From an uncultured delta proteobacterium (GTDB taxonomy: Bacteria > Desulfobacterota > Desulfuromonadia > Desulfuromonadales > JACZKF01), in NCBI GenBank assembly GCA_963848425.1, contig CAWKDO010000005.1:82403-146402 (forward strand): a DNA stretch of 64,000 nt, read 5' to 3'. Positions 1 to 64,000 of this stretch are shown here, one piece after another. The translations under genes and the position numbers were made by a program. The notes beneath the pieces are model-generated. The model was not told the origin of the DNA and did not search any database. It saw only the letters and a program-made list of their open reading frames with translations. Numbering within the stretch: the stretch's first letter is position 1; the number at the start of each line of letters is the position of its first letter.

Positions 1-49
1 GGTCGAATAGCATTTGGAGGCCGGTTTGTTTCCGGCCGGGAGAACTCGC

Positions 50-1204
50 ATGAAGCGTGCTGTCCAGTCGTTGCTCCTGTTCGGTGTGACCCTCCTGTCC
101 ACTGGGACTGTTCTTGCCCACGAAGCACTGCCGGTTCCGCCCAGCCCGCCCCGCTTGCTGCCAGGCCGTTCCCGGCACCGGCTTTGAGGGGCGGGTGGTG
201 GTGGACGGAGCAGTGATTCCGGGGGCGAAGGTCTACGCCTACAAGAGCTTCACCGATTTTATCGCCTCCAAAGCCCTTTGCCGCCTCCGCCCTGACCGGC
301 GACGACGGCAAATACAGCATGGATCTTCCTGGCGGCAGTTATTATCTGGTGGCCAAGAAACGCCAGGACATGGCCCAGGATGGCCCGGTGGCGGTCAGGG
401 ATTTTTTCTCCTTTCAGGGGCTCCAACCCGATCACCGTGGCTCCCGGCAAGTATACCCACGTGGGTTTCTCCATGCTCCCTTACCGCAAGGGTATCGACT
501 ATCAGCCGTACGATACTGCTGACTCCGGCGGCATCTCCGGGGTGGTTACCCTGGACGGCCAGCCGCTGGAGGGCGCTTTCGTGACCCTCTACGTGGACAC
601 CGCCGAGGACCTGCGCGGCTCGACCTACGCCACCTCGCCGCCACCGGCAAGAGAGGGGTTTTTCCGCTTCGATTACCTGCCCGAAGTCGAATATTACGTG
701 GTCGCCCGCAAACGTTCCGCGGGGCGCCGCCGGGCCGCTGACCGACGGCGACTACTTCGGCTTTTATCCCGCTCAATCCGGTTCCGTGTCAAGGTCGGCA
801 AGGTGGCCCAGAATCGAGATGCGCGGTCAACAGCAAGGCCGGCGAGATCGGCATGGAGGACAGCCTCTTCCGCAACACCGGCACCCAGATAACGGGAAGG
901 TGCTCAAGGACTGGAGGGCAAGCCGGTGGAAGGGCGTCTATGTTTTCGGCTACCTGGAGAAGGTCATGGCCCACAAACGCCCCGAATTCATCTCCGAGGT
1001 GGTCGGACAAGGAGGCCGCTACGTCCTCAACCTTCCAGAAGGGCAACACCTACTACATCGGCGCCCGCTCGGACTACGGCGACACCCCGGCCCTCGGAGA
1101 GTGGTACGGCCGCTGGGAGGGGACGGGCGATCATTCGGTCAACGTCGAGACCGGCCAGGTGCTTAAGGACATCGACATGATCGGTGGAGCAGATCCTCCC
1201 CTGA
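50..1204 (+). CDS. Exported protein with three carboxypeptidase-regulatory-like (prealbumin-fold) repeats; several frameshifts
   Basis: ATG at 50 after GGGAGA; signal peptide MKRAVQSLLLFGVTLLSTGTVLA; repeats GFEGRV..GAKVYAY, GISGVV..GAFVTLY, YYIGAR..GEWYGRW across ORFs 114-584, 380-892, 853-; ends VEQILP-TGA. Confidence 0.7.
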
Positions 1205-1266
1205 CGCAGGCAAAGGGCCAAAGCCCGCAACGCGCGGCGTATGGCATCGCCACCGGAGAAAGTCCC

Positions 1267-2143
1267 ATGCAAATCCAAATCTTTATTCTCAATCGCTTCT
1301 GGCCTTCCTCGCCGCTTCGCGGTTTCACGCGGCAGGGCGAGCCGACTCTCTTCTTGACAAGTCCTATATCACCAAGGACACCACCTGGAGCGGCACGGTG
1401 GTGCTGCGGGGCCAGAACGTGGTGCGCCGCGGATAACCCTGACTATAGTACCCGGCACTGTCGTCAAGTTCGAATGGATAGACGAGGACCACAACGACAT
1501 CGGCGACGGCGAACTTACCGTCGAGGGAACGCTGATAGCAAGGGGAACCAGGGAGAAGCCGATCCTCTTCACCTCCGGCCAGCAAAGAACCCGAAGATGA
1601 GCGACTGGACCTTCGTGCAGATCTCGGTAAGCCGCGACTCGGTGGTCGAGCACTGCATCTTCGAATACGCTTTCTCCGGCCTCCAGGTCCACTACTCGAA
1701 GCCGAGGTCCGCGACTGCCTCTTTCGCTACAACTACGAGGGGATCCGCTTTTCCACCACCGACATCCTCATCGAGCACAACGATTTGCTGGAGAATTATT
1801 ACGGCATCCGCTGCGAGGCCAATGGCTCGCGCACAACCATCACCAGGAACAACGTTCCGCGACAACGAATATGCCTTCTTCCCGGTGCGCAAGACCGGCG
1901 CCTCGGTAAAGGTCTTCGACAACAACATCGAGGCGAGCAAGATTTATCAGGTGAATCTCGGTCAGACCCAGAATGAGGACCTCGACTTCACCAACAACTG
2001 GTGGGGCTCGTCCGACGCCCAGGTGATCGCCGCGGAATCTTTGATCATGCCAAAGAACCGACCCTCGGCCGCATCAAGTTCGAGCCTTTTCGAACCGGAC
2101 CGGTCAAGGAAGCCGGTCAGAAGCTCAACTGTCCGCAGTTGTG
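1267..2143 (+). CDS. Right-handed parallel beta-helix (NosD-like fold) protein, frameshifted; end approximate
   Basis: Joined frames read DTTWSGTVVL..TLTIVPGTVVKF..GELTVEGTLIARGT..PILFTS..DW..EHCIFEYA..NNWWG, as in the paralogues at 7004 and 9156. Confidence 0.65.
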
Positions 2144-2164
2144 ACCACCGCCGGAGACGCGTTC

Positions 2165-3115
2165 ATGCACGCAGAAAACGATCGCCGCGAATTTCTGAAG
2201 AAAACGTTACTCGCCCTCGCCGTGAGCGGCTGCGTCCCTTGGGGGGAGTGGAGCCGCGTCTTCGGCAGTCGGGCAGCTTGGGCTGCAACAATGCAACCGA
2301 CCCTCGGCATTGCCAGGAACGGCGCCCCGGAGGCCCTGACCCGAGCCGCCGTAGACAAGCTCGGCGGAATGAAGAAGTTCATCGCCAGCGGTGACGTCGT
2401 CATCGTAAAGCCGAATATCGGCTGGGACCGTACTCCGGAGCTGGCCGCCAACACCACACCCCGAGGTGGTGCGTGCAGTGGTGGCGATGTGCCTCGAAGC
2501 CGGAGCCAAGCAGGTCAAGGTCATGGACCGCACCTGCAACGATCCGAGCCGCTGTTACAAGCGCAGCGGTATCCAGGACGCGGTCCTCGCCCTTAATAAT
2601 CCGGCCGCGACCGATCGAGCACATGGACGAGCGCAAGTTCATCGATATCCCGCTGAAGAATCCGGCCGGGACCCTCAAGAGCTGGACCTTCTACAAGCGA
2701 CGTCCTGGAAGCGGACAAGGTGATCAATGTGCCGGTCGCCAAACACCACAATGCCACCCGACTGACGATGAGCCTGAAGAACATCATGGGGGTGCTCGGC
2801 GGCAACCGCGGCAACATCCATCACGATCTCGACCAAAACATTGCCGAGCTCAACCAGGTCTTCCGTTTCCACCTCCATATTCTCGATGCGGTGCGCATCC
2901 TCACCGCCAACGGGCCCCAAGGGGGGAAGGTCAAGGATGTGCGCGACCTCCACACCGTCGCTGCCAGTACCGATCCGGTGGCTCTCGATGCCTTTGGCGC
3001 CACCCTCTTCGGCATCACCGCGGCTGATGTGCCGCATATCCTCCATGCCGCCAAGCTCGGCCTCGGCCAGGGCGATCTCAATCAGGTGAAGCTTGCGGTG
3101 GCGAATCTCGGTTGA
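2165..3115 (+). CDS. DUF362 family protein with Tat signal (copy 1), frameshifted
   Basis: DRREFLK twin-arginine motif; VIVKPNIGWDRTPE, DRTCNDPSRCY, INVPVAKHH, KNIMG. Confidence 0.8.
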
Positions 3116-4532
3116 CGCACTATTGACGGCACTCCTGCTGCTGGTCGCCGTGATGACGACTAAAGCTGCAGCTGCGCCCTGGTTCGAGGACGTCACCGTT
3201 GCCGCGGGGATTGCGCCGCTTCGCCATGGCGAAGGGGTCAATGCCGTCGATCTCACCTGCGACGACCACCCCGATCTCTATCTGCCGAGCGTGCGCGAGC
3301 CGGGTCGGCTGTTGCTCAACCTTGGCGATGGTACCTTCCGCGACATCACCGCCACAGCCGGCGTGAACGCTCAAGGCGGGGTCGGCGCCGCGGTTGGTGA
3401 TCTCAACCTGGACGGCCGGCCCGATATTTATGTAGCGCGGGGTGCCGATCCCTATGTGGCGCCGAACCTGATCTATCTGCAACGGGCGGACGGCACCTTC
3501 AGCAATGCTTCGGTGGCGGCCGGAGTCGGCACTAAGAACAGCGGCCTGACCGTCACCCTGGCCGACTTCAGCGGCGACGGCGCTCCCGATGCCTTCCTTC
3601 CCGGCTGGGGATTCGATGCTCTATATGCCAACGACGGTAGCGGTCGCTTCAGCGATGTCAGCGGCCCGGCTGGCATGACGCGCTCCGGGCGCGGTTGGAC
3701 TTCCGTCGTTTCCGATTTCGACGGTGATGGCCGGCTCGACATCTTCTCCACCCATGGCAGCCCTGCCGAACCGAGAGACAATCGGCTTTATCACAACCGG
3801 GGGGATAACAGCTTCGAGGAGTGCACCGAGGCGGCGGGATTGACCGCTTCCCCCTGGTCGATGGGTGCGGTGAGCGCCGATTTCGATGGTGACGGCGATT
3901 TTGATCTCTATGTGTCCGGGTTCAGCAGCCGGGGGCGCTTGTATCGCAATGAGGGCGGCATGCGCTTTACCGAGGTCACCACCGGTTCCGGAATAACCGC
4001 GCAAAAATTGGTCGGCGCGACGGCTGGTTCGATTGATGGCGATTTGTTGCCGGATCTGGTGGTCGGCGGCTTTGCCGGCCCGGTGGAGCTGTACCGGAAT
4101 GTTGGCCAGATGAAATTCGCCAAAATTGGTGCGGACTCGGGACTCCAGCCCTTTGCCCGCAACGAGGGGCTCACCCTGGCCGATCTCGACGAGGACGGCG
4201 ACCTCGATCTCTATATTAGTAATGTCGATGGGAAGAACCGGCTCTACCGCAATCACTTGAACGACTCACGGTTTCTCAAAGTCCGCTTTCTCTGCGGTGG
4301 CTCCTCGCTGGTTGGCGCCGTGGCTCGCCTCAGCCGGGATGGAAAAGTGTTGGCAACCCAGGAACTCGCCGGCGCCGTTGGCATGGGGCAGGGGCCACAG
4401 GAATTCCTCTTCCGATTACCGGATGATGGTTCATTCGACCTCTTTATAAGTCTTCCCGGCGGACGGCAGATCGAACAACGTGGGGTCAAGCCTGGCACAA
4501 TACGCTTGCCGGTGCCAGTAAAGGAGCTGTAA
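3093..4532 (+). CDS. CRTAC1/FG-GAP (VCBS-like) repeat protein with ASPIC/UnbV-like C-terminus; start uncertain
   Basis: Repeated DFDGDGxxDLY and RLYRN.G...F.(E/D)VT motifs; N-terminal signal peptide. Confidence 0.85.
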   Translation: MRWRISVDALLTALLLLVAVMTTKAAAAPWFEDVTVAAGIAPLRHGEGVNAVDLTCDDHPDLYLPSVREPGRLLLNLGDGTFRDITATAGVNAQGGVGAAVGDLNLDGRPDIYVARGADPYVAPNLIYLQRADGTFSNASVAAGVGTKNSGLTVTLADFSGDGAPDAFLPGWGFDALYANDGSGRFSDVSGPAGMTRSGRGWTSVVSDFDGDGRLDIFSTHGSPAEPRDNRLYHNRGDNSFEECTEAAGLTASPWSMGAVSADFDGDGDFDLYVSGFSSRGRLYRNEGGMRFTEVTTGSGITAQKLVGATAGSIDGDLLPDLVVGGFAGPVELYRNVGQMKFAKIGADSGLQPFARNEGLTLADLDEDGDLDLYISNVDGKNRLYRNHLNDSRFLKVRFLCGGSSLVGAVARLSRDGKVLATQELAGAVGMGQGPQEFLFRLPDDGSFDLFISLPGGRQIEQRGVKPGTIRLPVPVKEL

Positions 4533-4537
4533 AAACC

Positions 4538-5438
4538 ATGGATCGTCGCGAATTTCTCACCACTACCACCGTCCTCGGCGCCGGACTTGCCATTGCCCCG
4601 GCGTGGGGTGGCAGTGCATTGGCCGCCGAAGGACCGCTGGTGATCAAGGCGCAGGGGGGAAGCCCAGGCAAGCTGGTACGGGCCGCCGTCGCCGGGCTCG
4701 GCGGGATGAGTGCTTTTGTCGTAAGGGGCAGACAGTGGTGGTCAAGCCGAATATCGGCTGGGACCGCACCCCGGAGCAGGGGGCCAACACCCATCCCGAG
4801 GTGGTGCGCGAGGTCGTCGCTCTGTGCCTCGAGGCCGGGGCAGCCAAGGTCAAGGTCTTCGACCGCACCTGCAACGATCCCCGCCGCTGCTACGTCAAGA
4901 GCGGCATTGCCGCCGCAGTGGAAAGGCTCGATGCCAAGGTGGAACTCTCGCACATCGACGAGCGCCGCTTCCGCGAGGTGGAGATGCCGGCGGCACTGCT
5001 GCTCAAGCGCAGCTCCTTCTACGAGGAGGCGCTTGACGCCGACTGCTTCATCAACCTGCCCGTCGCCAAACACCACAGCGCCTCCGGGCTGACCATCGGC
5101 ATGAAGAACATCATGGGGGTGATGGGCGGCAACCGGGCGGTGCTGCACCGCAACATCGCCGAGGCCCTGGCTGACATGAACCGGGCGTCCGCTCCCATCT
5201 GACCATCGTCGATGCCACCCGCATCCTGGTCGCCAACGGCCCGCAAGGGGGGAAGCTGGAGGATGTCCGTTCCCTGGAGACGGTGATCGCCAGCAGCGAT
5301 GTGGTGGCGGCAGATGCGGTCGCCGCCGCGCTCTTCGGCAAGGGAGCAAAGGATCTGAAGTATCTCCAGCTCGCCCATTCGCTGGGGCTGGGTGTCGCCG
5401 ATCTCGATCGCATCCGCCTGAAGACGGTCGGGGCCTGA
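4538..5438 (+). CDS. DUF362 family protein with Tat signal (copy 2), frameshifted
   Basis: MDRREFL Tat motif; VVVKPNIGWDRTPE, DRTCNDPRRCY, INLPVAKHH, MKNIMG. Confidence 0.8.
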
Positions 5439-5440
5439 CC

Positions 5441-6983
5441 ATGACCCTGCGCTTGCTCAGACGGGGGTCGCAACTGCTGATCTTCGCCCTTTTCGTCTTC
5501 CTCTTTCTGCAGACCGAATACAAGGACAACGACGTCCTTCCCTACGCGGTGAACATTTTCCTGCGCTTCGACCCGCTGGTGGCGGTCGCCGCCTCGCTGG
5601 CAGCGCATACATTGATTGCGCTGGTCTGGCCGGCGCTAATCACCATCCTCCTGACCCTGCTTTTTGGCCGTTTCTTCTGCGGCTGGGTCTGTCCCATGGG
5701 GGCGCTTCTCGACTTCACCAGCGGGCTCCTCGGCAAGAACCGGTCGCCGCGCCATCTGTCGCCGCGCCTGAAGCAGCTCAAATATCTCCTCCTTTTTGCC
5801 CTGGCCGGTTCGGCCCTTTTTACTCTGCAGCTGGTCTATCTTTTCGACCCGATCAGCCTGTTGATCCGCTCCCTGGCGGTGGCCGTCTACCCGGCGCTGA
5901 ACGTGACCGCCAACGCCCTCTTCGGCGCACTGTACAGTACCGATAATAGCGCGATAACAGCGGTTTCAGAGCCGGTCTACGCCTTTCTGAAGGACCACTT
6001 TCTAGCTTTCGAACAGCCCCATTTCCAGTCAGCTCTGCTTGTTGGCCTCCTTTTCGCAGCCATTCTCGCCCTGGAAGCGGTCGAGCGTCGCTTCTGGTGC
6101 CGCTATCTCTGCCCCTTGGGCGCCTTTTTCGGTCTGCTCGCCAAGATCGGGCTGGTGCGCCGCAAGGTCAGCGAACCGGACTGCACCGGCTGCTCTCTCT
6201 GCGCCCGCTCCTGCCGCATGGAGGCGATTCAGGACCGATTACATTACCACTGAGCGTGCCGAATGCATCGCTTGCTTTGATTGCGAGGCCCTCTGCCCGG
6301 AGCGGGCGATCCGCTTTGGTGCCGCTGGCGGGATCGCGGCGACAACCCCCGATCTCACCCGCCGCGGGCTCCTTGTCGCCTGCGGGATCGGTGCGGTCGC
6401 GGTGCCGCTCTTTGGCGCCGAAGCCACGGAAAAGCAGGCGAGTCCAGCCCGCATTCGCCCCCCCGGCGCCCTGGCCGAAAAAGAATTTCTGGCGCGCTGC
6501 ACCCGTTGCGGCGAATGCATGCGCGTCTGTATCGCCAACGGGCTGCAGCCCGCAATCTCTGAAGCCGGGGTGGTCGGGCTCTGGAGTCCGGTGCTAGTGT
6601 CCCGCATCGGTTACTGCGAATACAACTGCACCCTTTGTGGCCAGGTCTGTCCAACCGGCGCGATCACCCGTTTGGAGTTGCCGAAGAAACAGAAGGTGAA
6701 GATCGGACTGGCCGAGGTCGACCGCAGCCGCTGTCTGCCATGGAATGGAAGTTCGGAATGCATTGTTTGCGAGGAGCATTGCCCGACCCCGGTAAAGGCG
6801 ATCAGGTTGCGTGAGGAGGAGGTCTATTCAGTCAACAATGGGACGAACACCACAGTGAAGCGTCCCTATGTGGACGAGAAGCTCTGCATAGGCTGCGGCA
6901 TCTGCGAAACCAAATGTCCCTTGAGCGACCGCTCGGCCATCCTGGTAACCTGCCGCGGTGAAACCCGGGCCGAGAAAAGCTGA
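5441..6983 (+). CDS. Membrane polyferredoxin, NapH/MauN-like N-terminus fused to NapG/MauM-like C-terminus; one frameshift near 6240
   Basis: TM helices; GRFFCGWVCPMG, RFWCRYLCPLG; several CxxCxxCxxxC(P); IRPPGA..FLARCTRCGEC. Confidence 0.85.
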
Positions 6984-7003
6984 GCTTCGAGATCAGTAAG
7001 AGT

Positions 7004-8395
7004 TTAACCTGTTTTCCCTGTACCCTTTGCTTCAGGGCCGGTGCCCGGCACTCGCTTTTCCTTCCACCCATCGAATTTGACCCGGTCCTGCCTGTACTCT
7101 CCCGGCCACCCTTCGTAGGTGCGGGAAGGGATATCGAAGCCGTCTTTGATCGTGGAAATATTTGCCTGTGACCCCTTGGCTTTCATTTCAATTGTCGTTT
7201 CGCGGCCCCAATAATTATTTTTTGCATTGACGAACCCCTCGGATTCGATATTGACCTGAATATCCTCGGGCCTGGCACGGCCTTGCTGCACCAGGACCTC
7301 GTTTTGTGCCTGCCGATTGCGTTTCGGTTTTTTCTTGGCACGGAGCTCCCAGTCGTAGCTCATGTTGTCAAGTTCAAGGTGCAAACCTTTTCCTTCGAAA
7401 TTGTTCCCCTCTAGATGTGCATAGGAGGAAAGGTGGAGGTAAACGGCCCTTTTATTATCTGTAAAATCGTTACGTAATATCCTTGGGTTGCACATTTGGA
7501 CGCAGCTGAGGGCCTTTTCGTTTTTCACCAGCAGATTTTGACGGATAGTTGGGCTGGAAGATTGAAAACATTCAATTCCCTTTTCACAACCTTCAACGAT
7601 ATTGCGTTCGATGATCGGAGACGAGAACTGCTGACAGCCAATGCCTGTTTTCGAGCCTGTGATCTTGTTGCCGCGCACCAGAGTGTTGGGAGTGGACTGG
7701 ATTAGGACGATCCCGATTTCACATTGATCCAGCACGTTGCCTTCCAGCGGAGGGGCGTCGCCGTTGACGAAAATTCCGAATTTTGCCCCTGAGATCCGAT
7801 TGTCGCGAACAGAAACGACAGCCTGTTTGGCGACTTGGATGCCAAAGTTGGTCACCCCTTCAATCTTGCAGGCGATAACTTTTGCTTGCGCACGAACGCT
7901 GGCGTCAATCGCTCCCTCGCTCATCCGGCGCACGGTAACACGCTCGATCGTAGCATGCGCCTCGGGACCCAGAACGATTCCGGTTTTTCCATCCTCCAAA
8001 GTGGAAGAGACTATATGCACCATGCTTCCGGCAATGGACAAGGACTGAACCGCACCCGTAATGCGCACGTTTTGCAGCACGGAACCCTTGCCTTCACCCT
8101 GGAGAAAAGAGATTCCCTGCCAGGAATCAGGCGTGGTAGCTGAATCGGAGCGAAATACAATTGGTTTTTCCGCAGTCCCTTTCGCCGACAAAATTCCTTG
8201 CACAGAAAGCGCTGCATCTTTGGTGAACCGAAGTTCCGTACCCGGCTTGATCGTCAGGGATGAACCGGAGGGGACGATCACATCCCCGGCGAGGACCATC
8301 TTTCCCGACCATGTTTCGTGGCCGTTGATGGTGCGGGAAGCCAGACTCTCGGACGCAAAGAGCATAAGTAATAAAACAAGAAAGAGACGAGGCAT
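7004..8395 (-). CDS. Exported right-handed parallel beta-helix protein
   Basis: Signal peptide; TWSG..LTIKPGT..GTAEKPIVF; periodic I..N.I....GI repeats; NNYWG. Confidence 0.85.
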   Translation of the reverse strand: MPRLFLVLLLMLFASESLASRTINGHETWSGKMVLAGDVIVPSGSSLTIKPGTELRFTKDAALSVQGILSAKGTAEKPIVFRSDSATTPDSWQGISFLQGEGKGSVLQNVRITGAVQSLSIAGSMVHIVSSTLEDGKTGIVLGPEAHATIERVTVRRMSEGAIDASVRAQAKVIACKIEGVTNFGIQVAKQAVVSVRDNRISGAKFGIFVNGDAPPLEGNVLDQCEIGIVLIQSTPNTLVRGNKITGSKTGIGCQQFSSPIIERNIVEGCEKGIECFQSSSPTIRQNLLVKNEKALSCVQMCNPRILRNDFTDNKRAVYLHLSSYAHLEGNNFEGKGLHLELDNMSYDWELRAKKKPKRNRQAQNEVLVQQGRARPEDIQVNIESEGFVNAKNNYWGRETTIEMKAKGSQANISTIKDGFDIPSRTYEGWPGEYRQDRVKFDGWKEKRVPGTGPEAKGTGKTG

Positions 8396-8467
8396 AGGAA
8401 TCTCCTGAAGAGAGTAAAAACCTGCTCTTCTGCATCGGAAGAGTCGGATTTCATCCCGGCGGCCAAA

Positions 8468-9070
8468 TCAGATCAGGCGGTTGACCTTAAGAAACTCTCG
8501 GGCCACCTCATGCACATTCCCTTTTCCCACTGCTGATTCGAGCCGATGCATGGTGGGACCGTCGATTACTCCGCCAAGTTTATTGAGCAAACGAGCCAGG
8601 GCCGGGAATTTCTTCAGGGTGTCCTTGCGCACAACCGGCGCTGCCTGGGCCGAAATCTCTACTGCTACGACCCGGGGCTCGTCGAACCCGAAGGGCTGCA
8701 ACCAGACTAGGTTCAGTTCCTCGTTATACCTTTTTTTAACCGCTTCGAATAACTGATCCGAGTCGCGGATCGGCGATCCCTTGAGCACTTCCAATTGACT
8801 CGCCCCAGTGTATTCCATCGCCATGTCAAGGTCGGCCTTGAGCAGCGCATCGTGGGTAGCAGCAAACGAGTCAAAACGAACCACCTTAACGGTAGTGCCA
8901 GTCCTTTCACTAATCAGCAAGGAAACGATTTCGGCTAACAAGTCTTGTTGAATGCTGCCGGCGGAGCCGATCATCAGAGATTTCCCGACACAGGCGTGCG
9001 CGGTGGCAGGCGTAGCAAGCGGCAGCAAGGCCACCATGATCAGCAGAAATATGGACTTGACAGTCTCCAC
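8468..9070 (-). CDS. Short OpuAC/OsmF-like (glycine betaine-type) substrate-binding protein
   Basis: Signal peptide ending AHA; DLDMAMEYTG, LVWLQPFGF, HEVAREFLK; only 200 aa; GGAGG RBS. Confidence 0.7.
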   Translation of the reverse strand: METVKSIFLLIMVALLPLATPATAHACVGKSLMIGSAGSIQQDLLAEIVSLLISERTGTTVKVVRFDSFAATHDALLKADLDMAMEYTGASQLEVLKGSPIRDSDQLFEAVKKRYNEELNLVWLQPFGFDEPRVVAVEISAQAAPVVRKDTLKKFPALARLLNKLGGVIDGPTMHRLESAVGKGNVHEVAREFLKVNRLI

Positions 9071-9155
9071 GAAATTCCTCCTTTAGAATGATTCGATTTC
9101 GGAGTGAAGACAGGAAGAGTTGGCTTGACCTGCTGCAACCCGAAAAGAAATCGGC

Positions 9156-10523
9156 TTATTTTTTTGGACCGCAATCAGCCACCGGGGCGGTCAGCCAAGG
9201 GGCAAAGTGGATGACATCGACGGCGTAACTTTCCGGGCCAAAACCCTCGTATTTTACTTGAGGCTGGTCCCGTCCATCCTGAAACATCTCAAGGTTGCCT
9301 TCCGCACCAGCCTTCTTAAGCTTGGCACTATCATCACCCCACCAATTCTCGCGGACATCGACTGCTACATTGATTTTCGGAGGTGTTTTGACCAAGAGCG
9401 GATTCCGGCTTTTGCGAGCCTCCGCCTCTTTTTGTCTGATGGCATTAGATCCGAAACGTTTTTCCCAGTCGCCACTCTGATAAATCCCGAGTTTAACCCC
9501 CATCCCGTTCTTCGAGAAGTTGTTTCGGTGAACAATCGGGTAAGATGAGAAATCGCAGAGAAGTGCCAATTGGTTGTTCTCAATCAAGTTGTATTCGACA
9601 ACTGGGTCCGACTTACGGTAGCTGTAGATCGCCGTTTTGTTGTTGAGAAAGTGGTTGTGTACTACTCTAGGCGTACTGAACTGATCATTATGGATACCGG
9701 TTTCATTGCCAATGAACATGTTGTTTTCCACATCGGGATAAGCATAAGAAAAGTTAAACAGACCTTTTCCATTTTTTTCAAAAGTATTGTTTCGGATTGA
9801 AGGAGAACTCTGTGTCTGATTACAGAAAATCCCGGTAACATTCTCGCGGAAAGTATTGCCAGTTATTCGGTCCGGGTATTTTTGGATAAGACCAATTCCC
9901 TTTTCATTTCTTTCGAACGTATTTCCTTCGATCGGCCCAGAACTGTTGTGGGAAGCAAGTATGGCTGTTTTTTTGTGCCCCGAAAAATGATTTCCCCGAA
10001 TAAGGGGAGATGATTTGGTTTCATTATCGATGCCAATTGCATTTCCGGTAAATTGATTGGTCTCTATCTGGGGGTTTGATTCCCGCAACAGCTTGATAGC
10101 TGTGCCGCAATTTTCAAAGGTGCAGAAGCGGACAGCAAAGGAGGAAGCACTGCTGCTGATTGCCGTTTCGGCGTCGATAAACTGGACGTGTTCGAGGGTG
10201 CTGCCAGAAGCGGCTTCCATGAATTCGATCCCCTGCCAACCCGGCACACCGAGGAAAAGGATCGGCTGAGCGGCGGTACCTTGCGCTTTCAAAACCCCTT
10301 TTATGGCAATCCTCGCCCCCACCTTCAAGGGGCGCACTTTCGTACCCGGAGCGATGACTAAAACTTCCTGAGGGCTGATGAAAACCGATTCCCGCAGGTT
10401 GATTTCCCCCGACCAGGTCTGATTTCCCCCCAATGTGCCTGCGGCTGTCTGGCAGAGGGCGACAGAGGCGGTCAACAGCAGGAAGACGACGGATAGGCTA
10501 AGTGCCTCTCTTGGGCTCCACAT
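9156..10523 (-). CDS. Exported right-handed parallel beta-helix protein
   Basis: Likely start MWSPREALS.. signal peptide; TWSG..IAPGT..GTAAQPILF; N.F..N..GI repeats; ENWWG. Confidence 0.85.
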   Translation of the reverse strand: MWSPREALSLSVVFLLLTASVALCQTAAGTLGGNQTWSGEINLRESVFISPQEVLVIAPGTKVRPLKVGARIAIKGVLKAQGTAAQPILFLGVPGWQGIEFMEAASGSTLEHVQFIDAETAISSSASSFAVRFCTFENCGTAIKLLRESNPQIETNQFTGNAIGIDNETKSSPLIRGNHFSGHKKTAILASHNSSGPIEGNTFERNEKGIGLIQKYPDRITGNTFRENVTGIFCNQTQSSPSIRNNTFEKNGKGLFNFSYAYPDVENNMFIGNETGIHNDQFSTPRVVHNHFLNNKTAIYSYRKSDPVVEYNLIENNQLALLCDFSSYPIVHRNNFSKNGMGVKLGIYQSGDWEKRFGSNAIRQKEAEARKSRNPLLVKTPPKINVAVDVRENWWGDDSAKLKKAGAEGNLEMFQDGRDQPQVKYEGFGPESYAVDVIHFAPWLTAPVADCGPKK

Positions 10524-11541
10524 GGATGGTGACCTCATATTGCATTTTCCCAGGGGGGAGAGTTGTTCCTTTTTTGTTTTCTCCCTCGTATCTACCATAC
10601 ATTTCCCCTTCGGCTGCCGGACCGCCGAAGGATTCCCTGGCAAGTAGATACCAAGGGCCATCGGAGGGCAGATAGAGGTGATAGCGGCCATCTGGCCCGG
10701 TCGGGGAAGAGAAATGATCGGGAGTTCCAGTCATATCGGATGTGCGATAGGCGAAAACGCGCACCCCGGCAACCGGTATCATTCCCGATTTTAAAACCTT
10801 GCCGGTAAAGCCATGAGTTGGGGTAGTTTCCCCTTCCTCAATCGTGGAGAGGCGGGTGACCGTCTCAATTTTGATTTCACGAAATTGCCCTGTCTCCAGG
10901 TGCAGCGGATTGCCATGATAAAAATTGAAGTAGTCGCCGATCTCGATCGGGCCGAACTGACCTCCCTTCCCGCGTTTACGGGCAAGAAGCCAATAATCCC
11001 CCGGAGGCAGCCGCAGTCGGAATCTTCCTTTTTCCACCGGCTGGACCAAATAGGCTGGTCCCTTGAAACCGTGATCGGGGTCACGGTAAATGTAGAGATA
11101 GCATTTCTCCAGTAAATTCCCTTGAAAAGTGATCTCTCCGCGAATTCCGGTCCCTTCTCCGGCTCCCGTGGGCGCCTCCTCGGGAATGCGAATCAGGTTG
11201 AAATGTACAGGGGTCCAGGAACTGTCGGTAACCCGAGCCGGTGCGCCGCTGAAGTAGCAGAAATGCTTTCCCGGCCGGGGTCTGTCTTCGTAATCGCGTG
11301 CGGTCAGGTAGTACTCCCCGGCGGGAAGGGCCAAGGTGTAGGCGCCATCAGTAGTGGTAGGAGCACTGGTCGCCAAGGTTTTTCCAATAGCGATATCTGC
11401 AACCGAACGGTAGGCGCGCACCTTGACCGCAGGGACGAGTTTTCCCTGCCAAGCCACTCGGCCTTGAATGCCGCCGGACCAAGCCGATGCTACCAGCAAG
11501 AAGACAAGGAAAAAAGAGTAAGTAACTGATCTGAAATTCAT
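10498..11541 (-). CDS. Exported protein with three carboxypeptidase-regulatory-like repeats
   Basis: Signal peptide MNFRSVTYSFFLVFLLVASAWS; GIQGRV..VRAY..YYLTAR, YWLLAR, WYLLAR..GEMYGRY; paralogue of 50-1204. Confidence 0.8.
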   Translation of the reverse strand: MNFRSVTYSFFLVFLLVASAWSGGIQGRVAWQGKLVPAVKVRAYRSVADIAIGKTLATSAPTTTDGAYTLALPAGEYYLTARDYEDRPRPGKHFCYFSGAPARVTDSSWTPVHFNLIRIPEEAPTGAGEGTGIRGEITFQGNLLEKCYLYIYRDPDHGFKGPAYLVQPVEKGRFRLRLPPGDYWLLARKRGKGGQFGPIEIGDYFNFYHGNPLHLETGQFREIKIETVTRLSTIEEGETTPTHGFTGKVLKSGMIPVAGVRVFAYRTSDMTGTPDHFSSPTGPDGRYHLYLPSDGPWYLLARESFGGPAAEGEMYGRYEGENKKGTTLPPGKMQYEVTIHVEPKRGT

Positions 11542-11762
11542 ATGTCTTTTTTTTGTGGGCAGCGGCATCCGATTCCAAATTCACGGTTGGAAAACAGAAC
11601 AGCGTGAACAAATGACAGTATTTCGCCAAATTCTTGCTGGGGCTCTTTTGCAAGCAAGTGCGGGAGAACTTTTTCAGCCCCCAGATCTCAAGAATCTTTC
11701 ATTCCCAGAAAGGGAGAGGATGTTCGTGTACGGAGGGTTTAGCAAGCAGTGTGCCGGTGAAC

Positions 11763-11796
11763 AAAAACAGGGGCTGCCCGCTGGACAGCCCCCGTT
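11763..11796 (-). terminator. Intrinsic terminator after the FG-GAP gene
   Basis: Minus strand GGGGCTGTCC-agc-GGGCAGCCCC then TGTTTTT. Confidence 0.7.
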
Positions 11797-11820
11797 CGAT
11801 CCTGTGAAAAATCGTTGAGC

Positions 11821-13275
11821 TTATTTGGGCTCGACGATTTCCAGCGACTGGCCAGGTTTTACGCCGGCTTTCTTGACGATGCTGCCACTGGGGAAGATGA
11901 CTTCGAGGTCATATGTTTTTCCGGCCTTCAGTCCGAAGTGAGCTGTCGCCGGCTCCTGGGCACAGAATCCGGTGGCGGAACGTACTTCGCGCAGCGCGAT
12001 CAGCTTGCCGCCGCTGTACACTTTCACTTTAGCCCCGTAAGCATTGCGGTTGGAAATGCTCCCGGTCGGCTTCACTTTCAGCCAGTTGCCGTCGTTTTGC
12101 TGGTTCTCAAAAAGTTTATTCGGAGCGCCCCACTTGATTACGTAAAGATCGAGGTCACCGTCGTTGTCGATGTCGGCGAAAGCGGTTCCCTTGGTGCGCG
12201 AACCCTCGCATTTGAGGTATGGCATCTTGTCGGCGACGTTGGTGAAATTCCCCTTGCCGTCGTTGAGATACATTTGATTAGCCAGCTTGCAGTCACCTTC
12301 GTAGAGGTCGAGATCGCCATCGTTGTCGATATCGCCGAAGGCCGGACCTTTGCCCCAGCCGTCGTGGGCGCCCTTGATCTGCTCGGTCGCCTTGGTGAAG
12401 ATGCCTTTGCCGTCGTTCAGGTAGAGATTGTTGCCGCCGACATAATTGGAGACGTAAAGATCGAAATCGCCGTCGTTATCGATATCGCCGAATGCGGCGC
12501 CCAGACCCCAATTAGGATCGTCCACGCCGCGGACTTTGGCCTGCTCGGTGAAGGTGCCGTTGCCGTTGTTGATATAGAGCTTATTCGGTTCGCCGGCGGG
12601 ATAGCGGCCGTTGACAACGTAAAGATCGGGCCAGTTATCGCCATTCACGTCGGACCACACCCCCATCCAGCTCCAGGAGAGATCGCCGACGCCGGCGGCA
12701 TCGGTCACATCGATGAAGGTACTGTCACCGTTGTTGCGATAGAGAATGTTCTTGGCGCCCACGCCGTAGTTGGCGCAATAGATATCGAGCAGACCATCAT
12801 TGTTGTAATCGACGAAGGAAGCCGAATAGGTAAAAGCTTTCAGGCCAACGCCTGCCTTTTCCGTGACATCGATGAAGGTGCCGTCGCAGTTCCCTTTGAA
12901 GAGTCGATTCGCCTCGATCTCGTTCTGACCGCCGGTCGCCAGATAAAGATCGGCGCAGCCATCATTATCGTAGTCGCCGAACACGCTTCCCATGGTGAAA
13001 CCGGGATGATCGATACCGGCACCGGCGGTGGCGGTAATATCGCTGAAGACGCCGTTCCCCTGATTGAGATAGAGTTTGTTGGCGCCTCCCTTGTTGGAGA
13101 CGTACAGATCAGCAAGCCCGTCATTGTTGATATCGGCGAAGGCCACCCCTTTGCCGAGACCATCGTCTGCTACTCCGGCTGTAACGGAAATATCGGCGAA
13201 CTCTCCGGCAACCGCCAACCCTGCGCTACATACCAAGGCAAACATGAATCCGACAGCATTCCACCATTTCACCAT
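11821..13275 (-). CDS. CRTAC1/FG-GAP repeat protein with ASPIC/UnbV domain
   Basis: Signal peptide from MVKWWNAV..; seven D(I/Y)(N/D)NDG..D(L/I)Y repeats; SNRNAYGAKVKV..AHFGL. Confidence 0.9.
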   Translation of the reverse strand: MVKWWNAVGFMFALVCSAGLAVAGEFADISVTAGVADDGLGKGVAFADINNDGLADLYVSNKGGANKLYLNQGNGVFSDITATAGAGIDHPGFTMGSVFGDYDNDGCADLYLATGGQNEIEANRLFKGNCDGTFIDVTEKAGVGLKAFTYSASFVDYNNDGLLDIYCANYGVGAKNILYRNNGDSTFIDVTDAAGVGDLSWSWMGVWSDVNGDNWPDLYVVNGRYPAGEPNKLYINNGNGTFTEQAKVRGVDDPNWGLGAAFGDIDNDGDFDLYVSNYVGGNNLYLNDGKGIFTKATEQIKGAHDGWGKGPAFGDIDNDGDLDLYEGDCKLANQMYLNDGKGNFTNVADKMPYLKCEGSRTKGTAFADIDNDGDLDLYVIKWGAPNKLFENQQNDGNWLKVKPTGSISNRNAYGAKVKVYSGGKLIALREVRSATGFCAQEPATAHFGLKAGKTYDLEVIFPSGSIVKKAGVKPGQSLEIVEPK

Positions 13276-13444
13276 GCCTACTCTCCTTTTCACCGAAATT
13301 ACCAGATAATCCTTCGTTGAATACACAGCTGACTGTTGCGAGTTTAAATCTGGGAAAAGAGCCATATTACAAGCCCTTTCCGAGACAATAAAGAGCTCTC
13401 GAGGAACATAGGGAAAAGATTAGCTTTCCCAGCAGGCCTTATAG

Positions 13445-13461
13445 ATGCAAGATTTGAACCG
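13445..13461 (-). promoter_or_regulatory. Putative sigma54 (-24/-12) promoter, leftward
   Basis: Minus strand CGGTTCAAATCTTGCAT = GG-N10-GC with TTGCA. Confidence 0.45.
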
Positions 13462-13637
13462 CCTAAATGGCGGCCTCTCAATAGTCCAAGGGGGCATCAA
13501 GTTTTTGATTCATGGCGCCGGGAAACGGTTGGGAAAATTTCGTCGAACAGAGAAAAAATAATTGGCAGGAAACCGTCTCGGAAAAAGAGAAGGCACTCTG
13601 TTCCGTCCATCCAAAACGACCGACGGATGAAGATGTA

Positions 13638-13654
13638 TTGGTATGTTAATTGCT
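13638..13654 (+). promoter_or_regulatory. Putative sigma54 (-24/-12) promoter, rightward
   Basis: TTGGTATGTTAATTGCT, close to the TGGCAC-N5-TTGCW consensus with exact GG-N10-GC spacing. Confidence 0.65.
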
Positions 13655-13712
13655 CTTGATGCCTGCCTGTTCCTTTGTGAAATTCGGCAGCTGCCGTATT
13701 GTCTGGATGCTC

Positions 13713-14759
13713 ATGGACCTGTTTTGTTCCCGACTGTTAGTTGTCCTCGCGATCCTGCTTTTCCTGGTTGGCTGTCGGGATATGCCAGCGGATCGACTTT
13801 ATGCCCTTTCCCTGGATCATCCACCAACAGCGGCGGACTGGGAACGGGCGCTGCCGCGCACGGTGACGGTGAAAGGGGGCCGGCTGCATAAACTGGTTCT
13901 GTTGCCGGAAATCGATGCCGATACCGTGCATACGTCCACCGCCTCCTGCCATCATGGCGCCGCCCTTCCCGATCCTCTGCCGGTGGACATGCGTGCCTTC
14001 TATACCAGAAAGGAACTGTTTCTTCGCCTTTCCTGGCCCGATTCCACCCGTGACGAGGGGATCATGGAATGGCGCTTCGATGGTGAAAAGTGGGTGAATT
14101 CCGGAGGCATGGAAGACGGCTTTGGCCTGTTGTGGGACGTTGCCGGGCATTTTCCCCGTTTTACCTGCGCCGTCGCCTGTCATCTGCACGACTTTGGCGT
14201 CAGTCGGGGAGGATTTCGAGCCAGCAACAAGATGAAGCTGGCGAAGAAAGAGGAATGGCTGGATTTCTGGAACTGGAAGGCGCAACGCACCAGTCGCTAT
14301 GGTTTCGCCGACGATCGCTATCTGGACAGCGAAGGGATGCACGGCGACGTCTCTGGCGAGCTGTTTGTCGAAAATTCCCGTACACGCCTGGAGAAAGGGG
14401 ACCTGCCCCCCTTTGCCGAAGGGGATGCGCCAATCTACGATGCCGAAGGTTTGCCGGTCGTTAAAAAATTTCGACCGGCCGGCAGCACCGCGCCCGGCTA
14501 TCTGACCGAACGGCCGACCGGCGGGCGAGCCGATGTTGCTGCCTTCACCACCTGGGCGAACGGGCGCTGGACGGTCATTTTGCGGCGGGCGCTTGAAACC
14601 GGCGATCATCGGGACGCCACTTTTATGCCCGGCGGGAAGGCTCTTTTTTTCGGTTTGTCAGTGATGGACCATACGCTGAACGAACATTACGCCTCGGTGA
14701 CCGAGGAAAGCATTGTCCTGCTCCCGGTAGGGAACAAGAAGCTGGCAGAGGAGAATTGA
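13713..14759 (+). CDS. Lipoprotein with ethylbenzene-dehydrogenase-gamma/DOMON-like heme-binding domain
   Basis: Lipobox LVGC; LFLRLSWPDST..EDGF, LDFWNWKA.R...GFADD, W.NGRWTVILRRAL.TG; CAVACH; start placed downstream of the sigma54 site. Confidence 0.75.
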   Translation: MDLFCSRLLVVLAILLFLVGCRDMPADRLYALSLDHPPTAADWERALPRTVTVKGGRLHKLVLLPEIDADTVHTSTASCHHGAALPDPLPVDMRAFYTRKELFLRLSWPDSTRDEGIMEWRFDGEKWVNSGGMEDGFGLLWDVAGHFPRFTCAVACHLHDFGVSRGGFRASNKMKLAKKEEWLDFWNWKAQRTSRYGFADDRYLDSEGMHGDVSGELFVENSRTRLEKGDLPPFAEGDAPIYDAEGLPVVKKFRPAGSTAPGYLTERPTGGRADVAAFTTWANGRWTVILRRALETGDHRDATFMPGGKALFFGLSVMDHTLNEHYASVTEESIVLLPVGNKKLAEEN

Positions 14760-15511
14760 TGATGATTCTGTGTCGTTCGTACGTTCTTTCCATTTTCCTT
14801 TTTCTTCTGATTCTATCCGGATGCAACGACCGGACCGGGACGGGGTTGGCCGCCGGCGGAATGGGGCGTATCCAGGGGCAGGTGCTGGTTCCGCTTGAAG
14901 GAACGTATCTGTATATCTATAAGAAAGGGATGGATCTCTACGGTCCGGCTTTTGCGGTGTCCACCGCCACCGGAGCGGATGGTGCATTCGATCTGCAGCT
15001 TCCCCGCGGCGATTACATTGCCGTCGCCCGCAAACGGCAGAATGGCGATAGCGCCGGTCCGGTGCTGGCTGGCGACAACAAGAGCGATTTCATCAATTTC
15101 AGTGTGCAAGCGACGGAAACCCGGCTCACCGTCATTGCTCCGGCCAAAATCGGTGACGAGCGGCGCCTGACCGCCGAGGCTGCCATCGGCAAGACCGGTC
15201 TGGCCGGTCATATTGTCGATGCCGATGGCAAGCCGGTGGAGGGAGCGCGGGTGCACGTCTACGATCATGTGCAGATGTCCGAGCGGCCGAAGTTCGTCTC
15301 CGAAAAAACCGGCCCGGACGGTGTCTACATGATCTCTCTGCCGGAAGGTGGAACCTACTATCTGGCCGCCCGCGACAAGTTCGGCGGCCCGCCGAAACTT
15401 GGCGATCTCTACGGTCGCTACGATCAGGGGACGATCGAGCCGTCGGCAGTGGTGGTGCGTGAAGGTTTGATTCTGCAGGGGACCGATATTACGGTGACCA
15501 AGGTATGGTAG
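14756..15511 (+). CDS. Lipoprotein with two carboxypeptidase-regulatory-like repeats
   Basis: Lipobox LSGC; YIAVARKR, GARVHVY, YYLAAR..GDLYGRY. Confidence 0.8.
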   Translation: MMMILCRSYVLSIFLFLLILSGCNDRTGTGLAAGGMGRIQGQVLVPLEGTYLYIYKKGMDLYGPAFAVSTATGADGAFDLQLPRGDYIAVARKRQNGDSAGPVLAGDNKSDFINFSVQATETRLTVIAPAKIGDERRLTAEAAIGKTGLAGHIVDADGKPVEGARVHVYDHVQMSERPKFVSEKTGPDGVYMISLPEGGTYYLAARDKFGGPPKLGDLYGRYDQGTIEPSAVVVREGLILQGTDITVTKVW

Positions 15512-16407
15512 TCCGTCGCTTGCCGATCATTTTGCTCCTTCTGCTTCTTTGCGCCTGTCGGCAGGAGACGCCCCTCGATCTGGAGGCGGTGAAAGGTCGG
15601 GCGCAGGCCGGGGACGCGGACGCCTGTAAGCAGCTGATTTCTCTGCTGGCGACCGCCGAGAACGACATCAATAGCCGGGTCTATCCGGCGGTGCTTGAAG
15701 CGGGCGAGCGGATTGTTCCGTACCTGCTGGAAAATATCGAAACCACCGACCGCATCCGCCGCGAGCATGTCATTGCCGCTTTGGGAACGCTGAAGGTCAG
15801 GGCGGCGATCCCCGCCATCGGCCGTGTTCTTGGTAATCCCGGTCTGGAGCGCCGCTATGTCGCCGCTTGGGCACTAGGGGAGATTGGCGACCCGGCAGGG
15901 GTTCCCCCGCTGGTGCAAGCCTTGAGCGATGCGAATGGCGAAGTGCGCCGTTATGCCGTCAAGGCGCTGATTCGCCTCAATCGCCTTGCCGTTCCGCTCC
16001 TGCTCGATTTTTTGCCGAGCGCCTCCCCGATTGGCGAATCGGGGGCGGTGCGGGCACTTGGCGATATTGGCGACCTGCGCGCCCTAGAGCCGCTGCTGGC
16101 ACGAGTCAAAGGACCAGCCCGTCAGGACATTTTTCTCGCACTGGGCAAGCTCAAGGATCCGCGCGCCGAAGCGGCACTCATCACCGGACTGGCCGATGCC
16201 GACTGGCAGATTCGGATGAACGCGGCAATGGCTTTGGGACCGCTCGCCGGGCCGCGAGCGCAAACAGCGCTGGAAAAGACGCTGGAGGACGAAGTGATGG
16301 TGGTGCGGGAGTGGTCGGCGCGGTCGCTCGATATGTCCAGCGGTCGGCGTTTTCTTTATCGCAACGAAAAGGGGAAGTATGTCGCACCCTATAGCGTTTA
16401 CCATTAG
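15505..16407 (+). CDS. HEAT/PBS-lyase repeat lipoprotein
   Basis: Lipobox LCAC; repeats R..AA.ALG.IGD..A...L...L.D. Confidence 0.85.
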   Translation: MVVRRLPIILLLLLLCACRQETPLDLEAVKGRAQAGDADACKQLISLLATAENDINSRVYPAVLEAGERIVPYLLENIETTDRIRREHVIAALGTLKVRAAIPAIGRVLGNPGLERRYVAAWALGEIGDPAGVPPLVQALSDANGEVRRYAVKALIRLNRLAVPLLLDFLPSASPIGESGAVRALGDIGDLRALEPLLARVKGPARQDIFLALGKLKDPRAEAALITGLADADWQIRMNAAMALGPLAGPRAQTALEKTLEDEVMVVREWSARSLDMSSGRRFLYRNEKGKYVAPYSVYH

Positions 16408-16443
16408 GCCGGCCCTTCTGGGCCCCCTTGGCGGGAACTGCCG

Positions 16444-17949
16444 ATGTTGAAAAATCTCCTTGCCATTCAGATCCTCGGTCCGTTGCTGCGTTCCGTCTGG
16501 ATCTGGCGGCTGCTCCGTTCTGGTCTCCTGATCCTGCTCTTGGCCATGATTGCTTACGGCTGGCATCAGCATGGCATCCCCGGAGTGGAGGCCAAGGACC
16601 CGCTGATGTATACCAATCTCACCACCCATTTTTTTTGGGTCTGGTGGCTCATGGGGGTGGTCTTCCTTGCCTTTTTTTTCGGTCGCATCTGGTGTGCCGT
16701 CTGCCCGGTCGGCTGGCTGAACGCCCTGGTTGCCGAGCATGGCCTGCAACGCGAGCTTCCCCTCTGGTTGCGCAACTTTATGCCGGTCACCTTAACCTTG
16801 CTTGCCCTGCAGTTGGCGGTCTATTTCCTGACTATCCACCGTTACCCCGATTACACGGCCGTTCTTTTAGCGTTGATGGTGCTATTGGCGGTCGTGGTCG
16901 GCCTGTTCTTCCGCAAGCGCGCCTTCTGCTCTCTTTTTTGTCCGGCCGGTGCGGTATTCGGTCTGTATGCGCGGGTGGCGCCATTTCAATTGCGGGTGAA
17001 GGATGCCGCGGTCTGCGCCGCCTGTACCGGCAAGGAATGTGTCGCCGGCGATCGTATCTGGCAGCGTTTCGCCCTGGGGAGAGCGATCCTTTTCTGGCAT
17101 GGCCGACGCGGCGACTGTCCGGTCGATCTGCTCCCGGCGGAGATGCGCGACAGCGCCGATTGCCACTTGTGCCTGAACTGCGCCCGCAACTGCGGTAGCG
17201 ACAATATCCTGCTTGGGCGCCGCCCTTGGCTGGCCGATCTCGGCCACGGAATCCCTTCGCCATCGGAAACCGTCTTTTTTCTCGTCCTGCTGGGGATGCT
17301 CACCGCCAATTTCAGCAAGGTCTATGTCGATCTGCGCGAGGCGATCTTTTTCCTCCCCGAGCAGGCGGCGCTCCTTCTCGGCTGGCAGGCCGGCGGCTAT
17401 TTCCTTCTGGCCGTTCTTTGGGTCGCGCTCCTCTTTCCCTTTCTCATGCTTCTTCCGGGCTACCTGATTTTGCGCGTCGGTGATTTGCAATCGGGGGTGG
17501 TGGCTGCCGGGCCAGAGGAGGCGGGGAGAATGCCCACGCCACCGCTCCGTCCCGGTCTCTGGGAAGCGCTGGGTGTCCTGTCGCTTCCCTGTATTCCATT
17601 GGTCCTGTCGGCGCACATGGTGCTGGCGGTCGTGAAGATCAATGCCAAGGCTGGCTACCTGCCCTTTGTCTTGCGGGATTCGAGCGGTGTCCAGAGCTAT
17701 CTGGCAATGAATGTGATGCAAACGGTGGCAGCACCGGGTGTCCTGATACCTCTCGACCTCCTCAAATGGCTGGTGGTGCTCCTTCTCGCGGGCGGCTATC
17801 TGCTCTCCCTCGCCGGAGCCGGGCGGGTTGCCCGTGGGCTGCAGGGGCGATTCGCACCAAAAAACTATAAGGTTGCAGCTGTTGCCGGTCTTACCCTTAT
17901 CGGCGCCCTCTACCTGGCAACGGCCATACGTTGGTTATTCATTCGTTGA
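16444..17949 (+). CDS. Polytopic 4Fe-4S-binding membrane protein (NapH/NosR/YccM-like)
   Basis: GRIWCAVCPVG, RAFCSLFCPAG, CHLCLNCARNC; many TM helices. Confidence 0.8.
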   Translation: MLKNLLAIQILGPLLRSVWIWRLLRSGLLILLLAMIAYGWHQHGIPGVEAKDPLMYTNLTTHFFWVWWLMGVVFLAFFFGRIWCAVCPVGWLNALVAEHGLQRELPLWLRNFMPVTLTLLALQLAVYFLTIHRYPDYTAVLLALMVLLAVVVGLFFRKRAFCSLFCPAGAVFGLYARVAPFQLRVKDAAVCAACTGKECVAGDRIWQRFALGRAILFWHGRRGDCPVDLLPAEMRDSADCHLCLNCARNCGSDNILLGRRPWLADLGHGIPSPSETVFFLVLLGMLTANFSKVYVDLREAIFFLPEQAALLLGWQAGGYFLLAVLWVALLFPFLMLLPGYLILRVGDLQSGVVAAGPEEAGRMPTPPLRPGLWEALGVLSLPCIPLVLSAHMVLAVVKINAKAGYLPFVLRDSSGVQSYLAMNVMQTVAAPGVLIPLDLLKWLVVLLLAGGYLLSLAGAGRVARGLQGRFAPKNYKVAAVAGLTLIGALYLATAIRWLFIR

Positions 17950-17973
17950 TCACAATTTTTCGGAGAAATACAG

Positions 17974-18270
17974 ATGGAAGAACCAAAACCGGAAATGAAG
18001 GTGGAAATCCAGTTAGACGATGAAATTGCCCAGGGGATCTACGCCAATATGGCTGTGGTGAATCATAGCGAAACCGAGTTCACCATCGATTTCATTTTTA
18101 TGCAGCCGCAAGCGCCGCGGGGGAAGGTCCGCACCCGGATTATCACCTCACCGCAGCACTGCAAGCGGCTGCTGCGCGCCCTGGAAGATAATTTGCGCCA
18201 ATACGAACAGAATTTTGGTCGCATCGATCCGGCAGCAGTCATTTCCTCTCCGGCCGGCAGCTGCAATTGA
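17974..18270 (+). CDS. DUF3467 family protein
   Basis: IQLDDEIAQGIYANMAVVNHSETEFTIDF..RIITSPQHCKRL. Confidence 0.8.
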   Translation: MEEPKPEMKVEIQLDDEIAQGIYANMAVVNHSETEFTIDFIFMQPQAPRGKVRTRIITSPQHCKRLLRALEDNLRQYEQNFGRIDPAAVISSPAGSCN

Positions 18271-18411
18271 AAAGACGAAACCGCATGCGTGCAGGAGATT
18301 CTGGCCAGATCATCTGAGCCCCTTTTCATCCGTCGATTGTTTTCGCCAGTTCTGGGGATAAAGTGAGAAGAAGCAAGGAATAGCAATCCTGGAACGAGAT
18401 GAGGAGGTCAC

Positions 18412-18597
18412 ATGTCGCTGATGAAAACCTGGTACACGCCACAGGAAGCCGAGGCCAAGTTTGGGATAAGCAAGGAGCAGATCCTGGAATGGGTAGAGGC
18501 GGGTCTGGTGCGCAGCGAAGAAGAAAGCGGGCAGGTCATGCGGGTCAATATCGACGATGTGCAACTGCAATCGGATACGCTGCTGCGCGAGTCGTAA
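18412..18597 (+). CDS. Small MerR/excisionase-type HTH protein
   Basis: WYTPQEAEAKFGISKEQILEWVEAGLVR; GAGGAGG RBS; abuts lhgO. Confidence 0.7.
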   Translation: MSLMKTWYTPQEAEAKFGISKEQILEWVEAGLVRSEEESGQVMRVNIDDVQLQSDTLLRES

Positions 18598-19809
18598 GTG
18601 GAACAGCTTTTCGATGTGGCGGTGATTGGCGGCGGCATTGTCGGCGTTGCCACGGCAGAAGCCCTGACCGAAGCAACCTCCGGTCTTTCCCTGGTGCTGC
18701 TGGAAAAAGAGCACCGCCTGGCCGCGCACCAGACCGGCAACAACAGCGGGGTCATCCACTCGGGGCTGTATTACCGTCCCGGCTCCCTGAAGGCGCGCAA
18801 CTGCATCGCTGGCCGCGACGCCCTGTACGAATTCTGCCGGTCGTGGGAACTGCCGTTTGAACGCTGCGGTAAGGTCGTGATAGCGGTCCGCGACGAAGAG
18901 TTGCCGGCGCTGGCGGAGTTGGAAAGACGGGGGCGGGAGAATGGGCTGCAGGGGCTGGAGCGCCTTGACGGCGGGCAGATCCGCCGGATCGAACCGCATG
19001 CGAGTGGCATCGCCGGACTCTTCGTACCAGACACGGGGATTGTCGATTATGTCCGGGTCACCGAAGCTTTTGCCGATAGGGTGCGCGCGCAGGGGGGTGA
19101 AATCCGCACCGGCGCCCGGGTCTGGGGGGTGCGCCGGCAATCCGGAGGCTTCCGCCTGCTGACCACCGTCGGTCCGGTTTTCTGCCGGGCTCTGATTAAT
19201 TGCGCCGGGCTGCACAGCGACCGGGTGGCGCGGCTCTGCGGTATCGACTCCGGCGTGCGCATCATCCCCTTCCGCGGCGAGTATTACCGGCTGCGAACCG
19301 AGAGCCGTACGCTGGTGAAGAACCTGATTTATCCGGTCCCCGATCCGGTGCTTCCTTTTCTCGGCGTCCACTTCACCCGGATGATCAACGGCGAGGTGGA
19401 AGCCGGTCCGAATGCCGTTCTTGCCCTGAAACGCGAGGGCTACGGCCGCCTCAGCTTCTCTCTGCGCGATACCCTCGACACCCTGTCCTTCCCCGGTTTC
19501 TGGCGCATGGCCGGTGGTTACCTGCAGACCGGTCTCAACGAATACCGACGTTCCTTTTCCAAACGGACTTTTGTGCGCGACCTGCAGCGTTTATTGCCGG
19601 AAATTCAGGGGAGCGATCTGGCGGCGGGGGGGGCCGGAGTGCGGGCGCAGGCGGTGGGGGTGGACGGGAAGTTGCTCGACGACTTTCGCATCGCCGAAGA
19701 GGCAGGGATGATTCACGTTCTCAACGCCCCCTCGCCGGCGGCAACCGCTTCCCTCAGCATCGGGCGTACGGTGGCGCAACTGGCGCGGAAGAATTTTGGC
19801 CTAATGTAG
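18598..19809 (+). CDS. lhgO: L-2-hydroxyglutarate oxidase
   Basis: GGGIVG, HQTGNNSGVIHSG.YY, PFRGEYY, IYPVPDP..PFLGVH, GVRAQA, NAPSPAAT. Confidence 0.93.
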   Translation: MEQLFDVAVIGGGIVGVATAEALTEATSGLSLVLLEKEHRLAAHQTGNNSGVIHSGLYYRPGSLKARNCIAGRDALYEFCRSWELPFERCGKVVIAVRDEELPALAELERRGRENGLQGLERLDGGQIRRIEPHASGIAGLFVPDTGIVDYVRVTEAFADRVRAQGGEIRTGARVWGVRRQSGGFRLLTTVGPVFCRALINCAGLHSDRVARLCGIDSGVRIIPFRGEYYRLRTESRTLVKNLIYPVPDPVLPFLGVHFTRMINGEVEAGPNAVLALKREGYGRLSFSLRDTLDTLSFPGFWRMAGGYLQTGLNEYRRSFSKRTFVRDLQRLLPEIQGSDLAAGGAGVRAQAVGVDGKLLDDFRIAEEAGMIHVLNAPSPAATASLSIGRTVAQLARKNFGLM

Positions 19810-19828
19810 GCGGCGACGTGCTGTTTTA

Positions 19829-20122
19829 CTAGCAGCAATCGCTGCCGCCGCAGTCGCAATTCGGCTCCTCACCGGTCAGCCAACCATGGATGATGGCGCT
19901 GGCACAACCAACCCCCGGCTTGACGCTGATCGCTTCGGTCGGGCAGTTGCGGGCACAGGCGCCGCACTCCATGCACCCGTTGCGATCGCCGATGACTGCC
20001 TTCCCCGCCTGGATGATGAAGACGGCGTGCGGACAGACACTTGCGCACAGGCCGCAGCCGATGCATTTACTCGCTGCAAGCGCGAGGGTCGTCACATCTC
20101 CCAAATAGCGAAAATCGCGCAT
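19829..20122 (-). CDS. hgcB: Mercury methylation ferredoxin HgcB
   Basis: CIGCGLCASVCPH and CMECGACARNCP, GVGCA, C-terminal CC; 8 nt after hgcA. Confidence 0.95.
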   Translation of the reverse strand: MRDFRYLGDVTTLALAASKCIGCGLCASVCPHAVFIIQAGKAVIGDRNGCMECGACARNCPTEAISVKPGVGCASAIIHGWLTGEEPNCDCGGSDCC

Positions 20123-20130
20123 CTTAGCCT

Positions 20131-21341
20131 CTAGACAAAAGTCGCGCCCAGCCACAGAACGGCGGCGACAAGCAGGGCCGCACCCTGCAGGGGGATGGCC
20201 CGACGCATCTCCTTCTCCACCCCGGAAGGAGAGGTGAAAGGGGTGGAGCCGGTGAAATTCATGGCACCATAGGAAGCGACAGCGGCAAGGAAGAGGAGGG
20301 TCGCCGCCGCCAGGAGGGGTGGCTGATGGAAGGTGAAGATGCCGACCAGGGCAATGAGTGCGCCGGCAAACGCCCCCTTGGCGGCGAAGGCGCGTCCTGG
20401 CAGCCAGGGGAGGAGAACCGGCGTAGCAACGCAGCCGGCAAGCAGCCCGGCGAGATAGATCAAAACCGTTGCCCCGCCGCGTTCAGCGACCGCCGTCAGA
20501 GAGAAGAAGCCCGGCCCGATGCCAGAGACCAGAAGGAGCGCCGGCACCACCCACAGGCTCATTTTACCCATGCCGGTCATTTCTACCGGCGTCAGCACCA
20601 GCCGCTCGCCAATGCTGAAAGTCACCTGACGCATCGCCGCGGTCGCCTGCATGCCGGCGGCCAGAAAGCGGTGCAGATCGGCTGCCCGCACCGGCCCATA
20701 GACGACCCGAAAGCCGCATTTCCGCCTGACCTCATGCGCCGCCACCCCTGGTGCGCCCAACTGCGGTAGGATCAGGGTGCGGTGTTCCACCACCTGCACC
20801 AGCTTCGTCGCCGCCACCCGGCCGACAAGCTCTGCGGTGCCGAAAGTCCCCTTGCCGGCTGCGCACCAGACGTTGATCCCCTTGGTGTCGAGAACCAGTA
20901 TCCAGGCATTCAGGCCGGCCAACTCCCGGCGCAGGGCATCGAAGCTCAGCTTGTAATTGGCGGTGACCAGCACCGGCGAACCGGCTTCCGGCTTCCCCAC
21001 GGCATATAGCCCCGGCGCCACCCGGTAGCGGCTGCGCCCGAACCCCCAACGCATCAACCAGCGCCCAACGACATCGCGCCAGCGCAGATCGGTTGCGACC
21101 TGCGGCACCGGTCCGGCGGCGGTATTCAGCGTCCCGCAGATAAAATTCCAGCGCCGGTAAACGCGGCTTTCCGCCAGCCCTTGCGGCGGGCAGCATCCGC
21201 TGGTTGCCGCGGCCTGCGACATGGAAGGGGTTGAACACTCTGGCACCGCACCCGGCGGCGCTTTCGGCGGTCAGCAGGGAGGCTGCCCCGTCGGCGGCGG
21301 GCAGCAGGTTTTTCAGCCTTGACTATCTTTGCAATTTTCAT
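20131..21341 (-). CDS. hgcA: Mercury methylation corrinoid protein HgcA; N-terminal extension probably with Cys-Sec (needs +1 base at 21309-21313 and UGA readthrough at 21271-21273; unambiguous part 20131-21246)
   Basis: Cap helix GINVWCAAGKG; PGLYAVG, VTANYKLSFD, LPQLGA, GPVRA; C-terminal TM helices, NFTGSTPFTS.SGV.KEM. Confidence 0.95.
21243..21261 (-). promoter_or_regulatory. Candidate bacterial SECIS hairpin
   Basis: GCGCCGC-CGGGU-GCGGUGC starting 9 nt after in-frame UGA; G-containing loop 16 nt from UGA. Confidence 0.6.
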
Positions 21342-21381
21342 CTTTCCCGGCTTTGCTTCTGGTTATGCAGTCGAAGTGATT

Positions 21382-22457
<1,076 letters not shown>

Positions 22458-22503
22458 GGCAGTTCCTCAGTTGAATGAGTTGTCCACGCAAAGTGGAAGA
22501 GGT

Positions 22504-22533
22504 AATTTAGCGGTTTGACCATGCAAAGTCAAA
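22504..22533 (-). promoter_or_regulatory. sigma70 promoter of aroG with overlapping inverted repeat
   Basis: TTGACT-N17-TAAATT; TTTGAC-N8-GTCAAA at 22514-22533. Confidence 0.55.
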
Positions 22534-22579
22534 GCCTCGCGTATAAGGATGATTTTTATCTAAACACCTTGATTTCGCC

Positions 22580-22639
22580 AAACGGATAAGGCCGGGTCGC
22601 ATGAGCACCGGCCTTACGAAGGAGCAATCAGTTGTCAGT
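22580..22639 (-). ncRNA. Candidate ~60 nt small RNA
   Basis: Own promoter TTGAAA-N17-TAGGAT (22675-22647); UUGCUCCUU anti-SD tract; hairpin TAAGGCCGG/CCGGCCTTA at 22587-22616. Confidence 0.45.
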
Positions 22640-22845
22640 GGGGCGAATCCTAACAAAAGGGTGGGGAGCTTTCAACTTTTTTATAAGGTAGCAATAGCAT
22701 GTTAACTCCTTAGAGATGAGCGTGAACTCGTTTGGGGCATGATTATGATTAAAAATTTGGCTCTCTTGAATAATTTAGTCATTTGAACTTTTATTAGGAC
22801 TTTTTTATGGTTTAATTAAGATCACTTTTCGCAGGGGGAAAGCGT

Positions 22846-22874
22846 TTGACACCTTTGCAAGGATTCGGTATAAG
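22846..22874 (+). promoter_or_regulatory. sigma70 promoter of yggT-divIVA-DUF167
   Basis: TTGACA-N17-TATAAG. Confidence 0.7.
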
Positions 22875-22935
22875 AAAGCCGTCCGTTATTTATGACATTT
22901 AATACGTTTAAATAACTAGTTAATAGGAGCATCGA

Positions 22936-23232
22936 ATGGGTTTTGGTGGCGAGATGGTTATGGTGTTCGCCCAGATGATCAACATGATAATTACTGTCTA
23001 CATCTATATTATTGTGGCGCGGGCGATTATCTCCTGGGTAAATCCTGATCCCTACAATCCGATCGTACGCTTTCTGCACAATGCCACTGATCCTGTTCTG
23101 TACCGCATCCGCCGCCTTATTCCCCTGCAGTTGGGTGGTATCGATTTTTCCCCCATCATCCTGCTTTTTGGTGTCTACCTGCTGCAGCGGGTGGTTATTG
23201 TGCTTCTTACCCGGTTGGCGTACAGCCTATAA
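22936..23232 (+). CDS. yggT: YggT family membrane protein
   Basis: IISWVNPDPYNPIVRFL..TDPVL..IRR..GGIDFSPI. Confidence 0.92.
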   Translation: MGFGGEMVMVFAQMINMIITVYIYIIVARAIISWVNPDPYNPIVRFLHNATDPVLYRIRRLIPLQLGGIDFSPIILLFGVYLLQRVVIVLLTRLAYSL

Positions 23233-23248
23233 CGAAAAGAGGGCCGCA

Positions 23249-23773
23249 ATGATCACACCTATGGATATTCAGCAGCATCAGTTCAAAACCCGCCCCTTAG
23301 GTTATGAAAAGGGCAGCGTCGATCATTTTCTCGAATTGATCGCCGAAGAACTGGAACTTCAGCTCCGGCAGAATCAGGAGCTGAAGGAGAACCTGGTTCG
23401 CACGCGCGCTGCCCTGGAGGAGATGCGCGAGCGGGAGATGACGCTGAAAGATACGCTGATCACGACCCAGCGGGTGACCGATGAACTGAAGGCGAACGCC
23501 CGCAAGGAAGCCGAGCTGATCATCAGCGAAGCGCAATTGCGGGGAGAGAAAATTGTGCGGGACGCCGAAACGCGGCGCCTTCAGCTCGTCGGCGAGATTC
23601 AGGAGACGAAGCGGCAGAAGGTTGCCTTTGAGACCGGCTTGCGCAACCTGGTGGAAAGCCACCTGCGGCTGCTCAGCCTGGATGTCGTTCAGATGCGGCC
23701 GGAGGACAAGCGGATGATCGAACAGCCGGCGATCCGCAAGCCGGATCCTGGCGTCAAGCCGCGTGAAGGGTAA
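23249..23773 (+). CDS. divIVA: DivIVA domain protein
   Basis: ITPMDIQQHQF..PLGY....VD.FL then coiled coil with A.KEAELII.EA. Confidence 0.88.
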   Translation: MITPMDIQQHQFKTRPLGYEKGSVDHFLELIAEELELQLRQNQELKENLVRTRAALEEMREREMTLKDTLITTQRVTDELKANARKEAELIISEAQLRGEKIVRDAETRRLQLVGEIQETKRQKVAFETGLRNLVESHLRLLSLDVVQMRPEDKRMIEQPAIRKPDPGVKPREG

Positions 23774-24078
23774 TGGCTCCCTGTTTACGACAGACGCCCG
23801 AAGGGGTTTTGATCAGTTTGCACGTACAACCCCGTGCCTCCCGCAATGAAATTGTCGGCCTGCAAGGGGAAGAATTGAAGGTGCGCCTCACCTCGCCGCC
23901 GGTGGATGGGGCCGCCAATCGCTTGTGCACCGAGTTTTTCGCCCGCCTCCTCGGTGTGGCGCGCAGTGGGGTTACCCTGGTTGCAGGTGAAAAATCCCGT
24001 CACAAACGGGTCCTGGTCCGGGGACTCAGCCTGGAAGAAGTGCGCCGGGCTGTCACCGAGCGGATCCCGGACTCCTGA
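23773..24078 (+). CDS. DUF167 (YggU) family protein
   Basis: VQPRASR..LKVRLTSPPVDGAAN..GEKSRHK. Confidence 0.9.
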   Translation: MAPCLRQTPEGVLISLHVQPRASRNEIVGLQGEELKVRLTSPPVDGAANRLCTEFFARLLGVARSGVTLVAGEKSRHKRVLVRGLSLEEVRRAVTERIPDS

Positions 24079-24213
24079 CCAGCTTCGATTATCCCGCGGC
24101 CACGATTCTGCTGTCCCTCCCTCCCATCCGCAGCCAAAAAGAGCAGATTACCACCCGCATTCCTTCCCGAATTTTTCTATTCATTTTCCCATTTATTCCG
24201 CACCTAACATGGT

Positions 24214-24242
24214 TTGACAACGGTAAAATGTTGTTTTACAGT
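24214..24242 (+). promoter_or_regulatory. sigma70 promoter of first Hyf/Ehr operon with operator-like palindrome
   Basis: TTGACA-N17-TACAGT; GTAAAA-N5-TTTTAC at 24223-24239. Confidence 0.6.
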
Positions 24243-24318
24243 ATTGCCTGATAGCTTTCATTGAAATTGGCCCAAGGCTTCGTCTTGGGTCGGAACCTTG
24301 CCTCATGAGAGGTAGCGC

Positions 24319-26325
24319 ATGTCCATGCAATTCGCCCAATGGGCTGTTTTGACCGCGCTCGCTTCCTCTCTGCTGCCGCTCCCCTTCTTTCCCCACCGGC
24401 GCATCTTCAAGGGACTTGCCTTTGCCCTGCTCGGCATCTCCGGCTTGGCCGCGCTGGTCGCGGGGGGGCTGGCTCTGGGCGGCGCCGGCCGTTCCGAACG
24501 GGTGCTTCCTGTCGGTCTTCCCTGGCTGCATTGCCATCTGCAACTCGATCCCCTTGCCGGCTTTTTCCTGATGATCATCGGTCTGGTGACCGCCTTGGCG
24601 GCCGTATACGGACCGGCCTACGTACGTGAATACGAGGGGGGTGCCCAGCCCCTTGCGCCCCTAACCCTGTTTACCGGGACCTTCGTCACCGGCATGTACC
24701 TGCTGGTGCTGGCCGCCGACGCCTTCTCCTTCATGGTCGCCTGGGAACTAATGTCGGTTTCCAGCTACTTTCTGGTCGCTTTCCAGCACCAGCACGCCGA
24801 AAACCGCAGCGCCGCTTTTATTTATCTGCTGATGGCGCAGGTCGGCGGTCTCTGCATCCTGCTTGCCTTCGGCGTGCTGGCCGGCTTCGGCGAGGGATTC
24901 AGTTTCGTCGCCATGGCCGCCGCGCCGCTCAGCAGCGGCTGGGCGACGATTGCCTTTCTCCTCGCCTTCATCGGCTTCGGTATGAAGGCCGGGGTGGTGC
25001 CGCTGCACGTCTGGCTGCCGCAGGCGCATCCGGTGGCCCCATCGCACATCTCGGCGCTGATGTCCGGGGTGATGCTGAAGGTGGCGGTCTACGGCTTCAT
25101 CCGCTTCACTTATGACCTGCTCGGTGATATCCAATGGCAGTGGGGGGTGCTGACGCTGGTCATCGGCAGCGTCTCGGCGCTGCTCGGTGTTCTCTACGCC
25201 TTGATGCAGCACGACCTCAAACGGCTTCTCGCCTATCACAGCGTCGAGAACATTGGCATCATCTACATGGGAATAGGATTGTCTCTGCTCTTTGCTGGCA
25301 GCGGACTGCCCGCTCTGGCCGCTCTCGGGCTGGTGGCCGCCCTCTACCACTGCCTGAATCACGCCCTGTTCAAGAGCCTGCTCTTTTTCGGCGCCGGCGC
25401 GGTGCTGCAGCAGAGCCACGAGCACGATCTGGAGCATATGGGCGGGCTGTTGCGGCGCATGCCGGTGACCGCCGTCTGCTTTCTGATCGGCTGCATCAGC
25501 ATCTCAGCCCTCCCCCCCTTCAACGGTTTCGTCTCCGAGTGGCTGACCTTCCAGGCAGCGTTGCAAGGGCCGGCGCTGGCCAGCGGCGTGCTCGGCTCGC
25601 TGATTCCGGTGGCCGCGGCGGTGCTGGCATTGACTGGGGCGCTGGCGGCCGCCTGCTTCGTCAAGGTCTTCGGCGTGGCGTTCCTCGGTCAGGCACGCCG
25701 CCGGCAGGTTCGCCAAGCGCGGGAAGCGGCGTCCGGGATCCTTTTCGCCCAAGGAGTGCTGGCGCTCCTCTGCCTGTTGTTCGGTATCCTGCCGACCTGG
25801 ACGGTGGGGGCGCTCGATGCCATTCCGCTGCAATTGCTTGGCCGCGGTCTGCCGGAAACGACCGCCCATGGCTGGCTCTGGCTGACTCCGGTGGCGCCGC
25901 AGAGCGCTTCCTATGGCGCTCCGTTGGTGCTGCTGGGCATCGGCTTGGCTTGGCTGCTGGCCTGGCTCTGGCTGCACCCCCGCCGCCGCCGGACCCCGGT
26001 GCGGATCGGTCCCCCCTGGGATTGCGGCTTCGGTCCGCTGAATCCGCGCATGCAGTATACGGCAACCGCTTTCAGCCAGCCGATCCGCCGCATCTTTCAT
26101 CCGCTCTGGCCGATTACCGAACAGCTGGAACCGGGGGAGGGGAAAAATCCCCCCCGCTACCGACTGCAGGTCGGCGACTGGGCCTGGGAGAAGGTTTATC
26201 TGCCCCTCGGCCGCCTGCTGCTGGCCAGCGCGCAGCGGGTGACGCTGATCCAGGGAGGGAATATCCGCGCCTACCTCGCCTATTCGTTTTTCACCCTGCT
26301 CTTCCTGCTCTGGGTGATCGTATGA
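24319..26325 (+). CDS. hyfB: Antiporter-like subunit, HyfB type (complex 1)
   Basis: AWELMS, GFGMKAG..PLHVWLPQAHP.APSH, KRLLAYHSVENIG, PWDCG..RMQYT. Confidence 0.92.
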   Translation: MSMQFAQWAVLTALASSLLPLPFFPHRRIFKGLAFALLGISGLAALVAGGLALGGAGRSERVLPVGLPWLHCHLQLDPLAGFFLMIIGLVTALAAVYGPAYVREYEGGAQPLAPLTLFTGTFVTGMYLLVLAADAFSFMVAWELMSVSSYFLVAFQHQHAENRSAAFIYLLMAQVGGLCILLAFGVLAGFGEGFSFVAMAAAPLSSGWATIAFLLAFIGFGMKAGVVPLHVWLPQAHPVAPSHISALMSGVMLKVAVYGFIRFTYDLLGDIQWQWGVLTLVIGSVSALLGVLYALMQHDLKRLLAYHSVENIGIIYMGIGLSLLFAGSGLPALAALGLVAALYHCLNHALFKSLLFFGAGAVLQQSHEHDLEHMGGLLRRMPVTAVCFLIGCISISALPPFNGFVSEWLTFQAALQGPALASGVLGSLIPVAAAVLALTGALAAACFVKVFGVAFLGQARRRQVRQAREAASGILFAQGVLALLCLLFGILPTWTVGALDAIPLQLLGRGLPETTAHGWLWLTPVAPQSASYGAPLVLLGIGLAWLLAWLWLHPRRRRTPVRIGPPWDCGFGPLNPRMQYTATAFSQPIRRIFHPLWPITEQLEPGEGKNPPRYRLQVGDWAWEKVYLPLGRLLLASAQRVTLIQGGNIRAYLAYSFFTLLFLLWVIV

Positions 26326-27266
26326 AGGGCTGGCTGCTGGCGATCCTGCAAACTGCCCTGTTCGTGGCTGCCGCGCCGCTGCTGGCCGGTTGGATCAGAT
26401 GGGTCAAATGCCAGTTGCAGAACCGGCAGGGACCACCCCCTTGGCAGCCGTACCGTAATCTGGCCAAGCTGTTCCGCAAGGAGGTGGTAGTCGCGCAGCA
26501 GGCCTCGCCGATCTTCCGGGTGGCGCCCTACATCGTCTTCAGCGTCACCGCCCTGGCCGGTTCGGTGATCCCGCTGGTAGCGGTGGGGCTGCCGACTTCA
26601 GCCATTGCCGATGTTATCGTGCTGGTTGGTTTTTTCGCCCTCGGCCGCTTTTTTCTCGCCCTGGCCGGAATGGACGTGGGGACCGCCTTCGGCGGCATGG
26701 GTTCATCGCGGGAGATGACGGTCGCCTCAGTCGCCGAGCCGGCCATGCTGCTGGCTGTCTTCACCTTGGCGATGAGCGTCCAAAGCACCAATCTCTCGAC
26801 GATGATCGGGCAGCTGGCCGCCGCCCCCTTTCAGCTCCACCCCTCGTTCATTTTTGCCGCCATGGGGCTGATACTGGTGGCCGTGGCGGAAACCGGCCGC
26901 ATTCCGGTCGACAACCCGGCCACTCACCTGGAGCTGACGATGATTCACGAGGCCATGATCCTCGAGTACAGCGGCCGGCACCTGGCACTTATGGAATGGG
27001 CGGCGATGCTCAAGCTGCTGATTTACGGGGTACTGATCGCCAATCTCTTCATCCCCTGGGGGGTGGCGTTGAGCCTGGCCCCCGCCGCCCTTGCGATAGG
27101 CCTGCTGGCCATCGTCCTCAAGCTGCTGCTCTTCGGTGCTGTCCTGGCCGCCGGAGAGACCGCCCTGGCCAAGATGCGCCTGTTCCGGGTGCCGCAATTC
27201 CTCGCGCTCGCCTTTATCCTTTGCCTGCTGGGGATGCTCAGCCACGTCATCCTGGAGGTGCGTTGA
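26322..27266 (+). CDS. hyfC: NuoH-like membrane subunit, HyfC/HycD type (complex 1)
   Basis: RQGPPPWQPY..L.KLFRKE, FGGMGSSRE, ETGRIPVDNPATHLELTMIHEAM. Confidence 0.9.
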   Translation: MKGWLLAILQTALFVAAAPLLAGWIRWVKCQLQNRQGPPPWQPYRNLAKLFRKEVVVAQQASPIFRVAPYIVFSVTALAGSVIPLVAVGLPTSAIADVIVLVGFFALGRFFLALAGMDVGTAFGGMGSSREMTVASVAEPAMLLAVFTLAMSVQSTNLSTMIGQLAAAPFQLHPSFIFAAMGLILVAVAETGRIPVDNPATHLELTMIHEAMILEYSGRHLALMEWAAMLKLLIYGVLIANLFIPWGVALSLAPAALAIGLLAIVLKLLLFGAVLAAGETALAKMRLFRVPQFLALAFILCLLGMLSHVILEVR

Positions 27267-27268
27267 CC

Positions 27269-27946
27269 ATGGCCATGGCCCACCTGACGTTCACTGAGCA
27301 GTGGATTCTGACGTTGGCGGCGCTGATTCTCTTCACCTCCTTCCTGCTGCTGGCGCAGGCCCGCCTGGTTGCGTTAATCCATACCTTCGCCTGGCAGGGG
27401 GCGCTGCTGTGTCTGGCGACGGTGCTGATGGCCGTCACCTCCGGCCGCCATCACCTCTTCATCTCCGCCGTGCTGACGCTGGTGCTGAAGGTTTTCTTCA
27501 TCCCCTGGCAGCTGCGCCGGTTGGTGGTGCGCCTCGATATCCGCCGCGAGGTGGAAACGGTGGGGGGCGCATCGCTGGTGATGATCGGCGCCGGCGCCCT
27601 GACCCTCTTCAGCTATTACGTGGCGCTGCCGATCCGTGAGCTGTCGCTTCTCGCCACCCGCAATACCATTGCCATCTCCCTGGCGGTGATCCTGATCGGC
27701 ATGCTGATGATCATCACCCGGCGCAAGGCTGTGGCCCAGGTGATCGGCTTCATGTCGATGGAGAACGGCTTGTTCTTCGCTGCCGTCGTCTCTACCTATG
27801 GCATGCCGATGGTAGTGGAGCTGGGGGTGGCTTTCGACGTGCTGGTGGCGGCGATCCTCTTCGGCATCTTCTTTTTCCATATCCGCGCCGGGATCGGCTG
27901 CCTCGATGTCGACCGGCTCAACCGCCTGACCGAGGTGGACAAGTGA
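27269..27946 (+). CDS. hyfE: HyfE-type membrane subunit (complex 1)
   Basis: RRKAVAQVIGFMSMENG, MPMVVELG..FDVLV. Confidence 0.9.
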   Translation: MAMAHLTFTEQWILTLAALILFTSFLLLAQARLVALIHTFAWQGALLCLATVLMAVTSGRHHLFISAVLTLVLKVFFIPWQLRRLVVRLDIRREVETVGGASLVMIGAGALTLFSYYVALPIRELSLLATRNTIAISLAVILIGMLMIITRRKAVAQVIGFMSMENGLFFAAVVSTYGMPMVVELGVAFDVLVAAILFGIFFFHIRAGIGCLDVDRLNRLTEVDK

Positions 27947-29408
27947 CGGCGCTCTACCTCACCCTGCTCATCCCCCTCGCCGGTACCCTGCTGCTGGCGG
28001 TGATCGGCCACTGGCGGCGGGCCGGCAGCGTCAACCTGCTTTTTACCGTCGCCACCTTCGCCTGCTCGCTGCAACTGGCACTCGATGTGTTTAATCAGGG
28101 ACCGCTCCTTTCCCCGGGGAAGTTCTTCTACGTCGATGCCTTCAACGTCTACCTGGTTCTGCTCAATACCTTTGTCGGGATGACGACGGCGATTTTCTCC
28201 GGCCCTTATATGGCGCACGAAGTCGCCATCGGCCGGGTCGACGACGGCCGTATGCGCCTCTACCATGCGATGTTCCAGGGTTTCCTCCTGACCATGCTGG
28301 TGGCCCTCACGACCAACAACCTGGGGGTGCTGTGGGTGGCGGTGGAAGGGGTGACGCTGGCGACGGTACTGCTGGTCAGCCTCTACCGCACCCCGGAGTC
28401 GATCGAGGCGGGGTGGAAGTATTTCATCCTCTGCGGCGTCGGCATCGCCCAGGCCCTGTTCGGGACGGTGCTGATCTATTTCGCTGCCGAGCGGATCCTC
28501 CCCGGCAGTGACGAATCGCTCCTCTGGAGTGTCCTGTACAGCCGCGCCGCCGAACTGGAGCCGGCGGTGCTGAGCCTCGCCTTCGTCTTCCTGCTGGTCG
28601 GTTACGGTACCAAGGTCGGGCTGGTGCCGCTGCACAACTGGCTGCCGGACGCCCATTCCGAAGGGCCGACGCCGATGTCGGCCATCCTCTCCGGCCTGCT
28701 GCTGAACGTCGCCCTCTACTCGCTGGTGCGTTTCAAGATGCTCATCGACCCGGCGTTGCCCGGCGGTCTTCCCGGCAAGATGATGATGGGCTTCGGGCTG
28801 CTCTCCTTTACTGTCGCCGCGCTGTTGTTGCATCGGCAGCGCGACATCAAGCGGCTTTTCAGCTACTCTTCCATCGAGCACATGGGACTGATGACCTTCG
28901 CCTTCGGCCTTGGCGGGCCTCTGGCCACCTTTGGCGCCCTGCTGCACATGATCGTCCACTCGCTGACCAAGTCGGCGATGTTCGTCACCGTCGGCCACGT
29001 CGCCCACGTTGCCGGCACCCAGTCGATCGACCGGATCCGCGGCCTGATCCATACCCAGCCGATGATCGGCTGGTCGTTCCTGATCGGCACCGTGGCGATC
29101 GCCGGCTTCCCCCCCTTCGGCATATTTGCCAGCGAGTTCCTGCTCTTCACCGCCACCATGAAGAGCTGGCCGTGGCTGGTGATCCCGCTCCTGTTCGGCT
29201 TGTGCGTGGCCTTTGCCGGGCTTTTCCGCCACCTGCAGATGATGGTCTACGGTGAGCCGCCCCGGGACAGGTGCCGGTGCGTGCCAACCTGTGGCCGGTG
29301 ATATTCCACCTGGTGCTGGTCCTCTGGCTCGGCGTGGCGATTCCCGACGTGCTGGTAGGATGGCTCGATCAGGCGACGATCATGGTCGTCGGCGAGGGGG
29401 TGCTATGA
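27943..29408 (+). CDS. hyfF: Antiporter-like subunit, HyfF type (complex 1); frameshift near 29265
   Basis: SIEAGWKY, GYGTKVGLVPLHNWLPDAHSEGP, KRLFSYSSIEHMG. Confidence 0.9.
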
Positions 29409-31006
29409 GCCGCCAGCCGCCGCGGGTGCGACCTGCACGCTGCGCCGACCTGGCCGGATTGCTTGCTGCGGCGGGGATCGTCGCCGTGCCCGGCGCCGGT
29501 CCGGCCGGCCCGGCCCGGCTGCTGGAAATCGCCGCCGCCGACTGGGGCCGGGTGGCCGCGGTCGCGGCGGCGGCCGGGCTGCGCTTCAGCGCCGTCTGGG
29601 GGGAGCATCGTCCGCCGCAGCTGCTGGTGACGGCCCTTTTGGCCGGCGGCGATGGTCACCTGCTGCTGCGTGCTTCCCTCCCCGCGGAAGCGCCGCAACT
29701 CCCTTCGCAGACCCCCTTCTTCGCCGCCGCCGACCGCCCCGAGCGGCACCTGCAGGACATGTACGGGGTGCGCTTCGCCGACCATCCCGATCCCCGCCGC
29801 TGGACCCGCCATCAGGCGTGGCCGGAAGGTTGCTTCCCACTGCGCCGCGAAGTCCCGGCCGCCGGGGAGCCGGCGGCGGAAACTCCGCCCGACTGCGACT
29901 ATCCCTTCGCGCCGATCGGCGGCGCCGGGGTCTACGAGATCCCGGTCGGGCCGGTCCATGCAGGCATCATCGAACCGGGGCATTTCCGTTTCCAAGCGGT
30001 CGGCGAGGATGTCCTGCGCCTCGAAGCGCACCTCGGCTACGTGCACAAGGGGATCGAGAAGATTGCCGAAGGGCGCGATCTGGCCGGGCTGGCGCGCCTC
30101 GCCGGGCGGGTCTCCGGTGACAGCACCGTGGCCCATGCCTGGGCCGCCTGCCAGGCGGCGGAGCGTGCCCTGGGGGTCACTCCTCCGCCCCGCGCGCTGG
30201 CCCTGCGGGCCATTTTTGCCGAACGCGAGCGTATCGCCAACCACCTCGGTGACATCGGCGCCGTCTGCAACGACGTTGGCTTCAGCTTCGCTTATGTGCA
30301 AATGACCCGCCTGCGCGAGCTTTGGCAGCGGCAGAGCGCCGCCGTCTTCGGTCACCGCCTGCTCATGGATCGGGTGGTGCCGGGCGGGGTGGCGGTCGAT
30401 CTCCCCCCGGCGCAGCGCGAGCCCCTGCGACAGGAGGCGCAGCGACTGCGGCGGGAGGTCGCGGCGCTGATGCCGCTGCTGCTCGAATATCCCTCCCTGC
30501 AGGACCGCCTGCGCGACACCGGGGTGCTGACCCTGGCGGCCGCCGAACGGCTCGGCGTTCTCGGCTATCTGGCACGGGCCAGCAACCTGCAGGAGGATCT
30601 GCGGCGCGATGCGCCCTATCCCCCCTATGATCGACTGCAAGTCGAGGTCCCGGCCTACCTGGAAGGGGATGTGGCGAAACGGGTGCGGGTGCGCGGCGAT
30701 GAGATCCTGATCTCCCTGAACCTGATCACCTCCTTATTGGAGAATTTGCCGGCCGGGCCGCTGCGGGAGCAGTTGCCGGCTCCGGGGCGGGAGTGCGAAG
30801 GGCTTGGCCTGATCGAGGGATGGCGCGGCGAAACGGTTGCCTATCTGCGCCTCGATGGAGCAGGGCGGGTGCTGCGCTACTTCCCGCGCGATCCAAGCTG
30901 GCTCAACTGGCCGGCCCTCGAAGTGCTGATCGCCGGAAATATCGTCCCCGATTTTCCGGTCTGCAATAAATCGGTGAACGGCTCCTATTCGGGGCAGGAT
31001 TTGTGA
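29405..31006 (+). CDS. Large subunit, NuoC+NuoD/HyfG-like, without NiFe ligands (EhrL type, complex 1)
   Basis: GPVHAGIIEPGHFRF; RVSGDS replaces RxCGxC; ends DFPVCNKSVNGSYSGQDL rather than DPCxxC. Confidence 0.9.
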   Translation: MSRQPPRVRPARCADLAGLLAAAGIVAVPGAGPAGPARLLEIAAADWGRVAAVAAAAGLRFSAVWGEHRPPQLLVTALLAGGDGHLLLRASLPAEAPQLPSQTPFFAAADRPERHLQDMYGVRFADHPDPRRWTRHQAWPEGCFPLRREVPAAGEPAAETPPDCDYPFAPIGGAGVYEIPVGPVHAGIIEPGHFRFQAVGEDVLRLEAHLGYVHKGIEKIAEGRDLAGLARLAGRVSGDSTVAHAWAACQAAERALGVTPPPRALALRAIFAERERIANHLGDIGAVCNDVGFSFAYVQMTRLRELWQRQSAAVFGHRLLMDRVVPGGVAVDLPPAQREPLRQEAQRLRREVAALMPLLLEYPSLQDRLRDTGVLTLAAAERLGVLGYLARASNLQEDLRRDAPYPPYDRLQVEVPAYLEGDVAKRVRVRGDEILISLNLITSLLENLPAGPLREQLPAPGRECEGLGLIEGWRGETVAYLRLDGAGRVLRYFPRDPSWLNWPALEVLIAGNIVPDFPVCNKSVNGSYSGQDL

Positions 31007-31025
31007 ACCGCAATTACGAACATTT

Positions 31026-31097
31026 GTAGGGGCACGGCGGGCCGTGCCCGATTGCCGTGCATTGGACCAGACAGGGCACGGCACGCCGTGCCCCTAC
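31026..31097. repeat. REP doublet (REPIN-like, GTAG class)
   Basis: GTAGGGGCACGGCGGGCCGTGCCC ... GGGCACGGCACGCCGTGCCCCTAC, two inverted palindromic units. Confidence 0.8.
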
Positions 31098-31110
31098 CGA
31101 GGAATGACCC

Positions 31111-31620
31111 ATGCTGCGTATCTTTAGTAAAATCCTGCGCACCGGGCGGCTGACCGAGCCGCTCCCCGCCGCTGACCAGAAGGTGGCCGAGTTCGGCGCC
31201 GCCTGCCAGCGGGAGATTGCCGCCAGGTTCGGCGGCTCCCTCGCCATCCGCATGGTAGATGCCGGCTCCTGCAACGGCTGCGAGCTGGAGATGCACGCGG
31301 TCAACAACGGTTTTTACGATATCGAGCGCTTCGGCATCCACTTCGTCGCCTCGCCACGCCACGCCGACCTGTTGCTGGTGACCGGTCCCGTCTCGCGTCA
31401 CATGCAGGCAGCCTTGCAGCGCACCTATGCGGCGACACCGGCGCCAAAGTTGGTGGTGGCGATGGGCGACTGCGGCGCCGATGGCGGCGAGTTCGGCATC
31501 TCCTACGCGAGTTGCGGGGCGGTGGCCAACGTTATCCCGGTTGACGCGGTGATCCGCGGCTGCCCGCCGACCCCTCTGCAATTGTTGCAGGGACTTTTGG
31601 AACTTCTGCAGCGCCGCTGA
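31111..31620 (+). CDS. Small Fe-S subunit, NuoB/HyfI-like (complex 1)
   Basis: DAGSCNGCELE, FVASPRHAD, GDC, GCPPTP. Confidence 0.9.
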   Translation: MLRIFSKILRTGRLTEPLPAADQKVAEFGAACQREIAARFGGSLAIRMVDAGSCNGCELEMHAVNNGFYDIERFGIHFVASPRHADLLLVTGPVSRHMQAALQRTYAATPAPKLVVAMGDCGADGGEFGISYASCGAVANVIPVDAVIRGCPPTPLQLLQGLLELLQRR

Positions 31621-31654
31621 GCAGGTGCCCCCCCGCTTCCGGCCAAATTTCTCC

Positions 31655-31700
31655 TTGACAGCTGTCCCAATTTGAGAATAGTGTCCACAAATGTCCATAG
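31655..31700 (+). promoter_or_regulatory. Promoter region with ~10 bp-phased direct repeats
   Basis: TTGACA at 31655; TGTCC at 31663, 31682, 31692 and TGAGA at 31673. Confidence 0.45.
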
Positions 31701-31731
31701 CTCGGGCTCGATTTCATCCCTTGGGGGAAAT

Positions 31732-32409
31732 GTGAATATTTCGGTCAAGGAAGCCGCCAGGCTTCTGGCGGTTTCGGAAAAGACCGTTTATCGGTGGATC
31801 AAGGGAGAGATCATCCCGGCTTACAGGGTCCATGAGAGTTACCGGTTCAACCGCGCCGAACTGCTGGAATGGGCAACTTCGCGGCGACTGGGGATCGCCC
31901 CGGACGTTTTCGATGAGCCGGAGACCGATGCCCAGCCGCTGCCGAGCTTGGCGACCGCCCTGGAAGATGGGGGGGTTTTTTATCGCATCGAGGGAACCAC
32001 CCGGGAAGAGGCGCTGGCCGATACGGTGGCGCATCTGCGGTTGCCCGAGGAGGTGGATCGTAATTTTCTCTACAAGGTGCTGCTCGCCCGCGAGCGGATC
32101 GCCTCCACCGGCGTCGGCAACGGAATGGCTATTCCGCACCCGCGCGATCCGGTTTTGCTGCACGTCTCCCGGCCGACGGTGACCCTCTGTTTTCTGGAAC
32201 ATGCGGTCGACTACCAGGCGCTCGACGGCCGGCCGGTCAATACCCTCTTCACCCTGATCACCCCCACTCGCCGTGCCCATCTTTACCTCCTCTCACTGCT
32301 CGGCTTCGTGCTGCGCGATCCGGCCTTTCTCCAGGTGTTATTGCACCAGGGGAGCCGTGAGGAGATCTTCATCAGTTTGCGCCGCGTCGAAGAGAGCCTG
32401 AAAAAATGA
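31732..32409 (+). CDS. Excisionase-type HTH fused to PTS EIIA (Ntr/fructose-type) domain
   Basis: SVKEAARLLAVSEKTVYRW..YRFNRAELLEW; ARERIASTGVGNGMAIPH with phospho-His motif; GTG start after GGGGG. Confidence 0.9.
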   Translation: MNISVKEAARLLAVSEKTVYRWIKGEIIPAYRVHESYRFNRAELLEWATSRRLGIAPDVFDEPETDAQPLPSLATALEDGGVFYRIEGTTREEALADTVAHLRLPEEVDRNFLYKVLLARERIASTGVGNGMAIPHPRDPVLLHVSRPTVTLCFLEHAVDYQALDGRPVNTLFTLITPTRRAHLYLLSLLGFVLRDPAFLQVLLHQGSREEIFISLRRVEESLKK

Positions 32410-32419
32410 GGTTGATACG

Positions 32420-34420
32420 TTGTTAATACTGGCCCTGCTGATTATTCTTGCCGGCGGCAGCGCCGCCCTCCTGGCCGGCCGCCGCACCGCCCTGGCCGCA
32501 TCGCTGGCGGTGGGCGCCACTGTAATCGGCTCCCTGCTCGGGCTTTGGAGCGCCGTTTCCATTCTCCTCGGCCACACCGCCAGCCTGAGTACGACTCTTC
32601 CCTGGCCGGTGCCGGGCGGAAGGATGGCGCTGGCCCTCGATCCGCTGAGCGCTTTTTTCCTGGTACCGATTTTTCTCCTCTCCCCCCTCTGTGCCATCTA
32701 TGGGGCCGCCTACCTCAAGGGGGAAGGCGCCCATCGCTCTCTCGGCCCCCAATGGTTTTTCTTCAACGGCCTGGTCGCGGCGATGGCGCTGGTGGTCACC
32801 GCTGCCAACGCCGTCCTGTTTCTCGCCGCCTGGGAAATCATGTCCCTTGCCTCCTTTTTTCTGGTGGCATTCGATCACCAGCGGCCGGAGGTGCGCCGGG
32901 CGGCCTGGACCTACCTGCTCGCCTGTCATCTCGGCGGTGCCTGCCTGTTTGCCCTCTTTCTGCTCGCCGGGCAATTCTGCGGCAGCCTCGACTTTGCCGA
33001 TTTTGCCCCGCTCGCGACGGCCGGTGCGGGGCTCGCCCTGATGCTCTTTCTGCTCGCCCTGATCGGCTTCGGCACCAAGGCGGGGCTGCTGCCGCTGCAC
33101 GTCTGGCTGCCGGATGCCCATCCGGCCGCTCCCAGCCACGTCTCCGCTCTGATGTCCGGGGTGATGGTCAAAACCGGGATTTACGGCATCCTGCGCGTTC
33201 TTACCTGGTTGCCGCTGCCACCGGCCTGGTGGGGCATCCTGCTGGCGGTGCTGGGAATCCTCGGCGCCCTTTTCGGCATTGCCATGGCGGTGCTGCAGGG
33301 GGACATCAAACGCTGTCTGGCCTACTCCACGGTTGAGAACGTCGGCATCATCTTTCTCGGTCTCGGCCTGGGGCTGTACGGGGTGGGGGAAGGGTTGCCC
33401 GGTATCGCTGCCCTCGGCTTCGCGGGTGGGTTGCTGCACCTGTGGAATCATGCGCTCTTCAAGGGACTGATGTTTCTTGGCGCCGGCAGCCTCGTCCATA
33501 GCACCGGCACGCGCGACCTGAGCCGGATGGGAGGGCTGCTGCGACGGATGCCGATGACCGCCACCCTGCTGATCGGCGGCAGCCTGGCAATTGCCGCCCT
33601 CCCGCCGCTGAATGGTCTGGTCAGCGAATGGCTGATCTACCTCGGGCTGCTCCAGGCGGGACTGCTCTATGGCAGTTATGCCGGACTGGTGCCGTTGCTC
33701 ATGGTCGGTCTGCTCGGGGTGACGGGCGCCTTGGCAATGGTGGTGTTCACCCGACTGGTCGGCATTGCGCTGCTCGGCGAACCGCGTTCCCCGGCTTCAG
33801 CCGCCGCCCATGAGGCGCCTCTGGCCATGACCTTGCCGATGCAGGTGCTGCTCGCCGGATGCCTGGCTATTGGGCTCTTCCCCCAGGCCGCCGGCCGTCT
33901 TTTGACCGGTCCTTTGCAGATCCTGGCGCCGGGGGCTTCTCTGCCGCTTAATGAGCTGTTCGGACCTCTTGCCCGATTGGGTCGCTGGGGCGGTCTTCTG
34001 CTGCTGGGACTGGCGGCTGCCGGTTTGCTTATGGCGTGGTTGCAAAAGGTTCGACCTTCGGCCCGGGCGGCGACCTGGGGGTGCGGGTTCGCTTTTCCTT
34101 CGGCACGCATGTCTTACACCGCGGTAGCTTTTGCCGAGCTGGCCCAGTCCCGACTGCTGCCGGCAGTCCTGCGCCCGGAGATCGAACAGTTCAGTCCCCA
34201 AGGGCTCTTCCCGGTGCCGGGGCGATTGCAGCAGACCTCCCGTGATCCGTTGCTGAGTCGCTGCTTCCAGCCGCTGTTCACCTATCTTGGGGATCGGGCG
34301 GTGCGTCTGCGCTGGTTGCAACAGGGGCGGTTGCCGATCTATCTGCTCTATATCTTCCTGACCTGCGTTGTGCTCATGGTCTGGAGCATCCTGGCTGAGC
34401 GGGGTTGGGGAGGCGGATGA
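32420..34420 (+). CDS. Antiporter-like subunit EhrA-1 (HyfB-like, complex 2)
   Basis: AWEIMS, GFGTKAG..PLHVWLPDAHPAAPSH, KRCLAYSTVENVG, TWGCG. Confidence 0.9.
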   Translation: MLILALLIILAGGSAALLAGRRTALAASLAVGATVIGSLLGLWSAVSILLGHTASLSTTLPWPVPGGRMALALDPLSAFFLVPIFLLSPLCAIYGAAYLKGEGAHRSLGPQWFFFNGLVAAMALVVTAANAVLFLAAWEIMSLASFFLVAFDHQRPEVRRAAWTYLLACHLGGACLFALFLLAGQFCGSLDFADFAPLATAGAGLALMLFLLALIGFGTKAGLLPLHVWLPDAHPAAPSHVSALMSGVMVKTGIYGILRVLTWLPLPPAWWGILLAVLGILGALFGIAMAVLQGDIKRCLAYSTVENVGIIFLGLGLGLYGVGEGLPGIAALGFAGGLLHLWNHALFKGLMFLGAGSLVHSTGTRDLSRMGGLLRRMPMTATLLIGGSLAIAALPPLNGLVSEWLIYLGLLQAGLLYGSYAGLVPLLMVGLLGVTGALAMVVFTRLVGIALLGEPRSPASAAAHEAPLAMTLPMQVLLAGCLAIGLFPQAAGRLLTGPLQILAPGASLPLNELFGPLARLGRWGGLLLLGLAAAGLLMAWLQKVRPSARAATWGCGFAFPSARMSYTAVAFAELAQSRLLPAVLRPEIEQFSPQGLFPVPGRLQQTSRDPLLSRCFQPLFTYLGDRAVRLRWLQQGRLPIYLLYIFLTCVVLMVWSILAERGWGGG

Positions 34421-36434
34421 TGCTCTGGCTGATTGCTGCCGCGCTGTCGATTGCCCTCTCGGGGGTCCCCGGCCTGTTTTTTCGTCCTGACCGCAGGGCC
34501 GGTGAACGGCTGGCCTGTCTGCTGGTGCTGGCCGGGGCCGCTTGCGGCTTTACCGGCGTGGCTGGCGGTCTGCTGGGCCGGGGAGGGGAGGTTTTTACTC
34601 TGCCCTGGAGCATTCCGGGTGGCGAGCTGGTGCTGCGCCTCGACCCTTTGTCGGCAATCTTTCTATTACCGCTCCTGCTGGTTCTTGCCTGGGTGCGGTC
34701 TACGGCCTCGGCTACTGGCCGCAGCGCGAGCATCCCGGCAACGGCCGGCGCTTCCGCCTCTTCTTCGGTTTGCTCGGCGCCTCCATGCTGCTGGTGCTGG
34801 CCGCCGACAACAGCCTGCTCTTCCTGCTTGGCCTGGGAAGTGATGGCGGTCGCCGCCTTCTTCCTGGTCACCACCGAGCAGGAAAAGGCCGAGGCGCGCC
34901 GCGCCGGTTTCATCTACCTGGTCGCCGACCCACACCGGGGCGCTGGCCCTCTTCGCCCTGTTTGCCCTGCTCGCGCAAGATACCGGCTCCTTGCACTTCC
35001 CGGCCGCGGCCAGACCTGGCCGGCGGCGGCGCCACCCTGATCTTTCTCCTCGGCCTGTTCGGCTTCGGCCTCAAGGCCGGCCTGATGCCGCTGCACATCT
35101 GGCTTGCCGGTCGCCCACGCCGCCGCCCCCAGCCACGCCTCGGCGCTGCTGTCGGGGATCGATGATCAAGACCGGCATCTACGGCCTGCTGCGGCTGACC
35201 TCGTTCTTTGTCGACATTCCCCCCTGGTGGGGGTGGACGGTGCTGCTGCTCGGCGTGTCTCCGGGATTTTCGGCGTGGCTCTGGCGCTGGCCCAGCACGA
35301 CCTCAAGCGACTGCTCGCCTATCACAGCGTCGAGAACATCGGCATCATCGCCATCGGCCTCGGCCTGGCCCTGCTCGGGCCGCAGCTTCGGCATGGCCGG
35401 CAACTGGTGCTGCTCGGGATCGCCGGCGCGCTGCTGCACGTGATCAACCACGGCCTGTTCAAGTCGCTGCTCTTTTAAGCGCCGGTGCGGTGGTCCATGC
35501 CACCGGCAGCCGGGAGATCGACCATTACGGCGGGCTGCTGCAGCCGGCAGCCGTGGACCGCGGTCTGTTTCCTCGGCGGCGCCGTGGCGATCTGCGGCCT
35601 GCCGCCGCTCAACGGTTTCGTCAGCGAGTGGCTGATCTATCTGGCGGCTTTCGGCGCCCTCAGCGGCGACGGCCTGACCCTGCGCCTGGCGGTGCTGGCG
35701 GCGCCGGCCCTGGCGCTGATCGGCGGCTTGGCGCTGGCCTGCTTCGTCAAGGTCTTCGGCGTGGCCTTCCTCGGCGCGCCGCGCACCGCCGGCGGCCGCA
35801 GCCGTCGCGCACGATGCCGCGCCGAGCATGCGCTGGGCCGATGCTGGCGCTGCTGGCTGGTCTGTGCCTGGATCGGCCTGCTTCCCGGTGACGCTGGCGC
35901 CGCTGCTGCAGAGCGCGGCGGTCAGCCTGGGTCGCCGCTGGCGCGGCGCGCCAGCTCTGACGGCGACCGTTGGCGCCGCTGCCGCTGGTCGGCGCCGTCG
36001 GCTGGGTGCTGCTGCTGGCTGTCTGCGGTCGCTTGGCTTGTGGCTGCACCGCCGCACGCGCGGCGGCGCCGCGCGACGTGTCCGACCTGGGGATGCGGCT
36101 ATGCCTGGCGCCGACGCCGCGCATGCAGTACACCGCCTCGTCGTTCGCCGATTTCCTGGTCAGCCAGTTCCGCTTCGGGCTCGTGGACCGAGCGCCACGG
36201 CGGCAAGGTGCGCGGGCTCTTCCCCGCTGCCGGGACAGTTTGCCAGCCACACCCCCGATAGCGTGCTCGACCGCGCCCTGCTGCCGGGCTTCCGGCTGCT
36301 GGCGCGTGGCTGCAGCTGGCTGCGCGCCCGGGTCCAGAACGGCCTGGTCGCCCACCTACCTGCTGTATGTCGCCGTGACCTTGCTGGTCCTGCTGATCGC
36401 TGATGGCGCGTCTGAAGGGAGAGCGACCGTATGA
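34417..36434 (+). CDS. Antiporter-like subunit EhrA-2 (complex 2), heavily frameshifted; end approximate
   Basis: Fragments GFGLKAGLMPLHIWL, HAAAPSHASALLSG, KRLLAYHSVENIG, PPLNGFVSEW, TWGCGY, RMQYT. Confidence 0.8.
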
Positions 36435-37352
36435 TGCTGGCCCGCACTGCTGCTGCACCTGACTCTGCTGCTGCTCTTCGCCCCGCTGCTGCTGGGGGTG
36501 ATCGTCAAGACCAAGGCGCTCTTCGCCGGCCGGGTCGGGCGCGCCGCTGCTGCAGCCGTATTACGATCTGGCCCGGCTGCTGGCGCAAGGAGTGCGTCTT
36601 CAGCCGCACCACCACCTGGGTCTTCCGGGCCGGGCCGGTGGTCGGCGTGGCGGTGCCGGTGCTGGCCGCGCTGCTGATGCCCTTCGGCGCCCTCCCGGCG
36701 CCGCTCTCCTTTACCGGCGATCTGATCCTGTTCGTCTACCTCTTCGGCCTGGCGCGCTTCTTCACCGTGGCCGCGGCCCTGGATACCGGTTCGAGCTTCG
36801 AAGGGATGGGCGGCGCCCGCGAGGTGACCTTTTCCTGCCTGGCCGAGCCGACCGTGCTCTTCTGCCTGATCGTCCTGGCCCGGCTCGCCGGCGGCCTGTC
36901 CCTCAACGCCCTGCTCGGCCCGCATCTGGCCGCCGCCTGGCGGGGCCGGCCGGCGCCTCCCTCGGCCTGGTGCTGGTCTGCCTGCTGGTGGTGCTGCTGG
37001 TGGAGAACTCCCGCATCCCCTTCGACGACCCGAATACCCATCTGGAACTGACCATGATCCACGAGGTCATGGTCCTCGACCACAGCGGCCCGGCCTTCGG
37101 CCTGATCCTCTACGGCGCGGCGCTGAAGCTGATGGTGCTCGGCGCCCTGCTGGTGCGCCTGCTGCTGCCGGTGGCCACCGGGCACCTGGCTGGCGATGCC
37201 CTGCTCTTTCTCGGCCGGGATGCTGCTGCTGGCGGTGCTGATCGGCGTGATCGAATCGGTCATGGCCCGCCTGCGGCTGGTGCGCATTCCGCAGCTGCTG
37301 ATCGGCACCACCCTGCTGTCCGGTCTTTGCCCTGGTCCTGGTGCTGCGCTGA
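36431..37352 (+). CDS. NuoH-like subunit EhrB (complex 2), frameshifted
   Basis: LDTGSSFEGMGGARE, ENSRIPFDDPNTHLELTMIHEVM. Confidence 0.8.
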
Positions 37353-37384
37353 ACGTCGCTCGGACGCACGGGAGTGACGAGTCG

Positions 37385-38026
37385 ATGACCGAACTCGAGC
37401 AACTTCTGTCCTGCTGCTGGTCATCCTGCATCAACTTCTTCGCTCTGGGCAGTTCCCGGCTGGGCGCCTGCATCCGCGCGGTCGCCCTGCAGGGGGCGGT
37501 GCTGGCGCTGCTGCCGCTGGCCGCCCACGGCTTGTCCGGCCATGCCCTGCTGCTGGCCGTCGGCGCCCTGGCCCTCAAGGGGGTGCTGATCCCCTGGCTG
37601 CTGCTGCGGGCGATCCGCGAAGTGCACATCCGTCGCGAGATGGAGCCGCTGATCGGCTTCGTGCCGACCCTGCTGCTCGGGGCGCTGGCCACCGCCGGGG
37701 CCTTCATCTTCGCCGACCTGCTGCCGCTGATCGACGCCCATCAGGGGGGGCTGTTCATCCCGACCTCCCTGGCCACCCTGTTCACCGGTTTTCTGCTGCT
37801 GATCACCCGGCGCAAGGCGATCACCCAGGTGCTCGGCTACCTGATGCTGGAGAACGGCATCTTCATCTTCGGCATCCTGCTGGCCGAGGCGATGCCGCTG
37901 ATGGTCGAGGCCGGGGTGCTGCTCGACCTGCTGGTCGGCGTCTTCGTCATGGGGATCGTCATCGACCAGATCAACCGCGAATTCTCCACCCTCGACACCG
38001 AGCGGCTCTCGGCCCTCAAGGAATGA
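37385..38026 (+). CDS. HyfE-like subunit EhrC (complex 2)
   Basis: RRKAITQVLGYLMLENG, MPLMVEAGVLLD. Confidence 0.82.
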   Translation: MTELEQLLSCCWSSCINFFALGSSRLGACIRAVALQGAVLALLPLAAHGLSGHALLLAVGALALKGVLIPWLLLRAIREVHIRREMEPLIGFVPTLLLGALATAGAFIFADLLPLIDAHQGGLFIPTSLATLFTGFLLLITRRKAITQVLGYLMLENGIFIFGILLAEAMPLMVEAGVLLDLLVGVFVMGIVIDQINREFSTLDTERLSALKE

Positions 38027-38030
38027 GCTG

Positions 38031-39472
38031 ATGCTCGCCGTCCTGATCCTCGTTCCCCTGCTGCTGGCCGTCCTGGCGCCTGTTCGCTCCCCTGGTACCG
38101 GGTGCGCTCCTGGCTGCTGCCGCTGGCCGGCGGCGTGCACCTGCTGCTGGTGGTGCTGAGCGCTGGGGCACGTGGCCGACGCCGCCCCCGGCGACCTGGA
38201 TCGGCCTGGATCCCGCTGTCGCGCCTGGTGCTGCTGGTCGCCAGCCTGCTCTTTCTGGGCTGCGCCTTCTACGCGGTCGGCTACCTGGAGCTGCGCCGCG
38301 ACCGCGGCAACCGGGTGATGGTCCCCTGCCTGCTGGTCTTCCTGTCCGCGCTGACCCTGGCGGCCATGTCCCGCCATCTCGGGCTGCTCTGGCTGGCGGT
38401 CGAGACGACCACCCTGGCCAGCGCGCCGCTGATCTACTACAACCGCAACCGGCTCTCCATCGAGGCGACCTGGAAGTACCTGCTGATCTGCTCGGTGGGC
38501 ATCGCCCTGGCCATGCTCGGCATGCTCTTTGTCGCCTATGCCGCCCTGCGCGGCGGCGGCGCCGGTCAGCCTGCAGCTCGACGACCTGCTGGCCGCCGGG
38601 CCGCTCCTCTCCCGTCCCTGGCTGCAATGCCGGCTTCGTCTTCCTGCTGGTCGGCTTCGGCACCAAGATGGGGCTGGCGCCGCTGCATACCTGGAAGCCC
38701 GATGCCTACGGCGAGGCGCCGGGGCTGGTCGGCGCGCTGCTGGCCGGCGGGCTGACCAGCGTCGCCTTTCTCGCCGTGCTGCGCGGCATGCAGATCATGG
38801 ACGCCGCCGGCGATCTGGCCACTGGCCCGCCAGCCGCTGCTCGGCCTGGGGCTCCTCTCGCTGCTGCTCGCCGCGGTCTTCATGGTGCGCCAGACCGACA
38901 TCAAGCGGATGCTCGCCTATTCCAGCGTCGAGCACATGGGGATCCTCGCCGTCGGCGTCGGCATCGGCGGGCTGGCCACCTTCGGCGCCCTGCTGCATCT
39001 GGTCAACAACGCCCTGACCAAGGGGTGCCTGTTCCTCGCCGCCGGCAACATCCACCGCGCCTTCGCCAGCAAGCAGCTCTGCCGAGGTGCGCGGGGCGCT
39101 GCGCCGCCCTGCCGCTCTCCGGCAGCGCTCTTTCTGGCCGGCTTTCCTGGCCGTCACCGGCTCGCCGCCCTTCGGCCCCTTCCTCAGCGAATTCACCATC
39201 CTGCGCGGCATTTTCGGCGCCGGCCAGATCTGGGTCGGCGGCGCTGTTCCTGCTGCTGCTGGCGACGGTCTTCATCGGCATGGGCGCGACCGTGCTCGCC
39301 GTCACCCAGGGGGAGCCGATGCGAGCCCGAGCTGCACCTTCAAGGATCGGCTCCTGCTGGTGGCGCCGCCGCTGGCTTCTGCTGCTGGCGGTGCTGGTGC
39401 TCGGCCTCTACCTCCCGCCCCCGTTGCGCCGCTGCTGGAGCAGGCGCCGCCCTGCTGGAGGTGCAGCCATGA
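38031..39472 (+). CDS. HyfF-like antiporter subunit EhrD (complex 2), frameshifted
   Basis: SIEATWKY, KMGLAPLHTWKPDAYGEAP, KRMLAYSSVEHMG. Confidence 0.8.
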
Positions 39473-41010
39473 GCCTGCGCGATGCATGCCGCATGACAGA
39501 ATGGCGGCGCGATTCCCCTGGCCGATCTGCCGGCTCTCGCCTATGCCGATTTCGCCGATGCCCTGCTGCCTGAAGTGAGCCGAGCGGGGCCGGGTCGTCG
39601 CCTACTTTGCCGTGCCGAGCGCGGGCAGATGAGCTGGAACTTTTCGCCATGATCGCCCGGGACTGGCAGGGCGATCTGCTGGCCTGCTGCGCACGCGGAT
39701 CGGACGACCGTTTCCCTCCCTGACCCCGCGATTGCCCGCAAGTCCACCTCTTCGAGCGGGAGATCGCCGAACAGTACGGCGTCGTTCCCGAGGGCCACCC
39801 CTGGTTCAAGCCGGTGCGCTTTCACCCAGCTGGCGCGCCGGCCGCGATGCCTGGGGCCGCGCGCAGGAGCGGCATCCGATTGCCGGGCGATGATGGACTT
39901 CTACCGGGTCGAGGGGGAGGAGGTCCACGAGGTCGCGGTCGGCCCGGTCCATGCCGGGGTCATCGAGCCGGGGCATTTCCGCTTTCAGTGCCACGGCGAG
40001 AAGGTCATGCACCTGGAGATCTCCCTCGGCTACCAGCACCGCGGCATCGAACCGCTGCTGCTCGGCGGGCCCGCATCCGGCCACCCTCCATCAGATCGAG
40101 ACGGTCGGCCGGCGACACCACCATCGGCCATGCCAGCGCCTACTGCCATGGTGCTCGAAGGGCTTGCCGGGGCCACCGCGCCGCCGCGCGCCGCCGCCCT
40201 GCGCGCGGTGGCCCTGGAACTGGAGCGGCTGGCCAACCACGTCGGCGATATCGGCGCCCTGGCCGGCGATGTCGGCTTTCTGCCCACCGCCTCCTTTTGC
40301 GGGCGGATGCGCGGCGACTACCTGAACCTGACCGCCGAGCTCTGCGGCAGCCGTTTCGGCCGCGGCCTGGTGCGTCCCGGCGGGGTGCGGCTTCGATCTC
40401 GATGCAGCGCTTGGCCGGCCGGCTGCTGCAGCGGCTGGATCGCGGTCGAACGGGATACGCGCGGCGCGATCGAACTCTTCTTCGATACCCCTTCGGTGCT
40501 GGCCCGGCTGGAAGGGACCGGGCGGGTGACGGTCGATGACGCCGAGAGCTCTCGGGCTGGTCGGCGTGGCGGCCCGCGCCTGCGGCCTGGCCGTCGATGC
40601 GCGCCTGCACCACCCGCTCGGCGCCTATGTCAGACGACTTTGACCAAGCGGTCATCGAAGAGGGCGGCGATGTCTATGCCCGGGCCAACATCCGGCGCCG
40701 GGAGATCTACAATTCGCTGGAACTGGGTCAAACAGACCTTGCGCGAACCTGCCGGCCGGCGAGTTTGCCGGGAACTGCCGCCACCGGCGCCGGACAGCTT
40801 GGCGGTGGCGCTGGTCGAAGGGTGGCGCGGCGAGGTGGTCCATGTCGGCGCTGACCGATCCCAGCCGGGCGCTTTGCGCGCTACAAGATCGTCGACCCGT
40901 CCTTCCGCAACTGGAGCGGGCTGGCCATGGCGCTGCGCGGCGAGCAGATATCCGATTTCCCGCTGTGCAACAAGAGCTTCAACTTATCCTACTGCGGCTT
41001 CGATCTGTAG
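39469..41010 (+). CDS. Large subunit EhrL without NiFe ligands (complex 2), frameshifted
   Basis: GPVHAGVIEPGHFRF; ET..GDTTIGH replaces RxCGxC; ends DFPLCNKSFNLSYCGFDL-TAG. Confidence 0.82.
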
Positions 41011-41014
41011 ATCT

Positions 41015-41062
41015 GTGGGGCGAATCTTGTATCGCCCAGGGCGATCACAGGATCGCCCCTAC
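41015..41062. repeat. REP doublet (REPIN-like)
   Basis: GTGGGGCGAATCTTGTATCGCCC-A-GGGCGATCACAGGATCGCCCCTAC. Confidence 0.7.
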
Positions 41063-41144
41063 AAATCGGGCGCCTGGCATCTGAGCATTTTTGCTCAGCC
41101 TGAAAGACGAAATTTGCAAACCTGCGACGCAAGGAGACTCATCC

Positions 41145-41900
41145 ATGCTGACGATCATTCGCGAACGTTTGCGCCAGGGACACCGCACCGGCAAGTTCCC
41201 AGGGAGGAGCCGGTGCTGCCCGAGCGGTTTCGCGGCCTGCCGCTGATCCGGCCGGAACTGTGCCCGGAGGGCTGCCGCGACTGCGTGCAGCGCTGCCCGT
41301 TCGGCGCCTTGAGCTTGGAGCGATGGCAAGCTGCGGCTCGATCTGGGCCGCTGCCTCTTCTGCGCCGACTGCGCGGCCGCCTGCCCGCACGGGGCGCTAC
41401 CTTCACCCGCGACTATCGCCTGGCCGCCCGCCCCGCGACGAGCTGCTGCTGGATGAGCGAGGGATGCCGCCTGGCCGAAGCGCTCAATGCCCGGATGCTG
41501 ACGCCTCTTCGGCCGCTCCCTGAAGCTGCGCCAGGTCTCGGCCGGCGGCTGCAACGCCTGCGAGGCCGACCTCAACGTCCTCGGCACCCTGGTCTTCGAT
41601 CTCGGCCGCTTCGGCATCCAGTTCGTCGCCTCGCCCCGCCATGCCGACGGCATCCTGGTCACCGGCCCGGTCACCGAGAACATGCGCAGCGCCCTGCTCG
41701 ACACCTACGCCGCCGTTCCCGGCGCCGAAACTGGTGATCGCCTCCGGCGCCTGCGCCATCGGCGGCGGCCCCTTCCGCGGCAGCCCGGAGAGCACAACGG
41801 CATCGGCGATCTGCTGCCGGTCGATCTCTACATCCCCGGCTGTCCGCCGCATCCCTACACCGCCCTGGACGGTCTGCTGCGCCTGCTCGGGCGGATTTGA
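41145..41900 (+). CDS. EhrS: ferredoxin (NuoI-like) fused to NuoB-like small subunit (complex 2), frameshifted
   Basis: PERFRGLP, CPEGCRDCVQRCP, DLGRCLFCADCAAACP, SAGGCNACE, ASPRHAD, GCPPHP. Confidence 0.82.
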
Positions 41901-41921
41901 ATCAGGATCGCACCAGATTTT

Positions 41922-42125
41922 TCAGTGAACTGAAGGTCTCGGTTCCCGTTCCGGAGGGACCCGGAGATAAGCCTCATCCTTCTTCCAGGCGTGCTGCTGA
42001 CCACAGTGCGGGCAGGTCACGGGGCGAGTTTCGATGTCGGCTTTGAGAAAAACATCCGCCGGCAGGGCGATACCGGTCGGCACATCCTTGTCGGTCACAG
42101 GACAGCGGATGAGGATTTCAGGCAT
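41922..42125 (-). CDS. Small Cys/His (zinc-ribbon-like) hypothetical protein, 67 aa
   Basis: AGGAGG RBS; IRCPVT..V.TG..CPHCGQQHAW. Confidence 0.65.
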   Translation of the reverse strand: MPEILIRCPVTDKDVPTGIALPADVFLKADIETRPVTCPHCGQQHAWKKDEAYLRVPPEREPRPSVH

Positions 42126-42282
42126 GTCGTCCTCCTTTCCACAATAAATCCATTCGCCTTCACTTTCACTATAACGTGAACCGGTAAAAAGCAAATTGTT
42201 GAAACCGTGCCGGTTGTGCTATGAATGACTGACTTTCAGCAGCATTCTCTGCCTTTCCCCTCATACTGACGGGAGACTTGTA

Positions 42283-43377
42283 TTGGCCAAGAAAATCTTT
42301 ATCTCCGCCACCAACCAGGATGTCGGCAAGACGACCACCAGCCTCTCCCTCCTTTATCAGGCGCGGCAGAAGTACGAGCGGATCGGCTTCATCAAGCCGA
42401 TCGGGCCGAAGCCGATCGATTTTCATGGTCGCCGCATCGATACCGATCCGGCGATGATGGCGCAGGTTTACGGGCTGGAGCATCAGATCGACTGCATGTG
42501 TCCGGTGGTGGTCGAACGGGGGATGACGCAGCAGGCGATTGCCGGCGAAATTACCCCGACCGAACTGGAGGGGCGGATTCTGCGGGCGGTGGAGAAGCTC
42601 GATCGCGAGTGCGATTTTCTCATCGTCGAAGGGGCCGGCCACAGCGGCGTCGGTTCCGTGTTCGGCCTGAGCAACGCACGGGTGGCGGCGATGGTCGGCG
42701 CGCCGGTGCTGATGGTCACCGGCGGCGGTGTGGGCAGCGTCATCGACGCCGTGTGCATGAATCTTGCCCTCTATCGCGAGGAGGGGGCCGAAATCCGCCT
42801 GCTGGTGGCGAACAAGTTGATTCCCGACAAGCGCGACAAGACGCTGGAACAACTGCGGCTTGCCTTTCGCAATGCGAGTTTCGAGGTGCTCGGCGGTTTC
42901 AATTACCAGCCGGTTCTGGCAAATCCGACTCTCAGGCATCTGGCCGCGGTTCTCCGTGTCGAATGCAACGGCAACCGCGAGCAGATGCGGCGTATCGTGC
43001 ACCATGTGCAGATCGGCGCTGCCGCCACCCAGAATGTTGTCGATGTTCTGCAGGAGGATACATTGGTGCTGGTGACCAGTTCGCGCGACGAACTGCTGAT
43101 TACCTTATCCAATCTCTACAGCGTCCCCGAATATCACCGGAAGATCGCCGGCCTGGTCATCGCCGGTACCTCGCCGATCGCCACCATTACCCAGCGCATC
43201 CTCGACAACAGCGGTATTCCTTACTTGCGCACCCATCTCAGAACCGACCCGGTTTTTCTTATCATTCACGAAGATGTCTCCAAGCTGACCGCCGAAGATG
43301 CGGAAAAGATCGCCCTTATCCAGCGGCTGTCCATGTTGCGTTTTGACTTCGACTACATCGATCGGCTATTTTCCTGA
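42283..43377 (+). CDS. BioD-like AAA + DRTGG domain protein (phosphotransacetylase N-terminal-like)
   Basis: ATNQDVGKTT P-loop, GFIKPIG, LIVEGAGH, LVTSSRDE. Confidence 0.85.
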   Translation: MAKKIFISATNQDVGKTTTSLSLLYQARQKYERIGFIKPIGPKPIDFHGRRIDTDPAMMAQVYGLEHQIDCMCPVVVERGMTQQAIAGEITPTELEGRILRAVEKLDRECDFLIVEGAGHSGVGSVFGLSNARVAAMVGAPVLMVTGGGVGSVIDAVCMNLALYREEGAEIRLLVANKLIPDKRDKTLEQLRLAFRNASFEVLGGFNYQPVLANPTLRHLAAVLRVECNGNREQMRRIVHHVQIGAAATQNVVDVLQEDTLVLVTSSRDELLITLSNLYSVPEYHRKIAGLVIAGTSPIATITQRILDNSGIPYLRTHLRTDPVFLIIHEDVSKLTAEDAEKIALIQRLSMLRFDFDYIDRLFS

Positions 43378-43673
43378 TGACGCAGGAATTCGCCAAAGAA
43401 GCGCCGATGGAGTGCCGGGCCGGTTGCGGCGCCTGCTGCATCGCGCCGTCGATTTCCTCCCCCATTCCCGGCATGCCGAATGGCAAGCCGGCCGGAATGC
43501 GCTGCGTGCAGCTGACGGCGGACAACCGTTGCCGCCTGTTTGCTTCCCCTGAGCGCCCGGCTGTCTGTAAAAATCTGCGCCCGGCCAGGGAAATGTGCGG
43601 CGAGAGTGCCGGCGAGGCATTCGCTTGGCTGGAAGAAATGGAAAGCGCAACATGCGGTCTCCCTCTCCCTTGA
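43377..43673 (+). CDS. YkgJ/YeiW family cysteine-cluster protein
   Basis: CRAGCGACCIAPSISSPIPGM..GKPAG..C....RPAVC. Confidence 0.88.
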   Translation: MTQEFAKEAPMECRAGCGACCIAPSISSPIPGMPNGKPAGMRCVQLTADNRCRLFASPERPAVCKNLRPAREMCGESAGEAFAWLEEMESATCGLPLP

Positions 43674-43750
43674 TGGGAGAGGGCTGGGGTGAGGGTGATC
43701 GCCCCAAAACTACCCCCTCCCCTCAATCCCCTCCACCAGGGGAGGGGAAG
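43659..43750. repeat. CCCTCTCCC/GGGAGAGGG palindromic repeat doublet
   Basis: CCCTCTCCC-TTGAT-GGGAGAGGGCTGGGGTGAGGGTG and inverted partner CCCCTCC-ACCAGG-GGAGGGG; supplies the stop of the upstream CDS. Confidence 0.7.
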
Positions 43751-43799
43751 CAAATTCGACAGGTGATTAGCACATAAATAAAGGTAAAGGAGAACCATC

Positions 43800-44382
43800 A
43801 TGTCCGAACTCGACCGCTTTAGCCTCAATCGTGAACAAGCCGTCCTGCTGGTGATCGACGTGCAGGAGAAACTTATTCCCGCCATGCCGCAGAAGGTTTA
43901 CCGGCAGACGCTGCGCAGCATCGATTTTCTCGTCAAGAGCGCCGATTTGCTGCAAGTGCCGGTGGTGGCCACCGAACAATACCGGAAGGGACTGGGACCG
44001 ACAGTGCCGGAACTGGCTGCGCGCCTGCCGCGCCAAGGTGGTGGAGAAGGTCAGCTTCGGCTGCTGCGGCGAGCCGTCCTTCATGCAGCATCTGCAAACG
44101 CTGGGGCGCAAGCAGGTGATTGTCACCGGTATGGAGGCGCACGTCTGCGTTTTGCAGACGGTCCTCGGGCTTCTCGCCGCCGGCTATCATGTCCATCTGG
44201 TGCGCGACGGCATCATCGCCCGCGGCAAGATCGATTATCTCAATGCTTTGGAAGTGGCCAGGGAGGCGGGCGCGGTAGTCACCACCGCCGAAACAACGGT
44301 CTTCCAGTTGCTGCGGGTGGCCACCGCCCCCGAATTCAAGGCGATCTCCGCTCTGGTCAAGGAACGCTCGGCCGAGATTTAG
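43800..44382 (+). CDS. Isochorismatase family hydrolase, one frameshift
   Basis: LLVIDVQEKL, TEQY.KGLG.TV, EKVSF.C, GMEAHVCVLQT. Confidence 0.88.
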
Positions 44383-44402
44383 AAATTAAGGATGGGGATT
44401 GC

Positions 44403-44810
44403 ATGGAGCTGATCAAAGACAACGGCTGTTTCGTTTGCGGACCGGTCAACGCCCACGGTTTTCGGGCGACGTTCAGCTTTGACCACGAGGCGCGCACCGC
44501 CAGCACTCATCTGGTTATTCCCGAATGGGCGCAGGGGTGGCAGGGGATGACGCACGGCGGCATCCTTTCCACCCTGCTCGACGAAGCGTGCGCGCACGCT
44601 TGCCGCACTGTCGGGCCGTATCCGGTCACGGCGGAGTTGACGGTACGCTTTCGCAAGCCGGTGCCGCTGGAATGCGAAATTTTCGTGCGGGGAGAAGTCG
44701 TCGAGGTCCGCCGCCGGGTGCTGCAGGCGCGGGCCGAGCTGTCGGTCGTGGGAGAGATTTACGCCGAGGCGCAGGCGCGCGTGGTTTTGATCGATCCGCC
44801 GGGAAAATAG
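44403..44810 (+). CDS. PaaI family thioesterase
   Basis: CFVCG..N..G, QGW..MTHGGILSTLLDE, TAELTVRFRKPVP. Confidence 0.88.
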   Translation: MELIKDNGCFVCGPVNAHGFRATFSFDHEARTASTHLVIPEWAQGWQGMTHGGILSTLLDEACAHACRTVGPYPVTAELTVRFRKPVPLECEIFVRGEVVEVRRRVLQARAELSVVGEIYAEAQARVVLIDPPGK

Positions 44811-44838
44811 GAGGAAGGCAAATGCAATACCAGATTGG

Positions 44839-45894
44839 TCAAGCCCACACGCCCGGCATGTACATAGCGCCGATGGAGTAGCGGAAGGCATCTTTCCAGT
44901 GTTCAGTGGTCACCGCATCGGCCTCGGCCGGGTTGTCGAACTTGATGCGGAGTTCGTCGAAGCGTGCTCCAGTTGGTCCAGGTGATATCCGCCATTACCG
45001 CGACTTCCCTGGTAAAGTTATGCCCGAGACTCACGGACAAGTTATCCGGCACCGTGGTATCCGATTTGATCCCGGTGTCCAGGAATCGACCGGTCGGGTT
45101 AGGAGAGGGGACCCCGGAAAAATCGGCATCCCCGTGCAAGGTATGGGTCGATGTGCGAGCGATAGGCAATGCCTGCCCGGGTATCTTCGGTCAACTGGTA
45201 AAACGCCCCGAGGTTGTACCCCCAGGACCAGCTGTCCCCCTTGAAAGTAACGAACCCGTCGTTTTGCTGCGGCGCCATGCCGGCTGCACTCAAGGCGGCG
45301 AAGATGGCGCCGAAGTCGATGGCGTTGCTCAACTCCGCCTTGATGTACTGGACGTTGATTCCTGCACCGAGACTCAGCTTGTCCGTCATGCGCCAGGCAA
45401 TGGCCGGATTGATATTGAGGCTGATCAGATCGGATTTTACGGCATGGTAGCGGCCGACCCAGGTGGGATGATACTCCGTGCTCAAGCCGAAGGGAGAAGA
45501 GACCCCCAGGCCGACATGGAGGCGATCATTCAGTTGGCGATTGTAGTAAAGGTTCGGAACGGCAAGGGTACTGCCGGCATTTCCGCCCCCACCGCCGCTC
45601 AGGGGTTGCCCCGTGAGGTCGGTGGAGCCCTGATTTCTGAAGCGCGCCGATGGGAACACCACATGCGTGCCGACAATCATATGAGACCCTGAGAGGACGG
45701 GTGAGTCCGGCGGGATTGTAGAATACGGTCGAGGCATCGTCCGCAGCCGCGGCGCCTCCCGCAAACGCCGTACCCAGCCGTTTGACACTTTGCTCCAGGA
45801 GGGAATATCCGGCGCCGGCAGCGCTGCCGTTGGCCATCATCAGGGCACACAGGGTCAGCAGCACTCTCTTCCGGGGAAACAACCGGTTGCTCAT
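44839..45894 (-). pseudogene. fadL: FadL/OmpP1 outer-membrane transporter, 3'-truncated and frameshifted
   Basis: GYSLLEQS..LGTAFAG.AA.ADDAS.VFYNPAGL, PFGLSTEY, WKDAFRYSIG; stops before the final beta-strands. Confidence 0.75.
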
Positions 45895-46311
45895 GACAAA
45901 CTCCACTTTCCCTCTTCCCGTTCACCTATATTCTCACGTGATGGAGGAAAGGCAACCTGCCGGCCATTGTTGCGCGTCCCGCAAGTTGAGGCGGAAAATT
46001 GCACACCTGGCCATTTGCCGCTGTAAGTCCGGGGGGCGAAATGACTATTCCTGTCGTCAATGTTAGTATTTGAACCGGCATCTGCTTATGAAACAGGAGA
46101 GGTATGGGAAGCGATCGTGACCATGAAAAGACTGGGCACTATCACGATTTGTACAAGGAGCAAATCTTCACTGAGCAGGTGAGGCAGCTCTATGCCTTGG
46201 CACCGATAGGCTTTCTGGCTACCTTCATGAATTCTCTGATTGTCTTCTTCGTCCTGAAGGATGTGATGCGATAATAAGATTGTTAAAAGAGCAGACTAGG
46301 AAACCGCCGGC

Positions 46312-46983
46312 ATGAGCGAACGGCAGCGCTCCACCCCTTTCATTCTCAAGGATTGTGACTTGATCACCCTGGCGACCGGCGTCAAGGCGCAGACGCTTAA
46401 GGAGCTGCGCGATGGGCTGCAGCGGGTGCCGGTGGGGAGCATTTACCATCACTTTTGGGGGCGCCTGCTGCGACCGCAGTTCGACGAACCGGAATACAAT
46501 AACGATTTCTCCTCCTGGGCCTATCGCGGGCTGCACGACAAACTGCTTGCCGAGCGTCTGAGCATGATCATCCCCACCGACTTCGAAGATCTTGAAGGGC
46601 TGCGGCAGGGGCTTTTGGAAGTGGTGGAGCAGCGTCTCGACGAATTCGAGCTGGTCTTGTCGGCAAACGCTGACGAACAGTTCCACTTTCTGAAAGCGCA
46701 GATCGTGATTTTCGACACGGGCCGGCGTTTCGACCAGCCGGCCGACCTCCTCCCCGTTCTCCCCGAGCTCTCCACCGGCAGCATTTTCTACCATTTTATC
46801 GACGCCCGCCAACGTACCGGCAGCCGCTGCGACGATTTCAGCGTTTGGCTGAGCGCCTTCGGCCCGCCGTACGAAGAAATCGCGCAGCACCTGTGCGCTA
46901 TCGATCCGTACTTTTCCTCCCTGAAGGAAATCGGCCATATGGTCACCGGCATCTTTCAGGCCGTTTATGCGTGGGGCGACTGA
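46312..46983 (+). CDS. DUF5752-like protein (usual partner of TreT)
   Basis: PF..KDC.L..ATG..A..L.EL, SIYHHF, YNNDFS.W, SIFYHFIDA. Confidence 0.75.
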   Translation: MSERQRSTPFILKDCDLITLATGVKAQTLKELRDGLQRVPVGSIYHHFWGRLLRPQFDEPEYNNDFSSWAYRGLHDKLLAERLSMIIPTDFEDLEGLRQGLLEVVEQRLDEFELVLSANADEQFHFLKAQIVIFDTGRRFDQPADLLPVLPELSTGSIFYHFIDARQRTGSRCDDFSVWLSAFGPPYEEIAQHLCAIDPYFSSLKEIGHMVTGIFQAVYAWGD

Positions 46984-48254
46984 TGGACACCCTGGATCCC
47001 CTCCTGGCCGAAGCCCTGCGTAATTTCGTCGCCGAATATGAAGCGGTGACCGGGCGCACGACGATCCAGCACCTGGAGCAGTTGGCCGCCTCATTGCGCG
47101 GCGCCACGGTCGTCCATGTCAACTCCACTCTGGAAGGGGGCGGGGTGGCGGAGATTCTGCAGAAACTCATCCCCTTCAAACAGGCGCTCGGGATCGATGC
47201 CCGTTGGGAGATCATCGGCGGCGATGCGCTCTTTTACCAGTGTACCAAGGGCTTTCACAATGCCCTGCAGGGTCAGCGCGTGCAGCTGTCGGAGCAACTG
47301 CTGCCGGCCTATGAGGCGACGAACGCCGCGAATGCCGAGCGGCTGCGGGAGGTGCTGGAGACGGCCGATTTCGTCTTCATCCATGATCCGCAACCGGCGG
47401 CGCTGCTGAACTTCTGCCCCGGCCGGCGGGGGAAGTGGATCTGGCGCTGTCATATCGACGCCAGCCATCCGTATCGGCCGGTGTGGAAATATCTGCAGCG
47501 CTGGCTGCTTCCCTACGATGCCGCCATCTACTCCCTCCCCGAATTCGCACAGCCGCTGCCGTACCCGCAGTACATCATTCCGCCGAGCATCGATCCGCTC
47601 AGTGAAAAGAACATCGAGCTTCCGCCACAGGAGGTGGCGGCGGTGCGCAGCCGTTTTGGGCTCGATCCCCAATTGCCGTTGATCGTGCAGGTGTCGCGCT
47701 TCGATCGCTTCAAGGATCCGCTGGGGGTGATCGAGGCCTATCGGCTGGTGCGCAAACTCACCCCGCTGCAGCTGGTGCTTGTCGGCGGCAGCGCCAGCGA
47801 CGATCCGGAAGGGGCGGCAATGCTGGAGGAGGTACGCCGGGCCGCGGTAGGGGATCCGCATATCCATATCCTGGATCTGCCAGCCGACTCGCATCGTCTG
47901 ATCAACGCCCTGCAGCGCAGCGCCGATATCGTGGTGCAGAAATCGTTACGGGAGGGGTTCGGGTTGACAGTCGCGGAAGGGCTGTGGAAAGGGAAGCCGG
48001 TAATCGGCGGCGATACCGGCGGCATCCGGCTGCAGGTGGTGAACCATTATACCGGCTTTCTTGTCAATACGCCGGAAGGGGCGGCGCTGCGCATCCGTTA
48101 TCTGCTGCACCGGCGCGATTTGCTCCGGCAGATGGGAGAGCGAGGGCGGCGTTTCGTTCTGGAAAATTTCCTACTCACTCGCCAATTGCGTGAATATCTG
48201 ACTTTGATGGTCGGCCTGCAGCATGGCCGGGCCGAGCGCATCGAGGTCGGCTGA
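46983..48254 (+). CDS. treT: GT4 glycosyltransferase, trehalose synthase TreT-like
   Basis: VHVNST..GGGVAEIL, IHDPQP, WRCHID, PSIDPLSEKN, QVSRFDRFKD, QKSLREGFGLTV.E. Confidence 0.85.
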   Translation: MDTLDPLLAEALRNFVAEYEAVTGRTTIQHLEQLAASLRGATVVHVNSTLEGGGVAEILQKLIPFKQALGIDARWEIIGGDALFYQCTKGFHNALQGQRVQLSEQLLPAYEATNAANAERLREVLETADFVFIHDPQPAALLNFCPGRRGKWIWRCHIDASHPYRPVWKYLQRWLLPYDAAIYSLPEFAQPLPYPQYIIPPSIDPLSEKNIELPPQEVAAVRSRFGLDPQLPLIVQVSRFDRFKDPLGVIEAYRLVRKLTPLQLVLVGGSASDDPEGAAMLEEVRRAAVGDPHIHILDLPADSHRLINALQRSADIVVQKSLREGFGLTVAEGLWKGKPVIGGDTGGIRLQVVNHYTGFLVNTPEGAALRIRYLLHRRDLLRQMGERGRRFVLENFLLTRQLREYLTLMVGLQHGRAERIEVG

Positions 48255-48313
48255 AGAGCGGGGGCAGCCGAAGAATGATGAATCGTACGCATTCCAAACC
48301 GCGGCTCGAAAGG

Positions 48314-48910
48314 CTAGCCAAGCACAATCCGGTTTAGAGGGTTGACGTTTTCAAGGCTGTCCAGTTCTCCAATGAGATCGTTCCCGTAGTAATACAGCAG
48401 GTCGTCCCGGCAGCCCCGGTAGAGGGTAATGCCTTTCGCCAGACACATCAGGGAATCGTCGGCCACCTCGGCCGAAGGGCGCAGAGTTCCGGCCTCGGCC
48501 GTCACCGGGAAGAGCGAGCTGAGCATCGGTTTCAGCAGGTGGTGATCCATCCCCTGCTGCAGGCAAAAGGCATGAAGCCGGCAGCCGTTGCCGCTCCGGT
48601 CGAGAAACACGCAAGCGCCCTCGATAACCTGGGTGCGCCGGTAACCCCCGGCCGGATATTCGGGGTCCGGGACAGACTCACTCGTGAACCACCGATCGCG
48701 CGGAATTCCGACGTACTGCTCCAGTTGAAGCGCCCAGGTTTCGATGCGCCGGATGTTGTCAAGATCGACGCTGACGCCGAAGGAACAGCAGGAGCCGTTG
48801 CAGGTTGCGCACTGCGGCAGGAAGGTTCGCTCGAAGACAGCCGTATCGATGCGCTCGATGATCGGGACTTCATGGCGATTGAGGTAGGGTCTGCTCAGTA
48901 AGACGATCAT
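48314..48910 (-). CDS. Cys-rich putative Fe-S/Zn protein (YkgJ/DUF3109-like)
   Basis: CATCNGSCCSFGV, CVFL....GCRLH, KP....FP. Confidence 0.65.
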   Translation of the reverse strand: MIVLLSRPYLNRHEVPIIERIDTAVFERTFLPQCATCNGSCCSFGVSVDLDNIRRIETWALQLEQYVGIPRDRWFTSESVPDPEYPAGGYRRTQVIEGACVFLDRSGNGCRLHAFCLQQGMDHHLLKPMLSSLFPVTAEAGTLRPSAEVADDSLMCLAKGITLYRGCRDDLLYYYGNDLIGELDSLENVNPLNRIVLG

Positions 48911-49002
48911 CGCAAGTTCACCGAAGACAGAAAAAAACCGCCCGAGCTCGATAGCCCAGGCGGTATAGTTATTTTCGGCGTTTTCCTTTGCAGAAAACTC
49001 AT
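48907..49002 (-). CDS. 31-aa leader ORF spanning a terminator, ATGA-coupled to the downstream gene
   Basis: GGAGG RBS; MSFLQRKTPKITIPPGLSSSGGFFLSSVNLR; stop overlaps the ATG at 48910. Confidence 0.4.
   Translation of the reverse strand: MSFLQRKTPKITIPPGLSSSGGFFLSSVNLR
48931..48964 (-). terminator. Intrinsic terminator in the leader of 48314-48910
   Basis: ACCGCCTGGGCT-atcg-AGCTCGGGCGGT, 12-bp stem running into a T7 tract. Confidence 0.7.
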
Positions 49003-49204
49003 GGCGGCTTCCTCCATATCAGATTAGAAGGTCACCAACATATCTTTTTAATAGAGAAGGAGCAAGGAAAAATCAGGGAAAATTCCTAAAACTCCACGGC
49101 GACTTGTGCCGTCACCAGATCGCAAGAATCGGCGATGCGTCACCATCGACCGGCGCGAAATCCCGGTCAATGGTGACGCGCAGGTATTCGCGGGAGAGAC
49201 TCAC

Positions 49205-49395
49205 TTAAGGGATTTGGCCGACCATAAAACCCGAACGCCGAGCAAAACGAAGAAAATGAGCGCCAGCCCGGCGACGATCGCCGGCGATGTAGGGATATCC
49301 AGCTTGAGGGACAGGAATATCCCCCCATGCTGACCAGAACCCCAACCAGCCAGCCGACCATGAGCATCTTGAGCGGTTCGCGGAAAAACAATCGA
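49205..49395 (-). pseudogene. C-terminal fragment of a ZnuB/MntB-type metal ABC permease
   Basis: Joined frames MLMVGWLVGVLVSMGGIFLSLKLDIPTSPAIVAGLALIFFVLL. Confidence 0.45.
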
Positions 49396-49545
49396 CCACC
49401 GCCCCCGAATTCAAGGCGATCTCCGCCCTGGTCAAGGAACGCTCGACCGAGATTTAGAAATCAAGGAGTGTACGCCGAGCGCAGGCGCGGGTAGTTTTGA
49501 TCGAGCCGCGGAGTAGCAGGAGGAAAGAAGATGCAATACCAAGTG
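49396..49545 (+). repeat. Diverged duplicate of 44321-44392 joined to a duplicate of 44760-44836
   Basis: 72-nt match with 3 substitutions to the isochorismatase 3' end, then thioesterase 3' end, RBS and ATGCAATAC. Confidence 0.85.
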
Positions 49546-49731
49546 GGCCGCAGCGGCCGGATTTTGGTGGTCCGCTTCGGCGACGGCGACGACGTTCTGG
49601 CCGGGTTGGCGGAACTGGCGAGGAAGGAAAACATCCGGGCGGCGCATTTCCAGATCGTCGGCGCCCTGCGCCGCGGGCGCTTCGTCGTCGGGCCGGCCAA
49701 GGAAGAAATGCCGCCGGTGCCGCCTATCTAA
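49531..49731 (+). pseudogene. PPC/DUF296 domain gene truncated at an attC site
   Basis: GRILVVRFGDGDDVL..L...ARKENI.AA....VGAL; stops after 66 codons at the attC core. Confidence 0.7.
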
Positions 49732-49808
49732 TTCAACGTTTGACCTGAGCGGCATCTTCCAACGGGCGAAGCCCGCGGGAAGACGTCCGCTCGATGGCAG
49801 GATTGGGT
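49731..49808 (-). mobile_element. Integron attC site of the aqpZ cassette
   Basis: Minus strand ACCCAAT..GAGCGGACGTCTTCC..GGAAGATGCCGCTC..GTTGAAT, 78 bp imperfect palindrome starting 2 nt after the stop. Confidence 0.8.
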
Positions 49809-49810
49809 CT

Positions 49811-50500
49811 TCAGCCCTTCTCGCCGGCGATGAATCGATAGGCGCCTGCTCCGAGCAAGGCGCCAGCGATTGGAGCGAGCCAGAATAGCCAAAGCTGAGC
49901 AACAGCCCAGCCACCGACGAAGACCGCGACCCCGGTGCTTCGTGCAGGATTGACTGACGTATTCGTCACCGGGATGCTGATGAGGTGAATCAACGTCAGG
50001 GCGAGCCCAATCGCGATGGGCGCAAAACCTGCGGGTGCGCGCTTGTCGGTGGAGCCGAGAATGACCAGGAGAAAGAACATGGTCATGACCACCTCGGTGA
50101 CCAGCGCAGCCAGCAGTGAATAGCCTCCAGGCGAGTGCATGCCATAGCCATTAGAGGCAAAGCCCTTGGACACATCGAATCCTGGTGCGCCGCTGGCAAT
50201 CACGTACAGCACGCCTGCGGCCGCAATGGCGCCGAGCACCTGAGCCACGATATAGGGCATAAGTTTGGTGGCGGGGAAGCGACCACCGGCCCACAGGCCG
50301 ACGGAAACAGCCGGATTCAGGTGGCAACCGGAGATATGACCGATGGCGAAAGCCATCGTGAGGACAGTCAAGCCGAAGGCGAGCGAAACGCCAAGTAAAC
50401 CGATACCGACGTCAGGAAAGGCAGCAGCGAGAACAGCACTGCCGCACCCGCCGAGAACGAGCCAAAAAGTCCCGAGAAACTCCGCACCGTATTGCTTCAT
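49811..50500 (-). CDS. aqpZ: Aquaporin Z
   Basis: [37 protein letters not shown]; GGAGG RBS before ATG 50500. Confidence 0.96.
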
Positions 50501-50618
50501 TAGTTCCTCCGTGTGGTAAGTAGATAGACGGACTCTGCTCTTAAGACGCAGAGAACTACCAGATACTGCGAACCGTTCGTGAACCACTACTATATTACCA
50601 TCCGCTGCATCTGATTGT

Positions 50619-50661
50619 GTTCGCCCGACATGGGCGTGAACTTGTGGGGTGCAAGTCTCCT
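50619..50661 (+). mobile_element. 5' stub of a group IIC (attC-targeting-like) intron
   Basis: TTGT|GTTCGCCCGACATGGGCGTGAAC..GGGGTGCAAGTCTCC resembles IIC domain I; preceded by a half attC (minus strand ACAATCAGATGCAGCGGA). Confidence 0.6.
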
Positions 50662-50869
50662 TGGACATTCTCGACGCGAGGGCAGTTGTCTGCTACGCTG
50701 CGATCGAAGCAGGTCACTCGGGCGCGGAAGTTTCCCGGCACATTCAGATGACCCGTTCCGGGGTTTTTACGGCAAAGAAGCGCTGGCGGGCGGACGCGGA
50801 AGATGTTGGCAGTGAATAACGAAAAATCAGCATGTTACGCCTGCAAAATCGACAAAATGACAACGTCCC
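50661..50869 (+). mobile_element. C-terminal HTH remnant of a probable Y1/RAYT-like transposase plus its terminal motif
   Basis: [31 protein letters not shown]..-TAA (50817-50819), then GACAAAATGACAACGTCCC at 50851-50869. Confidence 0.5.
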
Positions 50870-50900
50870 CGATCTTCTCCCCAATCTTATACTCTGTTCG

Positions 50901-51806
50901 CTAATAGGCTTCCCATTTTTTCCCTGAATCTTTTTCTCGTACGAAGATGTTCGACGTATCCGACTGGGCCATGTATTCGATGTTTGTATCGCGCCGATAG
51001 CACACCAGCACATATTCTGTCTTGGTCATCTTTTCAGGGGAAAAAACTATATCCGCGGATTGATCGCATTTGGCATCAGCGAACACCAGAGGATACTGCT
51101 GGTGATCTGCATAATATGCCTCCACCATCGTCCGGCAATTCTTGAGGGCAGCAGCAGCTGCTCCGCTCCTGAGCTTCTGAGCGGTATGTACTTCGCCTGA
51201 CCAGGCGCCATACAGCAGACCGCTGAGCAGTATGGACCCGAGCAAGGCGAGAAAGAATGGGATCTTGTTTGTCTTGAGCACGATTACCGCCCGCAGCTCT
51301 TTCAATGCAATTCCCGCTACGCCCCCTGCCAAACAACCCATAATGGCGCAAGGAGGCGGTCCAATTGCTGCATCTCCCGCACCTGCCATGGCGCTTGCAT
51401 CGGCAATCAGTCCCCCAACGAGACCCAGCGTGCCACCCGTCCAGGGAAGGAAGTTCAGGGCTTTTATGTGCTCCCGGACCTGCCCGTCGATCGTTTCCTG
51501 TTCCTGGAGATACTTCATTGCGAGGGGGGTGATAGCGAGGCCCAGTACAGAAATGAAATATGCCAGGACCGGAAAAACATACACCTGCCATTGCCTGAAC
51601 GGCGCTATGTTCTTTGATCGAAAATGGAAAAAGATGGCGCAGCCGAGCAACAGAGCGGCTCCCAGGCTCAGTGCAATCCTTGTATTCTCGTTCGCGGCTA
51701 AGGACTCACCATCCCAGTTGACAATGAACAGCACATAGAGGTAGCAAGCCTGCAGGGCAGCGGCACTCAGAGTGAAAAACAGGATCATCCTTCGTGCATT
51801 TTTCAT
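50901..51806 (-). CDS. Cassette ORF: polytopic membrane protein with C-terminal type IV pilin-like domain
   Basis: Several TM helices; AAAAALKNCRTMVEAYYADHQQYP; preceded by attC core GTTAGGA. Confidence 0.65.
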   Translation of the reverse strand: MKNARRMILFFTLSAAALQACYLYVLFIVNWDGESLAANENTRIALSLGAALLLGCAIFFHFRSKNIAPFRQWQVYVFPVLAYFISVLGLAITPLAMKYLQEQETIDGQVREHIKALNFLPWTGGTLGLVGGLIADASAMAGAGDAAIGPPPCAIMGCLAGGVAGIALKELRAVIVLKTNKIPFFLALLGSILLSGLLYGAWSGEVHTAQKLRSGAAAAALKNCRTMVEAYYADHQQYPLVFADAKCDQSADIVFSPEKMTKTEYVLVCYRRDTNIEYMAQSDTSNIFVREKDSGKKWEAY

Positions 51807-51869
51807 AATCAGACCTCATGTGCGTATGATATTTTACTAAACTAAAGCTAAATACTCGCATCATTTATT

Positions 51870-51931
51870 TCCTAACGGCTTGAGGGTCTGCTGTGGAGCA
51901 AAGCGAAGACAGCAGCACCCGAGAGTTGGCG
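51870..51931 (-). mobile_element. Integron attC site
   Basis: Minus strand CGCCAAC..GGGTGCTGCTG..CAGCAGACCC..GTTAGGA; one unpaired G in the left arm; 62 bp. Confidence 0.85.
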
Positions 51932-51942
51932 AATCATTTGAA

Positions 51943-52707
51943 CTACTGCTCTTCGTATTTTCTGATCTCCACGGACCGAATTCTAAGCTCAAGACCTTTT
52001 AGGGTGAGCTTAACGACCGCAGTTCCCCCGGTAGGGCAGCAATTTGCATCCTTTTCCTTGTACAACTCCGCCTTCGCGGTCAATGCTTCCATGTCTGGCC
52101 AGATACCTTTATTGATGGATAGACCAGCGGGAACTCTTTTCGCCAGTTCGCTAACCCAGCTTCTCGTATTAACCTTCTTCCAAGCCGTACTTTTGTTGTC
52201 CCAGATGTAATACTCACTCTCGTTGCCGTTGCCAGTGCCATCCAGCCTTATTGGGATATGCATGAAAGTTCCAAACTGGTTTTTAACAACTACTGGTTTC
52301 TCATAAACATTGAGGCCAATGTCTGGCTCTCCCCGCTCAAGGAAGAGTTTTGTCTGATTTCCTGCCCCTTCCTCCACAAAAATACCGAGACCTCGTTCGC
52401 GGTAATACTGCCCTGGAAAGGATTCTTCTCCGCACTTTCCCGGTCCCGAGGAATAATCGGGGATAATACAGTAGATAACGTAGTAGTACGTGCGACCAGC
52501 TACATTGCCAAAAGCCCCTGCTTCGGTGATGCCGCAGTCACGGACTTCAGTTATCTCATTGCGTTGAAGAAATTCCCTACAGTTAGAATGGGTGGGGCGA
52601 AAGGGGAGGGGAAGAGTTACCTCGGTGGTTCCCGCCATGGCAGATCGTTTGGATGTGATTACTAATGCTAGCAATAGTCCTGTTATGAGGATAAGTCTGC
52701 AACTCAT
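51943..52707 (-). CDS. Cassette ORF: exported hypothetical protein with DANCCPTGG motif
   Basis: GGAG RBS just after GTTGGCA core; signal peptide; attC on both sides. Confidence 0.75.
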   Translation of the reverse strand: MSCRLILITGLLLALVITSKRSAMAGTTEVTLPLPFRPTHSNCREFLQRNEITEVRDCGITEAGAFGNVAGRTYYYVIYCIIPDYSSGPGKCGEESFPGQYYRERGLGIFVEEGAGNQTKLFLERGEPDIGLNVYEKPVVVKNQFGTFMHIPIRLDGTGNGNESEYYIWDNKSTAWKKVNTRSWVSELAKRVPAGLSINKGIWPDMEALTAKAELYKEKDANCCPTGGTAVVKLTLKGLELRIRSVEIRKYEEQ

Positions 52708-52716
52708 GATATCTCC

Positions 52717-52786
52717 TGCCAACGGGGCTGCGCTTGACCTGCCGGGCGGCTTTATCGCCCGGTCACGGTCTGAGCGCGTGTTGGGC
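52717..52786 (-). mobile_element. Integron attC site
   Basis: Minus strand GCCCAAC..GCGCTCAGACC..CCGGGCG/CGCCCGG..GGTCAAGCGC..GTTGGCA; 70 bp. Confidence 0.75.
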
Positions 52787-52883
52787 TATCCGTTAAAGAA
52801 CTTGAAGAAGTAAAGAGGTGGTCCCCAGAAATCGGACAGCGTGCTAAGGTGGGTCGCCGCACACTGACGAAGGAGGACCACCC

Positions 52884-53177
52884 GTGAGCAAGAACAAACG
52901 CAGACGCTTTTCCGCCGAGCTCAAAGCCAAAGTCGCCCTGGAGGCGATTCGCGGCGAGCAGACCATCAACGAATTGGCCGCCCGCTACGAGTTGCACCCC
53001 AACATGATCACCAACTGGAAGCGGCAGGCCATCGACAACCTGGCCACGGTCTTTGCCGGCACCGTCGAGCGCAGCAACAAAGCCGATGAAGACCAGATCA
53101 ACAACCTGCACGCCAAGATCGGGCAGCTCACGGTCGAGCGCGATTTTTTGGCCAAAGCCTTCGGTCGCGTTCGCTGA
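52884..53177 (+). CDS. IS3 transposase OrfA
   Basis: RRRFSAELKAKVALEAIRGE.TI.ELA..Y.LHP; KIGQLTVERDFL. Confidence 0.9.
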   Translation: MSKNKRRRFSAELKAKVALEAIRGEQTINELAARYELHPNMITNWKRQAIDNLATVFAGTVERSNKADEDQINNLHAKIGQLTVERDFLAKAFGRVR

Positions 53178-53201
53178 GTCCGACGCGAAGGAAAGAGCTG
53201 G

Positions 53202-54050
53202 TTGAACCCGGCCATCCCCGACTCAGCATTGCCCGGCAGTGCCAACTCCTCTCGATCCAAAGGTCAGCTTATTACTACCGACCGGCTGGCGAGAGCTTGC
53301 AGAATCTGGAACTGGATGCGCCTGATCGATGAGCAGTTTCTGGAAACACCGTGGTACGGCGCCCGCCAGATGACACGGCACCTGCGCCGGGAAGGGCATG
53401 CCGTCAATCGCAAGCGGATCGGCCGTTTGATGCAGACGATGGGGCTGTCGGCGGTCTATCAGAAGCCGAACACCTCGAAGCCGCACCCGCAGCACAAGGT
53501 GTATCCCTATCTGTTGCGCAATTTGACCATCGACCGGCCCAATCAGGTCTGGTGCGCCGACATCACCTACATCCCGATGCGGCGCGGCTTCCTCTATTTA
53601 GTAGCGATCATGGACTGGGCCAGTCGCAAGGTTTTGTCCTGGCGGCTGGCCAATACCCTGGACGCCGATTTTTGTGTTGCGGCACTTGAAGAGGCTCTGG
53701 CTCGCTACGGCACCCCTGAAATCTTCAATACCGATCAGGGGAGCCAATTCACCAGCGATACCTTCACTCAGGTTCTCAAAGACGCCAACGTCCGCATCTC
53801 CATGGATGGCAAGGGGCGTTGGCGGGACAACATCATGATCGAACGGCTCTGGCGCTCCCTGAAATACGAGTGCATCTATCTGCACGCATTCGAAACCGGT
53901 AACGAGGTTCGGCAAGGCCTCAAGCGCTGGATCGACCTCTACAACACGCGGCGCCCTCACTCCAGTCTGGACGACAAAACCCCGGATGAGGCATATTGGC
54001 AAAAATCTCGGCCCGGCTACGCCGGCCCGACTCTCTCGCTGGCGGCATAA
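53202..54050 (+). CDS. IS3 transposase OrfB (integrase core); 5' part frameshifted
   Basis: WCADITY, FNTDQGSQFTS, DNIMIERLWRSLKYE, RRPHSSL. Confidence 0.92.
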   Translation: MNPAIPDSALPGSANSSRSKGQLITTDRLARACRIWNWMRLIDEQFLETPWYGARQMTRHLRREGHAVNRKRIGRLMQTMGLSAVYQKPNTSKPHPQHKVYPYLLRNLTIDRPNQVWCADITYIPMRRGFLYLVAIMDWASRKVLSWRLANTLDADFCVAALEEALARYGTPEIFNTDQGSQFTSDTFTQVLKDANVRISMDGKGRWRDNIMIERLWRSLKYECIYLHAFETGNEVRQGLKRWIDLYNTRRPHSSLDDKTPDEAYWQKSRPGYAGPTLSLAA

Positions 54051-54156
54051 CCATCATGGCGATCCACCTTAACCCCGCCGCCTACCTGTCCTAACGATGG
54101 GGATCACCTCTGCAAGTCCGTTAGACTTACAAATAAACATTCTGGAGTAAACTTGT

Positions 54157-54693
54157 ATGAAACTTGTAAACCTAACTAATAGAAGTTTTCATGTTTTTAT
54201 TGCTTTCATTCTTATAACATCTAGCTTTTCATATGCCTCTAGTCCGGTCAATATGCAGCCTGGGTTATGGTTAATTGGAACTGCATTATATGCCCAGGAT
54301 GGTACACGTTTGATTCCTATGAGTAATAAACAATTCTGTTATACAAGGGAGGATCTAGACATATTAGAAAGAGACCAAATTACCTTACCCCATCCAGAAG
54401 CTTCGAGTGGCGGCCTACAAAAAGATGATGGTTGTGAAATTAGCGATTACAAACACGTCGGTGATAAGATTACTTGGGGTCAGAGATGTGAGAAAACGGT
54501 AAATTTCCCCAATGAAAAACGTGAATTTTTGCCTACTACTTTCATTTCTTTGGACGATGGGAGGGGCGAGTGCAATTACAAAGGCGATGCATTCTCTTGT
54601 TCTCTTATTTATATTTCATATATCGAGCCAGGTTCCCAAGGTGCACCTCATAAACAGTACTTTATAGGTAAGCGCATTGGAAATTGCCGTTGA
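54157..54693 (+). CDS. Cassette ORF: DUF3617-like exported protein
   Basis: Signal peptide, MQPGLW, C-terminal GKRIGNC; bounded by complementary cores GTTAGAC (54120) and GTCTAAC (54710). Confidence 0.7.
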   Translation: MKLVNLTNRSFHVFIAFILITSSFSYASSPVNMQPGLWLIGTALYAQDGTRLIPMSNKQFCYTREDLDILERDQITLPHPEASSGGLQKDDGCEISDYKHVGDKITWGQRCEKTVNFPNEKREFLPTTFISLDDGRGECNYKGDAFSCSLIYISYIEPGSQGAPHKQYFIGKRIGNCR

Positions 54694-54734
54694 TCAAATG
54701 ATAACCTTTGTCTAACAATCAAACGAGACCTTAC

Positions 54735-54753
54735 GGGACGTTGTCATTTTGTC
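54735..54753 (-). repeat. Perfect 19-bp inverted copy of 50851-50869
   Basis: GGGACGTTGTCATTTTGTC is the reverse complement of GACAAAATGACAACGTCCC. Confidence 0.85.
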
Positions 54754-54869
54754 AAATCTAACTTTCTAACCACCTGAATTATTGGGGAAATTGGGACATC
54801 TCCCGTATTTCCGCTAAGATGCCTTTCCCCGCGTCGTTCTCCTCTCGTGGTGTCACATCGACGGAAGCA

Positions 54870-55220
54870 TCAGCGCCTGATATCCACAGCAGCCAGTAGC
54901 GCCTTTTCGATTCCGGCAAGAATTTCGGGCGGCAGCATGCCGATGCGGGTCGTCAGCTTGCTTCGATCAAGAGTAGTGATCTGATGGCAGAGTGCGGTGC
55001 TGACTTGGGTGAGGCTGGCGGTACCGGAAGGCAGAAAGACGATTGTCGGGCCCCGGCGGGCCTGGGCGGCGGAAGTGGACACCGGGATGACGATAATCGA
55101 CTTCCATCCCGGTGTCTGATTGAAGGCGTCGTGCGAAAGAACGATCACAGGCCGGCGACCGCTCTGCTCCGAGCCGGAGCGGGGAGAAAGCTCTGCCCAA
55201 TAAACCTCTCCCCGCTTCAC
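54870..55220 (-). CDS. mazF: PemK/MazF family toxin
   Basis: RGEVYWAEL.P..GSEQSGRRPVIVLS..FN; LCHQITTLDRSKL. Confidence 0.92.
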   Translation of the reverse strand: MKRGEVYWAELSPRSGSEQSGRRPVIVLSHDAFNQTPGWKSIIVIPVSTSAAQARRGPTIVFLPSGTASLTQVSTALCHQITTLDRSKLTTRIGMLPPEILAGIEKALLAAVDIRR

Positions 55221-55480
55221 GATTGACGATCCTGATCCAACATGTGCTCTACCGCTGCGACTTCGAGATCCTGGTCGAGATCGTCGCTGCTCCCTGCTTT
55301 TGCGGCGGCATAATGGGCAATCTCTTCATGCAAGGCTAACCGCTCCTGCTCTTCCAGCCAATATTCCACCGCTTGCTTGGCCAGTTGGGTAGCCGGCTTT
55401 TTCTGGCGTTGCGCCTCGTTCTTGAGCCTGTCGTAAACTACGGCCGGAAGTGGGACGTGAAAATTATGTGTAGTTTTCAT
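55217..55480 (-). CDS. Antitoxin (RHH-like)
   Basis: NFHVPLP..VYDRLK.EA; acidic tail DLDQDLE; 4-nt overlap with toxin. Confidence 0.8.
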   Translation of the reverse strand: MKTTHNFHVPLPAVVYDRLKNEAQRQKKPATQLAKQAVEYWLEEQERLALHEEIAHYAAAKAGSSDDLDQDLEVAAVEHMLDQDRQS

Positions 55481-55491
55481 GGCGAGCCTCC

Positions 55492-55528
55492 TGCCATGCA
55501 TTTTATGGCATAAACCGTGCTCTTGCAA
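55492..55528 (-). promoter_or_regulatory. TA promoter with operator palindrome
   Basis: TTGCAA-N17-TAAAAT; TGCCAT-N7-ATGGCA over the -10. Confidence 0.6.
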
Positions 55529-55550
55529 GGATCAAAACCTTGTCAAGAAA

Positions 55551-56440
55551 TTACAGCCCCTCCTCGCGCAGCTTCTCCAGTAGCTCCTTCTGCCGAGCCG
55601 TCAGTTTCGTCGGCACCATCACCTCCAGGACGGCATACAAATCGCCGTGGCTGCCGCGAAACGGCACGCCGAACCCTTTAAGGCGGATCTTGCCGCCGAC
55701 CTGCATGCCGGCCGGCACCTTCACCCGCTTTGTCCCCTCCAGAGTGGTCACGTCCACCGAAGTCCCGAGGCAGGCGCCGCTGAAGGGAACCTGCACCTTG
55801 ACGTAGAGGTCCTGCCCGTCGCGGCTGAAGAGCGGATCGGCTTCCACCTGGATTTCCAGTAAAAGATCCCCTCCGGGCCGCCGGTGGGGCTGGCGCCCCC
55901 CTTTCCCGCCACCCGCAGTCGTTGCCCCGATTCGATCCCCGGCGGGATGCGCACCTGTAGTTGCTCTACGCTGCCATCGCGCTGAAAATCGACGCGTTTC
56001 TCGCCTCCCAGCACCGCCAGACTGAAGGGGATGGCGAGGCGCAGGACGTAATCCTGTCCTTTGAGTGCCTGCGCCGGGCCCCCGCCGTGGAAAGTCGTGC
56101 GGCCACGCATGCCGCCGCCGAACAGATGGCCGAAGATGTCCTCGTTGCCAATACCGAATTCGCGGAAAATGTCGCCAACATCGAAATTGCGGAAGATATC
56201 CTCCTGACTATAGCGCTGATGGAAACCGCTCTCGCCGAACTGATCGTACTGCTTGCGCTTTTCGGCATCGGAGAGGACCGCGTATGCCTCGGTGATCTCC
56301 TTGAACTTCTCCTCGGCTTTCTTGTCGTCCGGATTTTTGTCCGGATGATACTTGAGCGCCAGCTTGCGATACGCCTTCTTGATCTCTTCGGCACTGGCGT
56401 CTTTCTTGACGCCGAGAGTGCCATAATAATCCTTCGCCAT
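55551..56440 (-). CDS. cbpA: DnaJ class B chaperone (CbpA-like), one frameshift near 55860
   Basis: DYY..LG, YHPDKN, EAY.VLSD..KR..YD; DnaJ C domain; no Zn finger. Confidence 0.88.
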
Positions 56441-56472
56441 AATGCCTCGAATAAAGAAAATTGCTTCTCATC

Positions 56473-56579
56473 AATATAATGAGCCGCTTGCAACGCGTCA
56501 AGGGCGCTTTCGCCGTGCGCCACCCAAGAAGGATCTTGACTGAAATGGTTATTCCGTCTAATATTTCGTAAACCGAAAT
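56473..56579. promoter_or_regulatory. Divergent sigma70 promoters (cbpA and marR-hemG) with MarR-type operator
   Basis: Minus TTGACG-N17-TATATT (56501-56473); plus TTGACT-N17-TAATAT (56536-56564); ATTTCG-N5-CGAAAT (56563-56579). Confidence 0.65.
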
Positions 56580-56593
56580 GTTTGGAGAGGAAA

Positions 56594-57022
56594 ATGAAAA
56601 GGATTGAGCGCCTTGCCCGACTTTATCCGCACCTGCTGGGAAGGATGGGACGGCTGCGCACCCTGGTTCACGAGGGGATGGACCTCACCTACAACCAGTA
56701 CAAGACGCTGCTGACGATCGCCGGCCAGCCCGAATGCTCACTCGGCGATCTGGCGCGCGAGCTGGAAGTGGCGATGAGCAGCGCCAGCCAGATGGTCGAG
56801 CGTCTGGTTGGGCAGGGTTGGGTGCACCGGCAGCAGGATGCCGGCAATCGCCGACAGATCCTGCTGCGGCTGACGCTGCAAGGGGAGGAGCTGGTGGCGG
56901 AGCTGCAGCGGACCAGTCTGAGCGGCTATGAAAAGATACTCCGGCAGTTGCCGGACGAGGAACAGGAAGCCCTGGTGCAATCGTTCGAGACGATTGCCCG
57001 CATTCTCGCCAAATTGACCTGA
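56594..57022 (+). CDS. MarR family regulator
   Basis: LTYNQY..L, DLA..L.V..SSASQMVERLV..GWV.R..D..NRR....LT..G. Confidence 0.9.
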   Translation: MKRIERLARLYPHLLGRMGRLRTLVHEGMDLTYNQYKTLLTIAGQPECSLGDLARELEVAMSSASQMVERLVGQGWVHRQQDAGNRRQILLRLTLQGEELVAELQRTSLSGYEKILRQLPDEEQEALVQSFETIARILAKLT

Positions 57023-57043
57023 GGCCACAGAAACGGAGGTTGC

Positions 57044-58458
57044 ATGACTCGCATTGCTGTCATCGGCGGAGGTATTTCCGGTCTTTCCACCGTCCACGCC
57101 CTGGAGCGGCTGGCCAAGGAGGCCGGGCTGGAGATTTCGACGGTGCTTCTGGAAAAGGAAGAGCGCATCGGCGGCAAAATCTGGAGCCGGCGCGAGGAAG
57201 GCTATCTCTGCGAGTGGGGGCCAAACGGTTTTCTCGACAGCAAGCCGATGACCCTCGAACTCTGCGATCGCCTCGGGATCCGCGAGCGTCTGCTGCGCTC
57301 CGACGACAACGCTCGCAAGCGTTTCATTATTACCGGCGGTCAGTTGCACCGGCTGCCGGAAAACGGCCCGATCGTTTCTCAAATCGAAACTGATCTGCTG
57401 GCCGGGGAAGGCTGCGCCTCGCCTGCGAGCTGTTCATTCCGGCCAAGCGCGACGGCGTAGACGAGACCCTCGCCGACTTTCGCCCGCCGCCGCCTCGGCG
57501 CGGAAGCCCTCGATAAATTGATCGGGCCGATGGTCTCGGGGATCTTTGCCGGCGATCCGGAGACGATGAGCCTGCAAAGCTGCTTTCCGCGCATCTATCA
57601 ATTGGAACAGGAATACGGCGGCCTGATCCGGGCGATGATCAAGCTGGCAAAGAAGAAGAGGCCGAACGCAAGGCCGGCAAGGCGGTGGCGAGCGCCGCCG
57701 GTCCCGGCGGGGTTCTGACCTCTTTTCGTGACGGGAATCCAGGAGTTGACCGATGCGACCGCCGCCGGGCTGGCCGGCAGGTGCGTAGCGGCGCCGAGGT
57801 GACGGCGATCTGTGGCCGCAAAGGGCGGTTTTGAGCTGCAGACTGGCCGACGGCGGCAGCGGTCGAGGCCGAACTGGTGGTCAGCGCCGCCCCGGCCCAT
57901 GCCTTGGCGGCGATGGTCGAAGGCCTCGACCCTGAGATGTCCGCCGATCTTGCGCGAGATCCCCTATGCGCCGATGAACGTCGATCTGCTTCGGCTACGC
58001 GCGCGAGAAGATAGCCCGCGATCTCGACGGTTTCGGCTATCTGATCCCGCGCAAGGAGGGGAAGCATATCCTCGGCACCCTCTGGGATTCGAGCATCTTC
58101 CCGAATCGCGCGCCGGAAGGGCAGGTGCTGCTGCGCTCGATGATGGGCGGGGCGACCAATCCGGCGGCGATCGACCTCACCGAGGCCGAGGTGATGACAG
58201 CGGGTCATGGCCGACCTGCGCGAGATCATGGGGATCGACGCCGAGCCCGACTTCGTGCGGATCTTCCGCCACCACCGGGCGATTCCGCAATACATCGCCG
58301 GCCACAGCCGGCGTCTGCTTGCCCTTGATGAGCGCTGTGAAGGCTACCCCGGCCTCTTCCTGACCGGCAACGCCTTTTTCGGCGTCGGCCTGAACGATTG
58401 TGTCAACGCTTCCAATCAGGTGGCAGGCCGCGTCATGGGATTTCTGCAGACACGATGA
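57044..58458 (+). CDS. hemG: Protoporphyrinogen/coproporphyrinogen oxidase (HemY type), frameshifted
   Basis: IGGGISGL, EWGPNGFL, SGIFAGDP, GFGYLIP, AIPQY..GH, GVGLNDC. Confidence 0.9.
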
Positions 58459-58539
58459 CAGAAGGGGGGTTCCCTTTTGCCCGGCTCCTGAGGTAAAATG
58501 TCGCACTTTCAGCCAGTTCGACTTTATCCAAGGAGTTCC

Positions 58540-59451
58540 ATGCCCGCCGGAAGCCATCGCCGCTGGTTCAGCCTGCTCACCCTTCTCGTTATTCTGACTC
58601 TTCCCGCCACCGCCGGTGCCAGCCGCGATCCGGTTGCGGCGGCACCGGCGCGGGATCTTCTTGCCGATACGTCGCTGCGCGTCCGCTCCTGGGAAAGGGA
58701 CGGTCTGCTTGGGGCCGAGATCGCCGGACTTCTCGACTACCCGGTCGCGCAAGTCCGCGACACCCTCAGCCGCCCGGAGGCGTGGTGTGAATTCCTCCCC
58801 CTGGTCTTCAATATCAAATCATGCACCTACGCCGGGGAGGATGGACAACAACGGTTGACCGTTTATGTCGGGCGCAAATTCTACGAGGCGCCGGAAGAGT
58901 CATATCGCCTCGACTACCTTTTCCAGGTGCAGGAGCAGAGTAAGGATCGCGTCCGGATTCTGCTCTTCGCTGCCGCCGGGCCGCACGGCACAGGAGATTA
59001 TCGTATCGAGGTCGAGGCGCGGGCCGAATCCGGCAACAGCACTTCGCTGCGCCTGTATTCCTCCTTTCGGCCGAGCCTGCGCAGTCGGCTGGCGACTCAA
59101 GCCTATCTCTCTTCCGCCGGCCGCGACAAGATCGGCTTTACCGTCAAGGAGAGAGTCGATGGTGAACCCGTTTATATTAGCGGAACCAGCGGCATCGTCG
59201 AGCGCAATGCCATGCGCTATTATCTGGCCCTGAAGGCTCACCTCGAGACGCTGCAGTTGCCGGAGTCGAAGCGGTTCGAGGCCCGCCTGCATGCCTGGTA
59301 CGATATGACCGACCGCTACCCGCGGCAGCTTTTCGAAATGTCGAAAGCGGAATATTTGGCGGGGAAGAGGAAGGAAAGGCAGGCGCAGCTGGAAATGCAG
59401 CGGGGGCTCGGTTACCGTTCACAACCGGTGCGCCCGGGTGCGAATTCCTGA
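58540..59451 (+). CDS. Exported hypothetical protein (START-like fold possible)
   Basis: AGGAG RBS, signal peptide, intact 303-aa frame; GIVERNAMRYYLA. Confidence 0.7.
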   Translation: MPAGSHRRWFSLLTLLVILTLPATAGASRDPVAAAPARDLLADTSLRVRSWERDGLLGAEIAGLLDYPVAQVRDTLSRPEAWCEFLPLVFNIKSCTYAGEDGQQRLTVYVGRKFYEAPEESYRLDYLFQVQEQSKDRVRILLFAAAGPHGTGDYRIEVEARAESGNSTSLRLYSSFRPSLRSRLATQAYLSSAGRDKIGFTVKERVDGEPVYISGTSGIVERNAMRYYLALKAHLETLQLPESKRFEARLHAWYDMTDRYPRQLFEMSKAEYLAGKRKERQAQLEMQRGLGYRSQPVRPGANS

Positions 59452-59467
59452 GGCAGCGGCGAACCGG

Positions 59468-59977
59468 TTAATTTACTTTTTGCGGCGGAAGACGTCGGTC
59501 TTCAGGCTGGAGACGCGGTCGAGAAAGAGCAGGCCGTCGAGGTGGTCGAGTTCGTGCTGGATCGCCACCGCCTCGAAGCCGCTGGCGCGGATGACCCGCT
59601 CGCTGCCCGTCGCGATCGAGAAATTCGACGACGATCTCTTCGGCGCGGGTGACGTTGCCGGTGTAATCGGGGACGCTCATGCACCCTTCGCGCATGACCT
59701 TCTGCCCCTCGCGGGCGATGATCTCCGGGTTGACCATGGTCAGCAGGCCGTGGTGGTTGTCGCGGCCGAGCTTGCTGCGCGAGACATCGACCACCGCCAC
59801 CCGGCGCAGATCGCCGATCTGCGGCGCGGCGACGCCGACCGAATGGCCGGCGGCGAGCATGGTGTCGACCAGATCCTGGATCAGGGCGCATCGGCCGTCG
59901 CATCGAGGCTGCTCACCGGGGCGCAGACCGTTTTCAGCCGCTGGATCGGGATAGATCAGAATGTCGCGAACCGCCAT
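59468..59977 (-). CDS. def: Peptide deformylase, frameshifted
   Basis: [23 protein letters not shown]. Confidence 0.92.
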
Positions 59978-59979
59978 GC

Positions 59980-64000: not shown

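Follow-up and report, generated by a model that had tools for sequence, protein, structure and literature searches.

A probable selenocysteine-containing arm of HgcA, separated from its start codon by one base in the assembly of an uncultured delta proteobacterium

The hgcA gene of the window, the 64,000-nucleotide stretch of contig CAWKDO010000005.1 that was analysed here, quite probably encodes the selenoprotein form of HgcA. Translation would begin at ATG 21341, an in-frame UGA would be recoded via a hairpin, and the break at a run of five A between the two would be an indel error. The Cys-Sec arm of HgcA is already published; the lineage of the window differs by its CUPP motif and by a well-defined candidate SECIS. 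The features concerned are collected in Table 1.

Table 1. Features of the hgcAB locus in the window
Feature	Positions	Strand	Evidence
hgcB ferredoxin, 97 aa, Cys-Cys at the end, without Sec	19829..20122	-	NF040864
Rest of hgcA (PPKAPPGAVPEC...GCCPP, corrinoid-binding domain with NVWCAAGK, transmembrane domain), 379 codons plus stop	20131..21270	-	NF040863
Candidate SECIS hairpin GCGCCGC-CGGGU-GCGGUGC	21243..21261	-	Lies in the A-P-P-G-A-V codons, 9 nt after the UGA
TGA, predicted to be read as selenocysteine (Cys-Sec pair)	21271..21273	-	TGY-TGA kept in 15/15 aligned sequences; motif published
Proline-rich arm segment (T)CCPPPTGQPPC with the first Cys-Cys pair, ending at TGC 21276-21274	21274..21308	-	Homologous segment GCCPPPAPGKAPC in G001
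A5 homopolymer, probably one base short in the assembly	21309..21313	-	Extra T behind 21308 (+ strand), in only two bridging contigs
ATG, proposed true hgcA start	21339..21341	-	Homologous start MKIVKVEEK of G001, in frame with the Sec codon

The hgcA locus and its upstream reading frame

The called hgcA ORF (20131..21246, minus strand) opens with a GTG. It scores 458.8-459.1 bits against NF040863 (cut-off 275), and the match, which spans residues 47-370 of the called ORF, covers model positions 1-324 of 325 and leaves the arm outside the model. The hgcB ORF lies directly 3' of hgcA and reaches 130.6 bits against NF040864 (cut-off 99). The window and all 15 aligned relatives carry the cap-helix motif as GINVWCAAGKG; Parks et al. 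reportedly described it in 2013 as N(V/I)WCA(A/G)GK, in which the Cys is the Co ligand.

Upstream of the called GTG (21246), the HgcA frame of the minus strand is open as KTCCPPPTGQPPC-TGA(21273-21271)-PPKAPPGAVPEC. The residues 5' of the TGA are K-T-C-C-P-P-P-T-G-Q-P-P-C, and those 3' of it are P-P-K-A-P-P-G-A-V-P-E-C-S-T-P-S-M-S-Q-A-A-A-T-S-G-C-C-P-P. The TGC at 21276-21274 directly abuts the TGA, so that, as in selenoprotein HgcA, a single in-frame UGA stands immediately after a Cys codon (TGC-TGA 21276-21271), 5' of the old start and in a frame that is open to the core.

ATG 21341, which sits 40 nt 3' of the aroG stop (TAA 21384-21382), opens a frame that reads MKIAKIVKAEK and is offset by one base from the HgcA frame. 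The two frames join at the A5 run (21313-21309), with the ATG frame covering 21341-21309 and the HgcA frame continuing from ACC 21309-21307. As assembled, the HgcA frame also holds a second TGA (21315-21313), which overlaps the A run and did not figure in the original prediction. No ATG, GTG or TTG was found in the HgcA frame between the TGAs at 21315-21313 and 21273-21271, and the arm is therefore startless as assembled. Selenoprotein HgcA has an in-frame upstream start, and the window as assembled has none, ATG 21341 being out of frame; an assembly error is the most likely reason. What the original prediction had read from the sequence (the HgcA frame, the TGA after TGC, the hairpin with its CGGGU loop, the A5 run and ATG 21341) was accurate throughout, and its statement that Cys-Sec extensions are known in HgcA agrees with the accessible text of Haft and Gwadz.

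Arms of HgcA in related genomes

HgcA was sought in 60 related genomes and in the window's own, and was found in 41 of these 61. The best 30 of the 41 loci, the window's included, were fetched and read 5' of the core, with TGA as the only stop codon read through. Besides the window's own locus (1/30), 13 of the 30 carry C-U-P-P-[KQSV]-A-P-P-G in frame with the core and an in-frame start 10-30 codons upstream; ATG serves as the start in 11, GTG or TTG in 2. One locus (G002) has the same CUPP motif out of frame with the core, two have other Cys-Sec motifs (CUGP in G003, CUAP in G019), and another 13 have arms without TGA that contain repeated CCPP units. The residue before the motif varies: 14 relatives carry [PGSRT]CUPP, and the window reads PCUPP. 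Relatives keep the Cys-TGA in frame with HgcA behind an upstream start, one of three testable parts of the original prediction, all of which were borne out. The TGA always follows a Cys and lies at the place of the CCPP units of Sec-free relatives.

G001, which belongs to the same family and has a core 65% identical to that of the window, reads MKIVKVEEKGCCPPPAPGKAPCUPPKAPPGAAPE in a single frame. Its HgcA starts as MKIVKVEEKGCCPPP, and this beginning (MKIVKVEEKGCC) is near-identical to the start proposed for the window. The counterpart in the window is MKIAKIVKAEK followed, one base out of register, by TCCPPPTGQPPCUPPKAPPGAVPE.

Two HgcA lineages occur within the window's family, a CUGP type (G003/G005) at about 51% and a CUPP type (G001/G002/G004) at 64-73% identity to the window core. 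In the 98%-complete genome of G002, the arm (L040 2460-2600 (-)) reads GTG...CUPPKAPPGAAPENATDSCCAPS out of frame with the core (GFPYRDW...), which is either another one-base error or a true loss of the arm.

The Sec-free HgcA proteins with CCPP repeats (13/30 loci) share their core and a proline-rich arm with the window, and their C-C-P-P matches C-U-P-P with Cys replacing Sec. They differ in having no UGA and more Cys-Cys pairs per arm: the median is 4 (range 1-6) in the 13 Sec-free arms and 1 (range 0-2) in the 15 Sec arms, with the window and the frame-broken G002 assigned to the Sec group by hand and one CC of L043 lying in a doubtful TTG-started extension. In the Sec-free arms (relatives' loci L026-L051) these pairs occur mostly as CCPP units. 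The counts, together with the published 'packing' of Cys, support the view that CUPP is the selenium version of the CCPP unit. A more far-reaching proposal, that C-U-P-P-x-A-P-P-G is an order-restricted Sec module in which the SECIS dictates A-P-P-G-A and one Cys-Sec functionally replaces about three Cys-Cys pairs, is tentative, plausible rather than likely.

The hairpin 3' of the UGA

The TGA is followed by a 9 nt spacer, the stem strand GCGCCGC (21261-21255), the loop CGGGT (21254-21250) and the stem strand GCGGTGC (21249-21243). The resulting hairpin has 7 pairs, including one G-U, and its loop starts 16 nt past the TGA. The called GTG start (21246-21244) falls within the 3' arm of the hairpin. 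The codon at this place is GCG (Ala) in 10/15 and GTG in 5/15 aligned sequences, and is thus not a conserved start. The SECIS of E. coli fdhF is a stem-loop a few nt downstream of the UGA, within the coding sequence, with a G in the apical loop. The window hairpin resembles it as a coding-sequence stem-loop just 3' of the UGA with an apical-loop G; there is no Rfam covariance model for the candidate, and an Rfam scan of 21100-21400 at E <= 10 gave four chance-level matches and no SECIS family.

The alignment of 15 sequences gives 105 cells for the 7 pairs, and each of them holds a standard pair. Variation is confined to three pairs, in every case from G-C to G-U (7 cells), and no two-sided compensatory change was found in this alignment. 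This pattern is compatible with selection for pairing, short of a proof by covariation; shuffle controls for covariation were uninformative because the stem is nearly invariant. The folding energy of the UGA-hairpin region was no better than that of shuffled sequences (z = -0.43; 57/200 shuffles equal or better).

The codons of the stem carry more weight. GCG (Ala) and CCG (Pro) are each used at two stem positions in 15/15 sequences, compared with gene-wide frequencies of 29% for GCG and 58% for CCG. The first Ala of NVWCAAGK, which is invariant as a residue, is written with four different codons in the same genes, and the codons bordering the stem and the last loop base vary among the aligned sequences. 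Judged from the aligned genes, this freezing of synonymous sites appears to be a better argument for a SECIS than the pairing counts, and the hairpin is a probable SECIS. The peptide A-P-P-G-A would then be so conserved because the RNA constraint of the hairpin is encoded in its codons.

A DNA signature of the cassette

A 33-nt degenerate pattern, consisting of TGY-TGA, an N9 spacer and the hairpin, was searched for in genomes. It occurs exactly once per genome in 21 of the 233 genomes of the order, the window's included (7 families, 13/71 genera), and a reversed control pattern occurs in none of the 233. Fifteen of the 21 cassettes are the aligned loci, all of which lie in front of hgcA. In a phylum-wide sample of 401 genomes, searched with one mismatch allowed, the window and G004 were the only matches, and at the same tolerance none of the 395 sampled genomes outside the order had the cassette. 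By conservation the TGY-TGA with its hairpin stands above chance; by folding energy alone it does not.

Selenocysteine machinery

The original prediction called for the genome to hold the machinery for selenocysteine, and selA, selB, selD and tRNA-Sec are all found. The selA and selB genes lie side by side at C5:399515-402020, adjoining selD; their split over several frames is the sole reason why they score below their cut-offs. Their matches span at least three frames with internal TGA/TAG, a further sign of indel errors in the assembly. The selD gene (C5:402913-403837) reaches 223 bits, above its cut-off, and is split over two frames in the assembly. SelD has an in-frame TGA of its own, in SSGUAAKL (L054 1501-1830 (+); G000:C5:402913-403242), and is the Sec form of selenophosphate synthetase. 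There is one tRNA-Sec, with 72.3 bits (gathering score 47) and the anticodon TCA (ARAGORN).

Assembly quality and the frame break

The assembly comprises 3.54 Mb in 12 contigs and has a marker completeness of 54%; few contigs combined with low completeness are the signature of an indel-rich long-read assembly. Source reads were sought in public sequencing runs and none were found, the best share of words being 0.11. Four public runs were compared with the window at 85% likeness. Two contigs from two studies (X1 record 1 and X3 record 17) span the region at about 92% identity, with 93 differences and 7 gaps over 1197 bases for X1 record 1; X2 and X4 have no cover at 21308. Both bridging contigs have an extra T behind 21308 (+ strand), which makes the minus-strand run six A long. 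The additional base that the original prediction placed in the A run is present in 2/2 bridging public contigs, these being relatives at about 92% identity and not source reads.

The same two contigs are each one base shorter than the window at 21640, 21681, 21793 and 21829. Two of these sites, 21829 and 21640, were checked by hand and are points at which the window's aroG changes frame; the breaks were placed from the ORF list and the related contigs. The aroG gene (DAHP synthase, 21382-22457 (-)) falls into six or more overlapping ORFs that differ in frame, with in-frame pieces that are highly conserved, and this looks like assembly error and not like a pseudogene. Placing the breaks by tblastn of a relative's intact AroG was given up, as the HSPs were long and of low identity and read through the frame changes. 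'Homopolymer error' was likewise dropped as a general label for the assembly, since the indels in aroG fall outside homopolymers.

The 2.4 kb downstream of 21246, which hold the hgcA core, hgcB and a 403-aa ORF, are free of frame breaks. The errors are therefore unevenly spread, and an error at the A run is not to be assumed. Compared with related sequence derived from short reads, the window has single-base indels that disrupt conserved genes, and the break in hgcA is of the same kind. It is very likely an assembly artefact rather than a real mutation; the six-A form is seen in relatives, not in this strain.

Alternative explanations

Had the base been lost in the organism itself, HgcA would be made from GTG 21246 or ATG 21222 without a Cys-Sec arm, and the TGA and hairpin would be a recent relic. 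The five A of the assembled sequence and the core, which from 21246 down is intact and keeps the full HgcA score, fit such a deletion, as does the out-of-frame arm of G002, after which arm loss may happen. A 2024 PNAS paper (PMC11588087) further reports active recombinant ND132 HgcAB made in E. coli; its accessible text does not state whether the arm was in the construct, and the activity suggests that catalysis may not strictly depend on the arm. A true deletion is nevertheless unlikely. The neighbouring 1.1 kb of aroG shows at least six frame changes between conserved pieces, the four changes compared with related contigs are single extra bases typical of assembly error, and the arm, TGA and hairpin are otherwise undecayed, the cassette being an exact match to those of relatives.

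The remaining alternatives concern decoding. If the TGA were a true stop, the sequence upstream would be a tiny ORF or leader and the hairpin a regulatory RNA (an attenuator or protein-binding site) instead of a SECIS. The lack of compensatory covariation, the absence of an Rfam SECIS match, the ordinary folding energy and the position of the arm outside gene calls and NF040863 would all agree with this. So would a search with residues 1-60 of G001 against 5.8 billion predicted proteins, which returned 50 candidates and none at E <= 0.001; such a search serves U-bearing, low-complexity sequence poorly, and silence is expected if callers end at the TGA. In 13 relatives the frame continues past the TGA and into the HgcA core, which makes a stop very improbable, all the more with a Cys always before the TGA, CCPP units at its place in Sec-free relatives and all Sec genes in the genome; the accessible text of the published work on 20 further HgcA genes agrees (bioRxiv 10.1101/2022.07.06.499078). 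The two frames could also be joined on the A run, either by transcriptional slippage or by a programmed -1 slip of tRNA-Lys, and GAA-AAA-C does permit tRNA-Lys to re-pair one base back. The run has only five A, however, without a canonical heptamer in the zero frame, and G001 and the two bridging contigs read in frame without any shift, which is thus not conserved; programmed frameshifting was dismissed on these grounds and is scarcely credible. An assembled indel in front of a selenoprotein hgcA is the reading retained here.

Relation to published HgcA selenoproteins

According to the accessible text of Haft and Gwadz (bioRxiv 10.1101/2022.07.06.499078; J Bacteriol 2023), the majority of HgcA proteins contain selenocysteine, in a Cys-Sec motif that lies upstream of the old start. 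In the preprint, 20/20 genes have the pentapeptide PCUGP together with Sec machinery, the form is defined by the CU motif, and Sec-free HgcA is described as 'packed' with extra Cys. A table in a 2026 review likewise lists HgcA (NF040863) with the motif CU, and the PNAS paper, as far as its accessible text goes, cites the selenoprotein proposal as a suggestion only. Neither that text nor the accessible part of the preprint demonstrates Se incorporation at the UGA of any HgcA, and the full-text literature on HgcA with selenocysteine or selenoprotein yielded no further relevant paper.

The window shares with the published selenoprotein HgcA (NF040863) the single UGA after Cys 5' of the old start, the short N-terminal extension, the Sec machinery, the extra Cys of Sec-free homologues and the adjacent hgcB. 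The published genes have PCUGP, whereas the window (PCUPP) and 14 relatives have C-U-P-P-x-A-P-P-G. The string CUPP is absent from the text of the preprint, although the alignment in supplement Fig. S7 may already contain this form, and the hairpin of the CUPP lineage is undescribed in the accessible preprint text. A one-base break further separates the window's arm from its start. The HgcA of the Geobacter sulfurreducens GSU1440 type (PPCUGPK..ENVPGFLRWLDTPAG) belongs to the same family and has its Cys-Sec at the same position as the window. A close copy of it occurs in the window's own family (G003, PPCUGPRT...ENVPGFTGWLDTPAG); this lineage is 51% identical to the window core and has another sequence after the UGA and another predicted hairpin.

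Proposed mechanism and implications

In the proposed mechanism, translation would begin at ATG 21341 with an arm that is rich in proline and probably disordered, and would go on into the corrinoid and membrane domains. The arm would carry a Cys-Cys pair, a Cys-Sec pair at UGA 21273-21271 and a further Cys-Cys pair; with the break mended, its roughly 55 proline-rich residues would include CC, CU, a single C and CC. The full protein would have about 403 residues (11 + 12 codons, Sec and 379 codons). The UGA would be recoded by SelB and tRNA-Sec, aided by the hairpin 9 nt downstream as the putative SECIS, to which SelB is predicted to bind. The A5 break (21309-21313) would be an indel error of an error-rich assembly and not biology. 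The arm may capture Hg(II) and pass it to the corrinoid site via vicinal thiol/selenol pairs, in the manner of the Cys-Cys tail of HgcB. Through such an arm, selenium supply might be linked to methylation, as the original prediction had also suggested.

Because gene callers end at the UGA, many genomes carry a wrong annotated N-terminus for HgcA, the protein that makes methylmercury. The window is a clean further example, with a CUPP motif and a hairpin that differ from the published PCUGP set. Apparent frameshifts in this assembly should be treated first as errors. The 33-nt signature is useful for fixing hgcA annotation in metagenomes, and helps to choose strains for testing the effect of selenium supply on Hg methylation. 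If the order-restricted Sec module is true, selenium availability would directly modulate how HgcA captures Hg(II) in these bacteria.
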